From contig NIVC01000630.1 in NCBI GenBank assembly GCA_002269645.1, positions 372,001 to 436,000 on the forward strand: a stretch of DNA of 64,000 nt. Direction: 5' to 3'. This stretch comes from Macrostomum lignano. Lineage: Eukaryota. The translations under genes were made by a program, and so were the position numbers. Positions 1 through 64,000 of the stretch are shown here, piece by piece. Within the stretch, counting starts at the first letter, position 1. Each line of letters starts with the position of its first letter. Under the pieces are notes generated by a model. It saw only the letters and a program-made list of their open reading frames with translations, was not told the DNA's origin and did no database searches.

Positions 1-870
1 TTTCCAACATCAGCCTCTCCCATGGTTCCCTAGTTTCCAACATCAGCCTCTCCCATGGTCCCTTAGTTTCCAACATCAGCCTCTCCCATGGTCCCTTAGT
101 TTCCAACATCAGCCTCTCCCATGGTCCCTTAGTTTCCAACATCAGCCTCTCCCATGGTTCCCTAGTTTCCAACATCAGCCTCTCCCATGGTCCCTTAGTT
201 TCCAACATCAGCCTCTCCCATGGTCCCTTAGTTTCCAACATCAGCCTCTCCCATGGTCCCTTAGTTTCCAACATCAGCCTCTCCCATGGTCCTTTAGTTT
301 CCAACATCAGCCTCTCCCACGGTCCTTTAGTTTCCAACATCAGCCTCTCCCACCGGTCCTTTAGTTTCCAACATCAGCCTCTTCCATGGTCCTTTAGTTT
401 CCAACATCAGCCTCTCCCACGGTCCTTTAGTTTCCAACATCAGCCTCTCCCACGGTCCTTTAGTTTCCAACATCAGCCTCTCCCATGGTCCTTTAGTTTC
501 CAACATCAGCCTCTCCCATGGTCCCTTAGTTTCCAACATCAGCCTCTCCCATAGTCCCTTAGTTTCCAACATCAGCCTCTCCCATGGTCCCTTTGTTTCC
601 AACATCAGTCTCTCCCATAGTCCCTTAGTTTCCAACATCAGCCTCTCCCATGGTCCCTTAGTTTCCAACATCAGCCTCTCCCATAGTCCCTTAGTTTCCA
701 ACATCAGCCTCTCCCATGGTCCCTTAGTTTCCAACATCAGCCTCTCCCATGGTCCCTTTGTTTCCAACATCAACCTCTCCCATGGTCCTTTAGTTTCCAA
801 CATCAGTCTCTCCCATGGTCCCTTAGTTTCCAACATTAGCATCTCCCATGGTTCCCTAGTTTCCAACATC
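1..870. repeat. 33-bp minisatellite (tttccaacatcagcctctcccatggtcccttag), ~26 copies, in the intron of the nuclear receptor gene; continues past the window start
   Basis: Direct 33-bp periodicity. It explains the 11-aa repeat ORF 327..869. Confidence 0.97.
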
Positions 871-1056
871 CGCCTCTCCCTTAGTCTTCCAGCTCAGCCA
901 CCTTATTTACTATCAGTCCCCAAATCTGCCACTCGATTGTCTTTTATTCCTTTTATTCCCTGTAGTCCTAATTATTGCGCAATGTTTTAAAGTCGAATGC
1001 ATTTTATTAGACAGCTATTAGCTACGCTCTTTCATATTTAGAAGCTAAAAACTCAC

Positions 1057-2316
1057 TCTGTCCTCAGCCCTAGCCTGTTGCAAGGCCTCCTGCAGCTGCA
1101 AATCCGACAGCGCCCTGGCCCTATTAAGCGAATCATCGCCTACGGCTACTGTTGTCTCAGTCTGAGCAGCCAGCGGTCTACGCCCCAGTTTGCACGACTC
1201 TCGGCTCATGCCAACAGCCAGGCACTTGCGCAATCGACAGGCTTTACAATCCGACCGATTATTCGGCGTCACGTCGCACTGATTGCCGCCGCGTACGCAG
1301 ACTAGACGCGTCGGAGGCGACAACGAGCCGCCGACGTCCGACACAGACGATTGCTGATTATTAGCCAGAGCTCGTTTGAAAAAATTCCGACAACTTTCGC
1401 AGGCGTGCACGCCGTAGTGCAAATTAACTCGACGATTAGTGCCGCACACCGAGCAGCAAACAGTTGAAGAATTTGTCGCCGAAGAATTCGACGCTGTCGG
1501 AGTCCAAGTAGACGATGTCGGCGATAAGGATGAAGCTGTGGAAGCGGCTGCAACCGACAACAGTTGGCCAACGATGGCATCTTCGTCATCAACATCTTCA
1601 TTGTCATCGTCAAGAACCTCATCGTCGACAATAACATCGTCGTCCATCTGGCCGCCAATGCTGATCGAAGTCGCTGCTGCTGATGTCGGCGATACGACCA
1701 CTGTGGTTGTTGGCGAAGTAGCCGACGGTCTAGCGAGTCGCACGGTGACAGTCCGCCTAGGATTCGATGGCAGGCTTTTAACAACGGCGCCGTTCTTGGC
1801 CGTTGTGGACGACGAAGCGTTGGTTAGCAGAACGTCCTGGCTGTTGTTTTCAACAACTGACCGACGACTGCGGCTGCCACCACTGCGCTGCTGCCTAGCA
1901 ACTCCAAGCACATCGGCAAGAACGTCGTCTTCATGATCATCATCTTTGACGCTATTATCGTCGGTAGAATTATGATTGCCGACAATGATTTCGGCTGGCA
2001 AGACTCCCTGATGATCATCGCCTTCATTGCCGCCGTTATTATCAACAGTATGATGAAGCTGCTGCTGCTGATGCTGGATGATTGACGCACCAGGCGATGA
2101 TTCAACAACAGGAGGAGGCGAGTCAGCCGCAGCATCGCCAAGACGATGCAGCCGGAGCCGCTTGCCAGCAGTAACGAAATTAGCCGAAGCAGATGACTTT
2201 GAAGCTGCTGCAGTTGAGGTAACAGACATCGAGGTTGGCTGAACCAACACTGATGGACGCTTCAATAACTGACTGGCTGTCAATACAGGCTGCTGCTGAT
2301 TGCTACTGCTGCTCAT
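1057..2316 (-). CDS. Nuclear hormone receptor, first coding exon (long low-complexity A/B region plus C4 zinc-finger DBD); the rest of the gene is off-window
   Basis: Two C4 fingers: CSVC...HYGVHACESCRNFFKR...CVRGGNQC...CKACRLRKCLAVGM. The T-box-like GMSRESCKLGRRP follows. Donor AGA|GTGAGT at 1057/1056, phase 0. Confidence 0.92.
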
Positions 2317-2954
2317 AATCTCAATGCTTCGATTCTTTTTTGCTTATAAGACACTTGTGTTTGCCCGTTTCGAGACGGAGAGATTGTTTTGATGGAGCAA
2401 GACCGAGTTCCGAGGGGAAGAGAAGCGCAATTATTATTTACAATTATTTTAGCATAGGCAAACGCCAAGTCTTTATTCGACAAACATTTTCTCCAGTGTG
2501 TTTGTTTCTTTGTACTTGTGTGTGCTTGATTCTGAAATGTAGAAAAATTTGTACCTTAACATTAAGAAAAGTGACTTAGTAATGGAAATAAGAAATTTGT
2601 AAAGTTCTTCTTATAAACTTCAAAAAAACACCTAGACTTTTTTCCATGAGTAAGTTTCTGGCTAAAATGCTCGCTGCAACTACTAACAAGAGTAGTTTTT
2701 TAGTATTTGACTCCGGAAAACAACAAGAAAAGTGGCAACTTCATCAACAAAATCGCCGAGGAACAAATGGGTGCTTTTATATTTTTGTACAAAAGATCTT
2801 GCCAAGCAAATGGTTAACATTCAGTTGAGTTAGCACACGATTAGCCAAACTGCCCTGAATTCAATAACTACTGCGCAGCATTAGACAGAAGAATCAGCTA
2901 AATGCTTTTAAAAACGCTAAATCTTTAAATAGTCGGTTTTTAAAATATAACTTA

Positions 2955-3725
2955 CTACAATAGGTTCAGAGAGGGCAGCAGTGGCAACCTACAGTAGGAT
3001 CGGGGGGGGGGGGCAGCAGCAACCTACAGTAGGATCAGAGGAGGCAGCGGCAATCTACAGTAGGATCAGAGGGGGCAGCGGCAACCTACAGTAGGATCAG
3101 AGGGGGCAGCGGCAACCTACAGTAGGATCGGGGGGGGGGCAGCAGCAACCTACAGTAGGATCAGAGGAGGCAGCGGCAATCTACAGTAGGATCAGAGGAG
3201 GCAGCGGCAACCTACAGTAGGATCAGAGGGGGCAGCGGCAACCTACAGTAGGATCAGAGATGGCAGCGGCAACCTACAATAGGATCAGAGGGGGCAGCGG
3301 CAACCTACAGTAGGATCAGAGGGGGCAGCGGCAACCTACAATAGGATCAGAGGGGGCAGCGGCAACCTACAGTAGGATCAGAGAGGGCAGTGGCAACCTA
3401 CAGTAGGATCAGAGGAGGCAGCGGCAATCTACAGTAGGATCAGAGGAGGCAGCGGCAACCTACAGTAGGATCAGAGGGGGCAGCGGCAACCTACAGTAGG
3501 ATCAGAGGGGGCAGCGGCAACCTACAGTAGGATCAGAGGGGGCAGCGGCAACCTACAGTAGGATCAGAGGGGGCAGCGGCAACCTACAGTAGGATCAGAG
3601 AGGGCAGCGGCAACCTACAGTAGGATCAGAGGGGGCAGCGGCAACCTACAGTAGGATCAGAGAGGGCAGCGGCAACCTACAGTAGGATCAGGGGGGGCAG
3701 CGGCAACCTACAGTAGGATCAGAGG
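2955..3725. repeat. 31-bp minisatellite (ggatcagagggggcagcggcaacctacagta), ~24 copies, directly after the UTP15 stop codon
   Basis: Direct periodicity. Confidence 0.96.
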
Positions 3726-3744
3726 GAATTAAGCCCCAAGCCAA

Positions 3745-4266
3745 TCACAGAGCGTCACCCCCGGAGCCAGCCAGGCCCCCAGCAGCAGCAGACGTATCAA
3801 GCAGCAGGCCAACCCGTCCTAGACACATAGCCGACTGTTTCCCCAATTCGATTTCCCTAGCTAAAAGTGCTCGAAGGCGTTCAAACAGCGGTCGAATTCC
3901 TGGTCGAGCCCGGAGCTCCCTAGGCGCGGCGTAGATTTCAATTAGATCGCTAGCCAGTGGCAGGGCGTCCTCGGCCATGTCCTGGTTGCCCAGACTGTGA
4001 AGTACAAATTTCAACAGGGCGGCAACGTGGACATCGGGCCTACCAGCCAGAGCGGTTGCCAGGGCGCCTCGTCTAGCCAGTTCTCGCATTGCTGCGGCCG
4101 CTTGTTGAGGCTTACGCTTGAGCTGGCCTTTGGATATCACGTGACTTAAAGCGTCGGAGTGACGAAATTTTTTCAATAATCGATCCAACTGATCCAGCTG
4201 CTGACGAGGCCGGCGAGATCTACCCGGGCCCGGGGCGACCACGTCTTCTGGTCGGGCTGGCATTAC
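3745..4266 (-). CDS. UTP15: UTP15 last exon (UTP15 C-terminal domain)
   Basis: QLDRLLKKFRHSDAL...RRGALATALAGR...LLKFV matches the UTP15_C pattern. Acceptor CTCCCAG at 4267, TGA at 3745. Confidence 0.88.
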   Translation of the reverse strand, partial: VMPARPEDVVAPGPGRSRRPRQQLDQLDRLLKKFRHSDALSHVISKGQLKRKPQQAAAAMRELARRGALATALAGRPDVHVAALLKFVLHSLGNQDMAEDALPLASDLIEIYAAPRELRARPGIRPLFERLRALLAREIELGKQSAMCLGRVGLLLDTSAAAGGLAGSGGDAL

Positions 4267-4346
4267 CTGGGAGGTTAGGTAGACGGCGGGAGTAAATTTG
4301 ACTAAATTAGCCTCGTCAGCTAATTAGTTACTGATTTAGCTCCTAC

Positions 4347-4583
4347 CTGATAAGCCTTCACCGCTTTCAAATAGGGATCTTTCATCGCGGCCGACATCGA
4401 CTTCGCCGCCTCCGCGGCCTCGGCGGCTGCGGCCGGCGATTCGTAACGCCGAGTTAACAGCCAGCGATCGTTCGTGCCCAAGACCAGACAGTCGGCCTCA
4501 CCGGGCGAGAGCGCCATGCTGAGCAGACCGCAGTTCGGGTATTCGTATTTTTGAACCTCTTCATAGGTCAGCAGATCAGTTAC
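4347..4583 (-). CDS. UTP15: UTP15 exon (last WD40 repeat)
   Basis: VTDLLTYEEVQKYEYPNCGLLSMALSP...LVLGTND. Acceptor CCGCAG and donor CAG|GTAGGA, both phase 0, 237 nt. Confidence 0.85.
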
Positions 4584-4644
4584 CTGCGGTGGCAGGGTGG
4601 ACGTCGTGTTGGATGCACAATATCTACATGTTGATACTTTATTT

Positions 4645-5270
4645 GGGATCTGGGAGGCTGGTCCAGCAACTAACACTCTGGGAGGCTGGCACAGAAACTG
4701 AAACTCTGGGAGGCTGGCCCAGCAACTGAGGATCTGGAAGGCTGGCCCAGCAACTGAGGATCTGGAAGGTCAAGCAACTGAGGATCTGGAAGGCTGGCCC
4801 AGCAACTGAGGATCTGGAAGGTCAAGCAACTGAGGATCTGGGAGGTCAAGCAACTGAGGATCTGGGAGGCCCAGCAACCGAGGATCTGGGAGGCCCAGTA
4901 ACTGAGGATCTGGGAGGCCAAGCCACTAAGGATCTGGGAGGTCAAGCAACTGAGGATCTGGGAGGCCCAGCAACCGAGGATCTGGGAGGCCCAGTAACTG
5001 AGGATCTGGGAGGCCCAGCAACCGAAGATCTGGGAGGCCCAGCAACTGAGGATCTGGGAGGCCCAGCAACCGAGGATCTGGGAGGCCAAGCAACTGAGGA
5101 TCTGGGAGGCCCAGCAACTGAGGATCTGGGAGGCCAAGCAACCGAGGATCTGGGAGGCCCAGCAACTGAGGATCTGGGAGGCCAAGCAACTGAGGATCTG
5201 GGAGGCCAAGCAACTGAGGATCTGGGAGGCCAAGCAACTGAGGATCTGGGAGGCCCAGCAACTGAGGATC
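4645..5270. repeat. 24-bp minisatellite filling a UTP15 intron (ggaggcccagcaactgaggatctg)
   Basis: Starts 5 nt after the donor. It explains the ILSCWASQ and LPDPQLLG repeat ORFs. Confidence 0.96.
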
Positions 5271-5275
5271 TTTAC

Positions 5276-5686
5276 CTTGACAAGACCATCCAAGCCGCAG
5301 GAGAGCAGAGCGCCCCGTCCAACAGCCAGATCAGTGACGTGTTTGTGATGCCGCCTATAAGCGGCAATCTGCCGGCCGCCTTGATGCAGCGACAGCGCCC
5401 GCACCCAACAGTCGCCAGCTACGTACAGCGCATTGTCGCCGGGGGCCAGTCTAACACAGGTGACGGGGTGCTCGTGAGACAGAACTAGGGCTGGCCTAGG
5501 CTGCCTAGAATCTAATAGATAGGCCCGACCGTTGATCATGCCGCAGGCTAGCAGGTTGCAGTCTGTCTGGCTGGCGTCTAACGCGGTTGCTTTGTCCATC
5601 GCTGCTGCGGTGGCGTCGGCAGGTGGAGCGGACACGGAAGTGGAGCTCGATGCCGATGACAGATCGAATTCCATGAGCGGTTGGCC
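5276..5686 (-). CDS. UTP15: UTP15 exon (WD40 repeats)
   Basis: HEHPVTCV...[12 protein letters not shown]...[11 protein letters not shown] aligns with UTP15 HGQPVESV...NHHKTVTCL...LLSGSLDRKVK. Acceptor TTTCAG, donor AAG|GTAAAG, 411 nt. Confidence 0.9.
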
Positions 5687-5769
5687 CTGAAATATAAATT
5701 CGTCTGTCTTTTAATTTACGTTGACTAATATATGCATGTGTTGCATCGATTTTTTTGCATATGTATAGG

Positions 5770-6045
5770 CCTACCTTATCTACCTGGCTACCTACCTACC
5801 TGTGACAACCTGGCTGCATTATCTACCAGACTTGACTACCTTATCTACCTGGCTACCTACCTACCTGTGACAACCTGTCTGCATTATCTACCAGACTTGA
5901 CTACCTCATCTACCTAATACCATTTCTACTTTTCTGCATTATCTACCTGTCTGAATTATCTACCTGACTTGTCTACCATATCTACCTGACTTGTCTACCT
6001 TATCTACTGACTTGTCTACCTAAATCTACCTGTCTACATTATCTT
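5770..6045. repeat. Degenerate ctacctgacttg-type low-complexity repeat in a UTP15 intron
   Basis: Recurrent tctacc/ctgacttg motifs, including a ~54-bp duplication. Confidence 0.7.
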
Positions 6046-6127
6046 ATCACAACCGTCTGTGTTATCTATCCAGGCTATCTATGTATATATCTATGTTATA
6101 TATGAATCTGAGCATTAATTAGCTCAC

Positions 6128-6445
6128 CTGAGGATCGGACACGTCCCACAGTAGGCAGCGACCATCTTCGGCGCAAGAGGCCAGCTTTGGCGCAGCGGAC
6201 AGAGTCGAGCCGCCGCCAACAACGCCAGCTAGAAAAGCGAGGCCCGTTACGGCGGCCGTATGAGCAGTCATATGACGCAGTTCGGTCCGCATAGCAACAC
6301 TGTGCACAGACAGGTGACCATTGGTCTCGCCAACAGCGATTAATCCGCTGCCTAAGCCGCGATAAGCGATGGAGCGAACTGGCGATTTGAATCTATGAAA
6401 ATTCTTTACCACGGCATTGTTGGCCGATGGGTCGCGAATTTCAAC
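6128..6445 (-). CDS. UTP15: UTP15 exon (WD40 repeats)
   Basis: VEIRD...VKNFHRFKSPVRSIAYR...HTAAVTGLAF...SCAEDGRCLLWDV. Acceptor TTCAAG, donor CAG|GTGAGC, 318 nt. Confidence 0.88.
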
Positions 6446-6539
6446 CTTGAATAAAATGGGGGTTGCTTTTTTGCAATACTACTTAGAAGTAGGAACAGTA
6501 GGCTACTTTACCAGTTACTCATACCCTACTGCTGCAGCT

Positions 6540-6740
6540 TCTACTATTACTACTCCTCCTACTACTACTGCTTATACTACTACTACTGCTTATACTACTA
6601 CTACTGCTTATACTACTACTGCTTATACTACTACTGCTTATACTACTACTGCGTATACTACCGTATACTACTACTGCTTATACTACTACTACTGCTTATA
6701 CTACTACTAGAGCTGCTTCCACTACTGCTACTACTATGGG
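6540..6740. repeat. (TAC)n-rich microsatellite in a UTP15 intron
   Basis: tactactactgcttatactac units. Confidence 0.9.
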
Positions 6741-6930
6741 TTTTTTGCCATAGCATACCATGTGTAATGACACATCAACTTTCATTTTGTTATGCAGCTT
6801 TTTTCTAAACTGAATGCCATTTAATTTAAAACCCATATAAAAAACAAACCAGGTGCTGTATCAATAATTTTATAACTATTAGGATGTCAACTCTTCTATG
6901 AGTGCATATCAATTGTCACACATTACACAC

Positions 6931-7020
6931 CTGAAATCCACTGGCAACGGCGAAATTTGGCACAGATTGGCAGTACTTGACACAGCAGACTGGATCTTCA
7001 AGCTTGTTGAATGGGCCATT
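6931..7020 (-). CDS. UTP15: UTP15 exon (N-terminal, NGPFNKLEDPVCCVKYCQSVPNFAVASGFQ); the upstream start exon was not located
   Basis: 90-nt open exon between acceptor CCTGTAG and donor CAG|GTGTGT. Resembles UTP15 [23 protein letters not shown] and joins in frame to VEIRD. Confidence 0.75.
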
Positions 7021-7449
7021 CTACAGGTAATAAAATATAATTAGGGAAACAACTGTAAAATTTGGAAGTATCTGTCAATAAGCAGAGTTATATTTATTTG
7101 TAAAGTCTAATTCCATTCACTTTTTGCAATTGCAACTTATGTATATGACATAATATCAGTATATGTGCATGCAGTGTAGTGATAATAATATAGATTATAA
7201 TTTGAAGTTGAAATTTCAATGCTGATTAATGCTTCAATGACTTTTTGCATCATAGATTTAGTAGTCAGGCACACTGATGACTTCTTCCTAATCATTAAGA
7301 ATTTGTATTTTTAACTGCCATAGCTATAATTATAGTAAAACAAAAAGCTCCTTGATATGTGCAATAAATTAATTCTAATTCTAAATCCTACTTAGGCCTT
7401 TTATTTAGGCATTTTGGCATTGCTATTTACTAAACTTTCTAAAGGTTTT

Positions 7450-7817
7450 TTTTATTAGATTATTAGAGGCAGGGGGGTTGTGTGCACCCTGGCGCACTTT
7501 AAGCGACATAGGCACACAACCGGCAAGAGGCATTACTGCCCATTCCGCCGACTCCCCTGAGCAGGCATACAAGCGCGCGGATACGTATGCAGGCACACAC
7601 TCACACAGGAGTGTACAGCGGCCCTAACTTTATTTTATCGTTAGGCATGTACACTTCACTGCGCCTTGGGGGGTTGGCTCTCAAGGCCGTTAATTGCACA
7701 AGCGAGCCAAGCCAAAATTCCAATTCAGCCCCAAATTAATGTGGCTGCACTTGGAATCGAGCCTGGGTCGCGGCACACCAGAGCAGCTGCGCTACCGCTG
7801 GGCTACGGCCCCCCCTC
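7450..7817 (-). mobile_element. Full-length tRNA-derived SINE (~370 bp) with A-rich tail and 13-bp TSD
   Basis: Minus-strand head GGCCGTAGCCCAGCGGTAG (A box) ... GGCTCGATTCC (B box). Tail CTAATAATCTAATAAAAAA. The flanking direct repeat ttctaaaggtttt is at 7437..7449 and 7818..7830. Confidence 0.8.
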
Positions 7818-8659
7818 TTCTAAAGGTTTTAAGATATTAAACAAAAAGGAAAAAAACTCAAGTTTAAGCTAAGTATCAGCTTTTTATATGATAAACTAAG
7901 GCAGTTATAGCTATCCACAAGGTATAGCTACTTTGAAATTTCATAACTAAGAGGTTCAAGAAATGAAACAAAATCATAAAAAAAATTTTCTAATACATTA
8001 TATATTGCTATCAGTTAGGTTTTTTGTGATTTACAGATGACATGGTATCCTGACTTTCATTTCTGTATTCCTGGATTTGGCCCTGCAATAACAACTTGAC
8101 ACCCTGTTTTTTGACATTGATGCCAATTTATCAAACTTGTAATTAATTAAATTATCTGATGGTCAATCTAAAATGATGGAATTCAACAGAACTGTGATGT
8201 ACTATATTTGGAATTTAGGACTTATGTCAGAGGCACAAAGTCAGAACAATGCAGGGGCAGGTTAAAGATACAAGAATTTTCAACACAAGAATAAGTTTTT
8301 AGTTTGGCATTAGCATTTTGTACACTTATTGTGCTATTATTTGAAGACATTCAAAATGTTTATTAATTTCCAAGTTCATATATTTAGGACTTTCTCAATC
8401 AATGTTTTTGTTTTTGAAAAAAAATTAATTTAAATACAATATTTGTTGACATTATTTGTAATCAAATTCTAAGTAATAGCAAAAGAGATTACCAAATTAA
8501 GATTAGCATCACCACTGATAGTAGTTTTTTGCATTTTTTCTCTTGCACCCAACATGATCCAGACTATGGTATAAGGATTCTTATAAGCAATTTTATCTAG
8601 CTTTAAGTTTAATCTTACTTATGTAATTGTTAATGTTAATTAATAATGTATTTAAAAAG

Positions 8660-8745
8660 GCAGTGACTATTCATCTGGAATTGGATGAATAACTTCACTA
8701 TTATTCATCTGGTACCAGATAAATAATAGTGAAGTTATTTGTCTG
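8660..8745. repeat. GGTACC-centred 52-bp palindrome (8688..8739) with a flanking small hairpin; inverted copy at 13121..13194
   Basis: aataacttcactattattcatctggt|accagataaataatagtgaagttatt, with 1 mismatch. Confidence 0.8.
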
Positions 8746-9279
8746 GCACAGTACGGATATGGATATATATTAAAAACTTGTAAAATACAAGGAATACTCA
8801 AAGAAGTAGTATATAGTTCACTTTTAGGCTAGAAGAAAAAATATTTGTTATGATTAGATAAGTGCTATGTCTTAGAAATTCTCGAACTTAAAGCAAAAAA
8901 ATACTTGGGCATAGGCGAAATACCAAAAGTTTTGTATAATTTTTTCCTTTATTATATTTTGTTCTATACATATTGATATGTTTTGGTTTCATAGTAAATA
9001 GTAGTCATAGCACAATCAAAATTAATAATGACATTTGCTGCTATATAACACAAATGCCAAAGTAAATACTTGGAGTTATTACAATAACACTTGGAGTTGT
9101 TACAATAAAAAGCATGGAGTAATCACTACAGATTCGAACTCAGTACTGACTGATCATTAGGAAGACACTAACATCATACTAATATACTTTGTTAGAAAAG
9201 ACTAGCAATCTACGCCCCCCATTGGGGAGCCAAAGAAATGCAATACACGTTTTTTTAATAAGCTACATGTATCCTTGAA

Positions 9280-10250
9280 ATCTTAAAAAATCTTCTATCA
9301 AACCTTGTAAGCCTTGACATGTCAGTAATTCCCCCCCACAAGCTTTAACATATCAACTTCCCCCCTTGACATCTCAGCCATGCCCCCAATAAGCCTTGGA
9401 AATCTAAAAATATCTGTCAACCTTCTAACCCTAACCCTAACCTAACCCTAAAGCATTGAAATTTCAGTAATTCTCTTTAAGAGTCATTATAGCACTACTA
9501 CAGCATTATAGCGATTCCCTGCAAGCCTCGACATCGTAGGGATTCCCAAATGAATATCTTAACTTCGACATGAAGCTTCTTTTATTTTTTACATTACGCT
9601 TTTTTAATCAGCGATCCCTCCCCTGAGGAGGCATCAAATAATGTAATAAAAAGTTTTCAATAAACTACATGTAGCTTCTGACTTTAGCCTTGAAATCTCA
9701 TTTATACCCTCGTGAGCCTTGACATCTCAGCTATTCCCCCCGTAAGCCTTAACATGTCAGCGATGGCGCCCATAAACCTTGAAATCTGAAAAATCCCCTG
9801 CTAACCTTGAAACTCGATAAAATATAACCCTCAACCCACACCTGACCTAAACCTAACTTTAACCCAACATAAAGCCTTGAAATCTCAGCAATTCTTCTCC
9901 CCTAAGCCTTGACATTTTAGTGATTCCTTCTTTAAGAATCACAGCACTATTACGATTTCCACCTAGCTTTGACATCGTAGCAATTCCCAAATGAATCTTT
10001 TAACTTCGACATGACTTTTCTTTTATGTATACATAGTGCTACTTTTATTTTTTACATGACTCTTCTTCTATCAGCACCTCCCGTGGCGAGCCAACAAAGA
10101 ATGCAATAAAAAAAATTGAGTAAAGTACATGAACTTTGAATTAGCTTCTGACTTTTGCTTTGACATCTCAGAAACCCCCCCCCCGTAATCTCAGTTATTC
10201 TCTGAGAGCCTTGACGTCTCAGTTTTTCTCCCCAGCACAGCATTATAGCT
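9280..10250. repeat. Degenerate ~440-bp duplication built from ccttgacatctcagc...cccc modules with (TAACCC)-like runs
   Basis: ttcccaaatgaat..ttaacttcgacatga occurs at ~9543 and ~9984. The module is the same as the 53335..53870 array. Confidence 0.7.
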
Positions 10251-10344
10251 GCATTTAATTTTTCCATGACACCTTTCATGTCTGATATGACGCTTCTTTT
10301 ATTCTACTATGATGCTTCTTAATTTTTTAAATGACACTTTCATT

Positions 10345-12460
10345 AGTTTTTAAATGACGCTTCTATGATTTTTTCATGACGATTCTATGATTTTTTACAT
10401 GACGCTTCTATGATTTTTAGATGACGCTTCGATGATTGTTTACATGACGCTTATATGATTTTTAACATGACGCTTCTATGATTTTTAAAATGACGCTTCT
10501 ATGATTGTTTACATGACGCTTCTATGATTGTTTACATGACGCTTCTATGATTTTTTAAATGACGTTTTTTGATTTTTATATGACGCCTCTATGATTTTTT
10601 AAATGATGCTTCTATGATTTTTATATTACGCTCTTACGATTTTTTACATGACGCTTCTATGATTGTTTACACGATGCTTCTATGATTTTTTACATGACTC
10701 TTCTATGATTTTTACATGACGCTTCCATGATTGTTTACATGACGCTTCTATGATTTTTTACATGACGCTTCTATGATTGTTTACATGACGCTTCTATGAT
10801 TGTTTACATGACGCTTCTATGATTTTCTAAATGACGCTTCTATGATTTTTATATGACGCTTCTATGATTGTTTACATGACGCTTCTATGATTGTTTATAT
10901 GGCGCTTCTATGATTGTTTACATGACGCTTCTATGATTGTTTATATGACATTTCTATGATTTTTTAAATGACGCTTCTACAATTTTTTACATGACGCTTT
11001 TATGATGTTTTAGATGACGCTTCTATGATTTTTTATATGACGCTTCTATGATTTTTTACATGAAGCTTCTATGATTGTTTACATGACGCTTCTATGATTG
11101 TTTGCATGACGCTTCTATAATTTTTTACATGACGCTTCCATGATTGTTTACATGACGCTTCTATGATTTTTTACATGACGCTTCTATGATTGTTTACATG
11201 ATGCTTCTATGATTGTTTACATGACGCTTCTATGATTTTTTAAATGACGCTTTTATGATTTTTATATGACGCTTCTATGATTGTTTACATGACGCTTCTA
11301 TGATTGTTTACATGGCGCTTCTATGATTGTTTACATGACGCTTCTATGATTGTTTATATGACGCTTCTATGATTTTTTAAATGAAGCTTCTACGATTTTT
11401 TACATGACGCTTTTATGATGTTTTAGATGACGCTTCTATGCTTTTTACATGACGCTTCTATGATTTTTTACATGACTCTTCTATGATTGTTTACATGACA
11501 CTTCCATGATTGTTTACATGACGCTTCTATGAATTTTTACATGACACTTCTATGATTGTTTACATGACGCTTCTATGATTGTTTATATGACGCTTCTATG
11601 ATTTTTTACATGACGCTTCTATGATTTTTTACATGACGCTTCTATGATTGTTTACACGATGCTTCTATGATTTTTTACATGACGCTTCTATGATTTTTTA
11701 CATGACGCTTCTTGATTTTTACATGACGCTTCTATGATTATTTCATGACGCTTCTATGATTTTTCATGACGCTTCTATGATTTTTACATGACGCTTCATG
11801 ATTTTTACATGACGCTTCTATGATTGTTTACATGACGCTTCTATGATTGTTTACATGACGCTTCTATGATTTTTACATGACGCTTCTATGATTTTTACAT
11901 GACGCTTCTATGATTTTTTACATGACGCTTCTATGATTGTTTACATGACGCTTCTATGATTGTTTACATGACGCTTCTATGATTTTTACATGACGCTTCT
12001 ATGATTTTTTACATGACGCTTCTATGATTGTTTACATGACGCTTCTATGATTGCTTACATGACGCTTCTATGATTTTTTAAATGACGTTTTTTTGATTTT
12101 TATATGACGCCTCTATGATTTTTTAAATGACGCTTCTATGATTTTTATATTACGCTCTTACGATTTTTTACATGACGCTTCTATGATTGTTTACACGATG
12201 CTTCTATGATTTTTTACATGACTCTTCTATGATTTTTACATGACGCTTTAATGATTTTTTACATGAAGCTTCTATGATTGTTTACATGACGCTTCTATGA
12301 TTGTTTGCATGACGCTTCTATAATTTTTTACATGACGCTTCCATGATTGTTTACATGACGCTTCTATGCTTTTTACATGATGCTTCCACGATTTTTTACA
12401 TGACACTTCCACGATTTTTTACATGACGCTTCTATGATTTTTTACATGACGCTTTTATGA
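10345..12460. repeat. 23-bp minisatellite (atgacgcttctatgattgtttac), ~90 copies
   Basis: Direct periodicity. Variant blocks near 10550-10700 recur near 12070-12240. Confidence 0.97.
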
Positions 12461-13120
12461 TTTTTTTAGTTTTCTTGGCGTTAAAAAGCTTTAATTAAAA
12501 AAACTCTACTCTCTAAAAATTCGAACCATCGTTTCTGCATTTAGCAGTTCAGTCTGTTTACCTCTAGGCTAGCTCTCATCATTTTGATAACATGAATTCA
12601 GCACTTATAATTATAAGTTTCAAAACTCCAAGCATAGAGTAAATCACACGAGGCAGTTATTACATAATCAATTTCTCAGTCAGTCAGTATCAGTTAACAA
12701 TATTGTTGCGCAATCTAAATCAAGTCTGCAGTGCTACGCTTCCACACTGCATTTTCAATACTGTGACGCAATTCAAGTCGGAGTTACAATTCAGTTATGA
12801 TGTAATCTATTTCAGAATCAGAATTCAACCAGTCAGTTTTTTCTCTAGCATTCTTACAATGCATTTCAAGTCGAAAAGTTTGCTTGACCTTTGCAAAAAA
12901 GCATGTTTTTCGAATATTTAATTGCTTTAACATGGAGCAATTTCTTAGCCAAGATGCATGTACCGTCCCAGGAAAATTTCTGATCGAACAGTGCAAGTTC
13001 GAAGAAAATCGGTCCAGCCATTTTTTCTCTAATCGATTGCGTACAAACAAACAACTCATTTTTAGTATATAGGAATGCACAGAGTGGCGTATATAAATTC
13101 ATGTAGCTCAGCTGCTACTT

Positions 13121-13194
13121 ATCACTGTTATTTATCTGGTACCAGACAAATAATAGTTATATTATTCATCCAATACCAGATGAATAGTCATTGC
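13121..13194. repeat. Second GGTACC-centred palindromic module, inverted relative to 8660..8745
   Basis: The reverse complement reads gcaatgactattcatctggtattggatgaataa...ctggtaccagataaataa, matching the 8660 copy. Confidence 0.75.
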
Positions 13195-13970
13195 TATTGA
13201 AAAAAATTATTCTCTATGATTATAAAAATAGCTATTTAGCTTTTTATATATACAGTGACTATAAAAATAAAAGTTTTGTTATTAATATTTGTATAGGCCC
13301 TAGTTAGTCCTACTGTAACAATAACAACTGCCTTTTTATAAATGACTTTTTTAATGCACTGAGTGTTTTGTATTTTTTTACAAAATTGAATTATCAAAAT
13401 CAACTGAGCTAGCTAAGATGAAACCAAATGTCACTTTGGCTATCTTACAGAATTGTTTGTTAAACTCATTATATGCATAGCCGGCATACTTATAGTGTCA
13501 GTGGCATATTTTTAGCTTTTGACACATTTGCCTAATCTCAAAATTTAACCTGACTGGTGCAACTTAGTTTTGTCCAGATTTGTGACTAAGTTCCTCTCGA
13601 ATACAACTTAGTTCCCCCAATTGCAACTTAATTTTCACATTGTATATGACTTTTCTTGCCTTTTTCTCTTTTCTCTCCTTTTTCTCTCTTTTTTCTTCTC
13701 TTTTCTTTCTTTTTCCAATTTTTCATTTTTTGCATTTTCAATTTTGCAACTAACTGTTGGCCATTATTTCAATTTGGACAGGTTAGATGGGTATTGGACA
13801 TATACGTTTTGACATGAAACTTAATTTTAATGACTAGGCCTATCAACAATTATGCAATTTTGAATTTATGCACTGGCAAAAAATGTATCTATGCCCAAAA
13901 TTAGTTATGAACTCTGTAGCTTTTACCTAGACTATTTATTAGACTATTAACAACTCTGACTTTACTTAAC

Positions 13971-14136
13971 ATACATGCGCAACTTTGGGATTCACTTGGC
14001 CGTTTCTATTGGCAACACACGCATGTAAGTCGCTATTGGACAGAACAGTAGTCACTGTTCTCAGCCAATAGCAACTTACATGCGTGTGTTGCCAATAGAA
14101 ATGGCCGGGTGAATCCCAAGGTTGCGCCCAAGCATG
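13971..14136. mobile_element. Hairpin MITE-like element (~73-bp stem, 4-nt loop), possible 9-bp TSD ttacttaac
   Basis: 13977..14127 is a near-perfect inverted repeat. ttacttaac is at 13962..13970 and 14137..14145. Confidence 0.65.
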
Positions 14137-15929
14137 TTACTTAACCATTATTGGATTAGAGACACAGAACTGACAATAAACAAACAAATTTAGCCTCCAG
14201 TTGCTACTCTGTTATTCTGTTGTAAATTTTTAATTGTGTTGTTCTGTCATTAATGGTTAAAATTGTAATGCCAATACACTTCTAAAATGTTGGCATAGGC
14301 CCAATAAAAATATTCATTTTTGGAAAGTTAATGTCAATAGGCCTAGCTAAAAAATGTGCATACAGTGAGTTTAACAAACGATACTGCAGTGCGGATAGCT
14401 ATCAATTTTTATGTCTATAACTTACTATGACAATGTTACTGAATTATTAAATAATTCACCTTAGTCAGGATGGCTTTTTAATGGAAATTTCGACGCAAAA
14501 GCAGGCAAGGACTGGATATTGTTCATTAGTTAAAGCAGCTATACTGTCTGTGGAAGCATAGTCTTACCTACCTTTAAATTGGGCCAAAAAAGCTGCTTCT
14601 GAACATCTTGTTTCTGTTTAACGGCAAACGAAACAGAAAGTCCTTTGAACTCAGCCATAATTTATAGTATGGTTAAACGCATATGCTGAAAGAGAGTAAT
14701 AATTACCACTACAATTTTTTGAGTGCAACTTTTTATTAAAAAATCTCCTCGACTAGACGACGTCTCGATTTGACGCTAAATTGCAAGGATAAGCAAAATT
14801 TCTCAATGAGTAAAAGTTGAATTTTACAGAATTTTGTTTATTGTTGTGTACAAGAGCTTACCATTTAAAACAAAAAATAAAATACAAATTCTGCACATAT
14901 CCTTGTGATTTATTATTTATCAGCATTGATCTTTAAGAAAACAGGTGATTATTTCATCTGTGATAGTAAGTATTTTGTCAAAAAAGCGCTAATTCAGTTT
15001 GGACGTTTATATGAAATAATTCTTTGGACCGCGAAGTTATCTGCTGCCTATTGTATATAAGCTTATTAAGGTTTCACGTTACGAAAAAACCTAAAGAAAC
15101 AAAGATTGTATCGAAAAAATAGTATATGGTCACTCACAAAATCAGCTTGCTGTAGTAGTAGTAGTAGTAAGTTGGCTCAGGCAAGAAGCCTGTTTGGCCA
15201 GTATATTTCTGTGTATTTAAGTTATTTTAGCATTAGTTGTTTAATTACGATTAAGTTCAAAAGGTTAAATTTGTTCAAAAGGTTAAATTTTTACACGAGT
15301 TACGATGTGAGTTACGATATTTGTAAAATTATTAAGGTATTTGAAAGAGCGTTTTTTGTAAAAAGATATAGTATTTTGCAAGCGCGCAATATTTCAAAGC
15401 GTGAAAAACGAACAAAAAATGAACAAAAACGAACTTCGAAAGAAATTTACGTTAAACGAATAGCGACGATTTAAATAGGTATTAGATAGGAAACTAATTA
15501 AATATTAATTAAATGCTAATTAAATAGGAAATTAAAAAGACAGTAAATGAATAAACAAAAGAAAAGAAAAGCGGATTTATTACACTGCTGATATGTCTGT
15601 TTCAGTTTGCATAACTGTTTTAGCTATTCATGACTTCATATATTTTAGCTACACCAGTGAGCTCTTTTCTGACTCTTTTTTCATTTGTAGCATATCCTAA
15701 CTTGTGTACTTGCTTGTCATTTAAGAGGTACTGACAGAAGTATTTTTTTCTGATCTTTTCAGTTTGTGGACATTCGGTCAAGTAGACAAATACATAAGTA
15801 GTAATAATTATGTATAATATATAAATATATAGATGGGCAAATGTGCATGGAGATGGAGCTGGAGGTAACTTAGTTCAGTATGCTGCATGCATTCGGTATG
15901 CATCAAGATTTAAGTGTGCATTAGGTAAG

Positions 15930-16320
15930 TAAAACTTCTCTATTTTAATGCAGCATTCAGGGCAGACAGCAAACATTCGTCTCAAGAACCCAGCTTCTTC
16001 AACAGCAGCCCATGACTAGCTGTCAAGAGCAATCCATTCAATAATTAATTTGTCAAGCTCTTTCGTCTTTGGACCTATGGCCTATGGGTGAAAGTCTGGC
16101 TTCTAAGTCTTGAAGGCCTAGCCTTAAGAAAACTTGGCAACTTGGTTTGCTTTAATAGGCAGGCATTTTTGCCTTTTAATATTTTGGAATCAGTTTTTCT
16201 AGCATTTATAAGCGTAGCTTGGTGCTTTCTTTCAAGTTGGAGCAGCTCTTTGAATTGCATAGGGTATTCATTCTCTAGATGCCATCTCATGCTACCTGTT
16301 AAACCATTGTTTTAGAGCAA
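15930..16320 (-). pseudogene. Decayed hAT/ZBED-type transposase fragment (end of BED finger plus start of the dimerisation/DDE region)
   Basis: NNGLTGSMRWHLENEYP...KQTKLPSF, then after frameshifts (including a 7-bp CCATAGG duplication) PIGPKTKELDKLIIEWIALDS*SWAAVEEAGFLRRM. This resembles the hAT motif IALDxQPFSxVEDxGFRRL. Confidence 0.6.
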
Positions 16321-17237
16321 TGTAGAATTGGATATTGAAATATTGAATTGAATAGTTTAAATATTAAATATGAAAATCATGTAACTAATCATTTTTACAC
16401 ATGAAAAAGTGCCAAAACAAACATGGCTACTATATTAGCCATAGGCCCTAGTTATCACTTATCAGTTAATGATTCTCTAAAAAAATTTGGTAGGCTATAT
16501 AAGCAACTTTATGCTTGGCATAATTTTTTAAAAATTATGTTAGTATAGATTTAAAAAACTAAATTTCATTTTGGTATATGCCTACCATGATTTAGTATAT
16601 GAGCCACAGTCCTGTGCTGTCCTGGATGGAATTCTTGCAGAAAAATCACAACGCGTTATACAATTGTGCGAAAAAATGTGATTTTGCATAAAAAAATCCG
16701 GAAAAAATGTGTCATAGAATTTCAGACAAAATTGCTAATTCTTAATATATGCAAAAGTGCGCTTGAGATATTGGATTTTGCAAAAGATAATCCTACTAGC
16801 TAAGATCATGAAGAAAAAAAGAATAAAAAGTAAAAACTTAAAAAAAGGCACAAAAGTAAAAATTCGAAAAAATTCTATAAAAAGTAGAAACTCGTAACAT
16901 TCTCTAACATACTATTTGGACAGAAAAATTCAAATAACTACATTTTCTTAAAATGCATTTTTCGTTATTGTCTTATTGATTACTTTATTTATTATTCATT
17001 GACTATTAATGAAGCTTTTATAGGTTCAGGCAGTAGCTAAGCCATTAAAAAACTTGTTTTTACCATTTTGCGACGTGCTAAGTACCAAAATAAAAAATGC
17101 AACCAATAAAAAATATTTTGCATGCCATAAAAAAATCACATAATTCCGTTTGACTTAAGAAATACAAGAATTCCATCTTGGGCCATAGTCCATAGAAAAA
17201 AGAAATAAGATTATAGTAAGACAAAACTCAATATTAT

Positions 17238-17278
17238 TTGCGACGCGTTTCGGCTAAAACTAGCCATCTTCAGGCACT
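17238..17278 (-). ncRNA. Minimal type I hammerhead ribozyme motif (intact copy)
   Basis: UGC CUGAAGA U GGCUA-GUUU-UAGCC GAAA CGCGU C GCA: conserved core, 5-bp stem II, palindromic ACGCGU stem III, UC cleavage site, 3-bp stem I. Confidence 0.7.
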
Positions 17279-17414
17279 ATCGAACAGAATTTATTTCAAC
17301 CTATTAAATACTGTGTAGACGACAAAATCAGGTATTGAAAAGATATAAAAGGACTAAAGGATCAATGTACAGTATAGCAATGTTCATAATATTTTGTGGA
17401 ATGACAGGACAGAG

Positions 17415-17451
<37 letters not shown>

Positions 17452-17615
17452 GCGTATGCTCTCTCTCTCTCTCTCTTTTCTCTGTCCTGTCATTCCACAA
17501 AATATTATGAACATTGCTATACTGTACATTGATCCTTTAGTCCTTTTATATCTTTTCAATACCTGATTTTGTCGTCTACACAGTATTTAATAGGTTGAAA
17601 TAAATTCTGTTCGAT

Positions 17616-17655
17616 AGTGCCTGAAGATGGCTAGTTTTAGCCGAAACGCATCGCA
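17616..17655 (+). ncRNA. Minimal type I hammerhead ribozyme motif (stem III variant ACGCAU)
   Basis: gtgc CTGAAGA t ggctagttttagcc GAAA cgcatc gca. It differs from the other arm by one G->A change. Confidence 0.55.
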
Positions 17656-17749
17656 AATAATATTGAGTTTTGTCTTACTATTATCTGTTAAGAGTGCTTC
17701 TCTACCGCAAGAAATAAGATTGTTTATTTAAATGATTATAGCAGATAAG

Positions 17750-19200
17750 TTTTATTCCTAGCCTAGCACCTAGCCTGATAGTAGAATAATTTGTGCTATG
17801 GACTAGTTTCTGTGCATTGCTAGTGTTAATAGCAAATGTACCTTGGTTTAACAAGTACATTTCAACATGGATATATAGTCCCTTGTTGTTTAGCTAGGCA
17901 ACCAACTTTTATATATTGGTCAAACATTTGCTAGAATATGCATTGAATTGATTGTGTCAACCTTTAGAATAATTGTTTATCTTGATAGCTAGCTTATAGA
18001 CAAACATTTTCAATAGTCTATACCAAGCTTGTGAACCAGAAAGACTAAATATAGTTGAATATTGCACAATTCCATTAGGCAATTCTCTGTAGTTAGCATA
18101 TTGCTCTATAAGCTATAGAAGATATTGGCCATCATATCTGCTAGAAGAAATGGTATCATTATCAGCTTACATTAGAAGAAATTAGTGCTATTATCACTAT
18201 TATATCACTACTACATTGCATTTTTTGAAGTAGAAATTGTAGTTTTTTCTACACAACAAGTAGGCCTTATCTAAAAACTCTAACTAGATAGCCATCTAAA
18301 TGGCTTTCTCAAATTTTGCCATGCAGCTAGATAGGTTGACAACTAATTCTAGTTTTTTTATTATTTATAGGATGTATTTATAATCCTTGGTTTTATGCTA
18401 CAATATGAAAGTGAAAAGCAGTGGCACCTGTTTAGTGTTTTAATGTTTTCTTTGGGGCTGCCAATGAATGTCTAAATTGCTAACAGCTAATAAATAATGC
18501 TTAAATTCATAAAAGTTGAAGGTACTATTGATATATAGGCAGCATGCCTGCTATTATTGATATACTAGAAGAAGCTTTCTGGCAGATAGTGATGCTCAAG
18601 TTCTTAGTCAAGGTTTTCTAGATTGCATGGTTAGTCTGCTTCCTAGGTATGGCTTACTGCATAGACTAAGTTGCCAAAATTAGATACATTTGGCACATCT
18701 TGAAACTATGATAGCACTTATAACATCTTGGTCCTAATCCTGACAATCTGGGATGCCAACTCAAAGGTATTCTTGTGTGCTTGATTGAGAACTTTTATTA
18801 AATTTTAAAAAGTTAAAACTTTAAAACTTTTATTAAATTATTGCAATAAACAAGGCTAACTTTGTCAATTTTTGTTAAAAATTAAAGATATCATTCATAT
18901 GATCTCTGGTATATAGTAACTCCCAATCTTGTTGGGATTAAACAGTTTGTGTAGTACTGTATAAGCTTCCTTGCCAATTGTTGTCATCTTAGTCATCTTA
19001 GCTTCATCCTTTATCTCTTTGCAGATGAAGTAATGTTGAAGTCTCTCTAGATATATGTCAATATCAATGTTCACAAAGATAATTATGTCTCCTAATGTAG
19101 AAATTGTTGCCATTATATATGTAGTAATTTGGAAGGCAAAGATTGGCTTGCAATGAGATACCCTAAAAAGAGGTTGCCACATAGTGGGAGGCATATATAT
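17750..19200 (-). mobile_element. Heavily decayed Ty3/gypsy LTR-retrotransposon relic (gag N-terminus, eroded zinc knuckles)
   Basis: MATISTLGD...DIDIYLERLQHYFICKEIKDE...TTIGKEAYTVLHKL matches the gypsy gag N-terminal motif. Downstream there are RCYKC and AKC..FGNL remnants with stops. Confidence 0.65.
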
Positions 19201-19258
19201 TTAGTAAATTAGTTGGTAAGTATGCCCCTAAGCTTTGTATTTAGAGAGAAGCAAGAAA

Positions 19259-19262
<4 letters not shown>

Positions 19263-19320
<58 letters not shown>
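19263..19320. repeat. (GA)n microsatellite
   Basis: Direct. Confidence 0.98.
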
Positions 19321-19323
<3 letters not shown>

Positions 19324-20157
19324 GCAACTAGACAGACATGCAGTGAGTTAGACAAGGGGAGTGTGCACATAGAAAATAGTCAAAGTGCATATCATGTAGC
19401 ATAAACACCATAGAATCAGATCTCAATTCTGAAATCTGTGGATCCTAGCAAGCATTTGTATCTTTGATCTTTGTAATTGTAATACCACTCCTATAATCTA
19501 AAATATTTTAGGATCCTAGCAAAAATTTGGAATCTTACGAGATGTAAATCATGAAAAATTGGTCTTATCTAACCTCTACTATATGTGCATAAAAGTTTTA
19601 TTCTGTTTTGCAACAATTATTTAGTGATCATTAAAATATTATAGGTAGACAATTTATATAATATACGCATTTATATGCATTCATATAAATCTACTTTTTA
19701 CATACATTTGTTTTTAGAATCTTGCTAAGGGAATTCATAGTTTTAAAACATAATTTAAAAGTTTATTTTTTAAATTGTGTGATATATAAGATATATTTAG
19801 TCATCAAATTGCATAGCTATAGTCTAAATTATGGAAAATCATGTACAAGTGTATGTCAGATAGGACTTTAAAACTTTTTCCATACTAAATTAAGATTGTT
19901 TATTTAAATGATTATAGCAGATAAGACAGTTGTATAGAAATCTATCTATATCTAGTTAAACAAATCGTACCACTATTAAGATTTTGTTGTTTTTTTGTAA
20001 TTCACAGTCATGTCAAGTAGAGGTTTTGGCAGCTCTACTAATTACTAGGAATTATTATGCTTATTATGCCAATTATGCTCCAGCGGGCAGCAGGCTGCTT
20101 CAATCACAAACTGCTGCTGTCGCCTTGGCCAGTGGGCTGTCATTCCGGCCAGTCAGC

Positions 20158-21134
20158 ATGCACAATGATGAATCGGATTGTCAATCAATGATTGAACAGT
20201 CAGCTGCTATTGTCTGTCTGACAGCAATCGCTGAATCTCATCCATTTTCGGACCGTTTTGTCCCGGTGCCTAGGCTGCCAGCCTCCTCGACGGCTTCATC
20301 ATCAACTTCAGCTGCCGTTGTTCGAATTGGCCGGGCTAGCGGCCAGCTCAGGCCAGCCAAGGATAATGCCCTGTTCGATTGCAAAGTGCTGAGCCGTTGC
20401 CATGCAGTGCTGGCTTACACTACAGATGGAACTTTCCTGCTGACGGACACTAGAAGCAGCAATGGCACATTTGTGAATGGCATCAGGTTAGATCGGAACC
20501 GTCCTACTCAGATACTCACAGGCGATGCAGTTCAATTCGGCGTACCTGTGAAATGCCGCGACAAACCTGTATTTGACTGTATCAGAGCTCGACTGGAGCT
20601 TCGACATCCCGATGGTGAAACTGCGCCTAGTAGAAGTCGAACCAGAGTCCGACAACGGCAAAGCAGCTCTGCCGATGTTGACGACACAGATGACGCAGTC
20701 GATGATAGTGGAGTAGGCAGGACTGAACTGTTGGCCCGCTGTCTAGAGCGGGCAATGCAGAGGGAACGGCTGTTAGATTTGAAATTGGCCTGTCTAAGGC
20801 GTAGGCAGCAACAGCAGGGTCAGGAGCTGTGCCCATCTGTTTACCATGAGCCGGCGCTAAGATTGTCCTGGCGTCGATTGTCGGCCGATGGTCAAGCGGT
20901 TGCCAGGCTGAAATCGCTTGCCACCGACGCTCGAGAAGCTGGCATTGTCGGCGACGTTGGAGACGGCTGTCTGGGTGGCGTTGATTTAGCTGAGATTTCC
21001 AACGCCGCGGCGGAGGCCTGGCTGGCCGAGCTAGACAGGGGCCTGGCCGAACGGGAGGCTATCATTGGCCGGCTGACCGATTTAGAGGCTCAATTGGAGC
21101 TGGGCGGGCGGGAGTGCCAGCATCTGTTAGCCAG
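20158..21134 (+). CDS. SLMAP: SLMAP-like protein, exon 1 (FHA domain plus start of coiled coil)
   Basis: SHPF.DR...IGR...RPAKDNALFDCKVLSRCHA...DTRSSNGTFVN...GDAVQFGV and LERAMQRERLLDLKL are SLMAP hallmarks. Donor AG|GTAAGT, phase 2. The start Met choice (20158 vs 20188) is uncertain. Confidence 0.88.
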
Positions 21135-21169
21135 GTAAGTTCTCTGGGCCTAAATTCCGTCATTTAATT

Positions 21170-21912
21170 TCCCTTTCTTAGAATCGTTCTGCAATCTCTA
21201 TTTTCTTAGAATCATTCTGTAACTCCTATTTTCTTAGAATCTTCTGTAATCCCCATTTTCTTAGAATTGTTCGGTAGTTTTTATTTTCTTAGAATCGTTT
21301 TGTAATCCCCGTTTTCTTAGAATCGTTTTGCAATCCCCATTTTCTTAGAATCGTTCTGTAATCCTCATTTTCTTAGAATCGTTCTGTAATCTCCATTTTC
21401 TTAGAATCTTTTGTAATCCCCATTTTCTTAGAATTGTTCTGTAGTTTTTATTTTCTTAGAATCGCTTTGTAATCCCCAATTTTCTTAGAATCATTCTGTA
21501 CTCCCCATTTTCATAGAATCGTTCTGTAATCCCCGTTTTCTTAGAATCGTTTTGCAATCCCCATTTTCTTAGAATCGTTTTGTAATTCTCATTTTCTTAT
21601 AATCGTTCTGTAATCCCCGTTTTCTTAGAATCATTCTATACTCCCCATTTTCTTAGAATCGTTCTGTAATCCCCGTTTTCTTAGAATCGCTTTGCAATCC
21701 CCATTTTCTTAGAATCGTTCTGTAATCCTCATTTTCTTAGAATCGTTCTGTAATCTCCATTTTCTTAGAATTGTTCTGTAACCCCCATTTTCTTAGAATC
21801 GTTCTGTAGTTCCCATTTCCTTAGAATCGTTCTGTAGTTCCCATTTTCTTAGAATCGTTCTGTAACCCCCATTTTCTTAGAATCGTTCTGTAATTCCCAT
21901 TTTCTTAGAATC
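21170..21912. repeat. 28-bp minisatellite (ttttcttagaatcgttctgtaatcccca) in SLMAP intron 1
   Basis: Direct periodicity. Confidence 0.95.
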
Positions 21913-22276
21913 TTTAAACTTCTTTAAATCACCCTGTAATGCCCATTTTTAAAAGCGTTGTTTAATCAAACTTTTTAGAATCGTTGTTTAATCCCATTTT
22001 TAAGACGTCTTTCAACCCCTAATTCTTAGAAGTATCGTATATTTCTCAGAATCCTAGAGTTGTTTTTAAGCCCCACCCCAAATTTCTTAGAATCGCCCTC
22101 TATATTCCCTGTTTCTTAGAATCATTTGATCGCCATTAGCCGTTAGTCGACCTTTAATCCTGCTCTCTGAAAATGAGGCTCAAACTCCCTTTCCTGACTT
22201 AAAAGTACAGTCCAATTATATTTCCTAGAATACGCTAATACGAGTATCTCAAAATTAAACAAAATAATTTTCCCAG

Positions 22277-23036
22277 ATGCGACCAAATCGCTGGCATGCT
22301 GTCAGGATCCTCAACTGCAGCGGCCGATGCTCAGCAGCAGTCTCAGCTTGAGCACAGCGAAGACACGGACAACAACGATCTTGTTGCTAACATAGTCGGC
22401 CGGACACCGGCCACAATCGACACCTTAGCCGTAGGAGTGCAAATCAGCCTGGTAGAGGAGCTGCTAGACTATGTGCTGGATAAAACCGGCATCTGTTTGG
22501 ACGCCGTTAGCAACGGATCTGCATCTGGCGCCTGTCGGCCAGTTGAAGAACTCGCGACCGCCAACGAAACTCCCGATACCGCCGACGCCGCCGCTTTCGA
22601 CATCGTCGACGATGGCCAGACATTGCGTCGGGTCATTCGGCGGCATCATTATCGACAGCAGCATCGACAAGCGACGATATCAGATGACGGCGACGCTGTT
22701 GAGTTCGACCGCCGCGGCCGTGAATACGACGACGATGACGTCGAAGACTTGGAAGCAGATGAAGATCGCCGTTTGTCAGAATCTTTGCTAGCAACCGAGC
22801 GCCGAGTGTCGGAGCTGATCAGCCGGCTGGATGCCGAACAGCGTCGGTACTTGGCTAGCGGCGCCGAGCTTGGGGAAAGCGCCCAGCAACTATTAGAGGA
22901 GATGCGACAGCAGGCGCGATGGCTTGACGAATCGTTGCTCATGTCGAATAAAGCGACGGCGTCGCAAAGTTGTGGTATCGATCGAAGCTCTTCTACCATC
23001 GGATTTGATTGGCGCCAGCAGATTGCCGTGATGTTG
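22277..23036 (+). CDS. SLMAP: SLMAP-like protein, exon 2 (acidic/coiled-coil region)
   Basis: Acceptor TTTTCCCAG, phase 2, in frame with ORF 22296. Donor TTG|GTAGGT. Confidence 0.8.
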
Positions 23037-23090
23037 GTAGGTGCAGAGTTGCATTGTTCTAATTTTATACTGAGTGAATTAATTTGATAC

Positions 23091-23391
23091 GGTGGTTGTA
23101 GCCTCGTGGTTAGAGCGTCGGGCTCACGTCTTGAAGGTCGGGGGTTCGATTCTCGACTCACTCGGAACAACTAGTGTCCTTGAGCAAGACACTAACTGCA
23201 TTGCTTCAGTTCACCCAGCTGTAAAATGGGTGCCAGCATTAACTGGGGTACCTGAGGGTGTGTGGCGACCCCCCCCCCCCCAGTCCTTGGACTGAATAGC
23301 CGTACTCAGCCTTCAGATGCGCCGTCTAATAGCTGCGGCTGAGCTTCCGGTTGCAGGTGTAATCAGTTATTTTTATCTTGTTATTATTATT
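23091..23391 (+). mobile_element. tRNA-derived CORE-type (MIR-like) SINE in SLMAP intron 2
   Basis: A box TAGCCTCGTGG, B box GGTTCGATTC, CORE-like gtccttgagcaagacactaac...cttcagttcacccagctgtaaaatggg, and a (TTA)n tail. Confidence 0.75.
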
Positions 23392-23658
23392 CATACTGAA
23401 GCTACTAACAAGTAGCGCACTATAGAATTTTATAAGTATTTTTACCCAGTAAGGAAAAATATTACGCAATTAAAATTGTTTTAGTATGTAATCATTTTTC
23501 GCGAATTTTTTTGCGTCAGCGGAACGCTCATGGAACAATTGCAAGCCCAGGGAGGTCAATAGGGTCAGATGACCCCCGTGTGGGAAAATCCATGGCTTAA
23601 CTATATAGAAACTATGTTGCTATAATTAATTATCGAAATTTTCTTTGTAAAATTTCAG

Positions 23659-23736
23659 TGGCAAGAGCTGCCGTCAATATCTGCTCTGGTTCTACTGATC
23701 AGTTTGACTGTCTACCTGCTGTTCTACTGGCTCTAA
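23659..23736 (+). CDS. SLMAP: SLMAP-like protein, exon 3 (C-terminal transmembrane tail anchor, WQELPSISALVLLISLTVYLLFYWL*)
   Basis: Acceptor AATTTCAG, phase 0. Hydrophobic 20-mer then TAA. The joined CDS is 1815 nt. Confidence 0.78.
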   Translation, partial: WQELPSISALVLLISLTVYLLFYWL

Positions 23737-24619
23737 CTAGCTGTCGCTCTGCATTGCAAATTTATTATAATTAAGTAATTAGCATTGATTGATTGTGTAC
23801 CAAGGCGGCCAATATTCAAGCAAATAATAAAAAAATATGTGGCAGCAACATTTACTATATATATACAGATTCTATTTGGTTAGCAAAGAGTCGTCAATTC
23901 ATCATTGAGCTATTTTCTCTGAACAATAAATTGTTATTTGTTGTTTTTAATAAAAAATTATGAGCTTATGCTCCTTGCCTCTGAAATCGCTATCTGCAAT
24001 AGAGCCTGAGAATTTTGTCAATCAATTCTGTCTGATTAAGATGCATGTGTGCTTCACCGTATACGAACAATCAGTTCGTATAAAACTACGCTTATTTATT
24101 TAATTAGCTTAGAAAGCTAGACTATGAGATCCTATTCTGCAATCAATGTACGATTAAAAAATTGTCTTATTTTTTACTTTGAATCTCGCAACTGCTTTTT
24201 TATTATGCCTTTGATCTGTGTTATATTCAGTAGTTTAATAGTTTTAGTACTTAATAAAATATCTCTGTACATTCTTATCTCTCTGTGCAATTCGAAAATT
24301 TTCCGTTGAGCACTCTTCAGGGTTTAGTCTATTTATACGAGCGTATATCCTTGATTGAAACTGTTTCTAGCTATTTGTGTTACTTCTCTGCAACAATAAA
24401 TAATTAAGTTTTAGGTTCACATGTACTTTCATTACAGTTTTTGTCTTTATCTAGATTTTTTTAATCTCGTCTACTTTTACCCCCAGCTCATCAGTTCATC
24501 ACTGACAGTCGCTCTTCCAATCAAAGTAAAAAAATCACTCCCGACGAACCCCCTCACTGACGATCCGATCCCTCCTCAAATTACATTCACTCTAGGCCAA
24601 CCCCTCACTGACAGTCTCT

Positions 24620-25405
24620 ACCGGACCCCAATGTAGATTCAATCTAGGCCAACCCCCTTACTGGTAGTCTCTCCCCCAATGTACATTCACTCTAGACCAA
24701 CCCCCTACTGATAGTCTCTCCCCAATGTACATTCACTCTACCAACCCCCTTACTGATAGTCTCTCCCCAATGTACATTCACTCTACCAACCCCCTTACTG
24801 ATAGTCTCTCCCCCAATGTACATTCACTCTAGACCAACCCCCTTACTGATAGTCTCTCCCCTAATGTACATTCACTCTAGACCAACCCCCTTACTGATAG
24901 TCTCTCCCCAATGTACATTCACTCTAGACCAACCCCCTTACTGATAGTCTCTCCCCTAATGTACATTCACTCTAGACCAACCCCCTTACTGATAGTCTCT
25001 CCCCAATGTACATTCACTCTAGACCAACCCCCTTACTGATAGTCTCTCCCCTAATGTACATTCACTCTAGACCAACCCCCTTACTGATAGTCTCTCCCCA
25101 ATGTACATTCACTCTAGACCAACCCCCTTACTGATAGTCTCTCCCCTAATGTACATTCACTCTAGACCAACCCCCTTACTGATAGTCTCTCCCCAATGTA
25201 CATTCACTCTAGACCAACCCCCTTACTGATAGTCTCTCCCCTAATGTACATTCACTCTAGACCAACCCCCTTACTGATAGTCTCTCCCCAATGTACATTC
25301 ACTCTAGACCAACCCCCTTACTGATAGTCTCTCCCCAATGTACATTCACTCTACCAACCCCCTTACTGATAGTCTCTCCCCCAATGTACAATCACTCTAG
25401 ACCAA
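24620..25405. repeat. 47/48-bp minisatellite (actctagaccaacccccttactgatagtctctcccc[t]aatgtacattc)
   Basis: Direct periodicity, with 47 and 48 bp units alternating in the middle. Confidence 0.95.
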
Positions 25406-26089
25406 AAGTTATATTATACTTTCTTCGATGCAATTAATATTTTATAAATTTGTGTCTGTAATGACTATAAATGATTTTTCATTAGTAAATCCAATTGCAG
25501 CTTCGATTTTTTGTGTCACAAAGCACTTGAAATATTTATTTTCTCATGTCAGCCTTTTCGGTACAGTTGAACCTGGTACGCACTTTTACATATGCAATAT
25601 ATTTGATATTTATTCCACTAGTCACTGTAGTAAAGTTTGTTTTACTAGCTTGCGTATGAAAAATGTCTAATGAGACTCGTCTTTGTTCATGCAAAAAAAA
25701 TTTACTCGGACCAAACAAAGAGTGATATTATAATCAAGTGTTGTCTAGATTCTATCGTTTTGATTTGTTTCTTTTTTCTGAGAGTCTGTGGTTGGAAAAT
25801 AGGTTATTTCCTTCGATATTTAAAAACTAAATTTTGTCAGTTAAAATCAGATTTTTTCGTTATTTTAGGTATAATGTGATTGCTACGAGTTTTATAACAT
25901 TTTTGATTGATGCAATATTTGTCCGTTTGGTGTTGATTAAAAATAAATAAAGCGATGTGATTAATAGAATTTGTATACTATCTTAACAAGCTAATGAGTT
26001 CAACTTATTTCAATTTATCTTCTAGGGCCTTAAAGCTGTCACCTAGACCCCTTACCTCCGTTTGTTTCTCTACCAACTTGTTAACATAA

Positions 26090-26965
26090 ACACTGTTTTC
26101 CTACCACCACTGTTTTCCTACCCCACTGTATTCCTACCCCACTGTATTCCTACCCCACTGTATTCCTACCCCACTGTATTCCTACCACCACTGTATTCCT
26201 ACCCCCACTGTTTTCCTACCCCCACTGTTTTCCTACCCCCACTGTTTTCCTACTCCACTGTATTCCTACCCCACTGTATTCCTACCCCACTGTATTCCTA
26301 CCCCACTGTATTCCTACCCCACTGTATTCCTACCACCACTGTTTTCCTACCCCAACTGTATTCCTACCCCACTGTATTCCTACCCCCACTGTTTTCCTAC
26401 CCCCACTGTTTTCCTACCCCCACTGTATTCCTACCCCACTGTATTCCTACCCCACTGTATTCCTACCCCCACTGTTTTCCTAGCCCCACTGTATTCCTAC
26501 CCCACTGTATTCCTACCCCCACTGTTTTCCTAGCCCCACTGTATTCCTAGCCCCACTGTATTCCTACCCCCACTGTATTCCTACCCCACTGTTTTCCTAC
26601 CCCCACTGTATTCCTACCCCACTGTTTTCCTACCCCCATCTGTTTTCCTACCCCCACTGTTTTCCTACCCCCACTGTTTTCCTAGCCCCACTGTATTCCT
26701 ACCCCCACTGTTTTCCTAGCCCCACTGTATTCCTAGCCCCACTGTATTCCTACCCCCACTGTATTCCTACCCCACTGTTTTCCTACCCCCATCTGTTTTC
26801 CTACCCCCACTGTTTTCCTACCCCACTGTATTCCTACCCCACTGTATTCCTACCCCCACTGTTTTCCTAGCCCCACTGTATTCCTAGCCCCACTGTATTC
26901 CTACCCCCACTGTATTCCTACCCCCATCTGTTTTCCTACCCCCACTGTATTCCTACCCCAGTTTT
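26090..26965. repeat. 17/18-bp minisatellite (ccactgtattcctaccc[c])
   Basis: Direct periodicity. Confidence 0.95.
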
Positions 26966-27179
26966 CTCACACCATTTCTTCCCTCTGGTTTTTCTACTCC
27001 CATCCAGTCTTTCTATCCTACTGCTTCACTTTCCATATTTCCCACCAACAGGTTATCGTACCCCCTGGGATACTACCCATTGTATTTTCATGCGGACATT
27101 CCAGAATCCTTATAAATTTTGCCTTTTATAATAGCTCCCAACTTGCAATCGTTTCCATCGCCATTTTGCATGCGTCCAC

Positions 27180-27749
27180 ATGTTCAAACTGAAGCAACAG
27201 CAAGCCGCTGCAGCTGCTGAATCAGCTGGTGGCGGCGGCGGCGGCGGCGGCGGTCGCACCAGAACGATTTCTACATCTCGCGATCGACTACTACTAAAAG
27301 AGATGTCCGAACTGCAAGAAGTGCTCACTCAACAGCGTACAACTCTTCATTTGCCTAACCCTAGTGTACTATCGGAGTTTGTACTCACAATATCGCCTGC
27401 CGAGGGCCTGTGGGCTGGCGGGCATTTCAAATTCATAGTCCGAGTGCCCGAGGCTTATAATCTGGCCCCGCCTGAGGTCACCTGTCAGACCCGGGTTTGG
27501 CATCCCAATGTGAGCGAACAAGGCGAAGTCTGCCTGTCTCTATTGCGCCTGAACTCCATTGATGGTTTCGGCTGGTATCCGACTAGAACGCTAAAAGATG
27601 TCGTACTTGGCTTGGAATCTTTGTTCACCGATCTGTGTGATTTTCACGACGCATTGAACGCCGAAGCAGCCGATCAGTATAGGTGCAATCCGCAGGCGTT
27701 CAAGCTTAAAGTTAGCGAATATATTCGTCGCTATGCTTGTAGGAAGTAA
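27180..27749 (+). CDS. UBE2F: NEDD8-conjugating enzyme UBE2F (E2), single exon, 189 aa
   Basis: RDRLLLKEMSEL...WHPNVSEQGEVCLSLLR.NSIDG.GW.PTRTLKDVV.GL.SLFTDL...YIRRYA is the UBE2F-specific pattern, with the catalytic Cys present. Confidence 0.95.
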   Translation: MFKLKQQQAAAAAESAGGGGGGGGGRTRTISTSRDRLLLKEMSELQEVLTQQRTTLHLPNPSVLSEFVLTISPAEGLWAGGHFKFIVRVPEAYNLAPPEVTCQTRVWHPNVSEQGEVCLSLLRLNSIDGFGWYPTRTLKDVVLGLESLFTDLCDFHDALNAEAADQYRCNPQAFKLKVSEYIRRYACRK

Positions 27750-27859
27750 CAGATGCAGACTGATAAGAAACCAGTAAGATATTAAGTTTTTGATTTGTGT
27801 CTGCTCTAATAATTATGATTTAACCAAATCAGAACCGAGAAAAATAGGGTATGTCAGCT

Positions 27860-28228
27860 CGACCAATAGGCATCGAGGAAAGGGATAGTGTTTTAATGAC
27901 CCGTCAGCCAATAGGAATCGAGGAGTGGGATACTGTTTTAATGACCCGTCAGCCAATCGGAATCGAGGAGACGGATTGTGTTTTAATGATCCATCAGCCA
28001 ATAGAAATCGAAGAGAGGGATTGTGTTTAAATGGTCCATCAGCCAATAGGAATCGAGATGAGGGATACTGTTTCAATGACCCGTCAGACAATAGAAATCG
28101 AGGAGAGGGGTAGTGTTTCAATAACCCGTTAACCAATAGGAATGAAGGAGAGAAATACAGTTTTAATGGTCCGTCAGCCAATAGGAATCGAGAAGAGGGA
28201 TAGTGTTTCAATGACCCGTCAGCCAATA
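27860..28228. repeat. 45-bp minisatellite (~8 copies) just 3' of UBE2F
   Basis: ccaataggaatcgag recurs every 45 bp. Confidence 0.9.
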
Positions 28229-29124
28229 GACATCCAGGAGAGGAGTTAACATCTCCATGCCTTGTAGGCCCGTTAGCTAATAAAAATCGTATGAAGGTTT
28301 ATACATTTGACATGTTTATTCGATTTTGTTTAAAGCTTATGTACGAGTATTTATGACAAAATTAACTATGATATTTATATTATGTAAGTATGAAGTTAAT
28401 GCCTTATTACTTGATATACATTTGCTTTTTTTCACATTTTTCTGTATATACATAATCTTATAATTGGAAAATCAACACCAAAAGTTGCTTTTATTTGGAG
28501 TCTTTCAGTGAGTTATTAAAATAAAAAGTTTGCTTAGAAATGTATCTTGGAAAACAGTTCTTAAAAAAACCTCTGTCATATACAGTACAGCTTTAAAGTA
28601 TTTGCTAAATCTTAAAAAAACTTTTATTCTTCAAAAGCATGTTCGTTATAGAGTAAATGCCTAAATATACACAACATGCGGTATATATTAAGTAATCGCT
28701 ATAATTTCTTCTACTAAATTGTGCGGCCTTTACAAGATGTACTTTAGTACCTCTTTCAAAGGAGACTGTTGTGCTCTTTTCACTCATTTTTTAACTTGTT
28801 TTTAAAGTACTGGGTGTACTTTAAGTCTCTACAAAAAATAACAAATACTTTTATTTCTTAGCTTGCAGTCTTCTGATTCTTTAATTCTAAGTGCTGTTTT
28901 TCTAAGCATCCGGGTTTTCCGAAATGTCAGGTTCACTATGCCAGGTTGCTAGAACTTAAATCCAGCCTCGTTTGGTGTGCCAGGCAAAAATTATTGTACC
29001 TGTTTTGTACGCTTGACTTCCCTTCCCTTCCTCTGCATTGCTTTACTTAACAGGCGTGTTAGTTTTTTTATTCCTCATTCACTGTAATTTTACTCTTCAC
29101 TCCGTGCCTGATTTCCCACTCCAC

Positions 29125-30210
29125 CTGTCTAGTACCTCACTTCACTCAGTGTCTAATACCCCACTTCACTCAGTGTCTAATACCCCACTTCACTCAGTTT
29201 CTAATACCCCACTTCACTCAGTGTCTAATACCCCACTTCACTCAGTTTCTAATACCCCACTTCACTCAGTGTCTAATACCCCACTTCACTCAGTTTCTAA
29301 TACCCCACTTCACTCAGTGTCTAATACCCCACTTCACTCAGTGTCTAATACCCACTTCACTCAGTGTCTAATACCTCACTTCACTCAGTGTCTAATACCC
29401 ACTTCACTCAGTGTCTAATACCCCACTTCACTCAGTGTCTAATACCCCACTTCACTCAGTTTCTAATACCCCACTTCACTCAGTGTCTAATACCCCACTT
29501 CACTCAGTTTCTAATACCCCACTTCACTCAGTGTCTAATACCCCACTTCACTCAGTGTCTAATACCTCACTTCACTCAGTGTCTAATACACCACTTCACG
29601 TAGTGTCTAATACCCACTTCACTCAGTGTCTAATACCCCACTTCACTCAGTGTCTAATACCTCACTTCACTCAGTGTCTAATACCCCACTTCACTCAGTG
29701 TCTAATACCCACTTCACTCAGTTTCTAATACCCCACTTCACTCAGTGTCTAATACCCCACTTCACTCAGTTTCTAATACCCACTTCACTCAGTGTCTAAT
29801 ACCCACTTCACTCAGTGTCTAATACCCACTTCACTCTGTCTAATACCCACTTCACTCAGTGTCTAATACCCCACTTCACTCAGTGTCTAATACCCACTTC
29901 ACTCTGTCTAATACCCACTTCACTCTGTCTAATACCCACTTCACTCAGTGTCTAATACCCCACTTCACTCAGTGTCTAATACCCACTTCACTCTGTCTAA
30001 TACCCACTTCACTCAGTGTCTAATACCCACGTCACTCAGTGTCTAATACCCCACTTCACTCAGTGTCTGATACCCACGTCACTCAGTGTCTAATACCCCA
30101 CGTCACTCAGTGTCTAATACCCCACGTCACTCAGTGTCTAATACCCCACGTCACTCAGTGTCTAATACCCCACTTCACTCAGTGTCTGATACCCCACTTC
30201 ACTCAGTGTC
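29125..30210. repeat. 23/24-bp minisatellite (tctaataccccacttcactcagtg)
   Basis: Direct periodicity. Confidence 0.96.
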
Positions 30211-30329
30211 TTAACGACTTCTGCGCTGATCGTGCTGCGGCGACTGTGGCAGGATATGACTCACTGTTACCCAGCCTCCGTTCCTTTACTGATAAAACGC
30301 CGAGAAAATTGTGTAAAAAAAGATATAAT

Positions 30330-31860
30330 CCATAGAAATAAAGACTTTCCGTGACAATATTTGCGTTCTCCGGGATTTTATTTGGTAATATTCAATAATA
30401 TCCCGCAAAGTCTTAATGTCTATGGTTTATACGAGATTACACATGCCTTTTTCGGGAGTTATTTTCATAAATCCCTCGGGCCTCAGGCCCTCGTGATTTA
30501 TACAAATAACTCCCTCAAAAGGCATGTTTAATCTGATACTTGTACTTTTATTCCACGTATTTCACGGGCAGTGTTATACTGTAGCTCCGAAGGAATCCAG
30601 CTTTTTCTTTATGATTTGTGACCAACCCTACAGTCCAGCAGCACGGATTAGTAATTAGAATAAGTCGTAACCCTGCTTTTAGAAACCTATTTATACGTTA
30701 ATATTTACTACAGTCAGCCATGACAAATGAACTATTATCTACTCTGAAGTCTGAATTCACCGGATTGGATAATGGCAAATTTTATCATCCTTATACACTT
30801 GGCTGAAAATGTCTAGCCCTTTCAAGTTATCAAGCTGCTTTATATAGAATATATTAATATAGACTGGCTGTTGAGGACTGAAGTGAACTGAAACGCCGAG
30901 GCGCGTATTAGTAGTCCATATTAGTGTTATTGGTAGGCTGAAGCGCGGATGCACAACGCGGTTTCACGTCCACAGAAACTGTCTATGGTTGAAAAAGGTT
31001 TAGCTATATGCTTCGTGGCGGTTTCGCAGTCCGCGGAGACTGTCTATGGTTGAAACCCAAATAGAGTTTGAAGCATTCTTCTCTTGGTGGGTGGGAGAGA
31101 AAATAAGATTTAAACAGCTTTAAGGTTCGGAATTAGCCATGTTTCACTGGGAATCAATACTAGAGGAAGATATTAGCGGTTTAGAAATGAATGAGATTGA
31201 GTTTCTGCAGCAACTTGGACATCGTGATCCTGGTGAAGAAGTTAGTCAGTGGACCGGTGTGACCGTAAGACAGCAGGAGTTGATTGACGCAGAATTGTCC
31301 AATCCAAGCATTCTGAATAATGCCGAGCTTCTGCGGGAACTGACGGAAGAAGAGGAAGCTGCTGTGCAAGACGTCGAAGAGGCTGCCAAACGCAAATCGA
31401 CCACGGATCAAACCGCTCTCAATGTGAAGCGCTTCAAAAAATATCTGGTGGACCAGAAACTGCCGGACAACATCGAAACAATGCCGATCCGCTATCTTTG
31501 TGCCTATATGCGGCTGTGGTTTGTGTCACTGAGGACTCAGGAAGGCAAGCCATACGCTGTCCAAAGTCTGGTGTGCTTCAGGGCGTCTATTCATCGGTAC
31601 GTGCTGGAGACAAGGAACGTGCGAATTGAGGTAACTATTGATGAACTCTCCAGCCACATCATTTTGAGCTTCCAAGCGTTATTTACTGAATTATTTCGTT
31701 TACTTCGTGTTTCATTCCTGTTGTGTTTGGTCTTGTGTTTGTTGGCAGTGAAATATACAGTGGCTATAAGTGATATGAATTGAATATAATTGAAATATGC
31801 TTCAACCATAGACAGTGACGGCGGACAAATGTAGAGCGTTTCAATCGCGTTTCAACCCAG
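30330..31860 (+). mobile_element. Crypton-like tyrosine-recombinase transposon, truncated or non-autonomous
   Basis: Hairpins at 30330..30425 and 30435..30533. actgtctatggttga occurs twice (~30978, ~31039) and is inverted at ~31802. The element contains a YR N-terminal ORF. Boundaries are approximate. Confidence 0.55.
31139..31630 (+). pseudogene. N-terminal (core-binding) part of a Crypton/DUF3504-type tyrosine recombinase; no catalytic domain follows
   Basis: KRKSTTDQTALNVKRFKKYL...IETMPIRYLCAYMRLWFVSLRTQEGKPYAVQSLVCFRASIHRY resembles the Crypton motif F.ASVRTKDGK.Y...SL...RA.L.RY. Similarity ends near 31625. Confidence 0.6.
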
Positions 31861-32133
31861 GCAGCCTACCCATAATTGCGATTATAGCATGCACTATTGG
31901 CTATACAAGAGACCTTACTTGGTTACTGACTTACTTTCTTGCTTATTTACTTGATGCCAAGCAGGGCCGGGGTGTGACTTTTGGAGGGCCATATGGCCCA
32001 GAGACGCGCTCTCTGACTTTTCCATTCCACTGAGTGGCTGGCGGGAGAATTATTTTGTTGTTTGTTGTTGTTACTTACCTACTTGCTGACTTGTTTAATT
32101 ACTGCACTTTATAGGCATTGTCTCTACTCTTGT

Positions 32134-32836
32134 GGGGTCGCCATCATAAGCTCGGAAAATCACATCGTCGAAAGCAGGGCTCCATCATAAGCTCGAAAAG
32201 TCACATCGAAAACTTATTTAGCAACCACCATCACAAGCTCGAAAAGTCACATCGTCGAAAAGTTTAGCAACCATGTCCATCACAAGCTCAAAAAGTCACA
32301 TCGTCAAAAACTGATTTACCAACCACCATCTCTAACTCTAACCCTAACCTAAGGCACAAACAAGCACTAACCCCTAACCTAACCCTGAACCCTACCCTAA
32401 GGCGCAAGCACTAACCCTAACCCCTAACCTAACCCTGAACCCTACCCTAAGGCACAAGCACTAACCCTAACCCCTAACCTAACCCTGAACCCTAACCCTA
32501 CTTTTTCGACGATGTGACTTTTCGAGCTTGTGGTGGTGGTTGCTAAACTTTTCGACGATGTGATTTTTCGAGCTTGTGACTTCGAGCTTGTGATGGTGGT
32601 TGCTAAACTTTTCGACGATGTGATTTTTCGAGATTGTGATGGTGGTTGCTAAGTCAGTTTTCGACGAAGTGACTTTTCGAGCTTGTGATGGTGGATGCTT
32701 TTCGACGATGTGACTTTTCGAGCTTGTGACTTTTCGAGCTTGTGATGGTGGATGCTTTTCGACGATGTGACTTTTCGAGCTTGTGATGGTGGATGCTTTT
32801 CGACGATGTGACTTTTCGAGCTTGTGATGGGCCCCC
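32134..32836. mobile_element. Foldback-type element: modular inverted arms around a (TAACCC)-rich spacer
   Basis: Left modules aagctcgaaaagtcacatcgtcgaaaa are mirrored by ttttcgacgatgtgacttttcgagctt. Ends are GGGGTCGCCATCA / TGATGGGCCCCC. Confidence 0.7.
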
Positions 32837-33968
32837 ATTCGGGTGCCCTGCCTGCGGCGCTGTGCTATGGATCGCTGTTGGGCGGCTATGCCTTTAAGGT
32901 TTAATTTAAAAAAGACATTCAGTAAACCAAGTTTATTACTGCAGTAAAAATGAGTTTTCTCTATTCATTGTATCTAGATATGTGATTGATTTGAACCTAG
33001 CTTAACTGATTTTCATGAACATGACGGTACACGTGTCAAAGCCTTAAGGCACGGTGGTTCCACAGGTGACAAAGCAAGTCAGGGCTTGTTGCTGTACACC
33101 TTGTGTGAGCTGCTCCCTGCGTACGTATCTTGTGTGCTTGAGAGATTAATCACTAAAGCCAGCGAATTATAAGAGGCCACTACGAAATCTCGATTGGCAT
33201 ATCGGCAGTGGAGCAAAATAATAAGAAAACTAACTCTCATCTTAAAAAATAAAATGTTTCTGATTGTTTAAAAATAGCGAGACAGTTTAATTTCCAAGCA
33301 TTTATTGTATACACATACGTAATAAATTTAAATTGTGTATTTCTTAGAATTCGGCACTGCCGTTGACAAAAAATAGAAAGAAAAACTCTGCTAAAATAGC
33401 TAATAACAATGATGTTTATATACTTGTAAGATTTAAACCAGCTGGTAAGAATGTATTGAACAATCTAGATCTAAATTAGTAAAACAAATTCATAGAGATT
33501 ATCTTATTCAAAATTCTGTTAAAGATTTGAGAAATTTAGAAGATTGTGTGGTGTTCTTTTATTAGTAAATGCTTGAAATAATATAAAATACATTTGCTTT
33601 TCAAATAAAAAGTACAAGTAAAATACAGTGCATGCTACTTGCTAATTTTTAGAATTTTCATTTTGTGAAAAGCTTATACTCTTAGTTAAACAAACTTTCT
33701 GCCGTTGTAGAAGAAAAAATTAAAACAAACAAGAGAAGCTTTACAAGTAAATTGATAAACGTCCTGCAAAAAGAATTATTAACTGAATTTATTATCAGCA
33801 AGAAATTGTAATCGCAACGTGCAATTCTGTTTTGTTTTACTGCGGTTAGCAAATTAGAATTTTAAATTAGCGCCGTTCAGTTTGATCAGTTTGTCTATAT
33901 TTGTAATTTGAAATTAAGCTGAGAGATCATAAAAAATAATTAGCTGAGAGATAACTTTTATCGGCACA

Positions 33969-34153
33969 TCAAAGCCTGCCGCCTTGGCGCACCCCCAGCC
34001 GACGAAGCAGCTCATTGATGTTTGTGAGGCCACCGTTGCCGCCGCCTCTGGCTGCGTCAAGCGCTTTAGTCAGCGCGTCACGATCAATGCCCAGATCTAA
34101 TTCCGAATTGTAGCGCTCAATTACCTCTCTCACCTGAGATTCGCTTAGGAAGC
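33969..34153 (-). CDS. C1orf87: C1orf87-like EF-hand protein, last exon (10)
   Basis: GFLSESQVREVIERYNSELDLGIDRDALTKAL...* parallels the C1orf87 C-terminus (RRLIHNYNLIYNLSL..QKIDQAL). Acceptor ATCATCAG, phase 1. Confidence 0.75.
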
Positions 34154-34314
34154 CTGATGATAAATTTATTATTATGTTCTATATTAAATATAAATTTATT
34201 ATTATGTTAATGGCATGCTCCACTGTATGGCCGTTAGTAAAAAAGTTTAATAAAGGTCTTCGAAATATCTAAACGACTGTCTGAAACCTGACAATGCGAC
34301 CTGTGGCATCTAAT

Positions 34315-34695
34315 CTCATCTGTGACACCCAAATCTCGTCTGTGACACCCAAATCTCGTCTGTGACACCCAAATCTCGTCTGTGATACTCCAATCTCATC
34401 TGTGACACTCCAATCTCATTTCTGGCTCTCAAATCTCGTCTGTGACACCCAAATCTCCTTTGTAACACTCCGATCTCATCTGTGACCCCCAAGTCTCATT
34501 TGTGACACCCAAATCTAAGCTCTGGCTCTCAAATCTCATCTCTGGCACTTGAATCTCATTTGTGATACTCAATCTCAACTCTGGCGCTCAAATATCATCG
34601 GTGGCAGTAAATCTCATACTTGGCACTCAAATCTCATACTTGGCACTCAAATCTCATACTTGGCACTCAAATCTCATACTTGGTATTCAAGTCTC
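34315..34695. repeat. Degenerate 20-bp minisatellite (caaatctcatctgtgacacc) in an intron
   Basis: Direct periodicity. Confidence 0.85.
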
Positions 34696-34877
34696 ATAGT
34701 CTGATGCCTCGCTTCTGCAATAAAATCTATTCACTATAATCTCTTCCCAGCAATCAAATCACATCTCTGTCATCTAATTTGCATTTTCTTCCTCATCTCA
34801 TCTCAACCAGCTTACTTCTCCACACCACTGTCTCTAGTTTCGAACCCCTCCATGAGACCACGAAGAGTCGCCCTCAC

Positions 34878-35209
34878 CTCTAGCCTGGCTGTCCCTCCTG
34901 TACAGAGCATCTGCCAGCTTCATGAATCGATTGAACCAGGGCTCCGCCAGAGCCGCCTGACGCTGAGTCAGCATCGCCTGGTGCTGCGGCTGCTGCTGCT
35001 GGGGCGGCGGGCTCGGCGTTCGATAGAGCGGCTGCTGAGCTGATGAAGAAGCGGCCGGCAGCTGCAGAGTTTGTGCAGCCGCTTGCGGCTCTGCGTGCGG
35101 CCACGAAGCGTTCGGCTCTGGATAGTGCCTGCGGTGCAGATGCGCAGCGGGAGGGGTGCCTTGTAATGCGCGACAATGGCTACCCTGCGACTCTGTGCTA
35201 CTCTTCCTG
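34878..35209 (-). CDS. C1orf87: C1orf87-like protein, exon 9
   Basis: ...EPWFNRFMKLADALYRRDSQARG resembles WIDRFRKLENALYLCD. NAGNAG acceptor (35209 or 35206), donor G|GTGAGG. Confidence 0.78.
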
Positions 35210-35239
35210 CTGGAAAGTCACTCTCTTGTTTGATCGCAT

Positions 35240-36345
35240 TTCCCTTCTGTGTGACTACATTTTCCTTGTCACTCTGTCACTCTTCCTCTCTGTCACTCTC
35301 AGCCTCTCTGTCACTCTCAGCCTCTCTGTCACTCTCTGCCTCTCTGTCACTCTCTGCCTCTCTGTCACTCTCTGCCTCTCTGTCACTCTCTGCCTCTCTG
35401 TCACTCTCTGCCTCTCTGTCACTCTCTGCCTCTCTGTCACTCTCTGCCTCTCTGTCACTCTCTGCCTCTCTGTCACTCTCTGCCTCTCTGTCACTCTCTC
35501 CCTCTCTGTCACTCTCTGCCTCTCTGTCACTCTCTGCCTATCTGTCACTCTCTCCTGCCTCTCTGTCACTCTCTGCCTCTCTGTCACTCTCTGCATCTCT
35601 GTCACTCTCTACCTCTCTGTCACTCTCTCCCTCTCCGTCACTCTCTCCCTCTGTCACTCTCTCCCTCTGTCACTCTCTCCCTCTCTGTTACTCTCTCCCT
35701 CTCTGTCACTCTCTCCCTCTCTGTCACTCTCTCCCTCTCTGTCACTCTCTACTCCCTCTCTGTCACTCTCTCCCTCTCTGTCACTCTCTACTCCCTCTCT
35801 GTCACTCTCTCCCTTTCTGTCACTCTCTCCCTTTCTGTCACTCTCTCCTCTCTGTCACTCTCTCCCTCTCTGTTACTCTCTCCCTCTCTGTCACTCTCTG
35901 CCTCTCTGTCACTCTCTCCCTCTCTGTCACTCTCTCCCTCTCTGTCACTCTCTGCCTCTCTGCCACTCTTTCCCTCTCTGTCACTCTCTACTCCCTCTCT
36001 GTCACTCTCTGCCTCTCTGTCACTCTCTCCCTCTTTGTTACTCTCTCCCTCTCTGTCACTCTCTCCCTCTCTGTCACTCTCTCCCTCTCTGTCACTCTCT
36101 CCCTCTCTGTCACTCTCTCCCTCTCTGTCACTCTCTCCCTCTCTGTCACTCTCTCCTGCCTCTCTGTCACTCTCTCCATCTCTGTCACTCTCTACTCCCT
36201 CTCTGTCACTCTCTACTCCCTCACTGTCACTCTCTCCCTCTCCGTCACTCTCTCCCTCTCTGTCACTCTCTGTCACTCTGTCACTCTCTCCTGCCTCTGT
36301 GTCACTCTCTCCCTTTCTGTCACACTCTCCCTCTCTGTCACTCTC
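35240..36345. repeat. 18-bp CT-rich minisatellite (ctctctgtcactctctgc) filling an intron
   Basis: It explains the SVTLCL, CHSLPL and ERVTER ORFs. Confidence 0.96.
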
Positions 36346-36359
36346 ACTCCAACCCGCAC

Positions 36360-36821
36360 CTCGCATAGTCCAGCGGCCGTCGTGAATACGGCATTGCCAG
36401 ACCGGTGCTCTGCGTCGGGATCACCCGCTCCATAAAGCCGAGAAACTGCTCCCAATCGTACTGGCCGCCGCCCCGATGCCGGCACAGAGCCACCACGTGG
36501 TCGAGCGTCTGCTCGCTGATGGGCAGTCTGAAGTCCCATACCAGCCGTTTCAGCTGATCGCGACTCAGTGTGCCCCTGAGCAGTCGGTCGGCTCGTTGAA
36601 ATGCCAGCCTTAGAGACTCGAAGTTGATCGGCGGCTGGTCCCGACGCTCCGGTGAGGCGACGATGCCGGCAACTTCAGCTTCGAGCTGGCGGAGCACCCG
36701 GGGCAGGTCGCGGTCCGGTGACAGCTGCGTCGGGGACTGCGGCGGTGTCAGACGCGACTGTCGCTGCTGCTGCTGCTGCTGCTGAGGAGTCTGAGGCGCA
36801 GCCGGCTGGTTAAAGACTTGT
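36360..36821 (-). CDS. C1orf87: C1orf87-like protein, exon 8 (EF-hand pair)
   Basis: INFESLRLAFQRADRLLRGTLSRDQLKRL...YDWEQFLGFME. Acceptor ATTGCAG, donor AG|GTGCGG, phases 2/2. Confidence 0.85.
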
Positions 36822-36911
36822 CTGCAATTTTCATAGTGTTCTACGGCTCGTAGTTTAAACTTAGTCTCTATAGGCAGCGCAACAAGCAGGATATATGAAA
36901 ATTGAACTCAC

Positions 36912-37001
36912 TGCAGCTGATCATCTTGATGGTAATACCCGCTGCCACCATTCAGCTGCTGCTGCTGCTGCTGCTGAGCTTGGTAGTAAGATGCTTCGCT
37001 A
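36912..37001 (-). CDS. C1orf87: C1orf87-like protein, exon 7 (polyQ linker)
   Basis: 90 nt, acceptor TTTAACAG, donor CA|GTGAGT, phases 2/2. Confidence 0.78.
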
Positions 37002-37092
37002 CTGTTAAATAAGATGTTTATCCTACTGTAAGTAGAAATATAAACATTTTCTATGAATAAAAAACCGTAAAAACCAATTCTTAAAATCTCAC

Positions 37093-37223
37093 AGGCTGTT
37101 GCTTCCAAGGTGCAGACTTGCGCCAATGAACGACAGCACCTTCTCGTAGTTGACCTTGGGCGGCTCGTACGGGCTGATGAACACGGAGGCGACCAGCCGA
37201 GCCAGCGGATCGGCCAGAAAAAT
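37093..37223 (-). CDS. C1orf87: C1orf87-like protein, exon 6
   Basis: IFLADPLARLVASVFISPYEPPKVNYEKVLSFI resembles C1orf87 PEMVNYEKLLWFL. Acceptor CACACAG, donor CT|GTGAGA. Confidence 0.83.
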
Positions 37224-37404
37224 CTGTGTGAATTGTATGTTTTATGTTTTGTTTACTTAAACTACTCACTTTTTCTCTTTGTAAGTAGTTTTATCAGACA
37301 CTATCAGGTTTATTTGAATATCGTCAGAAAAAATGCCACTAATGCCAAAGCTACTACAGAGTTCTTATTTAGTGAGTAGCTCTATCAATCAAATTAAATT
37401 ACAG

Positions 37405-37599
37405 GTGTCTCAGGACCTAAATCAAATTACAGGTGTGTCAAGACCTAAATCAAATTACCGGTGTGTCAAGACCTAAATCAAATTACAGGTGTGTCGGGAC
37501 CTAAATCAAATTACAGGTGTGTCGGGACCTAAATTAAAGCACAGGTGTGTATATCAGGACCTTAAAAGTACAAGCAATGTGTGAGGCCTTTTAAATCAC

Positions 37600-37645
<46 letters not shown>
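37405..37645. repeat. 28-bp minisatellite (~5 copies) followed by (TG)n
   Basis: acctaaatcaaattacaggtgtgtc units; TG run at 37601..37645. Confidence 0.9.
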
Positions 37646-37650
<5 letters not shown>

Positions 37651-40363
37651 TGCACGAGGCATTTATTGAGACAAGCGTGTATAAAGTGACCCGTGCTATT
37701 AGGACCAAAAAAGTGTTGGGCCAGGCCCAACAAGTGCGTCCCAACACACCAAAAAATGAAAGCCTTAGAAATGAAAAAATATTCATTGGAACCGTCTTTC
37801 AATTCTCTTTTCAAAAATCAAGGTCATTTTTTCATATTTTAAATCAAACACGAGCTATGTAATGATTTGTAGTGTCCCAAGAGGGTAAAAAATTATGCGA
37901 AAATTTTCTTTTGACCCAACATAACTATTGGGTCACAATAGGAATTCACGCTCTTTTACAACGTTTCTTACAATTATAGTGGAAGTTCTAGTAAAAATAA
38001 CAAAGTATGTACACCACAGAGCTGCTAATCGACGCTCTAAGGATCCAATGGTATTTGACAGCGTATTTTCTGAATTTCGGATATAAAAAATAATTCTATA
38101 AAGATTCAAAATCCTATTTTCATATATGAAATGTGTTAGCAAGACAAAGAAAAACTTTGCTTTCCCCCAACAAGTATCGTTGATTTTATTATATAGTAGT
38201 TAAAGTACGTTATTCCACGTTACTAAAAGAAAGCGTGTTCTCTAAGGCCTGAGTTTGTGGTTAGCTATACGCTCGTATTGCGAGCATATTTGCAAAATAT
38301 TCCATAGAGTCATTATTTGGTATAGTGATTTGACGTACTGAGAAACAATGAGACTTAGATCACTGCATGGACTGCTAGCTCATTTTAGCCTGTCACTGTA
38401 AGGTCAAAGGCGATTTGTTGGCCATAAACTAACTAGCGCACGAGTACTCTTAACAGAACCAGATTGTCGCGTTAGTCTATTACCCTCCAACATAGTATCT
38501 TAGACCACTTAAAGTTGTACAGCCCTCTCTGGAAAACAGTTCTTTCTCATTCGATCGTAAAGATAAAACCCGTGTGCAAATATTCAGAGGTATATGTACA
38601 GAACAAGCGTGTACAAGACCCAAGAAATTCCTTCCCCCCGGGCCAATTGTGTACATTCCTATCCAGGCGGAGGGGAAGCGCGCGGAGGAGAGGCGGGCGC
38701 AAGGGGGGTGGAGTTTCACCTTAACACTGAGGCGGAGGCCTACGGAGGAGGTAGAGCTAAGATTGGAGCCTACGAGAGGCATACAAAGGGGTCGTACTAT
38801 AAAGCTGTCGTAGCATAAGTTTGATCGTACGTCGGAACTTCTACACTGCGGACATAGGAGCTAAGAACGATCTTATCTTACAATGGCTTTATAGAACGGG
38901 CCCGAAATCTTAATAGAATGGTAGAAGTTCGCTTTGGCAAACAGCATCCTGCATATGGTAAAAGAATGTAGTTCATTTACGAGGCCTGCCCTACACAGGC
39001 GAAATGTGCCCAAGGCACAAGAGTTCCATGACCTCTTTCCATGGAAACTTGGCTATACGATACGAGCGTAGGAACCATTACAAATATGTAAGTTGAATTT
39101 AAAGATCCTTTTTAGGATTCATAAACTTAACTTAACTAAACTTAACTAATCAAGCTTAAAATGTATTTTTACAATTCCAGATATATGTACATGTAAATTT
39201 GCTCAGCCATAGTTTTCTTCTATCAAGCGAATTGCCTTTATTGTCAAGTAAGTCATATTATATGTGGATATTTTTGTGCATGGTAAACATTTAGAAGCAG
39301 CCCACTACGAGAAGCAAAATAGTTGTTTATTGAATGAAATTGACATCGGTTTCGCAAGTAGCATTTTGGGCACATCCAAATCGCTGCAGCGCCACAGCCA
39401 TGCGCGGAGCCAAAAACAATACTTATTGAGCGCTTGGCCAATTTTAAATTATTCTATTCGGACTATGGGCCGTATGCAGAAAGCTTAGTCCAGACTAGCT
39501 AGTCCGGACTTGGGTAGTTCAGTCTATAGTCTATGGTCTAGCTACCCTAGTTCTGCTTTAGTAGACCGGTCTAACTTTGCGTTTCTGCATACCAAATCCA
39601 AGTCCAGACTAGTTTTTCAAGACCGGACTACCCTAGACAGAGCTTTCTGCATACGGTACAATATGAAAAATGAATGTTCTAGACCGCGAAGAGCTTATTG
39701 CAAAGACAAACAGAGTAAAGCCAGCAGCAAAAATGCTCTCTATGGAAGATTTGGTTGGGAAGATGGCAAAAAAAAGAATCTCAGAAACTTGCACATCCCA
39801 TAACTGGAACTGAATCGGAATGTGTTATGCTTTCTAGGGGCTTATTGGAACAAACAAGTCTGCAGACAGCTAGAGTGAGAGAGTGAATTTGTGCAGGGCT
39901 ATTGGGACAGTGAGATGTAAAGTTCATCTGAATGACTAAATAGACGGCACTGTTGGGACCAACTATACGCTCACATTTTAGTTACACACCATAATTTCAT
40001 TTGCAATGAAGCATTTATTAGGACATCGACATAGATTTCTGTTTTCCTTTTTCCTTTGTACGCACAGGTTCAGCCGCTAAGTGGCATGCCTAAAAGAGAA
40101 GACCTAGATCAACAATTAACAGCGAGCATTCCGATATCGCGGACGCATTAGCCACATCTTGTTTACTAGCTGCTCAGGAGCAGCAACAGACACTTTTCAT
40201 GCAGACAGGCTGCAGCCAGTCTATTGATGATTTGTCTTGTGGAGCTAAAGACAACTCGTCCGGCAAAGGATTAAAGAGAAAGAGGCGATCTGTTCTGGGT
40301 GAGCATTATCTGCTGTGGAAGTAACCAGAGTATTTGTGTTGCCCGGTAGAGCACAATTCGAAA

Positions 40364-41893
40364 TCAATGTAACAATCTCAGAGGCATTGTTGGGACACAA
40401 TCTACGCCTAGCAGACACAGCCTAGCCTAGCTCAAGTGTGGTAATTTGCGGGGGCATTTATTGGGACATCATTGCAGCTTGGCACTTTAAAATCAATGTA
40501 ACAATCTCAGAGGCATTGTTGGGACACAATCTACGCCTAGCAAACACAGCCTAGCCTAGCTCAAGTGTGGTAATTTGCGGGGGCATTTATTGGGACATCA
40601 TTGCAGCTTGGCACTTTAAAATCAATGTAGCAATCTCAGAGGCATTGTTGGGACACAATCTACGCCTAGCAAACACAGCCTAGCCTAGCTCAAGTGTGGT
40701 AATTTGCGGGGGCATTTATTGGGACATCATTGCAGCTTGGCACTTTAAAATCAATGTAGCAATCTCAGAGGCATTGTTGGGACACAATCTACGCCTAGCA
40801 AACACAGCCTAGCCTAGCTCAAGTGTGGTAATTTGCGGGGGCATTTATTGGGACATAATTGCAGCTTGGCACTTTAAAATCAATGTAGCAATCTCAGAGG
40901 CATTGTTGGGACACAATCTACGCCTAGCAAACACAGCCTAGCCTAGCTCAAGTGTGGTAATTTACGGGGCATTTATTGGGACATCATTGCAGCTGGGCAC
41001 TTTAAAATCAATGTAGCAATCTCAGAGGCATTGTTGGGACACAATCTACGCCTAGCAAACACAGCCTAGCCTAGCTCAAGTGTGGTAATTTACGGGGCAT
41101 TTATTGGGACATCATTGCAGCTGGGCACTTTAAAATCAATGTAGCAATCTCAGAGGCATTGTTGGGACACAATCTACGCCTAGCAAACACAGCCTAGCCT
41201 AGCTCAAGTGTGGTAATTTACGGGGCATTTATTGGGACATCATTGCAGCTGGGCACTTTAAAATCAATGTAGCAATCTCAGAGGCATTGTTGGGACACAA
41301 TCTACGCCTAGCAAACACAGCCTAGCCTAGCTCAAGTGTGGTAATTTACGGGGCATTTATTGGGACATCATTGCAGCTGGGCACTTTAAAATCAATGTAG
41401 CAATCTCAGAGGCATTGTTGGGACACAATCTACGCCTAGCAAACACAGCCTAGCCTAGCTCAAGTGTGGTAATTTACGGGGCATTTATTGGGACATCATT
41501 GCAGCTGGGCACTTTAAAATCAATGTAGCAATCTCAGAGGCATTGTTGGGACACAATCTACGCCTAGCAAACACAGCCTAGCCTAGCTCAAGTGTGGTAA
41601 TTTGCGGGGCATTTATTGGGACATCATTGCAGCTGGGCACTTTAAAATCAATGTAGCAATCTCAGAGGCATTGTTGGGACACAATCTACGCCTAGCAAAC
41701 ACAGCCTAGCCTAGCTCAAGTGTGGTAATTTGCGGGGCATTTATTGGGACATCATTGCAGCTGGGCACTTTAAAATCAATGTAGCAATCTCAGAGGCATT
41801 GTTGGGACACAATCTACGCCTAGCAAACACAGCCTAGCCTAGCTCAAGTGTGGTAATTTACGGGGCATTTATTGGGACATCATTGCAGCTGGG
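40364..41893. repeat. 128/129-bp satellite array 1 (~12 copies)
   Basis: Unit aaatcaatgtagcaatctcagaggc...gcagctgggcacttta; period checked at 41041/41169. Confidence 0.97.
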
Positions 41894-42370
41894 CTTATTT
41901 TTCAGCCTATTTTATGTCGCACTTATTGGGACAGTACTGATTCTAGTCGCGACTCCTTCTGACTTTTTGAAACAGACCCAGCATTAGTTGAACACATTCT
42001 ATTAAAGAGTTCTCGATTAGACCATTAATTATTACTAAAGCAAACCTATCTTAATTTCTTTTCTTCGCAGCTTCTAAAGTCAGCAACGCTAGCGACATGC
42101 CTAAAAGAGAAGACCTACATCAACAATTAACAGCGAGCATTCCGATATCGCGGACGCATTAGCCACATCTTGTTTACTAGCTGCTCAGGAGCAGCAACAG
42201 ACACTTTTCATGCAGACAGGCTGCAGCCAGTCTATTGATGATTTGTCTTGTGGAGCTAAAGACAACTCGTCCGGCAAAGGATTAAAGAGAAAGAGGCGAT
42301 CTGTTCTGGGTGAGCATTATCTGCTGTGGAAGTAACCAGAGTATTTGTGTTGCCCGGTAGAGCACAATTC

Positions 42371-45300
42371 GAAATCAATGTAACAATCTCAGAGGCATTG
42401 TTGGGACACAAACTACGCCTAGCAAACACAGCCCAGCCTAGCTCAAGTGTGGTAATTTGCGGGGGCATTTATTGGGACATCATTGCAGCTGGGCACTTTA
42501 AAATCAATGTAGCAATCTCAGAGGCATTGTTGGGACACAATCTACGCCTAGCAGACACAGCCTAGCCTAGCTCAAGTGTGGTAATTTGCGGGGGCATTTA
42601 TTGGGACATCATTGCAGCTTGGCACTTTAAAATCAATGTAGCAATCTCAGAGGCATTGTTGGGACACAAACTACGCCTAGCAAACACAGCCCAGCCTAGC
42701 TCAAGTGTGGTAATTTGCGGGGGCATTTATTGGGACATCATTGCAGCTTGGCACTTTAAAATCAATGTAGCAATCTCAGAGGCATTGTTGGGACACAATC
42801 TACGCCTAGCAAACACAGCCTAGCCTAGCTCAAGTGTGGTAATTTGCGGGGGCATTTATTGGGACATCATTGCAGCTGGGCACTTTAAAATCAATGTAGC
42901 AATCTCAGAGGCATTGTTGGGACACAATCTACGCCTAGCAAACACAGCCTAGCCTAGCTCAAGTGTGGTAATTTACGGGGGCATTTATTGGGACATAATT
43001 GCAGCTTGGCACTTTAAAATCAATGTAGCAATCTCAGAGGCATTGTTGGGACACAATCTACGCCTAGCAAACACAGCCTAGCCTAGCTCAAGTGTGGTAA
43101 TTTACGGGGCATTTATTGGGACATCATTGCAGCTGGGCACTTTAAAATCAATGTAGCAATCTCAGAGGCATTGTTGGGACACAATCTACGCCTAGCAAAC
43201 ACAGCCTAGCCTAGCTCAAGTGTGGTAATTTACGGGGCATTTATTGGGACATCATTGCAGCTGGGCACTTTAAAATCAATGTAGCAATCTCAGAGGCATT
43301 GTTGGGACACAATCTACGCCTAGCAAACACAGCCTAGCCTAGCTCAAGTGTGGTAATTTACGGGGCATTTATTGGGACATCATTGCAGCTGGGCACTTTA
43401 AAATCAATGTAGCAATCTCAGAGGCATTGTTGGGACACAATCTACGCCTAGCAAACACAGCCTAGCCTAGCTCAAGTGTGGTAATTTACGGGGGCATTTA
43501 TTGGGACATAATTGCAGCTTGGCACTTTAAAATCAATGTAGCAATCTCAGAGGCATTGTTGGGACACAATCTACGCCTAGCAAACACAGCCTAGCCTAGC
43601 TCAAGTGTGGTAATTTACGGGGCATTTATTGGGACATCATTGCAGCTGGGCACTTTAAAATCAATGTAGCAATCTCAGAGGCATTGTTGGGACACAATCT
43701 ACGCCTAGCAAACACAGCCTAGCCTAGCTCAAGTGTGGTAATTTACGGGGCATTTATTGGGACATCATTGCAGCTGGGCACTTTAAAATCAATGTAGCAA
43801 TCTCAGAGGCATTGTTGGGACACAATCTACGCCTAGCAAACACAGCCTAGCCTAGCTCAAGTGTGGTAATTTACGGGGCATTTATTGGGACATCATTGCA
43901 GCTGGGCACTTTAAAATCAATGTAGCAATCTCAGAGGCATTGTTGGGACACAATCTACGCCTAGCAAACACAGCCTAGCTCAAGTGTGGTAATTTACGGG
44001 GCATTTATTGGGACATCATTGCAGCTTGGCACTTTAAAATCAATGTAGCAATCTCAGAGGCATTGTTGGGACACAATCTACGCCTAGCAAACACAGCCTA
44101 GCCTAGCTCAAGTGTGGTAATTTACGGGGCATTTATTGGGACATCATTGCAGCTGGGCACTTTAAAATCAATGTAGCAATCTCAGAGGCATTGTTGGGAC
44201 ACAATCTACGCCTAGCAAACACAGCCTAGCCTAGCTCAAGTGTGGTAATTTACGGGGCATTTATTGGGACATCATTGCAGCTGGGCACTTTAAAATCAAT
44301 GTAGCAATCTCAGAGGCATTGTTGGGACACAATCTACGCCTAGCAAACACAGCCTAGCCTAGCTCAAGTGTGGTAATTTGCGGGGGCATTTATTGGGACA
44401 TCATTGCAGCTTGGCACTTTAAAATCAATGTAGCAATCTCAGAGGCATTGTTGGGACACAATCTACGCCTAGCAAACACAGCCTAGCCTAGCTCAAGTGT
44501 GGTAATTTACGGGGCATTTATTGGGACATCATTGCAGCTGGGCACTTTAAAATCAATGTAGCAATCTCAGAGGCATTGTTGGGACACAATCTACGCCTAG
44601 CAAACACAGCCTAGCCTAGCTCAAGTGTGGTAATTTACGGGGCATTTATTGGGACATCATTGCAGCTGGGCACTTTAAAATCAATGTAGCAATCTCAGAG
44701 GCATTGTTGGGACACAATCTACGCCTAGCAAACACAGCCTAGCCTAGCTCAAGTGTGGTAATTTACGGGGCATTTATTGGGACATCATTGCAGCTGGGCA
44801 CTTTAAAATCAATGTAGCAATCTCAGAGGCATTGTTGGGACACAATCTACGCCTAGCAAACACAGCCTAGCCTAGCTCAAGTGTGGTAATTTACGGGGCA
44901 TTTATTGGGACATCATTGCAGCTGGGCACTTTAAAATCAATGTAGCAATCTCAGAGGCATTGTTGGGACACAATCTACGCCTAGCAAACACAGCCTAGCC
45001 TAGCTCAAGTGTGGTAATTTACGGGGCATTTATTGGGACATCATTGCAGCTGGGCACTTTAAAATCAATGTAGCAATCTCAGAGGCATTGTTGGGACACA
45101 ATCTACGCCTAGCAAACACAGCCTAGCCTAGCTCAAGTGTGGTAATTTACGGGGCATTTATTGGGACATCATTGCAGCTGGGCACTTTAAAATCAATGTA
45201 GCAATCTCAGAGGCATTGTTGGGACACAATCTACGCCTAGCAAACACAGCCTAGCCTAGCTCAAGTGTGGTAATTTACGGGGCATTTATTGGGACATCAT

Positions 45301-45438
45301 TGCAGCTGGGCACTTTAAAATCAATGTAGCAATCTCAGAGGCATTGTTGGGACACAATCTACGCCTAGCAAACACAGCCTAGCCTAGCTCAAGTGTGGTA
45401 ATTTACGGGGCATTTATTGGGACATCATTGCAGCTGGG
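42371..45438. repeat. 128/129-bp satellite array 2 (~24 copies)
   Basis: Same unit as array 1, and highly homogeneous. Confidence 0.97.
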
Positions 45439-46017
45439 CTTATTTTTCAGCCTATTTTATGTCGCACTTATTGGGACAGTACTGATTCTAGTCGCGACTC
45501 CTTCTGACTTTTTGAAACAGACCCAGCATTAGTTGAACACATTCTATTAAAGAGTTCTCGATTAGACCATTAATTATTACTAAAGCAAACCTATCTTAAT
45601 TTCTTTTCTTCGCAGCTTCTAAAGTCAGCAACGCTAGCGACATGCCTAAAAGAGAAGACCTACATCAACAATTAACAGCGAGCATTCCGATATCGCGGAC
45701 GCATTAGCCACATCTTGTTTACTAGCTGCTCAGGAGCAGCAACAGACACTTCCCACGCAGGCAGGCTGCAGCCAGTCCTTTGATTCGTCCTGTGGAGCTG
45801 GTTTTTTAAAGTTTCAGAATCGTGAAGTCAGTTAACTGCTGTGTGCCTCAACAATGTGTTACTCAGTGGACGCAATTTTTTTGCAACCTGTCTCTAATTT
45901 GAACCTGTGCAATGAACTCTGTAGAGCTCTAGAGTGTGGTTTCTACACAGTAGTGATTTAAATAGCATGTGTGGAGAGTTCAAACTTCGCTTGATGAATA
46001 TGGTGTTAGTGTAATTT

Positions 46018-46160
46018 TTGGGACAGCCCTATCCACACTGGCTATGATGGAATTGTTGGGACAGCCCTATCCACACTGGCTATGATGGAATTGTTGGGAC
46101 AGCCCTATCCACACTGGCTATGATGGAATTGTTGGGACAGCCCTATCCACACTGGCTATG
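46018..46160. repeat. 38-bp tandem repeat (~3.5 copies) sharing the TTGGGACA motif with the 128-bp satellite
   Basis: ggacagccctatccacactggctatgatggaattgttg. Confidence 0.9.
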
Positions 46161-46811
46161 ATGGAATTGTTGGGACAGCCGCACTCTTGTGTTATAGTGT
46201 GATTCTTTCCATTCCTATTAGGTTAGTATTTAGCGGGTCCAAATAGCTGACACGGATTTCATGTGCCGAATCTTTTTGAGTAATTTTAGATGTTACTGTC
46301 ATAATAAAAAAGTACATGTTCATGAACAGTGGAGTTTCGCTACAGAATTATTTTTGTGGTGGTGGCACTAAAACTGGCTACAATAATTCGTGTCAGAAAA
46401 AATCTATTTGAGATGTGTCAATGTCTTTCGGTTTTTGATAACCTGAATATCCTTAACGTTTACCCTGCTCTCTTCTATATTCTATGATTGCTGATATTAT
46501 CTGCTGAATAAATTTGAAGCGCTGATAATATTGCGTCAAGTAGCATTCAGCAGGACAACAATTAGTTTTTTTACCCTTTTACACAAATTAGACAATACAG
46601 CTCGTAAATGTACAGTCTGTTGTGAGTTTAATACGCCTCGAAAAAAATGCGCTCAAACTGCTTTCAGTAAGTCGAAAGCATTATCAATTAAAATCTATTT
46701 TAGGGTTGCAATTGCCTGTGTTGGGACGTGTGTGTATGTGATTTTTCGTGTGTCGCGGCAGTCCCCATATTTGCCCACTTTTGCACACGTGGCCAATAAG
46801 TGCCCCGTGCA

Positions 46812-46815
<4 letters not shown>

Positions 46816-46864
<49 letters not shown>

Positions 46865-47083
46865 CGGGGATGGCACACAGTATTGTATCATGGGCAAAAC
46901 TGCATTGGCCACAAGGTCTAAAAAATTTAATAAGCAACAATAAAGTTCTTCATTCATCTATAAGCCTAAATATCTATTCATTACTCTCCAGCGGGTTTTG
47001 CTTTAAGCGCAACTTATATATCAGCCACTTGTGAGATTCCCTCAAGTAGCATGCAGCCAGTTATGCTTTTACAATCTCTACGG

Positions 47084-47146
<63 letters not shown>
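46816..47146. repeat. (TG)n at 46816..46862 and (GA)n at ~47090..47146
   Basis: Direct. Confidence 0.95.
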
Positions 47147-47150
<4 letters not shown>

Positions 47151-47538
47151 AAGAGGCGCGCGTGACTCGCCCTAAAGACTGGAAGAAGAGGCTATAGCTT
47201 AAAAAAGCCTTAAAGCCAGATAACCTGTTGAAGCAGACAAGCTGCTGCAAGCATTACTGCAAGGTGTCGTTATGAAACACAACGGAAAATCTAATTAGCG
47301 CTCGGGTCAATCCGTGTGTTTTTGTGTGTGTGTGTGTGAGAGTGTGCTGATCCAGTTTACTGTCTTTTAAGCTGCTTTAACTGCCAATTAGTAGCATAAT
47401 CTGCTCGCTCTCCTTCCCTTGAGGTCAACGTCGTTTATGATAATAGAAATGTACGTACCGAATGCCATGAAATGCATGTACCGACTGTCATGTTATGTAT
47501 GTACCGAATGCCATGAAATGCATGTGCGAAACACTCAC

Positions 47539-47698
47539 ATTGTTCCTGACGAAAGCGTTGTGCAGCTCCACGAAGCTGCATAGACCTGTGAGCTCGTCAT
47601 CTGAGTCGGCCAGCTCAGTGTACACCTGCTTCAGTTTGCCCGTCTCCAGGTAGCGCAGCTGACTCTGAAGCTCGCGCATCACGACATACTCTTCGTTG
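47539..47698 (-). CDS. C1orf87: C1orf87-like protein, exon 5 (EF-hand-like)
   Basis: NEEYVVMRELQSQL...LADSDDELTGLCSFVELHNAFVRNN resembles C1orf87 NEDAFLLALVRREL...LDPISSGFL. Acceptor CCCCTAG, donor AAT|GTGAGT. Confidence 0.83.
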
Positions 47699-47859
47699 CT
47701 AGGGGTGAATTTGTGAGAGTTCGAATTTTGATTTAATCCTAACATAGATATCCTAACATAATCCTAACATACTAACATCCCTAACATGGACCAGTCTGAA
47801 TTGTAGTTTCCAATTAAGGCAACCTCAAAACATCCCCATCTGACTGACATCCCTAACTG

Positions 47860-48580
47860 GTCCTGACATCCTCAACTGTCTGACATCCTCAACTGTCTGA
47901 CATCCTCAACTGTCTGACATCCTCAACTGTCTGACATCCTCAACTGTCTGACATCCTCAACTGTCTGACATCCTCAACTGTCTGATATCCTCAACTGTCT
48001 GACATCCTCAACTGTCTGACACCCTCAACTGTCTGACATCCCCAACTGTCTGACATCCTCAACTGTCTGACATCCTCAACTGTCTGACATCCTCAACTGT
48101 CTGACATCCTCAACTGTCTGACATCCTCAACTGTCTGACATCCTCAACTGTCTGACATCCTCAACTGTCTGACATCCTCAACTGTCTGACATCCTCAACT
48201 GTCTGACATCCTCAACTGTCTGACATCCTCAACTGTCTGACATCCTCAACTGTCTGATATCCTCAACTGTCTGACATCCTCAACTGTCTGACACCCTCAA
48301 CTGTCTGACATCCCCAACTGTCTGACATCATCAACTGTCTGACATCCTCAACTGTCTGACATCCTCAACTGTCTGACATCCTCAACTGTCTGACATCCTC
48401 AACTGTCTGACATCCTGAACTGTCTGACATCCTCAACTATCTGACATCCTGAACTGTCTGACATCCTCAACTATCTGACATCCTCAACTGTCTGACATCC
48501 TCAACTGTCTGACATCCTCAACTGTCTGACATCCTCAACTGTCTGACATCCTCAACTGTCTGACATCCCCAACTGACACC
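47860..48580. repeat. 17-bp minisatellite (ctgacatcctcaactgt), ~42 copies, filling an intron
   Basis: Direct periodicity. Confidence 0.97.
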
Positions 48581-48600
48581 CTCAAAAATGTCAGCCTCAC

Positions 48601-48806
48601 CTGCCCAGCACAAGTGGCGCACTCGTCAGTCGGCCCGCGTACGGAGGCAGCCTACCGTACAGCCCATTGAGCAGTTGGGCCGTTTCCATGGCAACTCCGC
48701 TAGCTCGGGGTGAGCTGCCGATAGGCGGCAGAGACTGATAGGGGTTGAGTCTCTCGCTCAGAGGAGCCGAAGCGTCGCCGCTTGAGAACTGCTCAGCATC
48801 TCGCTC
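48601..48806 (-). CDS. C1orf87: C1orf87-like protein, exon 4
   Basis: Acceptor TTCGCACAG (phase 0), donor AG|GTGAGG (phase 2), open frame ERDAEQ...PLVLG. Confidence 0.72.
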
Positions 48807-49529
48807 CTGTGCGAATGTGAGATGAGGCGAAAGGCTCATTCATGCTGGGAATCTCAGACAATGCCCCGTAATCTGTTCCTGGCATTTATAAGCTTTCGTG
48901 AGAGATTATCAATAAGAGCTACAGGTTGCATAGAACTTCACTGCACGCTTATTTAATAAATTATAATTCTTTTTTAAGCAGTCTCTTGCCTAAGATTATC
49001 TATGGGATTTTTTACTGAATCAAACTTTGAGTTGAGTTTTGGAAAAAATTTTTGAAAAAAATGTTTCGAAACCCGAGATCTGCTACCTGGTAAAAACCAT
49101 TACAGAAAAATTATTTTGATGTAACGTTCCATATTTTACCAAGACGAAATATCCACAGTTTTATATTTTAGAATGCGAAACGATTCTTTTGCGATTGGAT
49201 ATTGAAGGATATCAAAGAGCAACTAAAATGTTTTGATTTGAAAAGCTTCCATTCCAAGGACAAAAAACCGCTGAATCCGTTGAAAGCAGAAATTCTGGCA
49301 TTTCAAGATCAGCAAATTTTGCTACAATTTCCGCGAAAGATATCTATTTATTCGCAACTCTCTGAAGCAGCTGTTGAATTTCAAGCTCCGCCTCGCCTTC
49401 CCTGAACTACTCAAGATTTGCCATGCCGACAACTCTGGTCTTCATCATTCTGATTGCAGCTGCTGGGACACTGCTGGGGCTGCTTGAGGCTGCCCCGTAA
49501 GTACTTTATGGCAATACCTGCTCTTGTGT

Positions 49530-49698
49530 GCTTGTGTGTGTCTGTCTGTCTGTCTGTGTGTGTGTCTGTCTGTCTGTCTGTCTGTGTGTGTGTGTGTGTG
49601 TCTGTCTGTCTGTCTGTGTGTGTGTCTGTCTGTCTGTCTGTGTGTGTGTCTGTCTGTCTGTCTGTCTGTGTGTGTGTCTGTCTGTCTGTCTGTCTGTG

Positions 49699-49737
<39 letters not shown>

Positions 49738-49902
49738 GTGTGTGTCTGTCTGTCTGTCTGTGTGTGTGTCTGTCTGTCTGTCTGTGTGTGTGTCTGTCTG
49801 TCTGTCTGTGTGTGTGTCTGTCTATCTGTCTGTCTGTCTGTCTGTGTGTGTGTCTGTCTGTCTGTCTGTCTGTGTGTGTGTCTGTCTGTCTGTCTGTCTG
49901 TG

Positions 49903-49945
<43 letters not shown>

Positions 49946-50036
49946 GTGTGTGTCTGTCTGTCTGTCTGTGTGTGTGTCTGTCTGTCTGTCTGTGTGTGTG
50001 TCTGTCTATCTGTCTGTCTGTCTGTCTGTGTGTGTG

Positions 50037-50091
<55 letters not shown>

Positions 50092-50222
50092 GTGTGTGTC
50101 TGTCTATCTGTCTGTCTGTCTGTCTGTGTGTGTGTGTGTCTGTCTGTCTGTCTGTGTGTGTGTCTGTCTGTCTGTCTGTGTGTGTGTCTGTCTATCTGTC
50201 TGTCTGTCTGTCTGTGTGTGTG

Positions 50223-50269
<47 letters not shown>

Positions 50270-50312
50270 GTGTGTGTCTGTCTATCTGTCTGTCTGTCTG
50301 TCTGTGTGTGTG

Positions 50313-50369
<57 letters not shown>
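49530..50369. repeat. Compound (TCTG)n/(TG)n microsatellite
   Basis: Direct. It explains the CLSV and TDRQ ORFs. Confidence 0.98.
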
Positions 50370-50744
50370 GAGGAAAATACAAGTACAGAAAAACAACCTT
50401 AAAATAGGGAGATCCTTTGAGATTCATTGCTTTTAAAAAATAGTTTCTTCTTAACTATGTAGAGCAAAATTGGAAAACTGAGAAACCTAATTTATAAACA
50501 AGAAATACCAAAATACGATAGCAAGTTTAACAATAAAACAAACGCCTCTCACCATTGGCAGTGGAATGGTCCCGAACCGGCTTGACAAATAAAGATTCTG
50601 TACTGGGAAATTGAAAAATCTGCCTTTTCTATACTCCTGCGAGTAGGCTGGATGACCTTGATAGGACATCGTGCACTTTCTTTTGTTTTATTTACTAGAT
50701 TAAAGCTAATTACCTAATTACCTGTAGCCTAATATTGGAATTAC

Positions 50745-50883
50745 CGTTAAAGAATCGCCGCGCAATTTCAATTTCTCTCGTCGCCTGGCCTCTACAGCAT
50801 TGTTGCTATGAGGCGGCAGTGAGTCGAGGCGTTGAGTCCGGCTTCTGGGCGATAGCGGATGCGGACCTGGCAGGTCACGTCGG
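50745..50883 (-). CDS. C1orf87: C1orf87-like protein, exon 3
   Basis: Acceptor TTTTTATAG (phase 2), open frame RRDLPGPH...GDSLT, donor ACG|GTAATT. Confidence 0.7.
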
Positions 50884-51644
50884 CTATAAAAAAATTAATC
50901 AATAACACTATTATGTAAATACTTATCTATATTGAGACTCAATTCTATGCTTAATTCTGTTGCGTTACTAAGGAAACGTAACGTAAGGAAATCTCTCTCT
51001 CCCTTCTCTTATTAAACCCTCCCCCCATTTTATATTCTCATCTCGCTCCGATCTCTCCACCTCCAAGAGCTCTAATTGGCTACCATGAGACCGAAGCAGT
51101 CAAAAGGCAAAAAAGCAGAGAAGCAGTGGAAAAAAATTCAAAGCAGAAAAGCAATTAGGTATAGAAGCGAGAATTCATCAGCGAAGACAGGAGGTCTCAA
51201 ACTTGAGAGAGCGAGAGAAAGAGAGAGATATCACACAGCCTCTCCCCCCACCAGCAAAAGCAAACAGAAAAGCCAAAAGAGCCTCCCACCATTTTTCAAA
51301 GCATTCAGTATTGGCTGGCATGACCCAAGAGCGAGGTGCATCGTGTGCAGCATTTTAGAGCGGTGTAGAAGCCCCCGCGGGTTACAGAATGTCACGATTG
51401 TGTAGGGTAAAGTGATGGTTTAAATGGCACTCTTCATTATCAGTTGACAGCTCCCAAGTTCTTTAGCGCGTCAGTAGCTGTCATAGCAGGCTTAGTATAT
51501 TGTGTCAACAGAAATGCGATATGAACACTGAATTTGCTGAGCTGTAGTGATCATTTCTATTTTTTAAGATCGAAAAATTCACAAAGTAGCTGAAAATATT
51601 ATATCACATGCATGTCAAGGGACTCTACGGTCTTGCCTGTGGCG

Positions 51645-52400
51645 CTAGAATAGGCGCTAAAATCTCGGGTGTGGCGCTCAATTGGCGCTAAAGTCCAAGG
51701 TGTGGCGCTGAATTGGCGCTAAAATCTCAGGTGTGGAGCTGAATTGGCGCTAAAATCTCAGGTGTGGCGCTGAATTGGCGCTGAAATCCAAGGTGTGGCG
51801 CTAAATTGGCGCTAAAATCTCAGATGTGGCACTGAATTGGCGCTAAAATCTCAGGTGTGGAGCTGAATTGGCGCTAAATTCTCAGGAGCTGAATTGGCGC
51901 TAAAATTTCTGGTGTGGAGCTGAATTGGCGCTGAAATCCAAGGTGTGGCGCTAAATTGGCGCTAAAATCCCAGATGTGGCGCTGAATTAGCGCTAAAATC
52001 CCAGATGTGGCACTGTATTGGCGCTAAAATCTCAGATGTGGCGCTAAATTGGCGCCAAAATCTCGGGTGTGGCGCTAAATTGGCGCTAAAGTCCAAGGTG
52101 TGGCGCTGAATTGGCGCTAAAATCTCAGGTGTGGAGCTGAATTGGCGCTAAATTCTCAGGTGTGGAGCTGAATTGGCGCTAAAATTTCTGGTGTGGAGCT
52201 AAATTGGCGCTAAAATCCCAGATGTGGCGCTGAATTAGCGCTAAAATCCCAGATGTGGCGCTGTATTGGCGCTAAAATCTCAGATGTGGCGCTAAATTGG
52301 CGCCAAAATTTCAGGTGTGGCGCTGAATTGGTGCTAAAATCTCAGATGTAGCGCTAAATAGGCGCTAAAATCTCTGGTGTGGCGTTTAATTGGCGCTGTT
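51645..52400. repeat. 31-bp minisatellite (ggcgctaaaatctcaggtgtggcgctgaatt)
   Basis: Direct periodicity. Confidence 0.95.
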
Positions 52401-52687
52401 TTTGCAACTTGGAACTGGCACTCGTGCCTAAAAGATGGGTAAAAGCAAAAACAGATTTCTAACTATGCACACTACTCTACTGTTAGTAGAGCACCTAGAT
52501 AGAGGCTATGATATTGCAGAAGAAAACCCAAAAAATATGAGTGTGCTAATTTATTCTAACATACATTTTTACATGAATATGATTTTTCAAACTCGATTGT
52601 GACCCTTCAGCTGATCAATTTTTATGTTTGCTATCGTTACAACCGTTGACCAAGCATTGCAAATAAATTTGCATGATGTAAAGTATA

Positions 52688-52755
52688 TGGCCACACGTGA
52701 GGAATCGAACCCGTGACCTTTACTGGCACAGGAACAGAAACGACTAGTCAGCTTA
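52688..52755 (-). mobile_element. tRNA-like SINE head fragment
   Basis: Minus strand ...AAGGTCACGGGTTCGATTCCTCAC (B box). No cloverleaf or body was recognised. Confidence 0.35.
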
Positions 52756-53334
52756 GGATGAGGTTCTGTTCTGAGATAAAGCTGAAAGGTAGAGAGGGGA
52801 GAGGTGGAGGGGAGAGGGTGGAGAGGGGTTGGAAGGAGAGAGAGGGGTTAGTAAGGGGAGAGGAAGGGAGGTGAAGATGGGGAAGGGAGAGAGAAAGGGG
52901 TAGAAAGGAGAGGGAGAGAGGGAGAGAGGTAGAGAGAGAAAGAGAGGAAGAGAGAGAAGGAGAGAAAGAGGGGGAGAGAGGTAAAGGGGGAAGAGGGAGA
53001 GAGAGAGAGAGGGAGGGAGAGATCTCAGGGAGATCAGATCTCAGAAAGTATCTCCCTCTCTCCCTTTCTTCCTCTCTCCTTCTCCTTTCTACCCCTAGAG
53101 ATGTAAGGGGAAAAGGAGAGGTAATGGGAGAGAGGGGGTCCCTGTCACTGAGTCCCTTATCACAGCAAAGAGTGCAAGGTGTGTACTTGTAGGAGTATAT
53201 CAACGAGCGAAATGAATCGTAAAGTATTTTCTACGCTGTGAAAGTGAAATTTAGGGCAATAACCACCAATCTAGTGCATCCCCTTCGGAGTGGCGAATAA
53301 GCAAGGGACGAAGATTCTTTATGTGAATCCTATT

Positions 53335-53870
53335 TGTCTTGACATCTTAGCAATCCCCCGTAAGCCTTGACATCTCATCAATTACCCCTGAAGCCTTTAA
53401 CTCGCAGCAACCCTCCCTCAATACATCTCAGCAACAATTCCCCCTCAAGACTTGACATCTCAGCAATTCCCCCTCAAGCATTGACATCTCAGCAATTCCC
53501 CCTCAAGCCTTAACATCTCAGCAATTCCCCCTCAAGCCTTGACATCTCAGCAATTCCCCCTCAAGACTTGACATCTCAGCGATTTCCCCTCAAGCCTTGA
53601 CATCTCAGCGATTTCCCCTCAAGCCTTGACATCTCAGCGATTTCCCCTCAAGCCTTGACATCTCAGCGATCCCCCCTCAAGCCTTGACATCTCAGCAATC
53701 CCCCCTCAAGCCGTGACATCTCAGCGATTCCCCCTCAAGCCTTGACATCTCAGCAATCCCCCCTCAAGCCTTGACATCTCAGCGATTCCCCCTCAAGCCG
53801 TGACATCTCAGCAATTCCCCCTCAAGCCGTGACATCTCAGCAATTCTCCCTCAAGCCTTGACATCTCAGC
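53335..53870. repeat. 29-bp minisatellite (aagccttgacatctcagcaattccccctc)
   Basis: Direct periodicity. Confidence 0.95.
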
Positions 53871-53990
53871 TAGAGTTGAGCCAGACCGACGTTGTATCCT
53901 TTTTAGATTAGGGCCTATTGCTAAGCCTAAAGCTTGCACTGTTGACACCCTGCCATTTAGCCACTTGAGCTTGAGCAAAAACGTGCTCAC

Positions 53991-54142
53991 CTTGTTCTGT
54001 AGGCCGGATCCTCCTCCCTGACGTGAATAAGTCGTCCGCCGACAATTTTCGGTCGAATTACTGGCGAATAAAAGTTCCCATAGGGCGACTCTTTGTGCAG
54101 CAGATTGGCGTCCTGAATGTGCTTCCGTCGTGCCAGGGAACC
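53991..54142 (-). CDS. C1orf87: C1orf87-like protein, exon 2
   Basis: GSLARRK...PVIRPKIVGGRLIHVREEDP resembles the C1orf87 N-terminal PEIMVKIIGSKHF. Acceptor CTCTGCAG, donor AG|GTGAGC. Confidence 0.75.
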
Positions 54143-54320
54143 CTGCAGAGGTTTTTAAATTTATATAATGGTATTCCACAAAAATTTAGCACTTTTAAAA
54201 AAGCAACAGAAAAGTAACTGTAACTTTAACTGTGTAAAAGTGTAATCTCCCTGTATTGGGTGTACACAGAAATATATAAAAATGGAAGAAAATGCCTTTG
54301 AAGATTAAATAAAAAACTAC

Positions 54321-54329
54321 CGTCACCAT
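54321..54329 (-). CDS. C1orf87: C1orf87-like protein, putative start exon (MVT)
   Basis: AAAATG GTG ACG|GTAGTT joins exon 2 in phase 0. The donor is weak and an alternative start exon is possible. Confidence 0.4.
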
Positions 54330-55640
54330 TTTAATAAAGCGTATACGATCGTATAAGTAAATTGACTTAAGGGTTAACCCAACCAACAACTAGACTCAGC
54401 AAAACTCACTACGACTTCACACGTTTGCAACCTTCAGGTCACAAATTAGAATGTCAAAATTATTGCCCCATAGCTCTTAACGAATCAATGTGATATTCTA
54501 TACGATTTTAATCTTACCGCATCAGTCATTTTCGGATTATGAGTAGCTACTACTCGTACGAACGCTCGATTTTAATACTTTATGTGAATTTTCCCAACAA
54601 TTGTTAAAATAGCTGGGATTAAAAAGCACAATGCCAAAGCTAAGTTAAAATGTACAATTGTTATGCATCCTGGAAACTGTGAAAGAAACGTGAATTTAAC
54701 GTTTTTAAATAGCTGTGTTATATTCAGCCCATAAAATTTAACTAATGCTTAAGTTCCCAATAAATACTTTTATTAAAAGTTTCTTTTGTTTATTTAGATC
54801 TATTTCGAACATAATTCAATCGGATTTCTGCACAGTACCAAACGTTAGGTAAAAATCAAAAGCATTGAATAAATTGTGCAGACTTTTCACCGCTAAATGT
54901 TTATTTTAAATATTTCAGCCATCTACCACTTCATTTATTTTGCTTTTTTTGTTTTATTTAGTCACGCTTCGTCCTGATATTTTAACTTGATCATTCGGAA
55001 TGATATTTTCTGTGTCATATTTCTGGGTGATGTTTTTGCAGAAATGGTATAGAACGCTTAGATTTTCGACAAATATGTTAAACAGTTTAAAATATTGAAT
55101 GATAGAACCTTCAACCTTGTTTTGATTTCGAATCTATCTATGTTGTTGATATCTTTAGTACTTTACATTTTAACTTTCAAACTTATTTCGTCAACATTAT
55201 TCCAACTTGCAATTTTTAGGCAAGACACTGATTTTTAGGCAATTCTAGAACTCAAGAATGTTGCTAACGCCTAAATAGATGCTTGATGGACATTTTTACT
55301 TACATGTGGGATGTTAAGTGTTGTATTGGAAAAATATTTCTTTATCTAATAAAAAGTTGTTTATACAATTTAATTTTAAATCCAAAACTTAAGTTATCTA
55401 GTCAATCATTTATATCATGGAACTTTTTTCTTTCCAAAATTTGAAAAATTGGAAAAATTGTACTAAGTGGAGAGTTTTAAGTTCACTGAATGCGTGCATT
55501 ATTTAACCGTTATTATTATTTATTAAGCCTTTTTATTCAAGCAAACTTTCTAATTAAAATGAATTTAATGCATTTCAGGTTAAAAAATCACTTTTTAAAA
55601 TATACTTTTCATGATTGAATTCTGTGCTGTTTACTAGCCA

Positions 55641-55698
55641 ATGGCAAGCTATGATGAGGAAGACCAATTGAAGCCGCTCCTACAAATTCATGGAAGAG
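55641..55698 (+). CDS. SLC15A4: SLC15A4-like POT/PTR peptide-histidine transporter, exon 1
   Basis: MASYDEEDQLKPLLQIHGR (acidic/dileucine-like sorting motif). Donor G|GTGAAT, phase 1, matching the next exon. Confidence 0.7.
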
Positions 55699-55792
55699 GT
55701 GAATTTTATATTTCTAATATTTCAGTACTTTCTCGATATTTTCTAGTAAATGTCCACTTTATTTTAAAATAAAAAAAATGATTTCCTTCAAG

Positions 55793-56130
55793 ATGGCCAG
55801 CAAGTGCAAACGCCAAGAGCCTCTCGCATTGCTGTTGTCTGCATTCTGTTCTGCGAATTATGCGAACGGCTCACTTATTATTCGATCATAGCTAATCTGC
55901 TCATTTTCCTACAAAATCATTTGGGCTTCGATTCGAACTCGGCACTAACTGGGACTCTGGTATTCTCGGGCACAGTGTACTTTACTCCGATGTTTGGAGG
56001 CTGGCTGGCCGACTCTGTGATCGGTCGGTACAACACTTTGTACTTGTCTGGCCTCATTTATGCCGTTGGCTGCGCACTGCTGCCTACTGTAGCCTTTGAC
56101 TATGAGCAGCTCGGGGTGCAGCTTGATCAG
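55793..56130 (+). CDS. SLC15A4: SLC15A4-like transporter, exon 2
   Basis: ExxER motif CELCERLTYY and FGGWLADSVIGRYNT. Donor CAG|GTATTG. Confidence 0.92.
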
Positions 56131-56214
56131 GTATTGATCCCCGATTTCAATGGGCGGGGGACGGGATAGTTTAATATCGGTGAGACAGAGATGTTTGCAT
56201 TGGAATTAAGCTTT

Positions 56215-57275
56215 AATCTAGGTGCAGTTTACCTAATTGAGGTGCAATCACCCTTTAAATTTACCTAATTAAGGTGCAATCGCACTTTAAATTTACCTAA
56301 TTGAGGTGCAATCGCCCTTTAAATTTATTTAATTAAGGTGCAATCGCCCTTTAAATTTACCTAATTGGGGTGCAATCGCCCTTTAAATTTACCTAATTGG
56401 GGTGCAATCGCCCTTCCAATTTACCTAATTGAGGTGCAATCAATCACCCTTTAAATTTACCTAATTGAGGTGCAATCACCCTTTAAATTTACCTAATTGA
56501 GGTGCAATCGCCCTTTAAATTTACCTAATTGGGGTGCAATCGCCCTTTAAATTTACCTAATTGAGGTGCAATCGCCCTTTAAATTTATTTAATTAAGATG
56601 CCATCACCCTTTGAATTTACCTAATTAAGATGCAATCGCCCTTTAAATTGACTTAATTGGGGTGCAATCGCCCTTCCAATTTACCTAATTGAGGTGCAAT
56701 CACCCTTTAAATTTACCTAATTGAGGTGCAATCACCCTTTAAATTTACCTAATTGAGGTGCAATCACCCTTTAAATTTACTTAGTTAAGATGCAATCACC
56801 CTTTGAATTTACCTAATTAAGGTGCAATCGCCCTTTAAATTTACCTAATTGGGGTGCAATCACCCTTTAAATTTACCTAATTGAGGTGCAATCACCCTTT
56901 AAATTTACTTAGTTAAGATGCAATCACCCTTTGAATTTACCTAATTAAGGTGCAATCGCCCTTTAAATTTACCTAATTGGGGTGGAATCACCCTTCCAAT
57001 TTACCTAATTGAGGTGCAATCACCCTTTAAATTTACCTAATTGAGGTGCAATCACCCTTTAAATTTACCTAATTGAGGTGCAATCACCCTTTAAATTTAC
57101 TTAGTTAAGATGCAATCACCCTTTGAATTTACCTAATTAAGGTGCAATCGCCCTTTAAATTTACCTAATTGGGGTGCAATCGCCCTTTAAATTTACCTAA
57201 TTGGGGTGCAATCGCCCTTTAAATTTACCTAATTGGGGTGCAATCGCCCTTCTAATTTACCTAATTTTTGTGTAA
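56215..57275. repeat. 32-bp minisatellite (tttacctaattgaggtgcaatcaccctttaaa) in an intron
   Basis: Direct periodicity. Confidence 0.96.
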
Positions 57276-57484
57276 TTACCTATCACATTTACCCAATTAC
57301 CCATTACCTTATTTGCGTTTAATCACCATAAAAAATTTACTTCACTGAACCAGTTAGAAGCTAACTTATATTTATCTAGCTATAAAATTTACACTATTAT
57401 AGGTGTGATCAGGCGATCTCCAGCGCCTAATCCGAGTCTAATAATCCTGACAATTAATTTGACAACTCAACCAAAAATCCTCAG

Positions 57485-57580
57485 ACAGCAGCTCGCGCTT
57501 TCTACATCACCGGCTTGGTGCTCATAGCCTGCGGCACAGGCGGCATTAAATCCAATGTCAGCACGTTTGGCGCCTTTCAG
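57485..57580 (+). CDS. SLC15A4: SLC15A4-like transporter, exon 3
   Basis: PTR2 signature GLVLIACGTGGIKSNVSTFGAFQ. CTCAG acceptor, GTAAGA donor. Confidence 0.92.
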
Positions 57581-57629
57581 GTAAGAAAAATGAAGACAAG
57601 ATTATTTGCAAAATTAAAATTACAAATTA

Positions 57630-59320
57630 TCCTTTTGGCGCCACCTGACTCCCATTTTGGCGCCGCCTGACTCACCCATTTTGACACTATGCACCTGACT
57701 CACTAATTTTGGCACCATCTGACTCACCCATTTTGGCGCCACTTGACCCACCCATTTTGGCGCTACCTGACTCACCTATTTTGGCACCACCTGACCCACC
57801 CATTTTGGCGCTACCTGACTCACCAATTTTGGCGCCATCTGACTCACCCATTTTGGCGCCGCCTGACTCACCCATTTTGGCGCCACCTGACTCACCCATT
57901 TTGGCGCCACCTGACTCACCCATTTTGACACTATGCACCTGACTCACTAATTTTGGCACCATCTGACTCACCCATTTTGGCGCCACCTGACTCACCCATT
58001 TTGGCGCCACCTGACTCACCCATTTTGGCACCACCTGACTCACCTATTTTGGCGCTACCTGACTCACCCATTTTGACACTATGCACCTGACTCACTAATT
58101 TTGGCACCATCTGACTCACCCATTTTGGCGCCACCTGACTCACTAATTTTGGCACCATCTGACTCACCCATTTTGGCGCCACCTGACTCACCCATTTTGG
58201 CGCCACCCGACTCCTAGTTTGGCGCCACCTGACTCCCATTTTGACGCCGCCTGACTCACCCATTTTGACGCCACCCGACTCACCCATTTTGGCGCCACCT
58301 GACTCACCCATTTTGGCACCACCTGACTCACCTATTTTGGCGCCACCTGACTCACCCATTTTGACACTATGCACCTGACTCACTAATTTTGGCGCCACCT
58401 GACTCACCCATTTTGACACTATGCACCTGACTCACTAATTTTGGCACCATCTGACTCACCCATTTTGGCGCCACCTGACTCACCCATTTTGGCGCCACCT
58501 GACTCACCCATTTTGGCGCCACCCGACTCCTATTTTGGCGCCGCCTGACTCACCCATTTTGACGCCGCCCGACTCACCCATTTTGGCGCCACCTGACTCA
58601 CCCATTTTGGCACCACCTGACTCACCTATTTTGGCGCCACCTGACTCACCCATTTTGACACTATGCACCTGACTCACTAATTTTGGCACCATCTGACTCA
58701 CCCATTTTGGCGCCGCCTGACTCACCCATTTTGGCGCCACCTGACTCACCCATTTTGACACTATGCACCTGACTCACTAATTTTGGCACCATCTGACTCA
58801 CCTATTTTGGCGCCGCCGGACTCACCCATTTTGGCGCTACCTGACTCACCCATTTTGACGCCACCTGACTCACCCATTTTGACGCCACCTGACTCACCCA
58901 TTTTGACACTATGCACCTGACTCACTAATTTTGGCACCATCTGACTCACCCATTTTGGCGCCGCCTGACTCACCCATTTTGGCGCTACCTGACTCACCCA
59001 TTTTGACACTATGCACCTGACTCACTAATTTTGGCACCATCTGACTCACCCATTTTGGCGCCACCTGACTCACCCATTTTGGCGCCATCTGACTCACCCA
59101 TTTTGGCGCTACCTGACTCACCCATTTTGACACTATGCACCTGACTCACTAATTTTGGCACCATCTGACTCACCCATTTTGGCACCATCTGACTCACCCA
59201 TTTTGGCGCCATCTGACTCATTAATTTTGACGCCCTCTAAGTCGCTCATTTTGGCGCCACCTGACTCACCAACTTTGGCGCCATCTGACTCTTATTCTGG
59301 CACCGTCTGACTCACCATTA
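57630..59320. repeat. 24-bp minisatellite (ctgactcacccattttggcgccac) with higher-order variants, in an intron
   Basis: Direct periodicity, ~70 units. Confidence 0.96.
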
Positions 59321-59332
59321 CCTCTCAATCAG

Positions 59333-59758
59333 GTTGCAGACTTGGGCCAACGCGAAATTCAACGCTTCTTCACCTGGTTCTACTGGTTCATCAACATTGG
59401 CTCGGGTTTAGCCTTCGCCTTTGTTGCCTACATTCAGCAGGAGGTCAGCTTCTTTGCCGGCTACCTGATACCGGCTGTTTCTATTCTATTGGCAATCAGT
59501 TTGCTCCTGTTGCCAAGGCCATGTATGACTCACGAGGCCAAGCCGTCGGGTTCCCCGTTGGGCCAACTGTTCAAGGTGATGGGTAACGCCATCTCCAGCC
59601 AGTCAAACAGTATCTACTCCCTGCCGTCTTGGCTAGACTATGCTCAGATTTCTAATGGCGGTCGCTATCCGGAGGACTTGGTTCGTGGTACCAAACAGGT
59701 GCTGATACTGATACCGCTGATGCTGCCTTTCATTGGGTTCTGGTGCATCTATAACCAG
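59333..59758 (+). CDS. SLC15A4: SLC15A4-like transporter, exon 4
   Basis: FFTWFYWFINIGS...QQEVSFFAGYLIP...PSGSPL...FWCIYNQ. Donor CAG|GTAGGT. Confidence 0.93.
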
Positions 59759-59809
59759 GTAGGTCGCTTTTTTTAACTGTGTACAAATCTGTACCCTTGT
59801 GCCTAGACA

Positions 59810-62398
59810 GGGGAAACCGCCCTTTCCCTCAATCTGTTCCTCTGTGTGTCTATAGAGGGGAAACCGCCCTTTCCCTCAATCTGTTCCTCTGTTGTGTCTA
59901 TAGAGTGGAAACCGCCCTTTCCCTCAATCTGTTCCTCTGTGTGTCTATAGAGTGGAAACCGCCCTTTCCCTCAATCTGTTCCTCTGTTGTGTCTATAGAG
60001 TGGAAACCGCCCTTTCCCTCAATCTGTTCCTCTGTGTGTCTATAGAATGGAAACCGCCCTTTCCCTCAATCTGTTCCTCTGTGTGTCTATAGAGTGGAAA
60101 CCGCCCTTTCCCTCAATCTGTTCCTCTGTTGTGTATATAGAATGGAAACCGCCCTTTCCCTCAATCTGTTCCTCTGTGTGTCTATAGAGGGGAAACCGCC
60201 CTTTCCCTCAATCTGTTCCTCTGTGTGTCTATAGAGGGGAAACCGCCCTTTCCCTCAATCTGTTCCTCTGTGTGTCTATAGAGTGGAAACCACCCTTTCC
60301 CTCAATCTGTTCCTCTGTGTGTCTATAGAGTGGAAACCACCCTTTCCCTCAATCTGTTCCTCTGTGTGTCTATAGAGGGAAAACCGCCCTTTCCCTCAAT
60401 CTGTTCCTCTGTGTGTCTATAGAGTGGAAACCGCCCTTTCCCTCAATCTGTTCCTCTGTGTGTCTATAGAGTGGAAACCACCCTTTCCCTCAATCTGTTC
60501 CTCTGTGTGTCTATAGAGTGGAAACCACCCTTTCCCTCAATCTGTTCCTCTGTGTGTCTATAGAGGGGAAACCGCCCTTTCCCTCAATCTGTTCCTCTGT
60601 GTGTCTATAGAGTGGAAACCACCCTTTCCCTCAATCTGTTCCTCTGTGTGTCTATAGAGTGGAAACCGCCCTTTCCCTCAATCTGTTCCTCTGTGTGTCT
60701 ATAGAGTGGAAACCACCCTTTCCCTCAATCTGTTCCTCTGTGTGTCTATAGAATGGAAACCGCCCTTTCCCTCAATCTGTTCCTCTGTGTGTCTATAGAG
60801 TGGAAACCACCCTTTCCCTCAATATGTTCCTCTGTGTGTCTATAGAATGGAAACCGCCCTTTCCCTCAATATGTTCCTCTGTGTGTCTATAGAGTGGAAA
60901 CCACCCTTTCCCTCAATCTGTTCCTCTGTGTGTCTATAGAATGGAAACCACCCTTTCCCTCAATCTGTTCCTCTGTGTGTCTATAGAGTGGAAACCACCC
61001 TTTCCCTCAATATGTTCCTCTGTGTGTCTATAGAATGGAAACCGCCCTTTCCCTCAATCTGTTCCTCTGTGTGTCTATAGAGTGGAAACCACCCTTTCCC
61101 TCAATCTGTTCCTCTGTGTGTCTATAGAATGGAAACCACCCTTTCCCTCAATCTGTTCCTCTGTTGTGTCTATAGAGTGGAAACCACCCTTTCCCTCAAT
61201 ATGTTCCTCTGTGTGTCTATAGAGTGGAAACCGCCCTTTCCCTCAATCTGTACCTCTGTTGTGTCTATAGAGTGGAAACCGCCCTTTCCCTCAATCTGTT
61301 CCTCTGTGTGTCTATAGAATGGAAACCACCCTTTCCCTCAATCTGTACCTCTGTTGTGTCTATAGAGTGGAAACCGCCCTTTCCCTCAATATGTTCCTCT
61401 GTTGTGTCTATAGAGTGGAAACCGCCCTTTCCCTCAATCTGTTCCTCTGTGTGTCTATAGAGTGGAAACCACCCTTTCCCTCAATATGTTCCTCTGTGTG
61501 TCTATAGAATGGAAACCGCCCTTTCCCTCAATCTGTTCCTTTCTATGTCTATAGAGTGGAAACCGCCCTTTCCCTCAATCTGTTCCTCTGTTGTGTCTAT
61601 AGAGTGGAAACCGCCCTTTACCTCCAATCTGTTCCTCTGTGTGTCTATAGAGTGGAAACCACCCTTTCCCTCAATATGTTCCTCTGTGTGTCTATAGAAT
61701 GGAAACCGCCCTTTCCCTCAATCTGTTCCTTTCTATGTCTATCGAGTGGAAACCGCCCTTTCCCTCAATCTGTTCCTCTGTTGTGTCTATAGAGTGGAAA
61801 CCGCCCTTTCCCTCAATCTGTTCCTCTGTTGTGTCTATAGAGTGGAAACCGCCCTTTCCCTCAATCTGTTCCTCTGTTGTGTCTATAGAGTGGAAACCGC
61901 CCTTTCCCTCAATCTGTTCCTCTGTGTGTCTATAGAGTGGAAACCGCCCTTTCCCTCAATCTGTTCCTTTCTATGTCTATCGAGTGGAAACCGCCCTTTC
62001 CCTCAATCTGTTCCTCTGTTGTGTCTATAGAGTGGAAACCGCCCTTTCCCTCAATCTGTTCCTCTGTTGTGTCTATAGAGTGGAAACCGCCCTTTCCCTC
62101 AATCTGTTCCTCTGTTGTGTCTATAGAGTGGAAACCGCCCTTTCCCTCAATCTGTTCCTCTGTGTGTCTATAGAGTGGAAACCGCCCTTTCCCTCAATCT
62201 GTTCCTTTCTATGTCTATCGAGTGGAAACCGCCCTTTCCCTCAATCTGTTCCTCTGTTGTGTCTATAGAGTGGAAACCGCCCTTTCCCTCAATCTGTTCC
62301 TCTGTTGTGTCTATAGAGTGGAAACCACCCTTTCCCTCAATCTGTTCCTCTGTGTGTCTATAGAGTGGAAACCGCCCTTTCCCTCAATCTGTTCCTCC
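59810..62398. repeat. 47/48-bp minisatellite (agagtggaaaccgccctttccctcaatctgttcctctgt[t]gtgtctat), ~55 copies, in an intron
   Basis: Direct periodicity. Confidence 0.97.
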
Positions 62399-62439
62399 TA
62401 AGTTGAACCAATCAAGCGATCCCCGCACTCCCCTCGCAG

Positions 62440-62781
62440 ATGCAAAGCACCTATCTGCTGCAGGCGGAGCGCATGGACCTCAGCATCGGCACGTTTCGTT
62501 TACCAGCCGCCTCGCTGTCTTTGTTCAACTCTTTAGCCATCATCCTGGTGACTCCCCTGCTGGATCTCGTCATCTTCCCACTGATTCGTCGCTTTGCGGC
62601 TGTAACCAAGATTTCTCTATTGAAACGAATCGGCCTGGGCTTTGCTCTGGCCATCGTGTCTGTGGTGATTGCCGGATTCTTGGAGATCCAGCGGAAATCC
62701 GAACTGAATCGTTCGGGCGGATTCGAGCAGGAACTGTCTGGAAGGACTTATAATGCTTCGAACTTGAATATCCTGCTGCAG
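62440..62781 (+). CDS. SLC15A4: SLC15A4-like transporter, exon 5
   Basis: MQSTYLLQAERM...PAASLSLFN...LKRIGLG...LEIQRK. Acceptor CCTCGCAG, donor CAG|GTTTGT. Confidence 0.92.
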
Positions 62782-62811
62782 GTTTGTGAAATAGTCTGCA
62801 ATGCTCCTCAT

Positions 62812-63215
62812 TCATTCCCAGTGAGACAGTCTGCCATTCCCAGTGTGACAGTCTGCCATTCCCAGTGTGACAGTCTGCCATTCCCAGTGTGACAGTCTGC
62901 CATTCCCACTGTGACAGTCTGCCATTCCCAGTGTGACAGTCTGCCATTCCCAGTGTGACAGTCTGTCATTCCCACTGTGACAGTCTGCCATTCCCAGTGA
63001 GACAGTCTGTCATTCCCAGTGTGACAGTCTGCCATTCCCAGTGAGACAGTCTGCCATTCCCAGTGTGACAGTCTGCCATTCCCAGTGAGACAGTCTGCCA
63101 TTCCCAGTGTGACAGTCTGCCATTCCCAGTGAGACAGTCTGCCATTCCCAGTGTGACAGTCTGCCATTCCCAGTGTGACAGTCTGCCATTCCCATTGTGA
63201 CAGTCTGCCATTCCC
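62812..63215. repeat. 22-bp minisatellite (cagtctgccattcccagtgtga) in an intron
   Basis: Direct periodicity. Confidence 0.96.
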
Positions 63216-63227
63216 GAATTCCAACAG

Positions 63228-63414
63228 ATTCCGCAGTTTTTCCTGATTGGCACCGGAGAAGTGTTCGCTGCCAGCACCGGCATGGAGCTGGTGTACAACA
63301 ACTGCCCGGACCAGCTCAAGTCCGTCACCATGGGCGTCTACTTGGCTATGAACGGGCTGGGCTCTTATCTTGGCTCATTGCTGGTAGCCATTGTTGGTGC
63401 AGCGACCACCGCTG
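63228..63414 (+). CDS. SLC15A4: SLC15A4-like transporter, exon 6
   Basis: IPQFFLIGTGEVFAASTGMELVY..CP..LKS..MG. Donor G|GTGAGG. Confidence 0.92.
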
Positions 63415-63419
63415 GTGAG

Positions 63420-63745
63420 GTTTCACCTGTTAGATAGATGTCTCACCTGTTAAACCGGGATCTCACCTGTTAGACCAGGTTCTCACCTGTTAGACCAGGA
63501 TCTCACCTGTTCGACCAGGATCTCACCTGTTAGACCAGAATCTCACCTGTTATACCAGGATCTCACCTGTTAGACCAGGATCTTACCTGTTAGATTAGGA
63601 CCTCACTTATTAGACCAGGATCTCACCTGTTAGACCAGGGTTTCACCGGTTAGACCAGAATCTCACCTGTTATACCGTAATCTCACCTGTTAGACCAGAA
63701 TCTCACCTGTTATACCGTGATTTCCCCTGTTAGACCAGGATCTCG
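63420..63745. repeat. 20-bp minisatellite (atctcacctgttagaccagg) in an intron
   Basis: Direct periodicity. Confidence 0.93.
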
Positions 63746-63822
63746 CAGAAAAATGCTATTCAAAGAATTTAACCTAGCTCGTATTTACTTCAAATCTTCT
63801 TGGTGATTCCCCACACTCTCAG

Positions 63823-64000
63823 ATCCCTGGCTACCAGAGGACATCAACACTGGCCATCTGGAGTACTTCTGCTTTCTGCTTGCCGGCGTTGCTACAGCAT
63901 TTCTGCTGCTATTTCTGCCCCTGTCCCGTTGGTATGACAGAGCCTATCAGCGCACCCTGATGCGAGATAGCGACGTTGCAACGGCCACCTACACGCAATA
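63823..64000 (+). CDS. SLC15A4: SLC15A4-like transporter, exon 7 (truncated by the window end; the final TA may begin the stop codon)
   Basis: DPWLPEDINTGHLEYFCFLLAGV matches the POT C-terminal N.GHL.YF.FLLA motif. Confidence 0.9.

What the first reader, a model, noticed from the sequence alone, without database searches (positions are those of the whole stretch)
17200..17721. Perfect ~470-bp palindrome carrying two outward-facing hammerhead ribozymes (non-autonomous Penelope-type unit)
Seen: two ~235-bp arms are almost exact reverse complements, joined through (GA)n / 12-nt loop / (CT)n. Each arm has CUGAAGA-U-stem II-GAAA-CGCGUC. The right arm extends 27 nt further, and the whole unit is flanked by a 13-bp direct repeat. 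There is no ORF. Established: Penelope-like elements carry minimal hammerheads with a palindromic stem III that works as a dimer, and they often insert with inverted pLTR copies. Inference: a very young insertion of a retrozyme-like or pLTR-only mobile RNA. A transcript from either strand would fold into a ~235-bp dsRNA hairpin containing one ribozyme, giving a potential self-processing siRNA source about 2.5 kb upstream of SLMAP. The plus-strand core has ACGCAU in place of ACGCGU and may be impaired.
Basis: partly seen in the sequence, partly recalled or inferred. Interest (0 to 1): 0.8.

Follow-up and report, generated by a model that had tools for sequence, protein, structure and literature searches.

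The report
Dead inverted Penelope-element end pair
This is a young, ORF-less insertion in the flatworm Macrostomum lignano, made of two head-to-head copies of the 3' end of a Penelope-like retrotransposon, each with that element's small hammerhead ribozyme motif; it is a clean example of a known insertion form, not a new kind of element.

Summary
The arms 17208-17435 and 17459-17686 match at 226 of 228 positions. They are joined by (AG)14.5, a 12-nt centre and (CT)9. Only the right arm has an extra 27 nt, and an exact 13-bp repeat flanks the whole unit. Each arm carries a Penelope-type minimal hammerhead. The minus-strand copy is intact. The plus-strand copy has a CpG-to-CpA change that breaks the helix III palindrome.

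The window is Macrostomum lignano. A second contig of the same assembly is a precise empty site with one copy of the 13-mer, so this is a real, recent transposition and not an assembly artefact.

I found the same architecture many times in unrelated metagenome contigs: outward-facing hammerheads, a short spacer, a tail on one side and a target-site duplication. One such locus has the hammerhead next to a telomerase-like reverse transcriptase ORF. The published descriptions of Penelope-like elements (PLEs) match: an inverted 5'-truncated copy, an optional tail, and cutting and extension of both target strands.

The best reading is an abortive PLE insertion primed from both target strands. The retrozyme-like and self-processing siRNA ideas are not supported: there is no tandem copy, and the ribozyme would be buried in a -399 kcal/mol hairpin.

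The parts
17200..17212 (.). Left copy of the 13-bp target-site duplication AAGAAATAAGATT. Its last bases, AGAT at 17208-17211, are a microhomology with the element sequence.
   Evidence: family D6. The empty-site contig L122 has a single copy at 653-665.
17213..17446 (-). Left arm: a 5'-truncated copy of the 3' end of a PLE. The sense strand is the minus strand. The arm has no tail and ends towards the centre in (AG)14.5 at 17418-17446.
17242..17273 (-). Intact PLE-type minimal hammerhead: CUGAAGA, a bulged U, a 5-bp helix II with a GUUU loop, GAAA, and the palindromic ACGCGU followed by C17. The cut is predicted between 17242 and 17241.
17447..17458. 12-nt unique centre ATGAGGCGTATG between the two arms. 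Its origin is unresolved.
17459..17681 (+). Right arm: a 5'-truncated copy of the same PLE 3' end. The sense strand is the plus strand. The arm starts with (CT)9 at 17459-17476.
17621..17652 (+). Hammerhead copy with G16.2 changed to A at 17650, a CpG-to-CpA change. The helix III palindrome is broken. The nominal cut is after C17652.
17682..17708 (+). One-sided PLE 'tail' of 27 nt, of which 22 nt lie beyond the microhomology TATCT. It is present only on the right arm.
   Evidence: The PLE tail is described. The same one-sided 30-32-nt tails occur in L064 and L039.
17709..17721 (.). Right copy of the 13-bp target-site duplication.

Best explanation
The unit is the dead-on-arrival product of one retrotransposition event of a Penelope-like element (PLE) in Macrostomum lignano.

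Inferred mechanism:
1. The PLE endonuclease cut both strands of an AT-rich target 13 bp apart. The top-strand nick falls after ...GATT.
2. Both 3'-OH ends primed reverse transcription on the 3'-terminal part of PLE RNA. One started at the distal start site and gave the right arm with its 27-nt tail. The other started about 27 nt further in, helped by a 4-nt AGAT microhomology, and gave the left arm.
3. Both cDNAs stopped about 230 nt in, at a (CU)n tract, and were joined head to head.
4. Fill-in of the staggered cut produced the 13-bp duplication.

Each arm therefore carries the hammerhead that PLEs have in the pseudo-LTRs (pLTRs, the repeats that flank their ORF), with the sense strand running from the centre outwards.

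What is shown: the anatomy; the insertion, by its empty site; the PLE type of the ribozyme motif; and the recurrence of the same architecture elsewhere. What is inferred: priming from both strands, the two start sites, and the head-to-head joining.

The unit has no ORF and no second sense ribozyme. It most likely has no function today. It is a neutral insertion that is absent from the two sister contigs examined.
For: - Empty site. Window 16549-17212 equals L122 1-665 at 99.7% identity, and window 17709-20600 equals L122 653-3545 at 98.6%. The two alignments overlap in one AAGAAATAAGATT. The filled haplotype, L123, is 100% identical to the window.
- Species. A neighbouring ORF is 99% identical to a M. 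lignano protein.
- Motif. [quoted passage not shown]
- Same motif class elsewhere. At least 120 metagenome contigs carry it. Helices I and II covary: 81.8% of cells are paired against at most 40.6% in the slid controls, and there are 50 double changes against 26.8 +/- 3.8 in shuffles.
- Orientation. Adjacent hammerhead pairs closer than 1 kb are outward-facing 20 times and inward-facing 4 times. Many are palindromes with spacers of 2-23 nt.
- Matching details. L064 and L039 have target-site duplications of 12 and 9 nt plus a one-sided tail of 30-32 nt, and L118 has a flanking direct repeat of about 20 nt.
- PLE link. In L007 a hammerhead is followed by an ORF whose best solved-structure match is telomerase reverse transcriptase, E = 3e-5.
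- Literature. An inverted 5'-truncated copy and an optional 30-40-bp tail at one end are PLE hallmarks. A purified PLE protein cuts and extends both target strands, prefers AT-rich 5'-ATT-3' sites, and the tail equals the sequence between two reverse-transcription start sites. Pairs of minimal hammerheads 100-700 bp apart on opposite strands were already reported in the flatworm Schistosoma mansoni.
Against: - No parent PLE with this 3' end could be retrieved from M. lignano. The link to PLEs therefore rests on the motif type and the architecture, not on homology to an autonomous element.
- There is no RT or GIY-YIG remnant in the window.
- Rfam hammerhead models do not score the motif even at E <= 10.
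- The tail, at 22-27 nt, is shorter than the published 30-40 bp.
- Two independent cDNAs should not stop at almost the same point. Simple two-strand priming does not explain the near-symmetry seen here and in the comparators.
- The published in vitro work found no homology between the primer and the RNA, whereas a 4-nt microhomology is seen here.
Confidence: 0.8

Rival explanations
1. The unit is a non-autonomous mobile element: a short pLTR-only or retrozyme-like RNA with a defined 5' end near the (CU)n tract. A PLE enzyme would mobilise it in trans, and it would insert as a palindrome every time.
For: Both arms end at nearly the same point, as expected if the template RNA had a fixed 5' end. 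There is no ORF. Animal retrozymes are reported to derive from PLE pLTRs.
Against: There is no tandem arrangement, which defines retrozymes. There is no second copy in 64 kb plus 41 kb of sister contigs. In a homologous metagenome family the arms stop at different points in different loci, so symmetry comes from the insertion process and not from a fixed RNA end.
Confidence: 0.1
2. The unit is a hairpin-RNA gene. Read-through transcription would give a 228-bp dsRNA that is diced into siRNAs, possibly against the parent PLE, with the ribozyme trimming the precursor.
For: The predicted hairpin is extremely stable: -399 kcal/mol, z = -51. It lies about 2.4 kb upstream of a gene.
Against: There is no evidence of transcription. 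The unit is present in only one of three sister contigs. The Rfam miRNA matches are all far below the gathering scores and are generic hairpin matches. The hammerhead is buried in the hairpin and has no partner for helix III.
Confidence: 0.05
3. The unit is a foldback or MITE-type DNA transposon with 228-bp terminal inverted repeats.
For: It has long inverted repeats, a flanking direct repeat and no ORF.
Against: The ends are asymmetric, with 27 extra nt on one side only. From my own knowledge, a 13-bp duplication is longer than those of the known cut-and-paste superfamilies. The arms carry a sense-oriented PLE hammerhead at a PLE-typical distance from the outer end. No other copy was found.
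Confidence: 0.03
4. The palindrome is an assembly or library fold-back artefact.
For: Palindromes are a known long-read artefact, and PLE insertions are said to trouble assemblies.
Against: The exact 13-bp duplication matches a single-copy empty site. There is a one-sided tail, unequal (AG)n and (CT)n runs, and a CpG-to-CpA difference between the arms. The same architecture appears in independent metagenome assemblies.
Confidence: 0.02

Closest known systems
Inverted 5'-truncated Penelope-like element insertions with a one-sided 'tail' (Craig et al. 2021, PMC8557442; PAc in vitro study, PMC11167929)
   Same: Head-to-head inverted copies whose 3' ends face outwards. An optional extension at one end only. 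An AT-rich target. A hammerhead near the 3' end. Strong 5' truncation.
   Different: Here both copies are truncated to about 230-250 nt, so no ORF or full pLTR remains. The tail is 22-27 nt, not 30-40 nt. A 4-nt microhomology is visible at the tail-less junction. The parent element was not found.
PLE minimal hammerhead ribozymes, small palindromic helix III variant (Cervera and de la Pena 2014, PMC4209133)
   Same: The CUGANGA/GAAA core, a bulged nucleotide after A9, the G10.1-C11.1 pair, a palindromic ACGCGU, and a very short helix I. Pairs 100-700 bp apart on opposite strands were reported in the flatworm S. mansoni.
   Different: Helix II is 5 bp, at the short end of the reported 6-8 bp. 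Helix I is only 3 bp. One copy has lost the palindrome. Activity is untested.
Animal non-LTR retrozymes (PMC7229834; bioRxiv 10.64898/2026.07.22.740005)
   Same: Short, ORF-less, AT-rich, hammerhead-bearing and related to PLE pLTRs.
   Different: Retrozymes are head-to-tail tandem repeats with canonical type I hammerheads that release circular RNAs. This unit is an inverted pair with minimal hammerheads and cannot release a unit-length RNA.
LINE-1 twin-priming inversions (Ostertag and Kazazian 2001; from my own knowledge)
   Same: Both target 3'-OH ends prime cDNA synthesis, which gives inverted segments flanked by one target-site duplication.
   Different: In L1 the two segments are different parts of the RNA. 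Here both arms copy the same part, which gives a near-perfect palindrome.

Membership tests
PLE-type minimal hammerhead ribozyme | Catalytic boxes CUGANGA and GAAA, with a UH cleavage site | tested here: met
   Both copies have them. There were 0 hits in 300 simulated windows.
PLE-type minimal hammerhead ribozyme | Unpaired nucleotide between A9 and G10.1, and a G10.1-C11.1 pair | tested here: met
   A bulged U is followed by GGCUA/UAGCC. These features are listed.
PLE-type minimal hammerhead ribozyme | Palindromic positions 15.2-16.2 and loop 3, allowing a dimeric helix III | tested here: met
   The minus-strand copy has ACGCGU, with a self-duplex energy of -8.9 kcal/mol. The plus-strand copy has ACGCAU and fails, at -2.7 kcal/mol.
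PLE-type minimal hammerhead ribozyme | Self-cleavage as a dimer or with the PLE protein | not testable with these tools
   This needs in vitro transcription of tandem constructs.
Canonical type I hammerhead (Rfam hammerhead models) | A score against the curated covariance models | tested here: not met
   No hammerhead match at the gathering score or at E <= 10. This is as expected for motifs that lack a helix III hairpin and loop 1.
Penelope-like element (full element) | An ORF with a telomerase-like RT and a GIY-YIG endonuclease | tested here: not met
   There is no such ORF or remnant in the window. The unit is a truncated derivative, not an element.
Penelope-like element (insertion signature) | An inverted 5'-truncated copy, an optional tail at one end, and a target-site duplication | tested here: met
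   against the descriptions.
Penelope-like element (insertion signature) | Sequence homology of the arms to an autonomous PLE of the same genome | not testable with these tools
   The M. lignano genome cannot be searched by DNA here. The peptide search found nothing.
Non-LTR retrozyme | Head-to-tail tandem repeats, one hammerhead per unit | tested here: not met
   The copies are inverted, and no tandem array exists apart from the (AG)n run.
Foldback or MITE DNA transposon | Symmetric terminal inverted repeats that abut the duplication | tested here: not met
   There is a 27-nt asymmetry at the right end.
miRNA or hairpin-RNA gene | A match to a curated family, or evidence of expression | tested here: not met
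   All miRNA matches score 17-54 bits against gathering scores of 44-107 bits. Expression cannot be tested here.

The most novel reading that the evidence does not exclude
Palindromic PLE-end insertions such as this one may not be mere debris. A PLE reverse transcriptase dimer would make them regularly from a short pLTR RNA. Once transcribed, they would act as hairpin precursors of small RNAs that silence the parent PLE through its pLTR, hammerhead and start-of-ORF region. The near-identical stopping point of the two arms would then reflect a defined template, not chance.
Probability: 0.1. Interest if true: 0.6.

Novelty: new member of a known kind. Interest (0 to 1): 0.25.

Why it matters
This is a textbook-quality, datable example of how Penelope-like elements insert. 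One assembly holds both the filled site and the exact empty site. The tail is on one side only, and a microhomology is visible at the other junction.

Together with the metagenome comparators, it shows that near-symmetric palindromes are a regular outcome of PLE integration. That fits the recent in vitro finding that the enzyme cuts and extends both target strands, and it raises a specific mechanistic question: why do both cDNAs stop at the same place?

It also shows that PLEs have been active recently in M. lignano, a regeneration model. For gene function it is probably irrelevant.

Tried and rejected
- Rfam. I scanned the whole window at gathering score, then 17100-17800 and 17595-17685 at E <= 10. 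There was no hammerhead hit, only sub-threshold generic hairpin matches to miRNA families.
- Start-codon idea. By analogy with the PAc element, I considered that the AUG formed by A9-U-G10.1 might start the PLE ORF, since the cut site lies 26 nt downstream as in PAc. In the metagenome copies the same AUG opens only 2-40 codons. The AUG follows automatically from a bulged U, so I dropped the idea.
- SLMAP-like ORF. I searched with it to find the species or an empty site. It gave only 38-44% matches. The UBE2F-like ORF later succeeded.
- Pfam on ORFs next to metagenome hammerheads. This gave only weak RVT_1 hits. The comparison with solved structures gave the telomerase RT link.
- Other copies. 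I looked for another arm copy or an RT remnant in the window and in the sister contigs, and found none.
- Paralogous empty site. A 38-nt match at 19888-19925 was considered, but it extends only weakly past the duplication. The true empty site in L122 superseded it.
- Papers. The Lunse et al. and Pyatkov et al. papers were not held.

Full report
**1. What is in the sequence**

The region holds two arms, 17208-17435 and 17459-17686. They are 228 nt long and 99% complementary, with 226 of 228 positions matching.
- One mismatch, 17212/17682, lies at the left junction.
- The other, 17244/17650, turns the minus-strand ACGCGUC into ACGCAUC on the plus strand. It is a CpG-to-CpA change.
- The centre is not symmetric. 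It reads (AG)14.5 at 17418-17446, then ATGAGGCGTATG, then (CT)9.
- An exact 13-mer, AAGAAATAAGATT, sits at 17200-17212 and 17709-17721.
- The right arm runs 27 nt further (17682-17708) before it meets the 13-mer.
- At the left junction, the last bases of the 13-mer (AGAT) match the element sequence TATCT that begins this extension.
- As RNA, the whole unit folds into one hairpin of -399 kcal/mol, z = -51.
- No ORF of 90 aa or more overlaps it, and no other copy of the arm exists in the window.

**2. The ribozyme motif**

Each arm carries CUGAAGA, a U, a 5-bp helix II (GGCUA/UAGCC) with a GUUU loop, GAAA, and then CGCGUC or CGCAUC.
- A generic minimal-hammerhead descriptor that I wrote without reference to this sequence finds the minus-strand copy and nothing else in the 64 kb. 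It finds nothing in 300 simulated windows.
- The plus-strand copy fails that descriptor only because its helix III palindrome is broken. An even looser core scan finds just these two sites.
- Rfam's hammerhead models do not score either copy, even at E <= 10 on a 91-nt stretch. That fits the literature. Penelope-like elements (PLEs) carry 'minimal' hammerheads without a stable helix III. These were found with dedicated descriptors and are thought to act as dimers through a palindromic helix III.
[quoted passage not shown] All four are present in the minus-strand copy. Helix I here is only 3 bp (UGC/GCA).
- The ACGCGU self-duplex is worth -8.9 kcal/mol and ACGCAU only -2.7 kcal/mol.

**3. Relatives elsewhere**

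I scanned the metagenome contigs for CTGANGATGG, then 6-14 nt, then CCGAAACGCRTC. At least 120 contigs matched.
- About eleven are bacterial coding sequences that match by chance and have no stem.
- The rest have complementary helix II sequences. In 71 distinct 50-nt sites, helices I and II covary. 81.8% of cells are paired, against at most 40.6% when partners are slid. There are 50 double changes, against 26.8 +/- 3.8 in shuffles.
- Adjacent hammerheads closer than 1 kb are outward-facing, as in the window, 20 times and inward-facing 4 times. This falls to about 17 against 4 once two loci that were sampled twice are removed.
- Many of these pairs are palindromes with arms of 113-290 nt and spacers of 2-23 nt.
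- L064 has a 12-nt flanking repeat and a 32-nt extension on one side only. L039 has a 9-nt repeat and a 30-nt extension. L118 has a flanking direct repeat of about 20 nt.
- Four loci of one homologous family (L064, L118, L073, L071) have arms that start at different distances from the hammerhead. Each palindrome was therefore made at its own insertion.
- In L007 a hammerhead is followed, on the same strand, by an ORF whose best match among solved structures is telomerase reverse transcriptase, E = 3e-5. This is as expected for a PLE reverse transcriptase. Pfam gave only weak RVT_1 matches to ORFs of L068 and L064 and none to the L007 ORFs.

**4. Species and the empty site**

The SLMAP-like ORF had only distant relatives. 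The UBE2F-like ORF at 27180-27746 is 99% identical to a Macrostomum lignano protein. Its cluster has three members on three contigs of assembly GCA_002269645.1.
- L123 (NIVC01000630.1) is 100% identical to window 17174-20600 and contains the palindrome.
- L122 (NIVC01001387.1) matches window 16549-17212 at 99.7% over its positions 1-665, and window 17709-20600 at 98.6% over its positions 653-3545. The two alignments overlap in exactly one AAGAAATAAGATT. This is a precise empty site.
- The palindrome plus one copy of the 13-mer is therefore an insertion. It arose after these sister copies diverged by about 1%.
- This rules out a fold-back assembly artefact for practical purposes and confirms 'young'.
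- L121 lacks a 1950-bp segment that includes the site, so it is uninformative for this test.

**5. How it most likely arose**

Published work describes the following for PLEs:
- heavy 5' truncation;
- an inverted 5'-truncated copy next to the element;
- a 30-40-bp 'tail' present at one end only.

In vitro, a purified PLE protein cuts and extends both strands of an AT-rich target, preferentially at 5'-ATT-3'. It starts reverse transcription at two internal sites, and the interval between those sites equals the tail.

The window fits this closely.
- The sense strand of each arm runs from the centre outwards, so each outer end is a cDNA start next to a target 3'-OH.
- The top-strand nick implied by the duplication falls after GATT.
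- One arm starts 27 nt further out than the other.

I infer priming from both target strands at a 13-bp staggered cut, abortive synthesis of about 230 nt on each side, and head-to-head joining. I cannot explain why both arms stop at nearly the same point, here at a (CU)n tract. The comparators show the same near-symmetry, so it seems to be a property of the process. It could be a template switch between the two cDNAs, or the action of an RT dimer.

**6. What it does now**

Probably nothing. It has no ORF and no tandem partner, and it is absent from the two sister contigs examined. The siRNA idea cannot be excluded without expression data. The 'self-processing' part is unlikely for two reasons.
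- In either transcript the sense hammerhead lies in the 3' arm, which is made after its perfect complement, so the hairpin sequesters it.
- PLE minimal hammerheads need a second sense copy.

**7. Comparison and novelty**

The unit works like, and carries the insertion signature of, a PLE insertion. It is not a full PLE, because it has no RT or endonuclease ORF. It is not a retrozyme either, because it is not tandem and its hammerhead is not canonical. Pairs of minimal hammerheads on opposite strands 100-700 bp apart were already noted in another flatworm. I found no paper on PLEs of M. lignano. I therefore rate it as a new member of a known kind, of modest interest, and useful mainly as a clean mechanistic specimen.

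Noticed in passing
window 16964-18913, against L121 676|677: The 1950-bp segment that contains the palindrome is missing from the sister contig NIVC01000374.1. No target-site duplication is visible at the junction. It is an indel of unknown origin.
   Followed up: partly
L121 1293-2255 (absent at window 19504|19505 and in L122): A 963-bp element with terminal inverted repeats of about 35 bp (ACGAGGGGTGTCCAAAAAGTAGTGATACTTTTAAC...), flanked by TA. It looks like a Tc1/mariner-type MITE that is present in one sister contig only.
   Followed up: partly
window 17712-17749 and 19888-19925: A 38-nt near-duplicate (97%) that spans the right target-site copy and its flank. A second copy lies just upstream of the SLMAP-like gene. 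Its origin is unknown.
   Followed up: partly
window 327-869, 4926-5261, 10.3-12 kb, 26.0-26.5 kb, 29.0-30.3 kb, 35.2-36.4 kb, 40.4-45 kb, 49.5-50.4 kb, 56.2-63.3 kb: The window has a very high load of minisatellites and microsatellites. About 23% of test placements fell inside tandem-repeat blocks, and many spurious long ORFs are made of repeats.
   Followed up: no
L072, L089, L070, L119, L055, L084, L115, L111, L066, L091: These bacterial contigs match the hammerhead sequence pattern by chance, inside a conserved coding stretch (peptide LKMACGENPKRVY), and have no helix II. This is a caution for hammerhead searches that use a sequence pattern alone.
   Followed up: partly
L039/L098, L060, L071, L073, L118, L064, L083: These near-symmetric palindromic hammerhead pairs have spacers of 2-23 nt and arm lengths of 113-290 nt. 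The equal truncation of both arms is not explained by simple priming from both strands.
   Followed up: partly
window 1045-2316 (-), 19984-21138 (+), 27180-27749 (+), 55804-56169 (+): Neighbouring genes, read from the ORF translations: a nuclear-receptor zinc-finger ORF, an FHA/SLMAP-like gene, an intronless UBE2F-like gene and a peptide-transporter-like exon. The coding parts are GC-rich and set in AT-rich, repeat-rich spacers.
   Followed up: partly
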